Shown here: in pieces, positions 1-64,000 of the stretch | Position numbering within the stretch: the stretch's first letter is position 1 | Layout: each line of letters opens with the position of its first letter | DNA from: Octopus vulgaris | Taxonomy: Eukaryota | Assembly (NCBI GenBank): GCA_951406725.2 | Contig: OX597842.1 | Span: 21,886,001 to 21,950,000 of the forward strand | DNA: 64,000 bases | Reading direction: 5' to 3' | Position numbers and translations under genes: made by a program | The notes under the pieces: model-generated | Seen by the model: only the letters and a program-made list of their open reading frames with translations | Databases searched by the model: none | What the model was told of the DNA's origin: nothing

Positions 1-392
1 ATAATAATAATATTTTATCTATTCTAAATAATCTTGACATTGTTCTTGACTTTACATAAAATATTCTTTACATTCTACTGTTGTTTTATTGTCATTTATT
101 TACAAGTATTATAAATTTTATTGGTAAAACATTTTTCTAGGAATGAATTACAATTTATAACATTGCTTCTATGGGAAATTATTGCTTTGCTTTATGAGTT
201 TTCACTTAAGGAGCAATCTCCAGGAAGAAATTAACTCATATATCAAGGCATTATTGAGTTTGACATTATTTTGGCACAAGGCCAGCAATTTCAGGGGAAG
301 GAGTAAGTTGAATAACCACATGGATCAGCATGTGTGCTTTTTACATGAACTGGCACAAATGCTTCTTACAGGGAGTGGCATTGCATGATATA

Positions 393-790
393 TCTATATA
401 TATAAAGCTGAAGTTGTCTGTGTGTGTGGCAGGTTTTGCAGCCTTCAACTAACACTATCTCTACCGAGACATTGTAGCGCAAGTTGACCAAAATTGAGAG
501 TATGATAAAAGAAGGCTTGCTCTTCCTTCTGTAGAAGAAAAAATTGAAATCGCACCATGTCAACAACAAAAATTATTTAGATCAGAACGGTGCTTTTTTT
601 CTATGAAAATCCCTATTTTTTACGATTCTTTGACTGCTGTGTCACCGTTTTTTGGTGTATTTCAACCAGAAACCTGTTCACTTTTAGAGAATAACAAGCT
701 ACATAATGCAAGATTTTTACTTTTCAAAAATTCCAATTCTAAAGGGTCAAAAAGAAAACAAATGCGAGCAACACTTAGCGATTCTTGTAG
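393..790 (+). mobile_element. Non-autonomous Helitron, copy after a ZNF 3' UTR (degenerate 3' end)
   Basis: Starts A|TCTATATATATAAAGCTG. Homologous to the copies at 19856 and 32067 that keep the hairpin and CTAG end; this one ends in GTAG. Confidence 0.7.
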
Positions 791-865
791 GATATATATA
801 TATATATAGGGTCTTCACAAGTGTCACAAGCAGGAAGGTATGCACAGGTGGACTGACTACGTCCC

Positions 866-2100
866 AGAAAACAACTTCCGTCACCTTCCAGGGGGAAAAA
901 TTAGAAGTAGTTAATAGCTTCCGTTATCTAGGTGACCAAGTCAGTAGTGAGAGTGTAACTGCTAGAATAAGAATAGCCTGGGCAAAGTTTAGGGAGCTCT
1001 TACCTCTGCTGGTGACTAAAGGCCTCTCGCTCAGAGTAAAAGGCAGACTGTATGATGCATGTGAACGAACTGCCATGCTACATGGCAGTGAAACATGGGC
1101 CGTGACTGCTGAGGACATGCGTAAGCTCATGAGGAATGAAGCCAGTATGCTCCGATGGATGTGTAATGTCAGTGTACTTACTCGACAGAGCGTTAGTTCC
1201 TTGAGAGAAATGTTGTACCTAAGAAGCATCAGTTGTGGTGTGCAAGAGAGACGATTGTGCTGGTATGGTCATGTGGCAAGAATGGATGAAGATAGGTGTG
1301 TGAGAAAGTGCCAATCCCTAGCAGTTGAGGAAACCCGTGGAAGAGGTAGACCCAGGAACACCTGGGACGAGGTGGTGAAGCACGACCTTCGAACGTTAGG
1401 TCTCACCATGGAAATGACTAGAGACCGAGACCTATGGAAGTATGCTGTGCGTGAGAAGACCCGGCAAGACTAGTGAAGCCATAACCCGTGGCCCCTACCT
1501 GGGATGTAGTCAGTCCACCTGTGCATACCTTCCTGCTTGTGACACTTGTGAAGACCTGTTGAGGCAAGTGAAAATCAAATCAAATCAAATCAAACCAAAT
1601 CAAAATAGATGAACATCAATGGAATTTGTATCCTTGAGGCACCAGTGCCGGTGGCACATAAGAAAACACTGAAAACACAACCCGAGCGTGGCCGTCTGCC
1701 AGCCTCATCTGGCACCTGTGTCGGTGGCACATAAAAAACACCATCCGAGCGTGGCCGTCTGCCAGCCTCGTCTGGCACCTGTGTCGGTGGCACATAGAAA
1801 ACACCATCCGAGCGTGGCCGTCTGCCAGCCTCGTCTGGCACCTGTGTCGGTGGCACATAAAAACACCATCCGAGCGTGGCCGTCTGCCAGCCTCGTCTGG
1901 CACCTGTGTCGGTGGCACATAAAATCACCCACTATACTCTCGGAGTGGTTGGCGTTAGGAAGGGCATCCAGCTGTAGAAACACTGCCAGATCTGACTGGC
2001 CTGGTGCAGCCTTCGGGCTCCCCAGACCCCAGTTGAACCGTCCAACCCATGCTAGCATGGAAAGCGGACGTTAAACGATGATGATGATGATGATGATGAT
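866..2100 (+). mobile_element. 5'-truncated RTE-clade LINE (ORF2 C-terminus, 3' UTR, (GAT)n tail) inserted in (TA)n
   Basis: ORF 706..1473 has FRYLG, AMLHGSETW, RRLCWYGHVARM and RGRGRPRNTW, typical of RTE ORF2 C-termini. Tail ...GGACGTTAAACGATGATG. The empty paralogous site is at 15807-15850. Confidence 0.9.
1682..1925 (+). repeat. ~62-bp minisatellite x4 in the RTE 3' UTR
   Basis: Unit CCGAGCGTGGCCGTCTGCCAGCCTCGTCTGGCACCTGTGTCGGTGGCACATAAAAACACCAT begins at 1682, 1745, 1808 and 1870. Confidence 0.95.
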
Positions 2101-2667
2101 ATATATATATATATGAAGTTATTATGTTACTTCTCATATATATTTGAAGGCGCATGGCTCAATCGTGAGTTCAATTCCTGTCATCTTCATCACATTGAAC
2201 AATGTTAAAGGTTAAAGGGTCAAAGCGAAATCCAGACACATTTTCTCTACAAAACTACTTTAAAACGTTTTCCAATGGCTGAATGACGAAACGTATTAAT
2301 CTGGTTTCTGCCCTAAATATTCTGGTAAAGTAAGGAGGCATCTTGTACACCAGCAAATACTCAGTGAAGTGCAAGTTAATTCGTAATTAGTCAACGCCGT
2401 TGCCAAACACTGAAGAATCTTGTTTAATAATTTGGCTAATTTAGTGAAATTCAAAAGTTACTCCAATATTGATTCGGTGTAAGGAATGGAAACCTACTTA
2501 TTTCCCCTTTAATTTCTATTTACTTTCTTAAATCTCCCATACTGAAGGATTATGCTTATTAGAGCCATGCTATCCATGCCAACCTTGTACAATTACTAAC
2601 ATTTTCTCACACTAAACCATCCCTCTTACTAAAAATATCCTTCTTGTTGAGGATGGGGTTTAGTCAA

Positions 2668-3063
2668 CTGGTACTTATTTTATCGACCCCGAAACGATGA
2701 AAGGCACAATCGACCATGACGGAATTTGAACTGGGAACTGTGGGATGACGTCAGCGGCTAGGAAGCTGACCGGAAGAGGAAGGGCGCGCATAGGGTAGGG
2801 GCGATTGCGCCTTTTTCGATCGGGGAAGTTGTGAGTGCAGGACGTGTCAGTGCTTCGACCAGTTGAGGGATAGCAGCTGCTATTTTTAGCGTTTCGGGAC
2901 AGGCCACGTGGAAGGGTACATTACCATCGGACAGATATGGGTCAACGAAGAGAAGGTGAGTGTCTTACTTCTAATCTCCCGCATTCATTACGAACGTAGC
3001 GACGGTCGAAATAGCGGTTAGCATTTCGTCCGGCGTGCTAACGATCCTGCCAGCTCGCCGCCC
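2668..3063 (-). mobile_element. Split tRNA-derived SINE (head 2992-3063, body 2668-2738) flanking the promoter module
   Basis: The reverse complements of both pieces match consecutive parts of the intact SINE at 47191-47402: GGCGGCGAGCTGGCAG...ACGTTC and GAGTTCAAATTCCG...GCCTTTCATC...GTCGATAAA...GTACCAGT. Confidence 0.8.
2739..2961 (+). promoter_or_regulatory. Putative type-A promoter and first exon (unit 1)
   Basis: CpG-rich patch in AT-rich DNA. CRE palindrome TGACGTCA at 2746, ETS core CCGGAAG at ~2770, E-box CACGTG at ~2906, donor AAG|GTGAGT with GT at 2956. All motifs are kept in the 3 paralogs. Confidence 0.65.
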
Positions 3064-4801
3064 TGCAAAATGCTTTAGATGCTTTGGGCAGATAGGTTGT
3101 GCCTTTCTGAAGGTGGTAAAGTAGAGTTTGGTCAGTCGCTCGTAGAAGTTATTCTCCTTGATATAATTATCTCTTCAGTTATCTGCTAGGAGCAAAGTTT
3201 TTATTAAAAGGCCTACTGATGGTGGTTTGAGGGAGTTAGTAACTACCACCGACCTCTTGTTTTGACTGGGTCTTTATTTTATTCATCCCAAAGCAATGAA
3301 AGATAAAATTGACATCGGTATGATTTCGTTTCGGTAATTAAAGCAAACCAATGTATGTTTCATACATTCCCCTTTTTTATAAGTTTTTGTCAGTGATATT
3401 TCTGGTGTCAGATATTCTTTGATCTCGTCTGAAATTAATGATTTTTCTGGATGAATTTCTACTTTTGTATCAAAACTGATGGGGAAAGGACTATTTCGAA
3501 GATAACGAGTGAGATTAAATTGTGAGTGAAGTAATAATTTCTTCTTATTTTATATTAAATTTCGTTTTCTCTTTGTACAAACCTGTTTTAGTGGGAAATC
3601 TTAACAATATTCAAGATTTCTTTACATTTTCCCGATCATAAATGCTATTTGTAAACCTGCTGAAATTATGAAAATTAAGTTATTTATAGAAAAATACGTT
3701 TTTATGAAATTTGCTATAAATACCATTCAGAATGTGTATTATTATTATTATTATTATTAGAATTCTATCGGAATTTAATATGAAAATATAAATTTGGTGG
3801 GCTCGTACACATGAAAGTTAAAATTTTAAAAGAAATTCTGGATTTGTCTCAGTATGTATGTGTATCTTTGTGTTAGTGTTTCTTCCCCTCCCATTCCCGC
3901 TTAACAAACGGTGTTGGTATATTTACATCCCTGGAACTTTCGGCAGCAGACTGATAAAATGAGTTCCAGGCATAAAAGACAAATACATATATATATATAT
4001 ATCATGGTGATCTATGTAAAGGGCATCTATACTGCTCTGCATAAAAAGCTCCCATACAAGGACCATGTGAGAAGTTCTTGATACAGTCTCTAAAGTGGTG
4101 GGCATTAAGAAGAGTGTCCAGCTGTAGAAAGCAATCTAAATCAGGCAGGAACTGGGTGCAGCACCCCTGTTTGCCAGCACAGGTCAAACCAACCAACCCA
4201 GGGAAGCATGGTAAATGGACATTAAATGTAAAAAGCTGTGCCAAAACTGATCTTGCCACTTGAAATGTACTCAATACACTCTGTAGTATGGTTGGTGTTA
4301 GGAAGAGCATCCAACTGTAGAAGCTGAGCCAAAACAGACACACAAGTGTGGGGCAGTTTTCTGACTGACCACCTCCTACCAAACCATCCAACAGATACTG
4401 GTATTGAAGGCGAACATTAAATGAAGGGGATCAGGAAACAAGAATCCTGGCAGTTTGCTGTGTTTGAAAAGACACATCAAGCTAAGTAAAAGCATGGTTG
4501 CTCTTGCATACAAGCTTTTCCCTTGCAACCCCCTCCAGCTGTGCATCCCTAATCTTGCAGGCTCATGGGTGCTGATACCACGTAAAAAGCACCCAGTGGT
4601 ACTGCGTAATATCACCCAATACATTCTGTAAAGGGTTTGTGTTAGAATGGGCATCCAGCCATAGAAACTATTTTAAGATAGAGATGGGACCTGAACAGCC
4701 CTTCAGCTGGTTAGCTCCTTTCAAACCATTCAACCCATGCCAGTGTGTAAAATGGAATTTAAATTATGATGAAGTAATAATTTTAAATTTATATATACAC
4801 C

Positions 4802-5005
4802 TTATAGTATACCATTGCCTTTCTGAGCGAACGATTTGCCACAGATGTCACAGGGATGTGGTTTTTCTCCTATATGAATACGTCAGTGAGTGAGCAAGTT
4901 AATTTTCCGAGAGAATAATTTACCACAGGTATCACAATCATATCATGTTTTACCCTCTTCATTGTTTACATCATCAGATAAATCAATTATTTTAGATAGC
5001 CTTCT
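4802..5005 (-). pseudogene. Antisense C2H2 ZNF fragment (decayed copy)
   Basis: Homologous to the minus-strand finger fragments at 12050, 36302 and 50023, with about one finger deleted. Confidence 0.75.
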
Positions 5006-5389
5006 CACTGTATTTGGCTATCTGATGTCATCTACAGTATGGATATAAATGACACTGGATATATTTGAGGAATTCCTTCATGTCAATAGAGTTTAAAAAA
5101 TGAGAGAAAGAGGAAGAAAATAGAATTTCCAAGACTAGTATTCACTATGATTGTTTCAACCCATCGTGCATCTGTGCCTCGCAGGTGAGATTCTGTACAA
5201 ACTTTCACTGCTTTAATCTCTCTAATTTCTAATTATCTTGTATGTTTTACATTGTTGTTTCTCTTTCATTTCAGATTATCAGATGACATCTGCTTCACAG
5301 GATTTTTACATAAGCAACGTCATTAGAATGGAAAGTCTTTTGAAGACTGTGCAAAGATGTTATACAAAACACGTATAACCCTGTTTCTA

Positions 5390-6714
<1,325 letters not shown>

Positions 6715-7032
6715 CTACTGTTGTCTTATTGTCATTTATTTACAAGTATTATAAATTTTATTGGTAAAACATTTTTCTAGGAATGAATTACAATTTATAA
6801 CATTGCTTCTGTGGGAAATTATTGCTTTGCTTTATGAGTTTTCCCTTTAGGAGCAATCTCCAGGAAGAAATTAACTCATATATCAAGGCATTATTGTATC
6901 TGACATTATTTTGGCACAAGGCCAGCAATTTCAGGGGAAGGAATAAGTTGAATAACCACATGGATCAGCATGTGTGCTCTTTACATGAACTGGCACAAAT
7001 GCTTCTTACAGGGAGTGGCATTGCACGATATA

Positions 7033-7432
7033 TCTATATATATAAAGCTGAAGTTGTCTGTGTGTGTGTGGCAGGTTTTGCAGCCTTCAACTAACACAAT
7101 CTCTACCGAGACACTGTGGCGCAAGTTGACCAAAACTGAGAGTATGATAAAAGAAGGCTTGCTGTTCCTTCCGCAGAAGAAAAAATTCAAATCGCACCAT
7201 GTCAACACCAAAAATTATTTAGATCAGAAAGGTGCTTTTTTTTTCTATGAAAATCCCTATTATTTACGATTCGTTGACTGCTGTGTCGCCGTTTTTCGGT
7301 ATTTCAACCAGAAAAATGTTCACTTAAAGAGGATAACAAGCTACATAATGCAAAATTTTTACTTTTCAAAAGTTCCAATTCTAACGGGTCGAAAAGAAAA
7401 CAAACCTGAGCAACGCTGGGTGATTCTTCTAC
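7033..7432 (+). mobile_element. Non-autonomous Helitron copy
   Basis: TCTATATATATAAAGCTG start; 3' hairpin CCTGAGCAACGCTGGG, then CTAC. Confidence 0.72.
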
Positions 7433-7434
7433 AA

Positions 7435-7585
7435 GATACAGTTATGGGTCAGGTCTAATTCTGATTCTTTAGAAAATTGATGACGTTTTTCATCCGTGGT
7501 CAAATTAACCAGGATACAATTATGGGTCAGATCTAATTTTGATACGCTAAAAAATTGATGACGTTTTTCTTCCATTGTCAAACTT
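7435..7585 (+). repeat. Diverged ~78-bp tandem duplication
   Basis: GATACA(G/A)TTATGGGTCAG.TCTAATT...AAAATTGATGACGTTTTTC..CC.T.GTCAAA occurs twice. Confidence 0.85.
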
Positions 7586-8079
7586 GTCTTTCTGCTTGGC
7601 TGGTTTCCTAAACACGATACAGTTGGGGGTCTTTTCCTTAGAATCGTTGAAGCTTGGTTTTGATTGGTTTGGAATTATATGACGTCAGTGAACAGTGCAA
7701 GAATACTGACTTAACTGATATAAACCCAACAATCACTAGTTGACTAAAATTACGACAACCAAGAATAACTACTGTTGCTCCCATCGGAACACAAGGTAAA
7801 ATCTATAATGAACTCCTGCACTACACTTGACAAAACAGTAAGGAACGACTGACACCTTATAATATATTTTTCGCTTTTTCAAGAACATGGATTCTATTGA
7901 ATGTATATAGCATGGACTCTATTGAATGTATGTAACAATTATGAACTATTCCATTATACTCTTTATTATAAAAAAATTCTTTTTGATAAGGTTCGTTATT
8001 TCAAGAACCGAAACATGTAAAAATTAAAATTTAACTAATATAGTGGCATTTTCAAACTTCTTTTTTACAAATATATATA

Positions 8080-8119
<40 letters not shown>

Positions 8120-8803
8120 GCCACAGCTCATTAGCTGAAACTGGAAAAATCAAAATCAAATATATATATATATATATTTGAAGCTATTATGTAACTTCTC
8201 ATATATATTTGAAGGCGCATGGCTCAATCGTGAGTTCAATTCCCGTCATCTTCTTTACATTGAACAATGTTAAAGGTTAAAGGGTCAAAGTGAAATGCAG
8301 CCACATTTTCTCCACAAAACTACTTTAAAACGTTTTCCAATGGCTGAATGACGAAACGTATTAATCTGGTTTCTTCTCTAAATATTCTGGTAAAGTAAGG
8401 ATGCATGTTGTACACCAGCAAATACTCAGTGAAGTGCAAGTTAATTCATAATTAGTCAACGCCGTTGCCAAACACTGAAGAATCTTGTTTAATAATTTGG
8501 TTAATTTAGTGAAATTCAAAAGTTACTCCAATACTGATTCGGTGTAAGGAATGGAAACCTACTTATTTCCCCTTTAATTTCTATTTACTTTCTTAAATCT
8601 CCCATACTGAAGGATTATGCTTATTAGAGCCATGCTATCCATGCCAACCGTGTACAATTACTAACATTTTCTCACACTAAACCATCCCTCTTACTAAAAA
8701 TATCCTTCTTCTAGAGGATGGGGTTTAGTCAACTGGTACTTATTTTATCGACCCGGAAACGATGAAAGGCACAATCGACCATGGTGGAATTTGAACTGAG
8801 AAC

Positions 8804-9026
8804 TGTGGGATGACGTCAGCGGCTAGGAAGATGACCGGAAGAGGAAGGGTGCGTACAGGGTTGGGGCGATTGCGCCCTTTTCGATCGGGGAAGTTGTGAG
8901 TGCATCACGTGTCTGTTCTTCGACCAGATGAGGGACAGCAGCTGCTATTTTTAGCGTTTCGGGACGGGCCACGTGGAAGGGTACATTACCATCGGACAGA
9001 TATGGGTCAACGAAGAGAAGGTACGT
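8804..9026 (+). promoter_or_regulatory. Putative type-A promoter and first exon (unit 2)
   Basis: TGACGTCA, CCGGAAG and CACGTG; ATG at 9002; donor AAG|GTACGT with GT at 9021. Lies inside the split SINE 8733-9128. Confidence 0.65.
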
Positions 9027-9164
9027 GTCTTACTTCTAATCTCCCGCATTCATTACGAACGTAGCGACGGTCGAAATAGCGGTTAGCATTTCGTCCGGCG
9101 TGCTAACGATCCTGCCAGCTCGCCGCCCTGCAAAATACGTTAGATGCTTTGGGCAGATAGGTTG

Positions 9165-9261
9165 TCCAAGCGGTCACCCATCTAAGTAACCTGCAGGCTG
9201 GACATTGCTTCACTTCGGTGATCAGGCGAGACAAGGTGCAATCAGCATTATATGGCTGTAA
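9165..9261 (-). pseudogene. 5S rRNA pseudogene or 5S-derived fragment
   Basis: Reverse complement TACAGCCATATAATGCTGATTGCACCTTGTCTCGCCTGATCACCGAAGTGAAGCAATGTCCAGCCTGCAGGTTACTTAGATGGGTGACCGCTTGG is colinear with metazoan 5S rRNA (GATCACCGAAGTTAAGCAA...GTACTTGGATGGGTGACCGCCTGG). The 3' end is degenerate. Confidence 0.85.
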
Positions 9262-10156
9262 TAACAATATTAACAGTTTCAAAACATTCGCATTTTCTGA
9301 AGGTGGTAAAGTAGAGTTTGGTCAGTCGCTCGTAGAAGTTATTCTCCTTGATATAATTGTTTCTTCAGTTATCTGCTAGGAGCATAGTTTTTATTAAAAG
9401 GCCTACTGATGGTGCTTTGGGGGACTTAGTAACTACCATCGACCTCTTGTTTTGACTGGGTCTTTATTTTATTCATCCCAAAGCAATGAAAGGTAAAATT
9501 GACATCGGTGGGATTTCGTTTCGGTAATTAAAGCAAACCAATGTATGTTTTATACATTCCCCTTTTTTATAAGTTTTTGTCAGTGATATTTCTGGCGTCA
9601 GATATTCTTTGATCTCGTCTGAATTTAATGATTTTTCTGGATGTATTTCTACTTTTGTATCAAAACTGAAGGGGAAAGGACTATTTCGAAGATAACGAGT
9701 GAGATTAAATTGAGAGTGAAGTAATAATTTCTTCTTATTTTATATTAAATTTCGTTTTCTCTTTGTACAAACCTGTTTTAGTGGGAAATCTTAACAATAT
9801 TCAAGATTTCTTTACATTTTCCCGATCATAAATGCTATTTGTAAACCTGCTGAAATTATGAAGATTAAGTTATTCATAGAAAAATACGTTTTTATGAAAT
9901 TTGCTACAAATACCATTCAGAATGTGTATATTAGAATTCTATCGGAATTTAATATGAAAATATAAATTTGGTGGGCTCGTACACATGAAAGTTAAAATTT
10001 TTAAAGAAATTCTGGATTTGTCTCAGTATGTATGTGTATCTTTGTGTTAGTGTTTCTTCCCCTCCCATTCCCGCTTAACAAACGGTGTTGGTATATTTAC
10101 ATCCCTGGAACTTTCGGCAGCAGACTGATAAAATGAGTTCCAGGCATAAAAGACAA

Positions 10157-10188
<32 letters not shown>

Positions 10189-10411
10189 CATGGTGGTCTA
10201 TGTAAAGGGCATCTATACTGCTCTGCATAAAAAACACCCATACAAGGACCATGTGTGAAGATCTCAATACAATCTCTAAAGTGGTGGGCATTAAGAAGAG
10301 TGTCCAGCTGTAGAAAGCAATCTAAATCAGACAGGAACTGGGGTCAGCACCCTTGTTTGCCAGCACAGGTCAAATCAACCAACCCAGCGAAGCATGGTAA
10401 ATGGACATTAA

Positions 10412-11454
10412 CCCTTTCCTTACTATATTTCTGACTAAAATACACCCCTCATGAGTTTCAATTACATTCTAAAATAATCACGAATCTAGGCTTGTTTCAT
10501 TAAATAACTGTAACTTTTTTACTTATCAACATAAATGTGATATTTGGAACATAATTAAAGAATGGGTTCTTAATCAATTCTGCTGCATAACTTTTGTCTC
10601 AAAGTGACTTTAATTACAGGTAAATTGAGCAAAAGTTAAAAATATTAAAATTTTAAATTGAGCAAAAGGTAAAAATATTAAAATTTTGTTTAAACATCAC
10701 CATAGAAAATGAATCATCAGCTAATATTCAAATGGGTATGCAACAAAATTTTGATAAAGAAGAATTGTGCACATCACTATATCATCAGTTGAATTTAATG
10801 CACAACAGGTGTACCATAAAGGTGGAATAAACTGAAATATTGGAATCCACCGTATGTTTGACCGAACTAAAGAAATCGGTCAAAAAATAGTATACGGCCC
10901 TGGTTATGGTAAGGAAGTGATAAATTCTAGGCCACGCTGACTAACATTATTTTCCCTGTATAAAAACTAAATCCACGCAGTACCCAGTATTTGCTTCACA
11001 AATTTTCCGAAATTTAAACCCTTATTTTGGGTTTGTTTACATTCTGCGAAATTTTTGTTTCCGCATTGATCGCTTTAAACAATAACTTCCAGACCACATC
11101 ATACCCTAAACCATGCTGACTAACATTAGTTTCCCTGTATAAAAACTAAATCCACAACAGTACCCAGTATTTGTTTCACAAATTTTCCAATTCGGAATCA
11201 ATGCTTGATAACGAGAAACTCCTACCTATTTTCAAAGTTGAAGAAAAATCGATGCCGAAAAAAATGTGGAAAGAAATTTCCCAAAATTTCAGGGAATTAA
11301 AATTACACGTCGATCATTGTACAAAACTGTAGATGAACAGTTTAGGAAGTATAATCACGTGTTTTCACGAATGTACTAATGAGATTTGCTCTGATATTCT
11401 CATTTAAAAATGAACAGGTAAAGGGCGGCTTTGGTCGGTTTGGTAACGAAAGGG
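10412..11454. mobile_element. piggyBac-like non-autonomous DNA transposon
   Basis: TTAA duplicated at 10408-10411 and 11455-11458; inverted termini CCCTTTC(C/G)TTAC. Empty site GGACATTAAATGTAAAAAG at ~4217, ~28525 and ~49426. Confidence 0.88.
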
Positions 11455-11941
11455 TTAAATGTAAAAAGCTGTGCCAAAACTGACCTTGCCTGTGATCTTG
11501 CCACTTAAAATGTACTCAATACACTCTGTAGTATGGTTGGTGTTAGGAAGAGCATCCAGCTCTAAAAGCTGAGCCAAAACAGACACACAAGTCTGGGGCA
11601 GTCTTCTGACTGACCACCTCCTACCAAACCATCCAGCAGATACTGGTATTGAAGGCGGACATTAAATGATTGGGATCAGGAAATGAGAATCCTGGCAGTT
11701 TGCTGTGTTTGAAAAGACACATCAAGCTAAGTAAAAGCATGGTTGCCCTTGCATACAAGCTTGTCCCTTGCGACCCCTCCAGCTGAGCATCCCTAATCCT
11801 GCAGGCTCATGGGTGCTGATACCACGTAAAAAGCACCCATTGGTACTGCGTAATATCACCCAGTACATTCTGTAAAGGGTTTGTGTTAGAAAGGGCATCC
11901 AGCAATAGAAACTATTTTAAGATAGAGATGGGGCCTGATCA

Positions 11942-12334
<393 letters not shown>

Positions 12335-12662
12335 CTATCTGATGTCATCTACAGTATGGATATATTTGAGGAATTCCTTCATGTCAGTAGAGTTTAAAAA
12401 ATGAGAGAAAGAGAGAGAAAATAGAATTTCCAAGACTAGTATTCACTATGATTGTTTCAACCCATCGTGTATCTGTGCCTCGCAGGTGAGATTCTGTACG
12501 AACAGTTGTGGGGCATCCTTTGATGCAGACATGTCTTATCAGGTGACTTATCAAATGGTTCTTCGTATTTAAATTTCTGTTTTGCTTATTTCGATTAGAA
12601 TTCATTTTGGTATTTGTTACATGTCAAGCTTCTTTCAGTTTCCATCAAACATGTCTTTGATT

Positions 12663-12733
12663 GGCCACTCTGGGACTGAACCCAGGACCATGTGGTTGGG
12701 AAGCCAACTTCTTACCACACGACCATCCCTGCA
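12663..12733 (-). mobile_element. Decayed tRNA-like SINE head (also ~29462, ~36949, ~50670, ~63048)
   Basis: Reverse complement TGGTCGTGTGGTAAGAAG...CCCAACCACATGGTCCTGGGTTCAGTCCCA has A-box-like and B-box-like motifs. Confidence 0.6.
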
Positions 12734-12794
12734 CTTCTACAGCCATGTCTATATAAAAATGTAGTAAAACTTTCACTGCTTTAATCCCTCTAAT

Positions 12795-12846
12795 TCCTAA
12801 TTATCTTGTATGTTTTACACTGTTGTTTCTCTTTCGTTTCAGATTA
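12795..12846 (+). promoter_or_regulatory. Conserved 3' splice acceptor of the main exon (AG ends at 12842; paralogs 5274, 15949, 29638, 37125, 50846, 63225)
   Basis: CTAAT branch-like motif, then polypyrimidine TGTTGTTTCTCTTTCGTTTCAG, near-invariant in all 7 units. Confidence 0.7.
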
Positions 12847-13397
12847 TCAGATGACATCTGCTTCACAGGATTTTTACATAAGCAACGTCATTAGAATGGA
12901 AAGTCTTTTGAAGACTGAGCAAAGATGTTATACAAAACACGTATAACCCTGTTTCTATAAATATTTACTGAATTACTGCAAAATATATCTTCTGAACTCT
13001 GACATATATGTAGCAAAATTTCTCTTCTTTATTGTCTGGAATACACAGAAAATTATATTTGCATATTAATTAATCATTTAGCATTTAAACTGGCACAAAT
13101 ATTCTGACCCCTCACACCCACCCTACACGGTCATTCTAAAAGTAAACAATCACAACATTGAAATCTGAACATGATAACATAATGAATGATTAATTCAGAA
13201 GAATTTCAATAAACATTCTATTTGACTGATTAATCTGAATGTTAATGAGTTAAAGCAATTAAGAAGGCAGTTTGCAGCATCTTCAGATATTAACAAAGAT
13301 CACTTTTGATGGAGATATATCAGTAGAAATATTTGTTAAGAGCACTATACGAGAAGAAGGAAAACCTTTGTGTACTGTGACAAGAGAAAGGAAAATT

Positions 13398-14465
13398 ATG
13401 GAAAATGAATTACGTAGGAGTGAAGTTGAATGTAAAAGAGAGTCTGAAGAAATTGATTTTTCTGATGAGGAAAAGAATGAAAAGAGCAAAAATTCATTTG
13501 ATTGTGATATCTGTGGCAAGTCGTTCTCTTGGAAAGCTAAGTTAGTCATTCACGAACGTACTCATACAGGAGAGAAGCCATATCACTGTGAGATCTGTGA
13601 CAAATCGTTTTCTCAAAACAATTCCTTAACCAAGCACAAGCATGTTCATACAGGAGAAAAACCATATCACTGTGAAATCTGTGGTAAGTCTTTCTCTCAA
13701 AGCGAACACTTAACTAGGCACAAGAGTTGTGTTCATACAGGAGAAAAACCATATCACTGTGATATCTGTGGTAAGTCTTTCTCTCGAAGCGAAAACTTAA
13801 CTAGGCACAAGAGTTGTGTTCATACAGGAGAGAAACCACATCACTGTGAAATCTGTGGTGAATCCTTTTCTCAAAACAATCACTTGACCAATCACAAGCG
13901 TGTTCATACGGGAGAAAAACCATATCACTGTGAAATCTGTGGTAAATCTTTCTCTCGAAACGAAAGCTTAACGAGGCACAAGAATGGTGTTCACACAGGA
14001 GAAGCACCATATCACTGTGAAATCTGTGACAAATCATTTTCTCAAAACGATCACTTCACTATGCACAGGCGTGTTCATACAGGAGAAAAACCATATCACT
14101 GTGAAATCTGTGGTAAGTCATTCTCTCGAAACGAAAGCTTAACTAGGCACAGGCGTGTTCATATAGGAGAAAAACCATATCACTGTGAAATCTGTGGTAA
14201 ATTTTTCTCTGAAAACGGTACCTTAACCAAGCACAAGCGTGTTCATACTGGAGAAGAACCATATCACTGTGAAATCTGTGACAAATCTTTCTCTCGAAAC
14301 GATCACTTAACCATGCACAGGCGTGTTCATACAGGAGAAAAACCATATCACTGTGAAATCTGTGGTAAATCTTTCTCTCGAAACGATACCTTAACCAAGC
14401 ACAAGTGTGTTCATACAGGGGAGAAGCCATATCATTGTGATATCTCTGGTAAATCATTTTCTTAA
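13398..14465 (+). CDS. C2H2 zinc-finger protein, 11 fingers (unit 2)
   Basis: First ATG gives [25 protein letters not shown], an acidic leader, followed by CxxC...HxxxH repeats with TGEKPY linkers. Ends in a broken CDISGKSFS* finger. Confidence 0.88.
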
Positions 14466-14777
<312 letters not shown>

Positions 14778-15410
14778 GGAATGGATTCATTTCCCAAGTT
14801 ACAGACATTGTTTATGAGTTTTAATTTTCAAGCACAACATCCAAATTTTGAAAGTTTCTACTACCATAACAAATGCATCTGTGTCTTACCAAGAAGTTTA
14901 TAAAAAGCAAAGGAATGCTTCTCAGTAAACAACTCTAGACTTGTTTCTTGTGAATCAGTTGTCACGTCTACAAATGATGGTGTCCCTGAGTCTTTTCAAA
15001 GTGATTCAGAAAACAATAGTAATAATAATATTTTATGTATTCTAAATAATCTTGACATTGTTTTTGACTTTACATAAAATATTCTTTACATTCTACTGTT
15101 GTTTTATTGTCATTTATTTACAAGTATTATAAATTTTATTGGTAAAATATTTTTCTGGGAACGAATTACAATTTATAACATTGCTTCTATGGGAAATTAT
15201 TGCTTTGCTTTATGAGTTTTCCCTTTAGGAGCAATCTCCAGGAAGAAATTAACTCATATATCAAGGCATTATTGTGTTTGACAGTATTTTGGCACAAGGC
15301 CAGCAATCTCAGGGGAAGGAGTAAGTTGAATAACCACATGGATCAGCATGTGTGCTTTTTACATGAACTGGCACAAATGCTTCTTACAGGGAGTGGCATT
15401 GCACGATATA

Positions 15411-15806
15411 TCTATATATATAAAGCTGAAGTTGTCTGTGTGTGTGGCAGGTTTTGCAGCCTTCAACTAACACTATCTCCTCCGAGACTCTGCGGTGCAA
15501 GTTGACCAAAATTGAGAGGATGATTGTTGAAGGATTGCTCTTCCTTCCATAGAAGAAAAAAATTCAAATCGCACCATGTCAACAACAAAAATTATTTAGA
15601 TCAGAATGGTGCTTTTTTTTCTATGAAAATCCCAAATTTTTACGATTCTTTGACTGCTGTGTCGCCATTTTTCGGTGTATTTCAACCAGAAAACTGTTCA
15701 CTTTAAGAGAATAACAAGCTACATAATGCAAGATTTTTACTTTTCAAAAATTCCAATTCTAAAGGGTCAAAAAGAAAAATGCGAGCAACACTGGCGATTC
15801 TTGTAG
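15411..15806 (+). mobile_element. Non-autonomous Helitron copy
   Basis: Same family as 19856-20253; degenerate GTAG end shared with the copy at 393. Confidence 0.7.
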
Positions 15807-15807
15807 G

Positions 15808-15843
<36 letters not shown>

Positions 15844-16701
15844 TTATATGAAGTTATTATGTTACTTCTCATATATATTTGAAGGCGCATGGCTCTCTAA
15901 TTCCTAATTATCTTGTATGTTTTACACTGTTGTTTCTCTTTCGTTTCAGATTATCAGATGACATCTGCTTCACAGGATTTTTACATAAGCAACGTCATTA
16001 GAATGGAAAGTCTTTTGAAGACTGAGCAAAGATGTTATACAAAACACGTATAACCCTGTTTCTATAAATATTTACTGAATTACTGCAAAATATATCTGGG
16101 GAACTCTGATATATATGTCGCCAAATTTCTCTTCTTTATTGTCTGGAATACACAGAAAATTATATTTGCATATTAATTAATCATTTAGCATTTAAACTAG
16201 CACAAATATTGTGACCTCTCACACTCACCCTGCAGTGTCAGTTTAAACATAAACAATTAAATCACTGAAGTCTCAAAGCTATGAGATAATCCATGATTAA
16301 TTCAAAACAATATGAATAAATAAGCATCACATTTCACAAAGGAATCTCAATGCTAAACGGTTAAACTGGCCATATTTTTGTGTGTTTTATATTCATACTA
16401 GCCAGATCCCACCCCTCACACCCTGCCTACAAGGCCATTCTAAAAATAAACAATCACAACATTGAAATCTGAACATGATAACATAATGAATGATTAATTC
16501 AGAAGAATTTCAATAAACATTATATTTGACAGAGTAATCTGAATGTTAATGAGTTAAAGCAATTAAGAAGGCAGTTTGCAGCATCTTCAGATATTAACAA
16601 AGATCACTTTTGATGGAGATATATCAGTAGAAATATTTGTTCAGAGCAATATACGAGAAGAAGGAAAACCTTTGTGTACTGTGACAAGAGAAAGGAAAAT
16701 T

Positions 16702-18039
16702 ATGGAAAATGAATTATATCGGAGTGAAGTTGAATGTAAAAGAGAGTCTGAAGAAATTGATTTTTCTGATGAGGAAAAGAATGAAAAGGGCAAAACATCA
16801 TTTGATTGTGATATATGTGGCAAGTCGTTCTCTCAGAAAGCTAAGTTAGTCATTCACGAACATACTCATACAGGAGAAAAACCATATCACTGTGAAATCT
16901 GTGGTAAATCTTTCTCTCGAAACGAAAACTTAACTAGGCACAAGAGTGGTGTTCACACAGGTGAAAAACCATATCACTGTGAAATCTGTGACAAATCTTT
17001 TTCTCAAAATGATCACTTAACTATGCACAGGCGTGTTCATACAGGAGAAAAACCATATCACTGTGAACTCTGTGGTAAATCTTTCTCTCGAAACAATAAC
17101 TTAACCAAGCACAAGCATGTTCATACAGGAGAAAAACCATATCACTGTGAACTCTGTGGTAAATCCTTTTCTCAAAACGAAAACTTAACCATGCACATTC
17201 ATGTTCATACAGGAAAAAAACCATATCACTGTGAAATTTGTGGTAAATCTTTCTCTCAAATTGATAACTTAACCAAGCATAGGTGTGTTCATACAGGAGA
17301 GAAGCCATATCATTGTGATATCTCTGGTAAATCATTTGTTAAGAGTAATATACGAGAAGAAGGAAAACCTTTGTGTACTGTGAGGAGAGAAAGGAAAATT
17401 ATGGAAAATGAATTACGTAGGAATGAGGTTGAATGTAAAAGAGAGTCTGAAGAAATTGATTTTTCTGATGAGGAGAAGAATGAAAATGGCAAAACATCAT
17501 TTGATTGTGATATCTGTGGCAAGTCGTTCTGTCAGAAAGCTAAGTTAGTCATTCACGAACGTACTCATACAGGGGAAAAGCCATATCACTGTGATATCTG
17601 TGGTAAATCCTTCTCTCAAAATGGTCAATTAACTACTCACAAACGCATTCATACAGGAGAAAAGCCATATCGCTGTGATATCTGTCATAAATCATTCTCT
17701 CAAAGTTCTAGCTTAACCAAGCACAAGCATCTTCATACAGGAGAAAAACCATATCACTGTGAAATCTGTGGTAAATCCTTTTCTCAAAACGATCACTTAA
17801 CCATGCACAAGCGTGTTCATACAGGAGAAAAACCATTTCACTGTGAAATCTGTGGTAAATCTTTCTCTCGAAACGAAGGCTTAACCAAGCACAAGCCTGT
17901 TCATACAGGAGAGAAGCCATATCACTGTGATATCTGTGGTAAATCATTCTCTACATGGAGTGCCTTATTTAAACACAAATACATTCATGCAGGAGAAAAG
18001 CCATATCACTGTGAAATCTGTGGTAAATCCTTTCCTTAA
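16702..18039 (+). CDS. C2H2 zinc-finger protein, 6+6 fingers with an internally duplicated acidic leader (unit 3)
   Basis: ORF 16576..18039 with a second MENEL leader at 17401. An in-frame TAA replaces CAA in finger 13; the ancestral frame continues to TDREHIS* at ~18096. Confidence 0.82.
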
Positions 18040-18496
18040 AACGATCACTTAACCAAGCACAAGCATGTTCATACAGACAGAGAACACATTTCATGAGGAA
18101 TAGATTCATTTCCCAAGTTACAGACATTGTTTATGAGTTTTATTTTTCAAGCACAACATCCAAATTTTGAAAGTTTCTACCACCATAACAAATGCATCTG
18201 TGTCTTACCAAGAAGTTTATAAAAAGCAAAGGAATGCTTCTCAGTAAACAACTCTAGACTTGTTTCTTGTGAATCAGTTGTCACGTCTACAAATGATGGT
18301 GTCCCTGAGTCTTTTCAAAGTGATTCAGAAAACAATAGTAATAATAATATTTTGTGTATTCTAAATAATCTTGACATTGTTTTTGACTTTACATAAAATA
18401 TTCTTTACATTCTACTGTTGTTTTATTGTCATTTATTTACAAGTATTATAAATTTTATTGGTAAAATATTTTTCTGGGAATGAATTATGATTTATA

Positions 18497-19621
18497 CGCA
18501 GAGACCATCTTCCGCCACATTCCAGGGAGAAAAACTAGAAGTAGTTGATAGCTTCCGTTACCTAGGTGACCAAATCAGCAGTGGGGGCAGGTGCGCTGAC
18601 AGTGTAAATGCTAGAGTAAGAATAGCCTGGGCAAAGTTCAGAGAGCTCTTACCTCTGCTGGTGACAAAAGGCCTTTCGCTGAGAGTAAAAGGCAGATTGT
18701 ATGACGCATGTGTACGAACTGCTATGCTACATGAGCCGTGACCGCTGAGAATATGCGTAAGCTTGCAATAAATGAAGCCAGTATGCTCCGATGGATGTGT
18801 AATGTCAGTGTTCATACTCGACAGAGTGTAAGTTCTTTGAGAGAAAAGTTAGACCTAAGAAGCATCAGTTGTGGTGTGCAAGAGAGACGTTTGCACTGGT
18901 ATGGTCATGTGACGAGAATGGATGAAGATAGGTGTGTGAAAAAGTGCCACACCCTAGCAGTTGAGGGAACCTGTGGAAGAGGTAGACCCAGGAAAACCTG
19001 GGACGAGGTGGTGAAGCACGACCTTCAAACTTTAATTTCACCGAGGAAATGACTAGAGACCGAGACCTATGGAAACATGCTGTGCGTGAGAAGACCCGGC
19101 AGGACAAGTGAGGCCATAATCCCGTGGCCCACACCTGGGATGTAGCCAGCCCACTTATGCATTCCTTTCCTTCTTGGGACACAAAACTCCACTTGTGAAG
19201 ACCTGTTGAGGCAAGTGAAGATCAAAATCAAAATCGTAATCTATCAACATGAATGGAATTTGTAGCTGTGAGACCAGCGGCAGTGGCACGTAAGAGAACC
19301 ATCCGAACGTCGCCGTAGCCAGCTCCGCACGACTGGCCTCCGTGCCGGTGGCATGTAAAAAGCACCATCCTATCGTGGCCATTGCCAGCTTCATCTGGTC
19401 CCCGTGCTGGTGGCACGTAAAAAGCACCATCCGATCATGGCCGTCTGGCACGTAAAAAGCACCCACTACACTCACGGAGTGGTTGGCATTAGGAAGGGCA
19501 TCCAGCCGTAGAAACATTGCCAGATCAGACTGGGCCTGGTGCAGCCTTCTTGCTTCCCAGACCCCTGTTGAACCGTCCAACCCATGCCAGCATGGAAAGT
19601 GGACGTTGAATGATGATGATG
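18497..19621 (+). mobile_element. 5'-truncated RTE LINE inserted in the unit 3 3' UTR
   Basis: ORF2 C-terminal fragments 18487..18741 and 18738..19052, (GAT)n tail. Interrupts TTTAT|AACATTGC, which is uninterrupted in the paralogs. Confidence 0.9.
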
Positions 19622-19855
19622 AACATTGCTTCTATGGGAAATTATTGCTTTGCTTTATGAGTTTTCACTTCAGGAGCAATCTCCAGGAAGAAATTAACTC
19701 ATATATCAAGGCATTATTGTATCTGACATTATTTTGGCACAAGGCCAGCGATTTCAGGGGAAGGAGTAAGTTGAATAACCACATGGATCAGCATGTGTGC
19801 TTTTTACATGAACTGGCACAAATGCTTCTTACAGGGAGTGGCATTGCACGATATA

Positions 19856-20253
19856 TCTATATATATAAAGCTGAAGTAGTTTGTGCGTGTGTGGCAGGTT
19901 TGGTAGGCTTCAACTAATACTATGTCCTCCCAGACCCTGAGGCGCAAGTTGACCAAAATTGAGAGTATGATAGATGAAGGCTTGCTCTTCCTTCCGTAGA
20001 AAAAATTCAAATCGCACCATGTCAACAACAAAAATTCTTTACATCAGAAGGCTGCTTTTTTTTCTATGAAAATCCCTATTTTTTACGATTCTTTGACTGC
20101 TGTGTCGTCATTTTTCGGTGTATTTCAACCAGAAAAATGTTCACTTAAAGAGAATAACAAACTACATAATGCAAAATTTTTACTTTTCAAAAATTCCAAT
20201 TCTAAAGGGTCGAAAAGAAAATAAACCCGAACAACGCTGGGCGATACTTCTAG
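19856..20253 (+). mobile_element. Non-autonomous Helitron (canonical ends)
   Basis: A|TC 5' end, subterminal hairpin CCCGAACAACGCTGGG, CTAG|T 3' end, no target-site duplication. Confidence 0.85.
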
Positions 20254-20653
20254 TATATATATGAAGCTGTGAGAACAAATATTATGAATCAGATATTTAT
20301 TGCGTTCATTTATATATGTGTGTGTGTGTGTGTTCGATATATAAATATGTATATATACAAAGTGTATATATCTGTATTTATGGATATTAAACTTTTTAAT
20401 ACTTTTTGATAGTTATATATATTTTTAAACAAATTATAAATATAATTTATAAATTTTTTATTTTAAATTTTAATAGTTTTTATATTTTTCAATTTTATAT
20501 ATTATATATTTTCTATATATTATATTTTTATTTTTATGTTTTTGTTTTGGGTTTTTCACTGTTTCATTTGCCTATTAGTGGTTTTTTCTCTAATTTAATT
20601 TATATATATATGTATATATATAATTTGTATATATAATGCGTGCACACACACAT

Positions 20654-23600
20654 ATCATCATCATCATCATCCTTTAACGTCCGTTCTCCATGCTAGCATG
20701 GGTTGGACGGTTCGACCGGGGATCTGGGAAGCCAGAAGGCTGCACCAGGCTCCAGTCTTAACTGGCAATGTTTCTACAGCTGGATGCCCTTCCTAACGCC
20801 AACCACTCCGTGAGTGTAGTGAGTGCTTTTTACGCGCCACCTGCACAGGTGCCAGGCGAAGCTGGCAACGGCCATGGTCGGATTGGTGTATTTTATGTGC
20901 CACCGGCACGGGGGCCAGTCGAGGCAGCGCTGGCATCGGCCACGAGTCGGATAGTGCTTTTTACGTACCACCAGACCAGGGATCCTGGCTGGTTCAATTC
21001 GATTTCGATTTCGCTTTCGCTTGCCCCAACATGTCTTTGCAAGCAAAGGGGTTGGCATGGGTGCCTGTCGTCGGATGAGGTTCTATATCGACTTCGCTTG
21101 CCTCAACAGGTCTTTGTGTCCAAGGGAGGAAAGGCATTCATAAGTGGGCTGGGCTCACTTGTCCTGCCTGGTCTTCTCACGTACAGCATATTTCCAAAGG
21201 TCTCGATTGCTGGTCATTTCCTCAGTTAGGCCTAAAGTTCAAAGGTCGTGCTTCACCACCTCGTCCCAGGTTTTCCTGGGTCTACCTCTTCCACGGGTTC
21301 CCTCAACTGCTAGGGATTGGCACTTTCTCACACACCTATCTTCATCCATTCTCGCCACATGACCATACCAGCGCAATCGTCTCTCTTGCATACCACAACT
21401 GATGCTTCTTAGGTACAACATTTCTCTCAAGGTACTAACGCTCTGTCGAGTATGTACACTGACATTACACATCCATCGGAGCATACTGGGTTTATTCCTC
21501 ACGAGCTTACGCATGTCCTCAGCAGTCACGGCCCATGTTTCACTGCCATGTAGCATGGCTGTTCGTACACATGCATCATACAGTCTGCCTTTTAATCTGA
21601 GCGAGAGGCGTTTAGTCACCAGCAGAGGTAAGAGCTCCCAAACTTTGCCCAGGCTATTCTTATTCTAGAAGTTAAACTTTCAGCGCACCCACCCCCACTA
21701 CTGACTTGGTCACCTAGATAACGGAAGCTATCAACTACTTCTAGTTTTTTCCCCTGGAAAGTGACGGAAGTTGTTTTCTGCAGATTTTCGGAGGTTTATG
21801 CTCCCGAGCATCTGCCACATACAAAAACTATCTTCCCAATTAGCCTACCTTTGACATTGCTCTACCTCTTATGTGTCCATAGCTTACACTGGGTACATCT
21901 TATAGAGTTTCTACCTACACCTTTTCTGCAGATCGAGCAGGGCCGTCTTCCTGAAGACATTTGTGGATTGTCTACCTTCCTACTTATTAGTACTTTGGTT
22001 TTAGCTAGGTTGACTCTAAGGCCCCTCGATTCTAAACCCTCCTTCCACACATGGAACTTCTCCTCCAGTTCTGATAGTGACTCAGCAATTAGAGCAAGGT
22101 CGTCAGCGTAGAGGAGCTCCCAGGGGCAACCTGTCTTGAATTCCTCCGTAATTGCCTGGAGGACTGATAAAAAGGAGGGGGCTGAGTACTGAACCCTGGT
22201 GGACCCCAACCTCTACTCTGAATTCTTCTGTGTACATGTTGCCAACCCTCACCTTACAGCATCTCTGTACATGGCTTGCACAGCCCTCACCAGCCATTCA
22301 TCTATCCCTAGTTTCCTCATTGACCACCAGATAAGGGATCGGGGGACCCTATCAAAAGCTTTCTCCATGTCAACGAAAGCCAGGTACAGGGGCTTATCTT
22401 TGGCTAGGTATTTCTCCTGCAGCTGCCTTACCAGGAATATAGCATCAGTGGTACTTTTCCCTGGCACGAACCCAAACTGCATCTCATCTAAACTAACTCT
22501 CTCTCTAATTAGTTGGGCGATGACCCTCTCCGTAACCTTCATTACCTGATCCAACAGCTTGATACCTCTGTAATTATTTGTATCTAGGGCATCACCTTTA
22601 CCTTTGTAGCAGTTGACTAGTATGCTGCTACACCAGTCATTGGGTATAACTCCTTCGTGTATCACCTGGGTGACTAGGTTATAGCCGACACTGCCAGATA
22701 TTTTGAGCATCTCTGCAGTAATTCCTGATGGGCCTGGGGCTTTCCCTGTCTTCATGCTTCTAATTGCTTTAACTACCAAAGAATTTTCAACTCGGATGGC
22801 TGGTCCCTCTGTTGGGTTGACATTCGGCAGACTCTCTTTATCCCATTCATTTTCTTTATTCAGCAACCTTTCATAGTGGCATCTCCAAACCTCTCTTTTT
22901 GCATCCTCATTTAGCGCAAGTGAACCATCATCCATGCGAACACACTTCTCTCCTACCACATCACGATTCTCTCTCACACACTGTCTTGCAACACGAAATA
23001 CCTCAAGTCTTTCATCCTCATGGCTCAGAACATTGGCAAATTTTTTCTTATCTGCTTCCCCTCTGGCTAAATAAACCTGTCTCCTAGCTTCCCTTCTGGC
23101 TGTCTGATACAATTCCCTGCTACCACCGTTCTTCCAGTCCTTCCAAGCCTGTCTCTTTTGTCTAATAGCCCTGTCAACCACAGTGTTCCACCACCATGTT
23201 ACTCTGGGTCGAGATGGTACTTTGCTCCATCCACAGATCTGGTCAGTGGCTGTCAGCAGATTGTCCCGTAGAAATCTCCAGTTGCCTTCCACATTAAGTG
23301 AAGCTATATCCCCTTCTATTTTGTCAAAGGCTTCGAGTAGTATGTCTCTAAATCTCTGTCCATTTGCAGGATCTTTAAGCTTCCAGACCCTTCTCCTCCA
23401 AGCTGGTCTTCTTCTGGGCAACCATTTAGATCTGATCCTGAAGTCGCTAACTACTAATCTATGTTGAGGAGTACATTCTTCGCCTGGAAAGGTTTTGGCA
23501 TTTATAAGCAGCCCTCTTTCCCTTTTTCTGGCAAGGATGTAGTCAATCTGGCTAGTGTGTCTGCCAGAACGGTAGGTGACTAGGTGAGAGGTGGGTTTCC

Positions 23601-24153
23601 TGAAGTTGGTATTGCAGACCATAAGGTCATTTGCATCGCAGAACTCCAGCAGCCTGGTTCCCTCCTCATTACGAGAGCCAAAACCGTAGCCTCCATGAAC
23701 GCCATGGAAGCCCCCGACATGCCGTCCAACATGTCCATTGAAATCACCTGCCACGAAGAGAAGGTCACTGTCATTTGTCAACGAGGTAGTCCGCAATAGG
23801 GTGTCATAGAATTGGTCTTTTTGTCCTTCCGATAGCCCTGGTTGAGGGGCATATGCCGAGATGATGGTAGCTGACCTATGGTGAAGCACTAATCTAATCT
23901 TAAGTACTCTATCACTTACTCTGACTACCTCGATTACCTTATCTACCCATTTCTCCGCAAGAAGTATACCCACCCCCGACCCCGTCAGTGTTCCATGCCC
24001 AGAAAATCTTGTACCTGTGTTCCTTGCCTGTGAGGAGCCTAGCGGAGCCTCCTCTCCACCTTACTTCCTGGATGCAGCATAAATCCACACGTCTCCGTTC
24101 AAGCAGCTCAACAATCTCTCCAGACCTAACTTTCAATGTGCCAACATTGAGTG
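20654..24153 (-). mobile_element. Near-full-length RTE-clade LINE, frameshifted (AP endonuclease + reverse transcriptase + PHD-like finger)
   Basis: TLNVGT, IQEVRW, GDFNGHVG, QIDYIL and QHRL (endonuclease). QFGFVPG, FVDMEKAFDRV, GVHQGSVLSPLLF and LLYADD (RT). ORF stop at ~21155; (ATC)n tail at 20654. Confidence 0.95.
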
Positions 24154-24450
24154 TTGGAGAATTTCTGCAACAGAAATTACTGAACATCTAGAAACTTCGG
24201 GAATCGAGTAAACATAATATAAATAAGAGAGAGAGAGAATATTTTGTAAGGAATTCTGGGGAATGGAATAATAACGGGATGACCCCGAAATTAAAGGAGG
24301 AATTGAAAATGCATGATCTTAAGACAGACAGGAAGCCATGTTTACAAGAAGGCGAAATAGATAATAGAGAAATGGGATTAGGGTTACGAATCAACGCTTA
24401 AAAATTTGAATATGAATGACAGGTTGAAAGTTAAGATCGCTTAGCTGGTC

Positions 24451-24504
<54 letters not shown>

Positions 24505-24507
<3 letters not shown>

Positions 24508-25205
24508 GTGTGCATTATGTGGTCAGTCGGTTGAGCTGAAAATATGCACACCTATGTTAAAAGTGCTGGCAAGTTTGCATGACAACTATTTTTTTCCTCA
24601 AATGAAAGGCGTGACCTCTAGGACAAAATTTCTCATCTTATAAAATGTGGCCCCAGTACACCCGAATGAAATCAGGTTATATTAACCAAAATGTGAAAAG
24701 GGGTCTAAATGGGGCTGGAAGGGGATTAAAATTTAAAGGAGCGGGTGTTTAGCAATTCTCTGTTACATCAACCTAAAAAATTTGCACCAGCCTTTTAATC
24801 GTCAATGTGTTGCCATCCACGATGAAGAAGTTTTGAATGCTTGCCATGGTGAGTCTACTGTCATGAGAAAGAATCACTTCAAAAATTGGTGTTTACCAAT
24901 TTTCTTTTACATCAAGTTCAACATTTTACGCCAGCCGTTAAAATGTCAATATGTTGCTGTCTGTCGTTTAGAAATGTTAGCCATGGTGACTCTACTATCC
25001 TCAGATTCTATCCCTTCAAACTTTGGTTTCCAATATTTTATTATTTTTATTCTGCTCGCAAGTTCGTCTGTCCCTTTTAAATGTTAGCGTTTTGCTGTCT
25101 GCCTTGAAGCAGACCTTTCCGTTGCCACTGCCTGATATTTATGATTGATCTTTCTAAATATTTTATTTCTCAACTTACTCAAGATCTTTTGTTGTTTATA
25201 AATGG
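24505..25205. repeat. Unclassified repeat with an internal degenerate ~145-bp tandem unit (paralog 57917-58615)
   Basis: CCAGCC.TT.AA..GTCAAT.TGTTGC...GCCATGGTGA.TCTACT...CTTCAAA..TTGG at ~24787 and ~24931. Confidence 0.55.
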
Positions 25206-25267
25206 GAGAGAGATAGATAGAGAGTAAGAGAAAGCGAGGGAGAGTCCGAAAGAAACAAAGAGGGAGA

Positions 25268-25572
25268 ATCATCATCATCGTTTAATGTCCATTTTCCATG
25301 CTAGCACAGGTTGGACAGTTTGATCGAGGTCTAGGAAGCCTGAAGGCTGCACCAGGCTCCAGCCTGATCTGGCAGTGTTTCTACTGGTGGATGACCTTCC
25401 TAACGCCAACCACTCTGTGAGTGTAGTGAGTGCTTTTTACGTGCCGCCGGCACAGGGGCCAAGGGGGCTCGCAGCGGCAACGACCGGTTGGTGCTTTTTA
25501 CGTGCCAACGGCACAGAAGCTAGTCAAGTCGGCGCTGCACTGCGCCACGTTCGGATGGTGCTTTTTACGTGC
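25268..25572 (-). mobile_element. RTE 3'-tail fragment or tail-sharing SINE (paralog 58716-59087)
   Basis: (ATC)n followed by GTTTAATGTCCATTTTCCATGCTAGCA...CCTAACGCCAACCACTC, the same tail as the RTE copies. Confidence 0.8.
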
Positions 25573-26326
25573 TGAAAGGAAGCAACAGAAAGTAACAAAT
25601 ATATATATGAAGCTATTATGTTACTTCTCATATATATTTGAAGGTGCATGGCTCAAGTCGTGAGTTCAATTCCCGTCATCTTCATCACATTGAACAATGT
25701 TAAAGGTTAAAGGGTCAAAGCGAAATGCAGCCACATTTTCTCTACAAAACTACTTTAAAACGTTTTCCAATGGCTGAATGACGAAACGTATTAATCTGGT
25801 TTCTGTCCTAAATATTCTGGTAAAGTAAGGATGCATCTTGTACACCAGCAAATACTCAGTGAAGTGCAAGTAAATCAGTTGACCAAAAGATTGACTCCTC
25901 GTTGTGAAACGACGGAGATCCACCACCGTTATAATCCTATGAAGCCATCTAAAGATCGAATGCTTCTTTTTCCCGTAATTAGGCTCATGCCCTTGCTTAT
26001 CTCCCTTTACTCACTAATTTTCCTTATCGTCTTTCAATGAATTAATACCAACACAAATTTCTCTCAGATCTAATCCCTTCCTCTAATCAATGCTGGAATT
26101 TTTTTAGTAACAATCTTCCTCTGAATATTATATGGAGCTGTTCTCTTTTCATTTTCGTTTTCTACGCACTTTATGTGGGTACTAGTAGCGAACAGTGGTC
26201 CCGGTCCGCTCACACGCACATGGGTCTTTTTAGCAAGCACAGCAAACGTTCGCATTTTCTAAAGGTGACATATTACTAATTGGTCATTCATTCGTGGAAG
26301 TTGTTCTTGATATAATAGTTTCTTAA

Positions 26327-26517
26327 GGCGGTGAGCTGGCAAAATACCTAGCCGTATTTCGTCTGTCTTTACGTTCTGAGTTCAAATTCCGCCGAGATAG
26401 ATTTTGCCTTTTATCCTTTCGAGGTCGATAAATTAAGTACAAGCTGCGTACTGTGATCGATCTAATCGACTGCCCCTCTCACCCCAAATTTCTGGCCTTG
26501 TGCCTAGAGTAGAAAAG
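26327..26517 (+). mobile_element. tRNA-derived SINE with Nin-like central domain (internally deleted copy)
   Basis: GGCGGTGAGCTGGCA head, GTTCAAATTCC B box, GCCTTT.ATCCTTTCG.GGTCGATAAATTAAGTAC; ~16-bp duplication GATATAAT(A/T)GTT(T/A)C(T/C)T on both sides. Confidence 0.85.
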
Positions 26518-27160
26518 GATATAATTGTTACCTCAGTTACCTGCTAGAAGCAAAGTTCTTATTAATACACTTAATATTGGGGGTGTGGGGGAGATTAGTA
26601 TCAACCTCTGTTTTCGATGGATCTTTATTTTGATTCCGAAGCAATGAAACGTAAAATTGACATCACCGGGATTTGAGCTCAGAACATAAAAAAACACAAG
26701 AAATACTGCATGGCGTAAATAGTTGCTGTTAATTTTGGTACAGTGCTACGAATTCGTTTCGGTATTTCAAGCAAACCATTATATGTTTTGTATATTCCCC
26801 GTTTACACAAGTTTTGTAACGGTTCTTTTTAGGGTCAGATATTCTTTGATCTCGTCTAAAATTATCGACTTTTCTCGATGAATTTCTACTTTTGTATCAA
26901 AACTGCTGGGGGAAAGACTCTACGGAGGATAAGGAGTGATATTAAATGGTGAGTAAAGTAATAATTTCATTTTGTTTTTATATTAGACTGATGAAATGAG
27001 TTCCAGGCATAAAAAACAAGTAAGTTCTGGGGTCGATCCAGTCTCACTACAGATTCTTCAAGGCGATGCCCCAGCATGATGGCAGTCTAATGACAGAAAT
27101 AAGTAAAAGATAGTAATAATAAGAAGCAGAATTATAATTATATATATATATACACACACA

Positions 27161-27871
27161 CAGTTGTAAAGCGCCCCTCCTCCCCGTCCAAGGACGGTGA
27201 TGAGTTGTCAAACATTTAAACCAAATTTTCTCAAGGCAACTTCTCCGACCGCTCCATAGGCCTTTGAGAAACACTGATTTAACCTAAATTAGGGACACCA
27301 GCAAAAGAAGAAATAAAGATAGACTTTTTTCTATTCCAAAGAAAAACGATTTTATTCACAAAAATATGCAACCGAAGAGTTTAAAGTACCAGTAATTATA
27401 AGGAGAACACAAACATGGTTTAAACAGTTCTTTTCATTAAAAAATAATTAAGCATGCCAAAATTAAAAAAAAAACTTTTGGGTTTATTAAACAAAGTTAA
27501 GGCAAAGAAAAAAAAACTTCTTGAGAAACGAAATAGTCTCTCCTTCCTTCATGCCAAGTTTGAAGAAAATATCTCTTTTGCATCTTACATTTTTGGTCTC
27601 TTAAATATACTGCATTTTGTGGCATTATTTCAAGCTAGCCAGCACAAACTGCATGTGCATTTTTCTTGCGTACGTGTAGTATCGATCACAACAGATGATG
27701 TACTTGCGCATATAAATGCACGTTCCCATCGCTTTATCGATTTTTGTAATTTTTTCAAGACTTATACACGTCCTGATACCTTCGGCATCTACATATCGAA
27801 TTAGGCTGCAATCAGATTGAGGATGCCCGAGATCCTAGAGGACACACAGACGGAACAGATTTTATATTATA
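27161..27871 (-). mobile_element. Type-B-specific repeat, Helitron-like 5' end on the minus strand (paralogs 48051-48796, 60696-61446)
   Basis: Reverse complement begins TATAATATAAAATCTGTTCCGTCTGTGTGTCC, resembling Helitron 5' ends; bounded by TA/CA microsatellites; no CTAG end seen. Confidence 0.4.
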
Positions 27872-27905
27872 AATATATATACGTATGTATACATATATAT
27901 ATATA

Positions 27906-28185
27906 TTAGAAAAAAAACTACCTTTTATCAATTCAAAATGAACAATTAAATTACACCATCTAGAAAATTACATATAATAGAAATATTAAAATTAAAATAA
28001 CCATAAAATATCCATGATTAAGTAAATTGCAAAAAAATAATAAGAACATATATAATGGGTAGAATAACGACACGTCATTGATATTTTATTGTTATTTTAA
28101 TTTTAATAATTCTATTATATGTAATTTTCTAGATGGTGTAATTTAATTGTTCATTTTGAATTGATAAAAGGTGGGTTTTTTCTAA
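27906..28185. repeat. AT-rich palindrome, ~100-bp arms and ~70-bp loop (paralogs 48817-49093, 61501-61780)
   Basis: TTAGAAAAAAAACTACCTTTTATCAATTCAAAATGAACAATTAAATTACACCATCTAGAAAATTACATATAATAG... and its near-exact reverse complement. Confidence 0.92.
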
Positions 28186-30231
28186 TTTTTCATATATATA
28201 TATATTATATTGTGAAATTTGATTTAGTATTTCTAAATTGAATTTTTTTCCTTGTGAGTTTGGATTTATATTCCCTCAAATAATTTTTATATGTATGTAT
28301 ATATATATATCATGGTGATCTGTATAAGGGGCATCTATACTGCTTTGCATAAAAGACACCCATACATGTACCATGTGAGAAGATCTCAACACAGTCTCTA
28401 AAGTGGTTGGCGTTAAGAAGAGTGTCCAGCTGTAGAAAGCAATCTAAATCAGGCAGGAACTGGGGGCAGCACCCCTGTTTGCCAGCCCAGGTCAAACCAA
28501 CCAACCCAGGGAAGCATGGTAAATGGACATTAAATGTAAAAAGCTGTGCGAAAACTGACCTTGCCTGTGATCTTGCCACTTAAAATGTAGTCAATACACT
28601 CTGTAGTATGGTTGGTGTTAGGAAGAGCATCCAGCTTAAAAGCTGAGCCAAAACAGACACACAAGTCTGGGGCAGTCTTCTGACTGACCACTTCCTACCA
28701 AACCATCCAACAGATACTGGTATTGAAGGTGGACATTAAATGAAGGGGATCAGGAAACGAGAATCCTGGCAGTTTGCTGTGTTTGAAAAGACACATCAAG
28801 CTAAGTAAAAGCATGGTTGCCCTTGCATACAAGCTTGTCCCTTGCAACCCCCTCCAGCTGAGCATCCCTAATCTTGCACGCTCATGGGTGCTGATACCAC
28901 GTAAAAAAACACCCAGTACATTGTGTAAAGGGTTTGTGTTAGAAAGGGCATCCAGCAATAGAAACTATTTTAAGATAGAGATGGGGCCTGATCAGCCCTT
29001 CAGCTGGTTAGCTCCTTTCAAACCATTCAACCCATGCCAGTGTCTAAAATGGAATTTAAATGATGATGAAGTAATAATTTTAAATTTGTATATAGACATT
29101 GCAGTATGCCATTTAAAGGCTGCTCACTGTATTTGGCTATCTGATGTCATCAACAATATGGATTTAAATGACAATGGATTTACTGTAGGAATTCTTTCAT
29201 GTCCATAGAGTTTAAACAATGAAAGGAAAGGAAATAGAATTTACAAGTCTATGATACTCTGTGATCATTTCAACCCATCATGCACCATTGCCTTGCAGGT
29301 GTGTCTTGTCAGGTGTGCTTTGTCAGGTGACTTTTCAAAAGGTACCACATAATTTAATTTCTGTTTTCCTTTTTTGGATTAGAATTCTTTCGGGTAGTTC
29401 GAATGTGTCAAGCATTTTTCAGTTCCCATCTACCACATCCTCTCACAAGGCTTTGTTTGGCCACTCTGGGACTAAACCCAGGACCATGTGGTTGGGAAGC
29501 CAACATCTTACCACACAACCATCCCTGCACTTCTATAGCCATGTCTATATAAAAATGTAGTAAAACTCTCACTGTTTTAATCTCTCTAATTCCGAATTAT
29601 CTTGTATGTTTTACACTGTTGTTTCTCTTTCGTTTCAGATTATCAGATGACATCTGCTTCACAAGAGTTTTATATAAGCAACGTCATTAGAATGGAAAGT
29701 CTTTTGAAGACTGAGCAAAGATGTTATACAAAACACGTATAACCCTGTTTCTATAAATATTTACTGAATTACTGCAAAATATATCTTCTGAACTCTGACA
29801 TATGTTATGAAATTTCTCTTCTTTATTGTCTGGAGTACACAGAAAATTATATTTGTATTTGAAGTATTCCTTTAGCATTTGTACTGGCCGTATCAGTCCC
29901 AAACGTTCAAGCTAATTTATGTTAAAACTGCCCACATCTGGCCTCTTATACTCACCTGGCAATGTCATATAAACATAAAGAGTCACATCGTTGAAATCTT
30001 AAAGCAATAAGATAATGAATGATTAATTCAGAAGAATTTGAATAAATAATCATTACATTCGACAGAGTAATCTGCGTGTTAATGAGAAGTAATTAAGAAG
30101 GCAGTTTGCAGCATCTTCAGATATTAACAAAGATCACTTTTGATGGAGATATATCAGTAGAAATATTTGTTCAGAGCAATATACGAGAAGAAGGAAAACC
30201 TTTGTGTACTGTGACGAGAGAAAGGAAAATT

Positions 30232-31433
30232 ATGGAAAATGAATTACGTAGGAGTGAAGTTGAATGTAAAAGAGAGTCTGAAGAAATTGATTTTTCTGAT
30301 GAGGAGAAGAATGAAAAGGGCAAAACAGCATTTGATTGTGATATCTGTGGCAAGTCGTTCTCTCGGAAAGCTAAGTTAGTCATTCACGAACGTACTCATA
30401 CAGGAGAAAAACCATATCACTGTGAAATCTGTGGTAAATCTTTCTCTCGAAACGAAAACTTAACTAGGCACAAGAGTGGTGTTCACACTGGAGAAGCACC
30501 ATATCACTGTGAAATCTGTGACAAATCGTTTTCTCAAAACGATCACTTAACTATGCACAGGCGTGTTCATACAGGAGAAAAACCATATCACTGTGAACTC
30601 TGTGGTAAATCTTTCTCTCGAAATGATACCTTAACCAAGCACAAGCGTGTTCATACAGGAGAAAAACCATATCACTGTGATATCTGTGGTAAAATATTAT
30701 CTCAGAAAGGTAGCTTAGTCACTCACCGACGTATTCATACAGGAGAGAAGTCATATCACTGTGATGTTTGTGGTAAATCATTTTTTGATATTCATCATTT
30801 AACTACTCACAAACGCATTCATACAGGTGAGAAGCCATATCGCTGTGATATCTGTGATATATCATTCTCTCAAAGGTATAACTTAACTAGGCACAAATAC
30901 ATTCATACAGGAGAAAAACCATATCACTGTGATATCTGTGGTAAATCCTTTTCTCTAAACGATCACTTAACCAAGCACAAGCGTGTTCATACAGGAGAAA
31001 AACCATATCACTGTGAAATCTGTGGTAAATCTTTTCTCAAAACGATACCTTAACTATGCACAGGCGTGTTCATACAGGAGAAAAACCATATCACTGTGAA
31101 ATCTGTGGTAAATCTTTCTCTCAAAACGGTACCTTAACCAAGCACAAGCATCTTCATACAGGAGAGGCACCATATCACTGTGAAATATGTGGTAAATCCT
31201 TTTCTCAAAACGATCACTTAACTATGCACAGGCGTGTTCATACAGGAGAAAAACCATATCACTGTGAAATCTGTGGTAAGTCTTTCTCTCGAAACGATAC
31301 CTTAACCAAGCACAAGCATGTTCATACAGGAGAAAAACCATATCACTGTGAAATCTGTGGTAAGTCTTTCTCTCGAAACGATACCTTAACCAAGCACAAG
31401 CATGTTCATACAGACAGAGAACACATTTCATGA
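30232..31433 (+). CDS. C2H2 zinc-finger gene, 13 fingers, one 1-nt deletion at ~31031 (unit 4; pseudogene or assembly error)
   Basis: ORFs 30106..31053 and 31056..31433 join if one base is restored in AAATCTTTTCTC. Ends TDREHIS*; the last two fingers are identical 84-bp units. Confidence 0.8.
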
Positions 31434-32066
31434 GGAATAGATTCATTTCCCAAGGTACAGACTTCGTTTATGAGTTTTATTTTTCAAGCACAACATCCAA
31501 ATTTTGAAAGACTCTACTACCATAACAAATGCATCTGTGTCTTACCAAGAAGTTTATAAAGAGCAAAGGAATGCTTCTTAGTAAAATGCTCTAGACTTGT
31601 TTCTTGTGAATCAGTGGTCACGTCTACAAATGATGGTGTCCCTGAGTCTTTTCATAGTGATTCAGAAAACAATTATAATAATAATATTTTATCTATTCTA
31701 AATGATCTTGACATTGTTTTTGACTTTACATAAAATATTCTTTACATTCTACTGTTGTTTTATTGTCATTTATTTACAAGTATTATAAATTTTATTGGTA
31801 AAATATTTTTCTAGGAATGAATTACAATTTATAACATTGCTTCTATTGGAAATTATTGCTTTGCTTTATGAGTTTTCCCTTTAGGAGCAATCTCCAGGAA
31901 GAAATTAACTCATATATCAAGGCATTATTGTATTTGACATTATTTTGGCACAAGGCCAGCAATCTCAGGGGAAGGAGTAAGTTGAATAACCACATGGATC
32001 AGCATGTGTGCTTTTTACATGAACGAGCACAAATGCTTCTTTCAGGGAGTGGCATTGCACGATATA

Positions 32067-32462
32067 TCTATATATATAAAGCTGAAGTTGTCTGTTTGTG
32101 TGGCAGGTTTTGCAGCCTTCAACTAACACTTTCTCTACCGAGACACTGTGGCGTATGTTGACCAAAATTGAGAGTATGATAAAAGAAAGCTTGCCCTTCC
32201 TTCCGTAGAAGAGAAATTCAAATCGCACCATGTCAACACCAAAAATTATTTAGATCAGAATGGTGCTTTTTTTACTATGAGAATCCCTAATTTTTACGAT
32301 TCTTTGACTGCTGTGTCGCCGTTTTTCGGTATTTCAACCAGAAAAATGTTCACTTTTAGAGAATAACAAGCTACATAATGCAAGATTTTTACTTTTCGAA
32401 ATTACCAATTCTAAAGGGTCGAAAAGAAAATAAACCCGAGCAACGCTGGGCGATACTTCTAG
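32067..32462 (+). mobile_element. Non-autonomous Helitron (canonical ends)
   Basis: A|TC start, hairpin CCCGAGCAACGCTGGG, CTAG|T end. Confidence 0.87.
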
Positions 32463-33088
32463 TATATATATATGAAGCTGTGTAACTTCTCATATATATT
32501 TGAAGGTGCATGGCTCAATCGTGAGTTCAATTTCCATTCCTCTTCATTACATTGAACAATGTTAAAGGGTCAAAGTGAAATGCAGCCACATTTTCTCTAC
32601 AAAACTACTTTAAAACGTTTTCCAATGGCTGAATGACGAAACGTATTAATCTGGTTTCTGCCCTAAATATTCTGGTAAAGTAAGGAGGCATCTTGTACAC
32701 CAGCAAATACTCAGTGAAGTGCAAGTTAATTCGTAATTAGTCAACGCCGTTGCCAAACACTGAAGAATCTTGTTTAATAATTTGGCTAATTTAGTGAAAT
32801 TCAAAAGTTACTCCAATATTGATTCGGTGTAAGGAATGGAAACCTACTTATTTCCCCTTTAATTTCTATTTACTTTCTTAAATCTCCCATACTGAAGGAT
32901 TATGCTTATTAGAGCCATGCTATCCATGTCAACCGTGTACAATTACTAACATTTTCTCACACTAAACTATCCCTCTTACTAAAAATATCCTTCTTCTAGA
33001 GGATGGGGTTTAGTAAACTGGTACTTATTTTATCGACCCCGAAACGATGTAAGGCACAATCGACCGTGGTGGAATTTGAACTGGGAAC

Positions 33089-33311
33089 TGTGGGATGACG
33101 TCAGCGGCTAGGAAGCTGACCGGAAGAGGAAGGGTGCGTACAGAGTTGATGCGATTGCGCCCTTTTCGATCGGGGAAGTTGTGAGTGCAGGACGTGTCAG
33201 TGCTTCGACCAGATGAGGGATAGCAGCTGCTATTTTTAGCGTTTCGGGACGGGCCACGTGGAAGGGTACATTACCATCCGACAGATATGGGTCAACGAAG
33301 AGAAGGTACGT
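33089..33311 (+). promoter_or_regulatory. Putative type-A promoter and first exon (unit 5)
   Basis: TGACGTCA, CCGGAAG and CACGTG; ATG at 33287; donor GT at 33306; inside the split SINE 33018-33413. Confidence 0.65.
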
Positions 33312-33449
33312 GTCTTACTTCTAATCTCCCGCATTCACTACGAACGTAGCGACGGTCGAAATAGCGGTTAGCATTTCGTCCGGCGTGCTAACGATCCTGC
33401 CAGCTCGCCGCCCTGCAAAATACGTTAGATGCTTTGGGCACATAGGTTG

Positions 33450-33545
33450 TCCAAGCGGTCACCCATCTAAGTACCCTACAGGCTGGACATTGCTTCACTT
33501 CGGTGATCAGGCGAGACAAGGTGCAATCAGCATTATATGGCTGTT
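33450..33545 (-). pseudogene. 5S rRNA pseudogene or 5S-derived fragment
   Basis: Paralog of 9165-9261; retains GATCACCGAAGTGAAGCAA and GTACTTAGATGGGTGACCGC. Confidence 0.85.
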
Positions 33546-34679
33546 ATAACAATATTAACAGTTTCAAAACATTCGCATTTTCTGAAGGTGGTAAAGTAGA
33601 GTTTGGTCAGTCGCTCGTACAAGTTATTCTCCTTGATATAATTGTTTCTTCAGTTAACTGCTAGGAGTATAGTTTTTATTAAAAGGCCTACTGATGGTGC
33701 TTTGGGGGACTTAGTAACTACCATCGACCTCTTCTATTGACTGGGTCTTTATTTTATTCATCCCAAAGCAATGAAAGGTAATATTGACATCGGTGGGATT
33801 TCGTTTCGGTAATTAAAGCAAACCAATGTATGTTTTATACATTCCCTTTTTTATAAGTTTTTGTCAGTGATATTTCTGGTGTCAGATATTCTTTGATCTC
33901 GTCTGAAATTAATGATTTTTCTTGATGAATTTCTACTTTTGTATCAAAACTGAAGGGGAAAGGACTATTTCGAAGATAACGAGTGAGATTAAATTGAGAG
34001 TGAAGTAATAATTTCTTCTTATTTTATATTAAAATTCGTTTTCTCTTTGTACAAACCTGTTTTAGTGGGAAATCTTAACAATATTCAAGATTTCTTTACA
34101 TTTTCCCGATCATAAATGCTATTTGTAAACCTGCTGAAATTATGAAGATTAAGTTATTTATAGAAAAATATGTTTTTATGAAATTTGTTATAAATACCAT
34201 TCAGAATGTGTATATTAGAATTCTATCGGAATTTAATATGAAAATATAAATTTGGTGGGCTCGTACACATGAAAGTTAAAATTTTTAAATAAATTCTGGA
34301 TTTGTCTCAGTATGTATGTGTATCTTTGTGTTAGTGTTTCTTCCCCTCCCATTCCCGCTTAACAAACGGTGTTGGTATATTTACATCCCTGGAACTTTCG
34401 GCAGCAGACTGATAAAATGAGTGCCAGGCATAAAAAAACAAATACATATATATATATCATGGTGATCTATGTAAAGGGCATCTATACTGCTCTGCATAAA
34501 AAACACCCATACTAGGACCATGTCAGAAGATCTCAATACAATCTCTAAAGTGGTGGGCATTAAGAAGAGTGTCCAGCTGTAGAAAGCAATCTAAATCAGG
34601 CAGGAACTGGGGCAGCACTCCTGTTTGCCAGCACAGGTCAAACCAACCAACCCAGGGAAGCATGGTAAATGGACATTAA

Positions 34680-35710
34680 CCCTTTCCTTACTATATTTCT
34701 GACTAAAATACACCCCTCATGAGTTTCAATTAAATTCTAAAATAATCATGAATCTAGGCTTGTTTCATTAAATAACTGTAACTTTTTTACTTATCAACAT
34801 CTTAATGTGATATTTGGAACATAATTAAAGAATGGGTTCTTAATCAATTCTGCTGCATAACTTTTGTCTCAAAGTGACTTTAATTACAGGTAAATTGAGC
34901 AAAAGTTAAAAATATTAAAATTTTAAATTGAGCAAAAGGTAAAAAATTAAAATTTTGTTTAAACATCACCATAGAAAATGAATCATCAGCTAATATTCAA
35001 ATGGGTATGCAACAAAATTTTGATAAAGAAGAATTGTGCACATCACTATATCATCAGTTGAATTTAATGCACAACAGGTGTACCATAAAGGTGGAATAAA
35101 CTGAAATATTGGAATCCACCGTATGTTTGACCGAACTAAAGAAATCGGTCAAAAGATAATATACGGCCCTGGTTATGGTATGGAAGTGATAAATTCCAGA
35201 CCACATCGTTCCCTAGGCCATGCTGACTAACATTATTTTCCCTGTATAAAAACTAAATCCACGCAGTACCCAGTATTTGCTTCACAAATTTTCACAAATT
35301 TGAACCCCCATTTTGTGTTTGTTTCCGCATTGATCGCTTTAAACAATAACTTCCAGACCACATCATACCCTAAACCATGCTGACTAACATTAGTTTCCTT
35401 GTATAAAAACTAGTACCCAGTATTTGTTTCACAAATTTTCCAATTCGGAATCAATGCTTGATAACGAGAAACTCCTACCTATTTTCAAAGTTGAAGAAAA
35501 ATCGATGCCGAAAAAAATGTGGAAAGAAATTTCCCAAAATTTCAGGGAATTAAAATTACACGTCGATCATTGTACAAAACTGTAGATGAACAGTTTAGGA
35601 AGTATAATCACGTGTTTTCACGAATGTACTAAAGAGATTTGCTCTGATATTCTCATTTAAAAATGAATAGGTAAATTCGGGCGGCTTTGGTCGGTTTGGT
35701 AACGAAAGGG
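34680..35710. mobile_element. piggyBac-like non-autonomous DNA transposon (same insertion as 10412)
   Basis: TTAA|CCCTTTCC ... CGAAAGGG|TTAA at the paralogous site. Confidence 0.88.
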
Positions 35711-36301
35711 TTAAATGTAAAAAGCTGTGCCAAAACTGACCTTGCCTGTGATCTTGCCACTTGAAATGTACTCAATACCCTCTGTAGTATGGTTGGTGTT
35801 AGGAAGAGCATCCAGCTGTAAAAGCTGAGCCAAAACAGACACACAAGTCTGGGGCAGTCTTCTGACTGACCACCTCCTACCAAACCATCCAGCAGATACT
35901 GGTATTGAATGCGGCCATTAAATGATGGGGATCAGGAAACGAGAATCCTGGCAGTTTGCTGTGTTTGAAAAGACACAGCAAGCTAAGTAAAAGCAGGGTG
36001 CCCTTGCATACAAGCTTGTCCCTTGCAACCCCCTCCAGCTGAGCATCCCTAATCCTGCAGGCTCATGGGTGCTGATACCACGTAAAAAGCACCCAGTGGT
36101 ACTGCGTAATATCACCCAGTACATTCTGTAAAGGGTTTGTGTTAGAAAGGGCATCCAGCAATAGAAACTATTTTAAGATAGAGATGGGGCCTGATCAGCC
36201 CTTCAGCTGGTTAGCTCTTTTCAAATCATCCAACCCATGCCAGTGTGTAAAATGGAATTTAAATGATGATGAAGTAATAATTTTAAATTTATATATACAC
36301 C

Positions 36302-36590
36302 TTATAGTATACCATTGCCTTTCTGAGCAAATAATTTGCCACAGATATCACAGTGATATGGCTTCTCACCTGTATGGACGCGTCTGTGCCTAGTCAAGCC
36401 TTGATTTCGAGAGAATGATCTACCACAGGTATCACAATGATATGGCTTCTCTCCTGTATGAATACGTCGGTGAGTGAGTAGGTTAGTTTTCCGAGAGAAT
36501 AATTTACCACAGGTATCACAATCATATGATGTTTTGCCCTCTTTATTCTCTACATCATCAGATAAATCAATTATTTTAGATAGCCTTCCC
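36302..36590 (-). pseudogene. Antisense C2H2 ZNF fragment (leader + 2.5 fingers)
   Basis: ORF 36302..36592. Confidence 0.87.
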
Positions 36591-37877
36591 ACTGTATTTG
36601 GCTATCTGATGTCATCTACAGTATGGATATAAATGACACTGGATTTATTTGAGGAATTCCTTCATGTCAGTAGAGTTTAAAACATGAGAGAAAGAGAAAT
36701 AAAATAGAATTTCCAAGACTAGTATTCCCTATGATTGTTTCAACCCATCGTGCATCTGTGCCTCGCAGGTGAGATTCTGTACGAACAGTTGTGGGGCATC
36801 CTTTGATGCAGACATGTCCCATCAGGTGACTTATCAAATGGTTCCTCGTATTTAAATTTCTGTTTTGCTTATTTCGATAAGATTTCGTTTTGGTATTTGG
36901 GACAAGTCAAGCTTCTTTCAGTTTCCATCAAACATGGCTTGTATTGGCCACTCTGGGACTGAACCCAGGACCATGTGGTTGGGAAGCCAACTTCTTACCA
37001 CACGACCATCCCTGCACTTCTACAGCCATGTCTATATAAAAATGTAGTAAAACTTTCACTGCTTTAATCTCTCTAATTCCTAATTATCTTGTATGTTTTA
37101 CACTGTTGTTTCTCTTTCGTTTCAGATTATCAGATGACATCTGCTTCACAGAATTTTTACATAAGCAACGTCATTAGAATGGAAAGTCTTTTGAAGACTG
37201 AGCAAAGATGTTATACAAAACACGTATAACCCTGTTTCTATGAATATTTACTGAATTACTGCAAAATATATCTTCTGAACTCTGACATATATGTAGCAAA
37301 ATTTCTCTTCTTTATTGTCTGGAATACACAGAAAATTATATTTGCATATTAATTAATCATTTAGCATTTAAACTAGCACAAATATTGTGACCTCTCACAC
37401 TCACCTTGCAGTGTCAATTTAAACATAAACAATCAAATCACTGAAGTCTCAAAGCTATGAGATAATCCATGATTAATTCAAAACAATATGAATAAATAAG
37501 CATTACATTTCACAAAGGAATCTCAATGCTAAACGGTTAAACTGGCCATATTTTTGTGTGTTTTATATTCATACTAGCCAGATCCCACCCTTCACACCCA
37601 CCCTACAAGGTCATTCTAAAAATAAACAATCACAACATTGAAATCTGAACATGATAACATAATGAATGATTAATTCAGAAGAATTTCAATAAACATTATA
37701 TTTGACAGAGTAATCTGAATGTTAATGAGTTAAAGCAATTAAGAAGGCAGGTTGCAGCATCTTCAGATATTAACAAAGATCACTTTTTATGGAGATATAT
37801 CAGTAGAAATATTTGTTCAGAGCAATATACGAGAAGAAGGAAATCCTTTGTGAACTGTGACGAGAGAAAGGAAAATT

Positions 37878-39921
<2,044 letters not shown>

Positions 39922-40554
39922 GGAATAGATTCATTTCCCAAGTTACAGACATTGTTTATGAGTTTTATTTTTCAAGCACAACATCCAATTTTTGAAAGTT
40001 TCTACTACCATAACAAATGCATCTGTGTCTTACCAAGAAGTTTATAAAGAGCAAAGGAATGCTTCTCAGTAAACAACTCTAGACTTGTTTCTTGTGAATC
40101 AGTGGTCACGTCTACAAATGATGCTGTCCCTGAGTCTTTTCAAAGTGATTCAGAAAACAAGTATAATAATAATATTTTGTCTATTCTAAATGATCTTGAC
40201 ATTGTTTTTGACTTTACATAAAATATTCTTTACATTCTACTGTTGTTTTATTGTCATTTATTTACAAGTATTATAAATTTTATTGGTAAAATATTTTTCT
40301 AGAAATGAATTACAATTTATAACATTGCTTCTATGGGAAATTATTGCTTTGCTTTATGAGTTTTCCCTTTAGGAGCAATCTCCAGGAAGAAATTAACTCA
40401 TATATCAAGGCATTATTGTGTTTGACATTATTTTGGCACAAGGCCAGCAATTTCAGGGGAAGGAGTAAGTTGAATAACCACATGGATCAGCATGTGTGCT
40501 TTTTACATGAACTGGCACAAATGCTTCTTACAGGGAGTGGCATTGCACGATATA

Positions 40555-40927
40555 TCTATATATATAAAGCTGAAGTTGTCTGTGTGTGTGGCAGGTTTTC
40601 TAGCCTTCAACTAACACTATCTCTACTGAGACACTGAGGCGCAAGTTGACCAAAATTGAGAGTATGATAGAAGAAGGCTTGCTCTTCCTTCCGTAGAAGA
40701 AAAAATTCAAATAGGACTAAGTTAACACCAAAATTTATTTCCATCAAAAAGGTGCTTTTTTCTTCTATGAAAATCCCTATATATTATGATTCTTTGACTG
40801 CTGTGTTGCCATTTTTTTCTGGTGTATTTCAACCAGAAAAATGTTCACTTTCCTAGATAATGCAAAATTTTCAAAACTTCCAATTCTAAAGGGTCAGAAA
40901 AAAAAAACACCCGAGCAATGCCGGGCG

Positions 40928-40930
<3 letters not shown>
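40555..40930 (+). mobile_element. Non-autonomous Helitron copy (3' CTAG lost)
   Basis: TC start; hairpin CCCGAGCAATGCCGGG directly before the (TA)n tract. Confidence 0.72.
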
Positions 40931-42972
<2,042 letters not shown>

Positions 42973-45168
42973 CATAAGAGGTGCAGCAATGTCAAAAGAA
43001 GGCTAACTAGGAAAATAGTTTGTCTGTGGCAGATGCTCAGGAGCAATAAACACTGGAAATGTGCAGAGACCAACTTCTACCACGTTCCAGGGAGACAAAC
43101 TAGAAGTAGTTGATAGCTTCCGCTACCTGGGAGACCAAGTCAATAGTGAGGGTGGGGGTGCTGAAAGTGTAACCGCTAGAGTAAGAATAGCCTGGGCAAA
43201 GTTTAGAGAGCTCTTACCCCTACTGGTGACAAAAGGCTTCTCGCTCAGAGTAAAAGGCAGACTGTATGATGCATGTGTACGTACAGGCATGCTACATGGT
43301 AGTGAAACATGGGCTGTGACTGCTGAGGATATGCGTTAGCTCGCAAGAAATGAAGCCAGTATGCTCCGATGGATGTGTAATGTCAGTGTTCATAATCGTC
43401 AGAGTGTAAGTGCCTTGAGAGAAAAGTTGAACCTAAGAAGCGTCAGTTGTGGTGTGCAAGAGAGACGGCTGCGCTGGTATGGTCATGTGACGAAAATGGC
43501 TGAAGGTAGTTGTTTGCAAAATTGCTACACCCTAGCAGTTGAGGGAACCTGTGGAAGAGGTAGACCCAGGAAAACCTGGGACGAGGTGGTGAAGCACGAC
43601 CTTCAACTTTAGGTCTCACCAAGGAAATGACTAGAGACCGAGACCTATGGAAGTATGCTGTACGTGAGAAGACCCGGCAAGACTAGTCAGGCCATAACCC
43701 GTGGCCCCTACCTGGAACGTAGTCAGTCCACCTGTGCATACCTTCCTTCTTGTGACACTTGTGAAGACCTGCTGAGGCAAGTGAAAATCAAATCAAAATA
43801 GATGAACATCAATGGAATTTGTATCTTTGTGGTACCAGTGCCGGTGGCACACAAGAAAACCATCCGAACGTGGCCGTAGCCTGTACCGCATCGACTGGCC
43901 TCCGTGCTGTGGGCACGTAACAAACACCATCCGATCGTGGCCGTTCGCCAGCCTCATCTGGCACCTGTGTCGGTGGCACATAAAAACACCTTCCGAAGAC
44001 CCGGCAAGACTAGTCAGGCCATAACCCGTGGCCCCTACCTGTGACGTAGTCAGTCCACCTGTGCATACCTTCCTTTTCGTGACACTTGTGAAGACCTGTT
44101 GAGGCAAGTGAAAATCAAATCAAATCAAATCAAATCAAAACAAATCAAAATAGATGAACATCAATGGAATTTGTATCTTTGTGGTACCAGTGCCGGTGGC
44201 ACACAAGAAAACCACCCGAACGTGGCCGTAGCCAGTACCGCATCGACTGGCCTCCGTGCTGTGGGCACGTTAGAAACACCATCCGAAGACCCGGCAAGAC
44301 TAGTCAGGCCATAACCCGTGGCCCCTACCTGGGACGTAGTCAGTCCACCTGTGCATACCTTCCTTCTTGTGACACTTGTGAAGACCTGTTGAGGCAAGTG
44401 AAAATCAAAACAAATCAAAATAGATGAACATCAATGGAATTTGTATCTTTGTGGTACCAGTGCCGGTGGCCCACAAGAAAACCATCCGAACGTGGCCGTA
44501 GCCAGTGCCGCATCGACTGGCCTCCGTGCTGTGGGCACGTAACAAACAACATGCGACCGTGGCCGTTCGCCAGCCTCATCTGGCACCTGTGTCGGTGGCA
44601 CAGAAAAACACCATCCGAAGACCCGGCAAGACTAGTCAGGCCATAACCCGTGGCCCCTACCTGGGACGTAGTCAGTCCACCTGTGCATACCTTCCTTCTT
44701 GTGACACTTGTGAAGACCTGTTGAGGCAAGTGAAAATCAAAACAAATCAAAATAGATGAACATCAATGGAATTTGTATCTTTGTGGTACCAGTGCCGGTG
44801 GCACACAAGAAAACCATCTGAACGTGGCCGTAGCCAGTACCGCATCGACTGGCCTCCGTGCTGTGGGCACGTAACAAACACCATCCGATCGTGGCCGTTC
44901 GCCAGCCTCATCTGGCACCTGTGTCGGTGGCACATAAAAATACCATCCGAGCGTGGCCGTCTGCCAGCCTCGTCTGGCACCTGTGTCGGTGGCACATAAA
45001 ATCACCCACTACACTCTCGGAGTGGTTGGCGTTAGGAAGGGCATCCAGCTGTAGAAACACTGCCAGATCTGACTGGCCTGGTGCAGCCTTTGGGCTCCCC
45101 AAACCCCAGTTAAACTGTCCAACCCATGCTAGCATGGAAAGCGGACGTTAGATGATGATGATGATGAT
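42973..45168 (+). mobile_element. 5'-truncated RTE LINE with a four-fold repeated ORF-end/3' UTR segment
   Basis: ORF2 fragments 43061..43339 and 43361..43612. GAAGACCCGGCAAGACTAGTCAGGCC recurs at 43668, 43995, 44285 and 44617; (GAT)n tail. Confidence 0.92.
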
Positions 45169-45207
45169 ACAAAAATCTATATATATATATACTTATATAT
45201 ATATATA

Positions 45208-45258
<51 letters not shown>

Positions 45259-45259
45259 T

Positions 45260-45371
<112 letters not shown>

Positions 45372-45469
45372 TAGATATATATATATACATATATAGATAT
45401 ATATATATACATATATAGATATATATATATACATATATAGATATATATATAGATATATATATATATATA

Positions 45470-45582
45470 GATTATAAAATGAGATAGGGGTTGAAAATTC
45501 AACCCACCATGGGATAATATATATCCAATATACTGTTATTTCGTTCTTGAAAGGATGGACTTTGTGCAAACTTAACTGTATC

Positions 45583-45631
<49 letters not shown>

Positions 45632-46278
45632 ATTAATAGTAATTTTTATTAACTTTTATAGCTTTAGAATTTTATGAACTGAACCATGGTTTTAATTATT
45701 ATTTTTCATCTCCCTATGTGTTAGGTTTTTTTTAAAAAAAATATTAGCCAAATATGTATAATATCGGTACTTATTAATATTAATATTAATATATACACTG
45801 ATATATATTTTGTTTTATTTTGTTCTGTTTACCTTCCTTTATTGTACCAATGTGTATTATATTATATAAATGTAGCATTATGATGTATAAGTTTTTATAT
45901 TTTACATTTTTATATTTTTATATTTATATGTATATGATTATATAATATTTTTCACAATTATAACAAATTTAATTTAATTCTCTGAAGAGGCCGTGGGGCA
46001 TCCTTGTTAATGCCTCATTTATACCTGCCTTTATGGCTTATAGGTTAAATGAGGTATGACTGCCCTCACTGCCGAAACAGCTGTCAGTTTTGATTAATTG
46101 CATATCATATTTGAAATTTTTTTACTTATATCTCTTTATCTTTTTACTATTAATGTATATCTCTTTTTGTATAATGCCTCTACTCATATGTAATGGTGTA
46201 TTAAAGTATTGATTGGGTATCATCGGATAGTTGATGTTTTATTGATTTAAGTATGTTTCTCCATTCTCTAATTTTGTA
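45470..46278 (+). mobile_element. AT-rich non-coding insert between (TA)n tracts, probably the terminal repeat of a Penelope-like element
   Basis: Absent from the other units, no credible ORF, contains a hammerhead motif of the kind found in Penelope-like element terminal repeats. Confidence 0.55.
45978..46090 (+). ncRNA. Type I hammerhead ribozyme motif with an extended stem II
   Basis: CUGAAGA at 45982-45988; stem II GGC...GCC closing an ~85-nt hairpin; GAAA at 46074-46077; palindromic stem III ACAGCUGU; GUC cleavage triplet ending at 46085. Stem I is only about 2 bp (CU/AG). Confidence 0.72.
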
Positions 46279-46299
46279 TATATATATAGATATATATAT

Positions 46300-46346
<47 letters not shown>

Positions 46347-47190
46347 TACATACATATATATACATATATATTGATATATATATACATATATATATATATA
46401 AAGTTAATCCAAACAAGAAAACACAAAGAAAACACAACGCGAGGACGTGGAATAAATATAGTATTATTTGACGGAAGCTATTATGTAACTTCTCATATAT
46501 ATTTGAAGGTGCATGGCTCAGTCGTGAGTTCAATTCCCGTCATCTTCATCACATTGAACAATGTTAAAGGTTAAAGGGTCAAAGCGAAATGCAGCCACAT
46601 TTTCTCTACAAAACTACTTTAAAACGTTTTCCAATGGCTGAATGACGAAACGTATTAATCTGGTTTCTGCCCTAAATATTCTGGTAAAGTAAGGATGCAT
46701 CTTGTACACCAGCAAATACTCAGTGAAGTGCAAGTAAATCAGTTGACCAAAAGATTGACTCCTCGTTGTGAAACGACGGAGATCCACCACCGTTATAAGC
46801 CTATGAAGCCATCTAAAGATCGAATGCTTCTTTTTCCCGTAATTAGGCTCATGCCCTTGCTTATCTCCCTTTACTCACTAATTTTCCTTATCGTCTTTCA
46901 ATGAATTAATACCAACACAAATTTCTCTCAGATCTAATCCCTTCCTCTAATCAATGCTGGAATTTTTTTAGTAACAATCTTCCTCTGAATATTATATGGA
47001 GCTGTATTCTTTTCATTTTCGTTTTCTACGCACTTTATGTAGGTACTACTAGTGAACAGTGGTCCCGGTGCGCTCACACGCACATGGGTCTTTTTAGCAA
47101 GCACAGCAAACGTTCGCATTTTCTAAAGGTGACATATTACTAATTGGTCATTCATTTGTGGAAGTTGCTTTTGATATAATTGTTTCTTAA

Positions 47191-47402
47191 GGCGGCGAGC
47201 TGGCAGAATCGTTAGCACGCCGGGCGGAATACCTGGCCGTATTTCGTCTGTCTTAACGTTCTGAGTTCAAATTCCGCCGAGGTCGACTTTGCCTTTCATC
47301 CTTGCGGGTTCGATAAATTAAGTACCAGTTGCGTACTGTGGTCGATCTAATCGACTGCCACTCTCCCCCCAAATTTCTGGCCTTGAGCCTAGAGTAGAAA
47401 AG
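47191..47402 (+). mobile_element. tRNA-derived SINE with Nin-like domain (full copy)
   Basis: GGCGGCGAGCTGGCAGAATCGTTAGCACGCCGGG...GAGTTCAAATTCCGCCGAGGTCGACTTTGCCTTTCATCC...; GATATA(A/G)TTGTT on both sides. Confidence 0.88.
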
Positions 47403-48021
47403 GATATAGTTGTTACCTCAGTTACCTGCTAGAAGCAAAGTTGTTATTAACAGATTTAATATTGGGGGTGTGGGGGAGATTAGTATCAACCTCTGTTTAT
47501 GATGGATCTTTATTTTGATTCCGAAGCAATTAAAGGTAAAATTGACAGCGGCGGGATTTGAGCTCAGAACGTAAAAACCCACAAAAAATACTGCCTGGCG
47601 TAAATAGTTGCTGGTAAGTTTGAAAGAATGCTACGAATTCGTTTCGGTATTTCAAGCAAACCATTACATGTTTTATATATTCCCCGTTTACACAATTTTT
47701 GTAACGGTTCTTTTTAGGGTCCGATATTCTTTGATCTCGTCTAAAATTATCGACTTTTCTCGATGAATTTCTACTTTTGTATCAAAACTGCTGTGGGGAA
47801 AGACTCTACGGAGGATAAGGAGTGATATTAAATGGTGAGTAAAGTAATAATTTCATTTTGTTTTTATATTAGACTGATGAAATGAGTTCCAGGCATAAAA
47901 AACAAATAAGTTCTGGGGTCGATCCAGTCTCACTACAGATTCTTCAAGGCGATGCCCCAGCATGATGGCAGTCTAATGACAGAAATTAGTAAAAGATAGT
48001 AATAATAAGAAGCAGAATTAT

Positions 48022-48052
<31 letters not shown>

Positions 48053-50022
48053 GTTGCAAAGTGCCCCTCCTCCCCGTCCAAGGACGGTGATGAGTTGTCA
48101 AACATTTAAACCAAATTTTCTCAAGACAACTTGTCCGACCGCTCTATAGGCCTCCCCTTTGAGAAACACTGATTTAACCTAAATTAGGGACACCAGCAAA
48201 AGAAGAAATAAAGATAGACTTTTTTTCTATTCCAAAGAAAAACGATTTTATTCGCAAAAATATGCAACCGAAGAGTTTAAAGTACCAGTAATTATAAGGC
48301 TGTTGACTGGGAGAACACAAACATGGTTTAAACAGTTCTTTTCATTAAAAAATAATTAAGCATGCCTATATTTCAATAAAACTTTTGGTTTTGTTAAACA
48401 AAGTTAAGGCAAAGAAAAAACTTCTTGAGAAACCAAATAGTCTTTCCTTCCTTCATGCCAAGATTGAAGAAAATATCTCTTTTGCATCTTACTTTTTTGG
48501 TCTCTTAGATATACTGCATTTTGTGGCATTATTTCAAGCCAGCCGGCACAAACTGCATGTGCATTTTTCTTGCGTACGTGTAGTATCGATCACAACAGAT
48601 GATGTACTTGTGCATACAAATGCACGTTCCCATGGCTTTATCGATCGCATTCTCACCTGGAAGCGATTTTTGTAATATTTTCAAGACTTATACACGTCCT
48701 GATACCTTCGGCATCTACATATCAAATTTGGCTGCAATCAGATTGAGGATGCCCGAGATCCTAGAAGACACACAGACAGAACAGATTTTATATTATATAT
48801 ATATATATATGAGAAATTAGAAAAATACCACCTTTTCTCAATTCAAAATGAACAATTAAATTACACCATCTAGAAAATTACATATAATAGAAATATTAAA
48901 ATTAAAATAATAAAATATCAATGACGTGTCGTTATTCTACCAATTATATAAGTTTTTATTATTTTTTTTGCAATTTACTTAATCATGGATATTTTATTGT
49001 TATTTTAATTTTAATATTTCTATTAAATGTAATTTTCTAGATGGTGTAATTTAATTGTTCCTTTTGAATTGATAAAATGTGGTTTTTTTCTAAATTTTTA
49101 GATATTTAAATATTATATTGTGAAATTTGATTTAGTATTTCTAAATTCAATTTTATTTCCTTGTGAGTTTGGGTTTATATAATAATTATTATATGTATGT
49201 ATATATATATATATCATGGTGATCTATGTAAAGGGCATCTATACTGCTTTGCATAAAATACACCCATACATGTACCATGTGAGATCTCGATACAGTCTCT
49301 AAAGTGGTTGGCGTTAAGAAGAGTGTCCAGCTGTAGAAAGCAATCTAAATCAGGCAGGAACTGGGGGCAGCACTCCTGTTTGCCAGCACAGGTCAAACCA
49401 ACCAACCCAGGGAAGCATGGTAAATGGACATTAAATGTAAAAAGCTGTGCCAAAACTGACCTTGCCTGTGATCTTGCCACTTAAAATGTACTCAATACAC
49501 TCTGTAGTATGGTTGGTGTTAGGAAGAGCATCCAGCTGTAAAAGCTGAGCCAAAACAGACACACAAATGTGGGGCAGTCTTCTGACTGACCACCTCCTAC
49601 CAAACCATCCAGCAGATACTGGTATTGAAGGCAGACGTTAAATTAAGGGGATCAGGAAACGAGAATCCTGGCAGTTTGCTGTGTTTGAAAAGACACATCA
49701 AGCTAAGTAAAAGCATGGTTGCCCTTGCATACAAGCTTGTCCCTTGCAACCCCCTCTAGCTGTGCATCCCTAATCTTGCAGGCTCATGGGTGCTGATACC
49801 ACGTAAAAAGCACCCAGTGGTACTGCGTAATATCACCCAGTACATTCTGTAAGGGGTTTGTGTTACAAAGGGCATCCAGCAATAGAAACTATTTTAAGAT
49901 AGAGATGGGGCCTGATCAGCCCTTCAGCTGGTTAGCTCTTTTCAAATCATCCAACCCATGCCAGTGTGTAAAATGGAATTTAAATGATGATGAAGTAATA
50001 ATTTTAAATTTATATATACACC

Positions 50023-50311
50023 TTATAGTATACCATTGCCTTTCTGAGCAAATAATTTGCCACAGATATCACAGTGATATGGCTTCTCTCCTGTATGGAC
50101 GCGTCTGTGCCTAGTCAAGCCTTGATTTCGAGAGAATGATCTACCACAGGTATCACAATGATATGGCTTCTCTCCTGTATGAATATGTCGGTGAGTGAGT
50201 AGGTTAGTTTTCCGAGAGAATAATTTACCACAGGTATCACAATCATATGATGTTTTGCCCTCTTCATTCTCTACGTCATCAGATAAATCAGTTATTTTAG
50301 ATAGCCTTCTC
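50023..50311 (-). pseudogene. Antisense C2H2 ZNF fragment (leader + 2.5 fingers)
   Basis: ORF 50023..50313. Confidence 0.87.
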
Positions 50312-51598
50312 ACTGTATTTGGCTATCTGATGTCATCTACAGTATGGATATAAATGACACTGGATTTATTTGAGGAATTCCTTCATGTCAGTAGAGTTTA
50401 AAAAATGAGAGAAAGAGAAAGAAAATAGAATTTCCAAGTCTAGTATTCACTCTGATTGTTTCAACCCATCGTACATCTGTGCCTCGCAGGTGAGATTCTG
50501 TACGAACAGTTGTGGGGCATCCTTTGATGCAGACATGTCTCGTCAGGTGACTTATCAAATGGTTCCTTGTATTTAAATTTCTGTTTTGCTTATTTCGATA
50601 AGAATTCATTTTGGTATTTGGGACAAGTCAAGCTTCTTTCAGTTTCCATCAAACATGTCTTTGATTGGCCACTCTGGGACTGAACCCAGGACCATGTGGT
50701 TGGGAAGCCAACTTCTTACCACACAACCATCCCTGCACTTCTACAGCCATGTCTATATAAAAATGTAGTAAAACTTTCACTGCTTTAATCTCTCTAATTC
50801 CTAATTATCTTGTATGTTTTACACTGTTGTTTCTCTTTCGTTTCAGATTATCAGATGACATCTGCTTCACAGAATTTTGACATAAGCAACGTCATTAGAA
50901 TGGAAAGTCTTTTGAAGATTGAGCAAAGATGTTATACAAAACACGTATAACCCTGTTTCTATAAATATTTACTGAATTACTGCAAAATATATCTTCTGAA
51001 CTCTGACATATATGTTATGAAATTTCTCTTCTTTATTGTCTGGAATACACAGAAAATTATATTTGCATATTAATTAATCATTTAGCATTTAAACTAGCAC
51101 AAATATTCTGACCTCTCACACTCACCCTGCAGTGTCAATTTAAACATAAACAATCAAATCACTGAAGTCTCAAAGCTATGAGATAATCCATGATTAATTC
51201 AAAACAATATGAATAAATAAGCATTACATTTCACAAAGGAATCTCAATGCTAAACGGTTAAACTGGCCATATTTTTGTGTGTTTTATATTCATACTAGCC
51301 AGATCCCACCCCTCACACCCACCCTACAAGGTCATTCTAAAAATAAACAATCACAACATTGAAATCTGAACATGATAACATAATGAATAATTAATTCAGA
51401 AGAATTTCAATAAACATTCTATTTGACAGAGTAATCTCAATGTTAATGAATTAAAGCAATTAAGAAGGCAGTTTGCAGCATCTTCAGATATTAACAAAGA
51501 ACACTTTTGATGGAGATATATCAGTAGAAATATTTGTTCAGAGCAATATACGAGAAGAAGGAAAACCTTTGTGTACTGTGACGAGAGAAAGGAAAATT

Positions 51599-53398
51599 AT
51601 GGAAAATGAATTATATTGGAGTGAAGTTGAATGTAAAATTGATTTTTCTGATGAGGAAAAGAATGAAAAGAGCAAAACATCATTTGATTGTCATATCTGT
51701 GGCAAGTCGTTCTCTTGGAAAGCTAAGTTAGTCATTCACGAACGTACTCATACAGGAGAGAAGCCATATCACTGTGAAATCTGTGACAAATCGTTTTCTC
51801 AAAACAATTCCTTAACCAAGCACAAGCATGTTCATACAGGAGAAACACCATATCACTGTGAAATCTGTGGTAAGTCTTTCTCTCAAAGCGAAAACTTAAC
51901 TAGGCACAAGAGTTGTGTTCATACAGGAGGAAAACCATATCACTGTGATATCTGTGGTAAGTCTTTCTCTCAGAAAGCTAAGTTAGTCATTCACGAACGT
52001 ACTCATACAGGAGAAAAACCATATCACTGTGATATCTGTGGTAAATCTTTCTCTCGAAACGATAACTTAAAAAAGCACAAGCGTGTTCATACAGGAGAAA
52101 AACCATATCACTGTGATATCTGTGATAAATCCTTCTCTCAAAGTGATAGCTTGACTAAGCACATTTGTATCCATACAGGTGAGAAGCCATACCACTGTGA
52201 TATCTGTGGTCTATCATTTTCTACATGCAGTGTATTAGCTACTCACAGGCGTTTTCATACTGGAGGGATACCATATCACTGTGAAATCTGTGGTAAATCT
52301 TTCTCTCGAAACAATTGCTTAACCAAGCACAAGCGTGTTCATACAGGAGAAAAACCATATCACTGTGAAATCTGTGGTAAATCTTTCTCTCAAAACAATA
52401 ACTTAACCAAGCACAAGCAGGTTCATACAGGAGAAAAACCACATCACTGTGAACTCTGTGGTAAATCTTTCTCTCGAAACGATTCCTTAACCAAGCACAA
52501 GCGTGTTCATACAGGAGAAAAACCATATCACTGTGAAATCTGTGGTAAATCTTTCTCTCGATACGATCACTTAACCATGCACAGGCATGTTCATACAGGA
52601 GAAAAGCCATATCCCTGTGATATCTGTGGTAAAATATTTTCTCGGAAAGGTAACTTAGTTACTCACCGACGTATTCATACAGGAGAAAGGCCATATCACT
52701 GTGATATCTGTGGTAAATCATTCTCTACATGGAGTGCCTTATTCAAACACAAATACATTCATACAGGAGAGAAGCCATATCATTGTGATACCTGTGGTAG
52801 ATCATTCTCTCAAAGTCAAGACTTGACTAGGCACAGACGCATTCATACAGGTGAGAAGCCATATCGCTGTGACATCTGTGGTATATCCTTCATTGATAGT
52901 GGTTTATTAACCAAGCACAAACGTGTTCATACAGGAGAAAAACCATATCACTGTGATATCTGTGGTAAAATATTTTCTCACAAAAGTAACTTAGTCACTC
53001 ACCGACATATTCATACAGGAGAAAGGCCATATCACTGTGATATCTGTGGTAAATTCTTCTCTAGGAAAGACAGCTTACTCATTCACAAACATATTCATAT
53101 AGGAGAGAAGCCATATCATTGTGATACCTGTGGTAGATCATTCCCTCGAAGTCAAGACTTGACTAGGCACAGACGCATTCATACAGGTGAGAAGCCATAT
53201 CACTGTGATATCTGTGGTATATCCTTCATTGAAAGTGGTTTATTAACCAAGCACAAGCGTGTTCATACAGGAGAGACGCCATTTCAATGTGATATCTGTG
53301 ATAAATCTTTCTCTCAAAGTAATAGCTTGACTAAGCACAGACGCATTCATACAGGCGAGAAGCCATATCACTGTGATATCTCTGGTAAATATTTCTGA
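51599..53398 (+). CDS. C2H2 zinc-finger protein, 20 fingers (unit 6)
   Basis: MENELYWSE leader with a 5-codon in-frame deletion; uninterrupted array; ends CDISGKYF*. Confidence 0.9.
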
Positions 53399-53692
<294 letters not shown>

Positions 53693-54330
53693 GGAATAGA
53701 TTCATTTCCCAAGTTACAGACATTGTTTATGAGTTTTATTTTTCAAGCACAACATCCAAATTTTGAAAGTTTCTACTACCATAACAAATGCATCTGTGTC
53801 TTACCAAGAAGTTTATAAAGAGCAAAGGAATGCTTCTCAGTAAACAACTCTAGACTTGTTTCTTTGCTTGTGAATCAGTGGTCACATCTACAAATGATGG
53901 TGTCCCTGAGTCTTTTCAAAGTGATTCAGAAAACAATTATAATAATAATATTTTGTCTATTCTAAATGATCTTGACATTGTTTTTGACTTTACATAAAAT
54001 ATTCTTTACATTCTACTGTTGTTTTATTGTCATTTATTTACAAGTATTATAAATTTTATTGGTAAAATATTTTTCTGGGAACGAATTACAATTTATAACA
54101 TTGCTTCTATGGGAAATTATTGCTTTGCTTTATGAGTTTTCACTTTAGGAGCAATCTCCAGGAAGAAATTAACTCATATATCAAGGCATTATTGTATCTG
54201 ACATTATTTTGGCACAAGGCCAGCAATTTCAGGGGAAGGAGTAAGTTGAATAACCACATGGATCAGCATGTGTGCTTTTTACATGAACTGGCACAAATGC
54301 TTCTTACAGGGAGTGGCATTGCACGATATA

Positions 54331-54728
54331 TCTATATATATAAAGCTGAAGTTGTCTGTGTGTGTGGCAGGTTTGGTAGCCCTCAACTAACACTATCTCT
54401 ACCGAGACTCTGCGGTGCAAGTTGACCAAAATTTAGAGTATGATAAAAGAAATCTTGCTCTTGATTCCGTAGAAGAAAAAATTCAAATCGCACCATGTCA
54501 ACACCAAAAGTTATTTACATCAAACAGATGCATTTTATCTACAAAAATCCCTACTTTTTACGATTCTTTGACTGCTGCCTCATCATTTTTCAGAGTATTT
54601 CAACCAGAAAAATGTTCACTTAAAGAGAATAACAAGCTACATAATGCAAAACTTTTACTTTTCTAAAATTCCAATTCTAAATGGTCGAAAAGAAAACAAA
54701 CTTGAGCAACACTGGGTGATACTTCTCG
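54331..54728 (+). mobile_element. Non-autonomous Helitron copy
   Basis: Same family; degenerate hairpin and CTCG|T end. Confidence 0.72.
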
Positions 54729-54732
54729 TATA

Positions 54733-55090
54733 TCTCTATTTATAAAACTGAAAAAAAGTTTGTTTGACTCAACCGCTTGGATCACTTTCAAGGCCACTAT
54801 GCCCCGTCAGATTGACTCCGAAAATTACAGGAACATGTAAAATGAGGTGACGATGCCCGTGGGCTACCTTAGAAATCTCTCTCTTAAAAGGTGTCGTTGC
54901 TAGGGCCAAAAACCCACTTTGACAAGTCTACTCCCATTCTTTTACGTATCTGTCTTCCTCACTCACTCACGCTATTTCCTCCCTTCCTAACTCCCCTTCA
55001 CATACCCTTTATAACTTCGTCAAACGGCGTTCTTTATCTCGCTGTCTGCATTCATGGAGGGAATTATCATCGCCACCACCAACACTCAAT
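54733..55090 (+). mobile_element. Second Helitron-like 5' fragment abutting the first
   Basis: A|TCTCTATTTATAAAACTGAAAAAAAGTTTGTTTG resembles the Helitron 5' motif; absent from the paralogous site at ~20254-20270. Confidence 0.45.
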
Positions 55091-55396
55091 CATGAGAACA
55101 AATATTATGAATCAGATATTTATTGCGTTCATTTATATATGTGTGTGTGTGTGTTCGATATATAAATATGTATATATAATGTATATATCTGTATTTATGT
55201 ATATTAAACATTTTAATACTTTTTGATAGTTATATATATTTTTAAACAAATTATAAATATAATTTAATAATTTTTATTTTAAATTTTAAAATTTTATATT
55301 TTCTATATTATATTTTTATTTTCATGTTTTTGTTTTGGGTTTTTCACTGTTTCATTTGCCTATTAGTGGTTTTTTATCTAATTTAATTTATATATA

Positions 55397-57855
55397 TCAT
55401 CATCATCATTTAGCGTCCGTTTTCCATGCTAGCATGGGTTGGACGGTTTAACTGGGTTCTGTGAAGCCGGAAGGCTTCATCAGGCCCAGTCAGATTTGGC
55501 AGCGTTTCTACGGCTGGATGCCCTTCCTGACGCCAACCACTCCGTGAGTGTTGTGGGTGCTTTTTACGTGCCATCTGCACAGGTGCCAGACAGAGCTGGC
55601 AAACGACCACGAACGGATGGTGTTTTTACGTGCCACCGGCACGGATCCAGGCGAGGCTGGCAACGGACACGAACGGATGGTGCTTTTACGTGCTACCAGC
55701 ACGGGGGCCAGGCAAGGCTGGCAATGGACACGAACGGATGGTGCTTTTACGTGCTACCAGCATGGGGGCCAGGCGAGGCTGGCAACGGACAAATGATCGG
55801 ATGGTTCGCTTAACCACAGCTGCAATTTCCACTGATGTTAATTTAGTTTGATTTTGACTGTTCTCACTGGTCTTGCCGGGTCTTCTCACGCACAGCATAC
55901 TTCCATAGGTCTCGGTCTCTAGTCATTTCCTTGGTGAGACCTAAAGTTCGAAGGTCGTGCTTCACCACCTCGTCCCAGGTTTTCCTGGGTCTACCTCTTC
56001 CACAGGTTCCCTCAACTGCTAGAGTGTGGCACTTTTGCACACAACTATCTTCACCCATTCTCGTCACATGCCCATACCAGCGCAGACGTCTCTCTTGCAC
56101 ACCACAACTGATGCTTCTTAGGTCCAACTTTTCTCTCAAGGTACTTACACTCTGTCGATTATGAACACTGACATTACACATCCATCGGAGCATACTGGCT
56201 TCATTTCTTGCGAGCTTACGCATATCCTCAGCAGTCACAGCCCATGTTTCACTACCATGTAGCATGGCTGTACGTACACATGCATCATACAGTCTGCCTT
56301 TTACTCTGAGCGAGAGGCCTTTTGTCACCAGCAGGGGTAAGAGCTCTCTAAACTTTGCCCAGGCTATTCTTACTCTAGCAGTTACACTTTCAGCACACCC
56401 ACCCCCGCTACTGACTTGGTCACCTAGGTAGCGGAAGCTATCAACTACTTATAGTTTTTCTCCCTGGAACTAGGTAGACGTTGGTCTCTGCACATTTTCA
56501 GTGTTTTTTGCTCCTGAGCATCTGCCACAGACAAAAACTATTTTCCTAGTTAGCCTTCCTTTGACATTGCTACACCTCTTATGTGTCCATAGCTTGCACT
56601 TGGTGCACCTTATAGAGTTTCTACCTACACATTTTTTACAGATCGAGCTGGGCCATCTACCTGAAGGGGTTTGTGACTTGTCTACTTTCCTACTTATTAG
56701 GACTTTGGTTTTGGCTAGATTGATTCTGAGGCCCTTCGATTCTAGACCTTGCTTCCACACCTGAAACTTCTCCAGTTCTGATAATGACTCAGCAATTAGA
56801 GCAAGGTCTTCAGCATAGAGGAGCTCCCAGGGGCATCTTGAATTCCTCCGTTATTGCCTGGAGGACTATGACTGAGGACTGAACCTTGGTGGACCCCAAC
56901 CTCTACCCGGAATTCTTCACTGTACTCGTTGCCAACCCTCACCTTACTAGCAGTGTCTCTGTACATGGCTCGCACAGCTCTAACTAACCATTCATCTATC
57001 CTTAGTTTCCTCATTGACCACCAGATAAGGGATCGGGGTACCCTGTCGATGGCTTTCTCCATGTCAACAAAAGCCAGGTACAGGGGCTTATCTTTGGCTA
57101 GGTATTTCTCCTGCAGCTGTCTGACCAGGAATATAGCATCAGTAGTACTTCTCCCTGGCACGAACCCAAACTGCATCTCATCTAAGCTAATTCTCTCTCT
57201 AATTAGTTGGGCTATAACCCTCTCCGTAACCTTCATTACCTGATCCAGCAGCTTGATACCCCTGTAGTTATTTGTATCTAGGGCGTCACATTTACCTTTG
57301 TAGCAGTTGACTAGTATGCTGCTACACCAGTCATTGGGTATGACTCCTTCGTGTATCACCTGGTTAACTATACGGGTGAGTAGGCTATAGCCGACACTAC
57401 CAGATATTTTGAGCATCTCTGCAGTAATACCTGATGGGCCTGGGGCTTTCCCTGTTTTCATGCTTGTAATTGCCTTAACTACTAAGGAACTGTCAACTTG
57501 AATTGCTGGTCCCTCTGTTGGGTCGACATTCGGCAGACTCTCTTTATCCCATTCATTTTCCTCATTCAGCAACCTTTCATAGTGGCGTCTCCAAACCTCT
57601 CTCTTTGCATCCCCATTTAGCGCAAGTGAACCGTCATCCTTGCGAACACATATCTCTCCTACCACGTCACTATTCTCTCTCACGCACTGTCTTGCAACAC
57701 GAAATACCTCAAGTCTTTCATCCTCCCGGCGCAGGACATTAGCAAATTTTTTCTTATCTGCTTCCCCTCTGGCTAATACACCTGCCTCCTAGCTTCCCTT
57801 CTGGCAGTCTGATAAACTTCCCTGCTACCACCGTTTTTCCAGTCCTTCCAAGCCT
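55397..57855 (-). mobile_element. 5'-truncated RTE LINE (RT + PHD-like finger + C-terminus), frameshifted
   Basis: ORFs 56796..57683, 56470..56760 and 55864..56328; (ATC)n tail; minisatellite in the 3' UTR. Confidence 0.93.
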
Positions 57856-59841
57856 TATATATATATAATTTGTATATATAATGCGTGCACACACACACAT
57901 ATATATATATATATATAATGTGTGCATTATGTGGTCGGTCGGTTGAGCTGAAAATATGCACACCTATGTTAAAAGTGCTGGCAAGTTTGCATGACAAATA
58001 TTTTTTTCATCAAATGAAAGGCGTGACCTCTAGGACAAAATTCCTCATCTTATAAAATGTGGCCCCAGTACACCCGAATGAAATCAGGTTATATTAACCA
58101 AAATGTGAAAAGGGGTCTAAATGGGGCTGGAAGATTAAAATTTAAAGGAGCGCGTGTTTAGGAATTCTCTGTTACATCAAGCTAAAAAATTTGTGCCAGC
58201 CTTTTAATCGTCAATGTGTTGCCGTCCACGATGAAGAAGTTTTGAATGCTTGCCATGGTGAGTCTACTGTCATGAGAAAGAATCACTTAAAAAATTGGAG
58301 TTTACCAATTTTCTTTTACATCAAGTTCAAAATTTTACGCCAGCCGTTAAACTGTCAATACGTTGCTGTCCGTCGTTAAGAAATGCCAGCCATGGTGACT
58401 CTACTATCCTCAGATTCAATCCCTTCAAACTTTGGTTTCCAATATTTTATTATTTTTATTCAGCTCGCAAGTTCATCTGTCCCTTTTAAATGTTAGTGTT
58501 TTGCTGTCTGCCTTGAAGCAGACCTTTCCGTTGCCACTGCCTGATATTTATGATTGATCTTTCTAAATATTTTATTTCTCAACTTACTCAAGATCTTTTG
58601 TTGTTTATAAATGGGAGAGAGATAGATAAAGATAGAGAGTAAGAGAAAGCGAGGGAGAGTCCGAGAGAAAGAAAAGTAAGAGAGTGGGAAAGTGAGAGAG
58701 AAACAAAGAGGGAGAATCATCATCATGGTTTAACGTCCGTTTTCCGTGCTAGCTCGGATTGGACAGTTTGACCGGAGTCTGGGAAGCCAGGTAGCTGCAC
58801 CAGGCTCCAATATTATCTGGCAGTGTTTCTACAGGTGGATGAACTTCCTAACGCCAACCACTCTGTGAGTGTAGTGGGTGCTTTTTTCGTGCCGCCAGCA
58901 CAGGTGCCTGGGGGTCGCGCGGCGGCAACGATCGGTTGGTGCTTTTTACGTGCCACCGGCACAGAAGCCAGTCAAGGCGACGCTGGCATTGGCCACGTTC
59001 GAATGGTGCTTTTTACGTGCCACCAGCACAGAAGCCAGTCAAGGCGGTGCTGCTATGCGCCACGTTCGGATGGTGCTTTTTACGTGCTGAAAGGAAGCAA
59101 CAGAAAGTAACAAATATATATATGAAGCTATTATGTTACTTCTCATATATATTTGAAGGTGCATGGCTCAGTCGTGAGTTCAATTCCCGTCATCTTCATC
59201 ACATTGAACAATGTTAAAGGTTAAAGGGTCAAAGCGAAATGCAGCCATATTTTCTCTACAAAACTACTTTAAAACGTTTTCCAATGGCTGAATGACGAAA
59301 CGTATTAATCTGGTTTCTGCCCTAAATATTCTGGTAAAGTAAGGATGCATCTTGTACACCAGCAAATACTCAGTGAAGTGCAAGTAAATCAGTTGACCAA
59401 AAGATTGACTCCTCGTTGTGAAACGACGGAGATCCACCACCGTTATAAGCCTATGAAGCCATCTAAAGATCGAATGCTTCTTTTTCCCGTAATTAGGCTC
59501 ATGCCCTTGCTTATCTCCCTTTACTCACTAATTTTCCTTATCGTCTTTCAATGAATTAATACCAACACAAATTTCTCTCAGATCTAATCCCTTCCTCTAA
59601 TCAATGCTGGAATTTTTTTTAGTAACAATCTTCCTCTGAATATTATATGGAGCTGTATTCTTTTCATTTTCGTTTTCTACGCACTTTTTATAGGTACTAC
59701 TAGTGAACAGTGGTCCCGGTGCGCTCACACGCACATGGGTCTTTTTAGCAAGCACAGCAAACGTTCGCATTTTCTAAAGGTGACATATTACTAATTGGTC
59801 ATTCATTCGTGGAAGTTGCTTTCGATATAATTGTTTCTTAA

Positions 59842-60054
59842 GGCGGCGAGCTGGCAGAATCGTTAGCACGCCGGGGTAGTAAAGAAATAGGTATTTCGTC
59901 TGTCTTTACGTTCTGAGTTCAAATTCCACCGAGCTACACTTTGCCTTTCGTCCTTTCGGGGTCGATAAATTAAGTACCAGTTACGTACTGGAGTCGATCT
60001 AATTGACTGCCACTCTTACCCCAAATTTCTGGCCTTGTGCCTAGAGTAGAAAAG
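59842..60054 (+). mobile_element. tRNA-derived SINE with Nin-like domain
   Basis: Paralog of 47191; flanked by GATATAATTGTTTCTT and GATATAATTGTTACCT. Confidence 0.88.
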
Positions 60055-61465
60055 GATATAATTGTTACCTCAGTTACCTGCCAGAGGCAAAGTTGTTATT
60101 AATAGACTTAATATTGGGGGTGTGGGGGAGATTAGTATCAACCTCTGTTTATGATGGATCTTTATTTTGATTCCGAAGCAATTAAAGGTAAAATTGACAT
60201 CGGCGGGATTTGAGATCAGAACATAAAAAAACCACAAAAAATACTGCATGGCCTAAATAGTTGCTGTTAATTTTGGTACGATGCTATGAGTTCGTTTCGG
60301 TATTTCAATCAAACCATTACATGCTTTGTATATTCCCCGTTTACACAATTTTTGTCATGGTTCTTTTTAGGGTCGATATTCTTTGATCTCGTCTAAAATT
60401 ATCGACTTTTCTCGATGAATTTCTACTTTTGTATCAAAACTGCTGGGGGAAAGACTCTACGGAGGATAAGGAGTGATATTAAATGGTGAGTAAAGTAATA
60501 ATTTCATTTTGTTTTTATATTAGACTGATGAAATGAGTTCCAGGCCTAAAAAACAAATAAGTTCTGGGGTCGATCCAGTCTCACTACAGATTCTTCAAGG
60601 CGATGCCCCAGCATGATGGCAGTCTAATGACAGAAATAAGTAAAAGATAGTAATAATAAGAAGCAGAATTATAATTATATATATATATATACACACAGTT
60701 GCAAAGTGCCCCTCCCTCGTCCAAGGACGGTGATGAGTTGTCAAACATTTAAACCAAATTTTCTCAAGGCAACTTCTCCGACCGCTCCATAGGCCTCCCC
60801 TTTGAGAAACACTGATTTAACCTAAATTAGGGACACCAGCAAAAGAAGAAATAAAGATAGACTTTTTTCTATTCCAAAGAAAAACGATTTTATTCACAAA
60901 AATATGCAACCGAAGAGTTTAAAGTACCAGTAATTATAAGGCTGTTGACTGGGAGAACACAAACATGGTTTAAACAGTTCTTTTCATTAAAAAATAATTA
61001 AGCATGCCTATATTTCAATAAAACTTTTGGTTTTGTTAAACAAAGTTAAGACAAAGAAAAAAAAACTTCTTGAGAAACGAAATAGTCTTTCCTTCCTTCA
61101 TGCCAAGTTTGAAGAAAATATCTCTTTTGCATCTTACTTTTTTGGTCTCTTAAATATACTGCATTTTGTGGCATTATTTCATGCCAGCCAGCACAAACTG
61201 CATGTGCATTTTTCTTGCGTATGTGTAGTATCGATCACAACAGATGATGTACTTGCGCATATAAATGCACGTTCCCATCGCTTTATCGATCGTATTCTCA
61301 CCTGGAATCGATTTTTGTAATTTTTTCAAGACTTATACACGTCCTGATACCTTCGGCATCTACATATCGAATTAGGCTGCAATCAGATTGAGGATGCCCG
61401 AGATCCTAGAGGACACACAGACGGACAGAACAGATTTTATATTATAAATATATATATGTATATAC

Positions 61466-61508
<43 letters not shown>

Positions 61509-63816
61509 AAAACTACCTTTTATCAATTCAAAATGAACAATTAAATTACACCTTCTAGAAAATTACATATAATAGAATTATTAAAATTAAAATAACCATA
61601 AAATATCCATGATTAAGTAAATTGCAAAAAAATAATAAGAACATATATAATGGGTAGAATAACGACACGTCATTGATATTTTATTGTTATTTTAATTTTA
61701 ATAATTCTATTATATGTAATTTTCTAGATGGTGTAATTTAATTGTTCATTTTGAATTGATAAAAGGTGGGTTTTTTCTAATTTTTCATATATATATATAT
61801 TATATTGTGAAATTTGATTTAGTATTTCTAAATTGAATTTTTTTCCTTGTGAGTTTGGATTTATATTCCCTCAAATAATTTTTATATGTATGTATATATC
61901 ATGGTGATCTGTATAAGGGGCATCTATACTGCTTTGCATAAAAAACACCCATACATGTACCATGTGAGAAGATCTCAACAGAGTCTCTTAAGTGGTTGGC
62001 GTTAAGAAGAGTGTCCAGTTGTAGAAAGCAATCTAAATCAGGCAGGAACTGGGTGCCGCACTCCTGTTTGCCAGCCCAGGTCAAACCAACCAACCCAGGG
62101 AAGCATGGTAAATGGATATTAAATGTAGAAAGCTGTGCCAAAACTGACCTTGCCTGTGATCTTGCCACTTAAAATGTACTCAATACACTCTGTAGTATGG
62201 TTGGTGTTAGGAAGAGCATCCAGCTGTAAAAGCTGAGCCAAAACAGACACACAAGTTTGGGGCAGTCTTCTGACTGACCACTTCCTACCAAACCATCCAA
62301 CAGATACTGGTATTGAAGGCAGACATTAAATTAAGGGGATCAGGAAACGAGAATCCTGGTAGTTTGCTGTGTTTGAAAAGACACATCAAGCTAAGTAAAA
62401 GCATGGTTGCCCTTGCATACAAGCTTGTCCCTTGCGACCCCCTCCAGCTGAGCATCCCTAATCCTGCAGGCTCATGGGTGCTGATACCACGTAAAAAGCA
62501 CCCAGTACATTGTGTAAAGGGTTTGTGTTAGAAAGGGCATTCAGCAATAGAAATTATTTTAAGATAGAGATGGGGCCTGATCAGCCCTTCAGCTGGTTAG
62601 CTCCTTTCAAACCATTCAACCCATGCCAGTGTCTAAAATGGAATTTAAATGATGATGAAGTAATAATTTTAAATTTGTATATAGACATTGCAGTATGCCA
62701 TTTAAAGCCTGCTCACTGTATTTGGCTATCTGATGTCATCAACAATATGGATTGAAATGACAATGGATTTACTGTAGGAATTCCTTCATGTCCATAGAGT
62801 TTAAACAATGAAAGGAAAGGAAATAGAATTTACAAGTCTATGATACTCTGTGATCATTTCAACCCATCATGCATCATTGCCTTGCAGGTGTCTTGTCAGG
62901 TGTGCTTTGTCAGGTGACTTGTCAAAAGGTACCACATAATTTAATTTCTGTTTTCCTTTTTTGGATTAGAATTCTTTCGGGTAGTTCGAATGTGTCAAGC
63001 ATTTTTCAGTTCCCATCTACCACATCCTCTCACAAGGCTTTGTTTGGCCACTCTGGGACTGAACCCAGGACCATGTGGTTGGGAAGCCAACATCTTACCA
63101 CACAACCATCCCTGCACTTCTATAGCCATGTCTATATAAAAATGTAGTAAAACTCTCACTGTTTTAATCTCTCTAATTCCGAATTATCTTGTATGTTTTA
63201 CACTGTTGTTTCTCTTTCGTTTCAGATTATCAGATGACATCTGCTTCACAAGAGTTTTATATAAGCAACGTCATTAGAATGGAAAGTCTTTTTATGACCG
63301 AGCAAAGATGTTATACAAAACACGTATAACCCTGTTTCTATAAATATTTACTGAATTACTGCAAAATATATCTTCTGAACTGACATATGTTATGAAATTT
63401 CTCTTCTTTATTGTCTGGAGTACACAGAAAATTATATTTGTATTTGAATTAATCCTTTAGCATTTGTACTGGCCGTATCAGTCCCAAACGTTCAAGCTAT
63501 TTTATGTTAAAACTGCCCACATCTGGCCTCTTATACTCACCTGGCAATGTCATATAAACATAAAGAATCACATCGTTGAAATCTTAAAGCAATAAGATAA
63601 TGAATGATTAATTCAGAAGAATTTGAATAAATAATCATTACATTCGACAGAGTAATCTGCGTGTTAATGAGAAGTAATTAAGAAGGCAGTTTGCAGCATC
63701 TTCAGATATTAACAAAGATCACTATTGATGGAGATATATCAGTAGAAATATTTGTTCAGAGCAATATACGAGAAGAAGGAAAACCTTTGTGTACTGTGAC
63801 GAGAGAAAGGAAAATT

Positions 63817-64000
63817 ATGGAAAATGAATTATATCGGAGTGAAGTTGAATGTAAAAGAGAGTCTGAAGAAATTGATTTTTCTGATGAGGAAAAGAATGAA
63901 AAGGGCAAAACAGCATTTGATTGTGATATCTGTGGCAAGTCGTTCTCTCGGAAAGCTAAGTTAGTCATTCACGAACGTACTCATACAGGAGAAAAACCAT
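63817..64000 (+). CDS. C2H2 zinc-finger gene, 5' part (unit 7; runs off the window)
   Basis: ATG GAA AAT GAA TTA...; first finger [21 protein letters not shown] followed by TGEKP. Confidence 0.85.

What the first reader, a model, noticed from the sequence alone, without database searches (positions are those of the whole stretch)
2668..3063. Promoter and first exon sit as a 253-bp insert inside a split SINE
Seen in all three type-A units. The minus-strand SINE stops at ...TTTGAACTG(G/A)GAAC and resumes at GAACGTAGCG..., where an intact SINE reads continuously, so GAAC is duplicated around the insert (2739-2991, 8804-9056, 33089-33341). The insert carries CRE, ETS core, E-box, an ATG and the splice donor. 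Inference: a ready-made promoter/exon module was captured from elsewhere and then amplified with the cluster. The CRE suggests cAMP or activity responsiveness.
Basis: partly seen in the sequence, partly recalled or inferred. Interest (0 to 1): 0.7.

Follow-up and report, generated by a model that had tools for sequence, protein, structure and literature searches.

The report
Solo LTR heading octopus zinc-finger genes
The insert is the leftover end of a common jumping gene that landed once inside a short repeat in front of an octopus zinc-finger gene and was then copied 16 times along with the gene cluster; it likely serves as the start switch of some of these genes, which is untested, and such borrowing is well known in mammals.

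Summary
The split is real, but the insert is not a captured host promoter. It is a solo LTR of a Gypsy-type retrotransposon: 24 dispersed copies at 76-83% identity share its ends, several pairs flank gag-pol, and 11 of 12 measurable elements have 5-bp target duplications. All 16 cluster copies share one pair of flanks and form one clade. Three paralogous units keep the same SINE uninterrupted, so there was one insertion followed by segmental duplication. GAAC is the remnant of a 5-bp duplication. CRE, ETS, E-box and donor position came with the LTR. The ATG is cluster-specific, missing in 4 of 16 copies, and not in frame with the zinc fingers in the joins tested. Promoter use is plausible (sense orientation, strong donor in 16 of 16, CpGs kept where the LTR-less paralogs lost them) but unshown: no start site or splice junction was seen, the LTR diverges at a neutral-looking rate, and LTR-less units carry equally long arrays. 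The unit at 2739 has an inverted coding exon. Side lead: the family's primer site matches tRNA-Phe nucleotides 1-12.

The parts
2739..2991 (+). Solo LTR of a Gypsy-type retrotransposon (starts TGT; the family's terminal A is missing)
8804..9056 (+). Second copy of the same LTR insertion (segmental duplicate)
33089..33341 (+). Third copy of the same LTR insertion (segmental duplicate)
2665..2738 (-). Body-side half of the split SINE; its last five + strand bases (2734-2738) are the left target-site copy
2992..3063 (-). Head-side half of the split SINE; 2992-2995 is the 4-base remnant of the right target-site copy; keeps 8 of 9 family CpGs, none deaminated
2746..2753 (+). CRE match, inherited from the LTR family (exact in 14 of 16 cluster and 8 of 14 dispersed copies)
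2770..2776 (+). ETS-type core (16 of 16 cluster, 4 of 14 dispersed by column; most others differ by CpG-type changes)
2905..2910 (+). E-box (16 of 16 cluster once one gap placement is read correctly, 5 of 14 dispersed)
2937..2939 (+). Cluster-specific ATG (12 of 16 cluster, 0 of 14 dispersed); at most a short upstream ORF
2956..2961 (+). Predicted splice donor (AAG|GTGAGT in 4, AAG|GTACGT in 12 of 16 cluster copies; GT at this place in 13 of 14 dispersed copies)
9145..9263 (-). 5S-rRNA-like head of the composite host SINE (unit 2; 33430-33548 in unit 3; mostly deleted in unit 1)
9264..9310 (+). Near-invariant stretch ending in AAG|GT, shared with LTR-less unit types; candidate older exon end or mini-exon
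12790..12960 (+). Highly conserved predicted acceptor (after 12842) and start of the last exon; homologs at 5222-5392 and 37073-37241
13398..14462 (+). C2H2 zinc-finger ORF of unit 2 (355 aa, 8 canonical fingers in the first frame)
37878..39293 (+). C2H2 zinc-finger ORF of unit 3 (472 aa, 13 canonical fingers)
5600..6592 (-). Zinc-finger coding part of unit 1, inverted relative to the LTR at 2739, so this unit is likely a pseudogene
25880..26325 (+). Alternative upstream block of an LTR-less (type B) unit, used as comparator

Best explanation
The insert is a solo LTR of a dispersed Gypsy-type retrotransposon that integrated once into a SINE upstream of a C2H2 zinc-finger gene and was copied to 16 places by segmental duplication; it likely now acts as promoter and non-coding first exon for some of these genes. 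Shown: LTR identity, single insertion, empty paralogous site, amplification. Inferred: loss of the internal region by LTR-LTR recombination and a 2-base loss at the right junction. Inferred and untested: RNA polymerase II would start in the LTR downstream of the CRE and ETS sites, splice from AAG|GT at LTR base 217 to the conserved acceptor region, and translate the zinc fingers from the MENEL start, with the LTR ATG at most an upstream ORF. I put the origin at about 0.97 and promoter use at about 0.5.
For: Origin: 24 dispersed full-length matches at 76-83% on many contigs with the same ends. 16 of 22 dispersed elements adjoin retrotransposon internal sequence and 6 are solo. LTR pairs 2.8 and 3.9 kb apart flank gag (zf-CCHC, E 2.5e-7) and integrase (rve, E 2.8e-6) frames. 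A relative's pol reads RVT_1, RNase H-like, integrase in that order. 5-bp duplications in 11 of 12 measurable elements, 8 exact. Single insertion: 16 of 16 cluster copies share both flanks and form one clade, support 100/99. Three LTR-less units hold the same SINE uninterrupted and share unique flanks with the LTR units that none of 19 correctly oriented dispersed composites share. Function, all indirect: 15 of 16 copies lie in sense 1.3-4.3 kb upstream of the conserved acceptor. A strong donor is kept in 16 of 16 copies in two different states. The SINE half just downstream keeps 8 of 9 CpGs with none deaminated, while the same SINE in an LTR-less paralog keeps 2 of 6 with 4 deaminated; octopus methylation lies on gene bodies and often spares start sites (PMC9476566, passages). 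Contigs of two runs guessed to be RNA, from two studies, cover the LTR with cluster-type letters.
Against: No joint from the LTR donor among the 15 of 696 joints and 24 of 3072 loose ends shown. The same runs also cover the neighbouring intron, and one contig starts at LTR base 10, upstream of the ETS site, which fits read-through or DNA as well. The LTR is no more conserved among copies (pi 0.049) than the intron (0.053 and 0.024) or the upstream flank (0.016). Root-to-tip length of the cluster clade (about 0.09) equals that of dispersed copies. 25 of 40 acceptor-bearing units in the 464 kb read lack the LTR, and type B units have equally long finger arrays (up to 24 against up to 20). A CpG-rich 5' zone exists in LTR-less units too. 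CpG richness of the LTR itself is uninformative: 7 of 14 dispersed copies are as rich. The unit named in the finding has an inverted coding exon.
Confidence: 0.5

Rival explanations
1. Passenger: the same solo LTR, but functionally inert. The genes start at an older promoter in the block shared by all unit types (around 9264-10000 in unit 2), and the LTR was merely carried along by duplication.
For: Neutral-looking divergence; most units lack the LTR yet have long open arrays; 9264-9310 is the most conserved stretch of the 5' region (1 variable site in 47 over 12 copies) and is shared with types B and C; TEs riding on segmental duplications of zinc-finger clusters is documented in mouse (PMC12575710, passages).
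Against: Does not explain why the downstream SINE half keeps its CpGs only in LTR-bearing units, nor two different strong donor states in 16 of 16 copies; both are small samples from one insertion.
Confidence: 0.38
2. Enhancer or add-on: the LTR's CRE and ETS sites boost a start site further downstream, and its donor is unused.
For: LTR bases 1-40 (CRE, ETS) vary less than the next 90 bases (pi 0.025 against 0.076); the old AAG|GT at 9303 is kept in most LTR units.
Against: Only 4 variable sites in 40 bases, no test of significance; one unit lacks the old donor region and retains only the LTR donor (G000:C29 near 19.076 Mb).
Confidence: 0.1
3. One reading: a host gene's promoter and first exon were captured into the SINE.
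For: Promoter-type motifs and a donor are present.
Against: The sequence is the terminal repeat of a retrotransposon family; motifs and donor position are in the dispersed LTRs.
Confidence: 0.01
4. Site-specific insertion: an element that targets this position of the SINE inserted repeatedly.
For: Earlier scan notes describe Tx1-type LINEs that target this genome's SINE head (unchecked).
Against: 0 of 24 dispersed copies abut a SINE; their target sites are all different; the 16 cluster copies share one junction defect and one clade.
Confidence: 0.01

Closest known systems
Solo LTRs of Ty3/Gypsy retrotransposons (mollusc Gypsy clades surveyed in PMC6238403; passages seen)
   Same: TG...CA repeat of about 260 bases, 5-bp target duplication, gag then PR-RT-RH-IN order, solo and paired copies.
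   Different: Clade not assigned here; the primer site matches tRNA-Phe nucleotides 1-12 rather than a tRNA 3' end.
TEs amplified inside mouse KRAB zinc-finger clusters by segmental duplication (PMC12575710; passages seen)
   Same: An LTR element integrated first and was multiplied with zinc-finger gene blocks.
   Different: Invertebrate, KRAB-less C2H2 genes, Gypsy rather than ERV; here one LTR sits at the 5' end of each unit. The passages seen do not discuss promoter use.
LTR promoters of multicopy host genes: NAIP and salivary amylase AMY1 (table rows and passages in PMC3123540 and PMC5631067; primary papers not read)
   Same: LTR upstream of a duplicated host gene, proposed as promoter. 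That the AMY1 ERV is nested in an older retroposed sequence is recalled, not read here.
   Different: Those cases have transcript and reporter evidence; this one has none yet.

Membership tests
Ty3/Gypsy LTR (solo) | Occurs as direct repeats flanking gag-pol | tested here: met
   L031, L032, L082, L089 and others; LTR pairs 77-87% identical
Ty3/Gypsy LTR (solo) | TG...CA termini | tested here: met
   Family copies end in ACA (12 of 14); the 16 cluster copies start TG but lack the final A
Ty3/Gypsy LTR (solo) | 4-6 bp target-site duplication | tested here: met
   5 bp in 11 of 12 measurable elements; 4-base remnant in the cluster, with the empty site seen
Ty3/Gypsy LTR (solo) | Domain order RT, RNase H, integrase (not Copia order) | tested here: met
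   L093, 81% identical to L032 at DNA level: RVT_1 142-222, RVT_3 367-430, rve 574-661; RVT_1 and rve score below Pfam's curated cut-offs
Ty3/Gypsy LTR (solo) | Primer-binding site complementary to a tRNA 3' end | tested here: not met
   The site is complementary to tRNA-Phe nt 1-12 in 10 of 10 relatives, with no self-priming complement. Primer type varies among LTR lineages (PMC6317226, passages), so this marks an odd lineage rather than excluding the superfamily
Ty3/Gypsy LTR (solo) | Placement in a named Gypsy clade (and exclusion of BEL/Pao) by RT phylogeny | not tested
   No reference RT set on hand; the Gypsy label rests on domain order, one CCHC knuckle and recalled RT motif style
Exapted LTR promoter (NAIP/AMY1 type) | LTR in sense orientation upstream of the host gene | tested here: met
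   15 of 16 copies
Exapted LTR promoter (NAIP/AMY1 type) | Transcription start site inside the LTR | not testable with these tools
   Only contigs were available, which cannot show starts
Exapted LTR promoter (NAIP/AMY1 type) | Spliced LTR-to-gene transcript | tested here: inconclusive
   Not among 15 of 696 joints shown; no annotated protein begins in the LTR
Exapted LTR promoter (NAIP/AMY1 type) | Constraint beyond neutral flanks | tested here: inconclusive
   Whole LTR not constrained; motifs and donor kept in 14-16 of 16 young copies
Exapted LTR promoter (NAIP/AMY1 type) | Reporter or deletion effect | not testable with these tools
   Needs bench work
SINE-targeting site-specific element | Independent insertions at the same SINE base | tested here: not met
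   0 of 24 dispersed copies abut a SINE

The most novel reading that the evidence does not exclude
A Gypsy LTR has become the promoter of about 40% of the units of an octopus zinc-finger cluster, so that the CREB and ETS signals that wake this retrotransposon family also switch on a battery of zinc-finger genes: a transposon-built sensor for a transposon-control gene family in an invertebrate.
Probability: 0.12. Interest if true: 0.7.

Novelty: new member of a known kind. Interest (0 to 1): 0.35.

Why it matters
Octopus C2H2 clusters are a hallmark expansion whose regulation is little known, and zinc-finger expansions are linked to TE control across animals (PMC10547256, passages). This locus is a clean natural experiment: near-identical genes with and without one LTR, plus paralogs with the empty site, so one 5'-end data set would decide whether a TE rewired part of the cluster. 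If the LTR is a passenger, it is an ordinary nested insertion that serves only as a lineage marker. The side lead, a conserved primer site matching the first 12 bases of tRNA-Phe, could matter more for retroelement biology than the finding itself.

Tried and rejected
Sequencing runs: no RNA holder on record was listed; 14 holders are only guessed to be RNA. One lay of four runs on 8130-15000 was swamped by SINE and finger repeats. Depth relative to the large run was higher in the LTR bin than upstream for X1 and X2 (0.020 and 0.073 against 0.0006 and 0.0026) but not for X10 (0.0012 against 0.0040); contig depth cannot rank parts of a gene, so I do not count it. A joint 9129 to 13065 in three runs (25-base side, letters between unknown) was judged a likely repeat artefact. 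No read-level view of the LTR donor was obtained, which leaves the splice junction open. Protein searches for an LTR-derived N-terminus found nothing; the profile-free search gave 3 hits, two Octopus sinensis zinc-finger proteins, one starting at MENEL, and one unrelated. Rfam at gathering score found nothing in the window; weak SNORD14 and HIV SL3 hits were taken as chance. Pfam on five decayed pieces gave one weak rve hit and PDB gave none. The bacterial promoter scan is not meaningful here. I first took the shared 5S-like flank as proof that the empty site is paralogous; one search showed that flank is part of a repeat, so the claim now rests on unique flanks (L107 was wrongly oriented and is left out, 19 of 20). 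Comparison of CpG loss with unrelated old SINEs (11 of 75 kept in 10 copies with about 10% or more divergence) is confounded by subfamily differences and paralogs, so only the paired comparison is used. Paper searches for an octopus or zinc-finger LTR promoter, for the primer site and for a 5S-headed octopus SINE listed nothing on point; the library lacks most subscription journals, Repbase was not available, and the octopus genome paper was not held. Supplements were not opened.

Full report
Setting. The window is G000:C29:21886001-21950000 of a 2.8-Gb genome. It is a tandem cluster of C2H2 zinc-finger genes. The closest named proteins are Octopus sinensis zinc-finger proteins, so I call it an octopus genome by inference.

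Observation. The three inserts, the split SINE, the flanking GAAC and the motifs are as described. Aligned with 32 intact SINE copies, the two halves meet at one base and are about equally diverged.

What the insert is. A search of the genome gave 347 first-look candidates; the 40 scored gave 16 copies on C29 at 85-100%, 24 full-length dispersed copies at 76-83%, and one short piece. The dispersed copies have the same ends, TGT at the start and ACA at the end. Two pairs lie 2.8 and 3.9 kb apart as direct repeats around gag-like and integrase-like frames. Of 22 dispersed elements, 16 adjoin this internal sequence and 6 are solo. Twelve could be read at both ends: 8 have an exact 5-bp duplication, 3 have one mismatch, 1 has none. 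A protein search with the RT region gave 851 candidates, and one relative shows RT, RNase H-like and integrase domains in Gypsy order, with modest scores. The insert is therefore a solo LTR. In the cluster the last LTR base and the first base of the right duplication are missing in 16 of 16 copies, which is why only GAAC appears twice.

One insertion, then duplication. All 16 cluster copies share both flanks and form one clade with support 100/99 among 30 aligned rows (the 10 dispersed copies fetched later were not in the tree). Three units (L038, L048, L065) hold the same SINE without the LTR. The SINE with its 5S-like head is itself a repeat, so I checked unique flanks: these units match the LTR units on both sides beyond the repeat, and none of 19 dispersed composites do. 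LTR pairs of the family are 77-87% identical (five full pairs; one 96-base remnant is 93%), whereas cluster copies differ by about 5%, so insertion preceded amplification. The family does not target the SINE: 0 of 24 dispersed copies abut one.

Where the motifs come from. CRE, ETS core, E-box and the donor GT are in the dispersed LTRs as well (exact in 8, 4, 5 and 13 of 14), so they are the retrotransposon's own equipment. The ATG is new in the cluster lineage (0 of 14 dispersed) and lost in 4 of 16 copies. Joined to the conserved acceptor at 12843 it would give a 40-residue upstream ORF, and joined at 13287 it is out of frame. An annotated relative starts at MENEL in the last exon. So any LTR exon would be non-coding.

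Is it the promoter? For: 15 of 16 copies lie in sense, 1.3-4.3 kb upstream of the conserved acceptor; every copy has a strong donor, in two states; the SINE half just downstream keeps 8 of 9 CpGs while the same SINE in an LTR-less paralog keeps 2 of 6, as expected if it lies next to an unmethylated start (octopus methylation pattern: PMC9476566, passages); contigs of two runs guessed to be RNA cover the LTR with cluster-type letters. Against: no junction from the donor among the rows shown, and the same runs cover the intron; the LTR varies as much as the intron and at the rate of dispersed copies; 25 of 40 units read lack it, and type B units have equally long arrays; LTR-less units also have a CpG-rich 5' zone; the most conserved 5' stretch is 9264-9310, which is older than the LTR. 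The unit named in the finding has its coding exon inverted. I put promoter use at about even odds and commit to it narrowly; the passenger reading is close behind. The cAMP claim has no support beyond a motif that the family carries everywhere.

Comparison with what is known. TEs multiplied by segmental duplication in zinc-finger clusters are described in mouse (PMC12575710, passages), and LTR promoters of multicopy genes are described for NAIP and AMY1 (PMC3123540 and PMC5631067, table rows and passages). It is a member of the solo-LTR class by the tests met; it works like an exapted LTR promoter only if the untested steps hold. Searches listed no report of this in octopus, within a library that lacks most subscription journals. 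The scan had no note near this place or on this sequence; notes on SINE-targeting LINEs supplied a rival that this insert fails, and two notes describe other TE-promoter links at this genome's zinc-finger genes, which I did not check.

Side lead. Directly after the 5' LTR, 10 of 10 related elements carry the exact complement of tRNA-Phe bases 1-12, across LTR types that do not align with each other. This suggests priming by a short 5' tRNA fragment, a type absent from the passages read in PMC6317226 and PMC10886601. It is inferred from sequence only, and precedents that I recall in yeast elements were not checked.

Verdict. Observation confirmed; origin solved as an ordinary nested solo LTR; function open. 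New member of a known kind, interest 0.35.

Noticed in passing
L031:1877-1889; L121-L130 directly after the 5' LTR: The primer-site position reads the exact complement of host tRNA-Phe(GAA) nucleotides 1-12 plus one A in 10 of 10 related elements, across LTR types that do not align with each other and with different sequence behind it. No self-priming complement in the LTR. The three primer types listed in PMC6317226 (passages) do not include it, and PMC10886601 (passages) ties truncated tRNA primers to Copia. I recall possible precedents in yeast Gypsy elements (Tca3, Ylt1); not checked.
   Followed up: partly
window 9057-9263 (minus); L101-L120: A 5S-rRNA-like head joined by a short variable spacer to the tRNA-type SINE forms a dispersed composite repeat (36 of the 41 rows lie outside the cluster). 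It may be a chimeric SINE family or repeated template switching.
   Followed up: partly
window 5412-6690: The zinc-finger exon of unit 1 is inverted in place; most full units also carry a short inverted finger fragment in the intron (for example 12060-12313).
   Followed up: partly
window 26166-26221: Type B upstream blocks hold a 45-55 base piece found on many contigs, sometimes as inverted pairs 150-300 bases apart, like a MITE end.
   Followed up: no
window 2610-2662 and 8675-8727: In LTR units the SINE's tail is replaced by a short inverted copy of the adjacent flank, forming a small hairpin; the LTR-less paralogs keep the tail.
   Followed up: no
G000:C18:30147728-30157146: A tandem array with a 200-base period, each unit matching the tRNA-Phe 5' end pattern (46 matches).
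   Followed up: no
window 15830-18100: A truncated unit that begins at the last-exon acceptor with no upstream block, yet has a 445-aa, 11-finger frame; several such units occur in the cluster.
   Followed up: no
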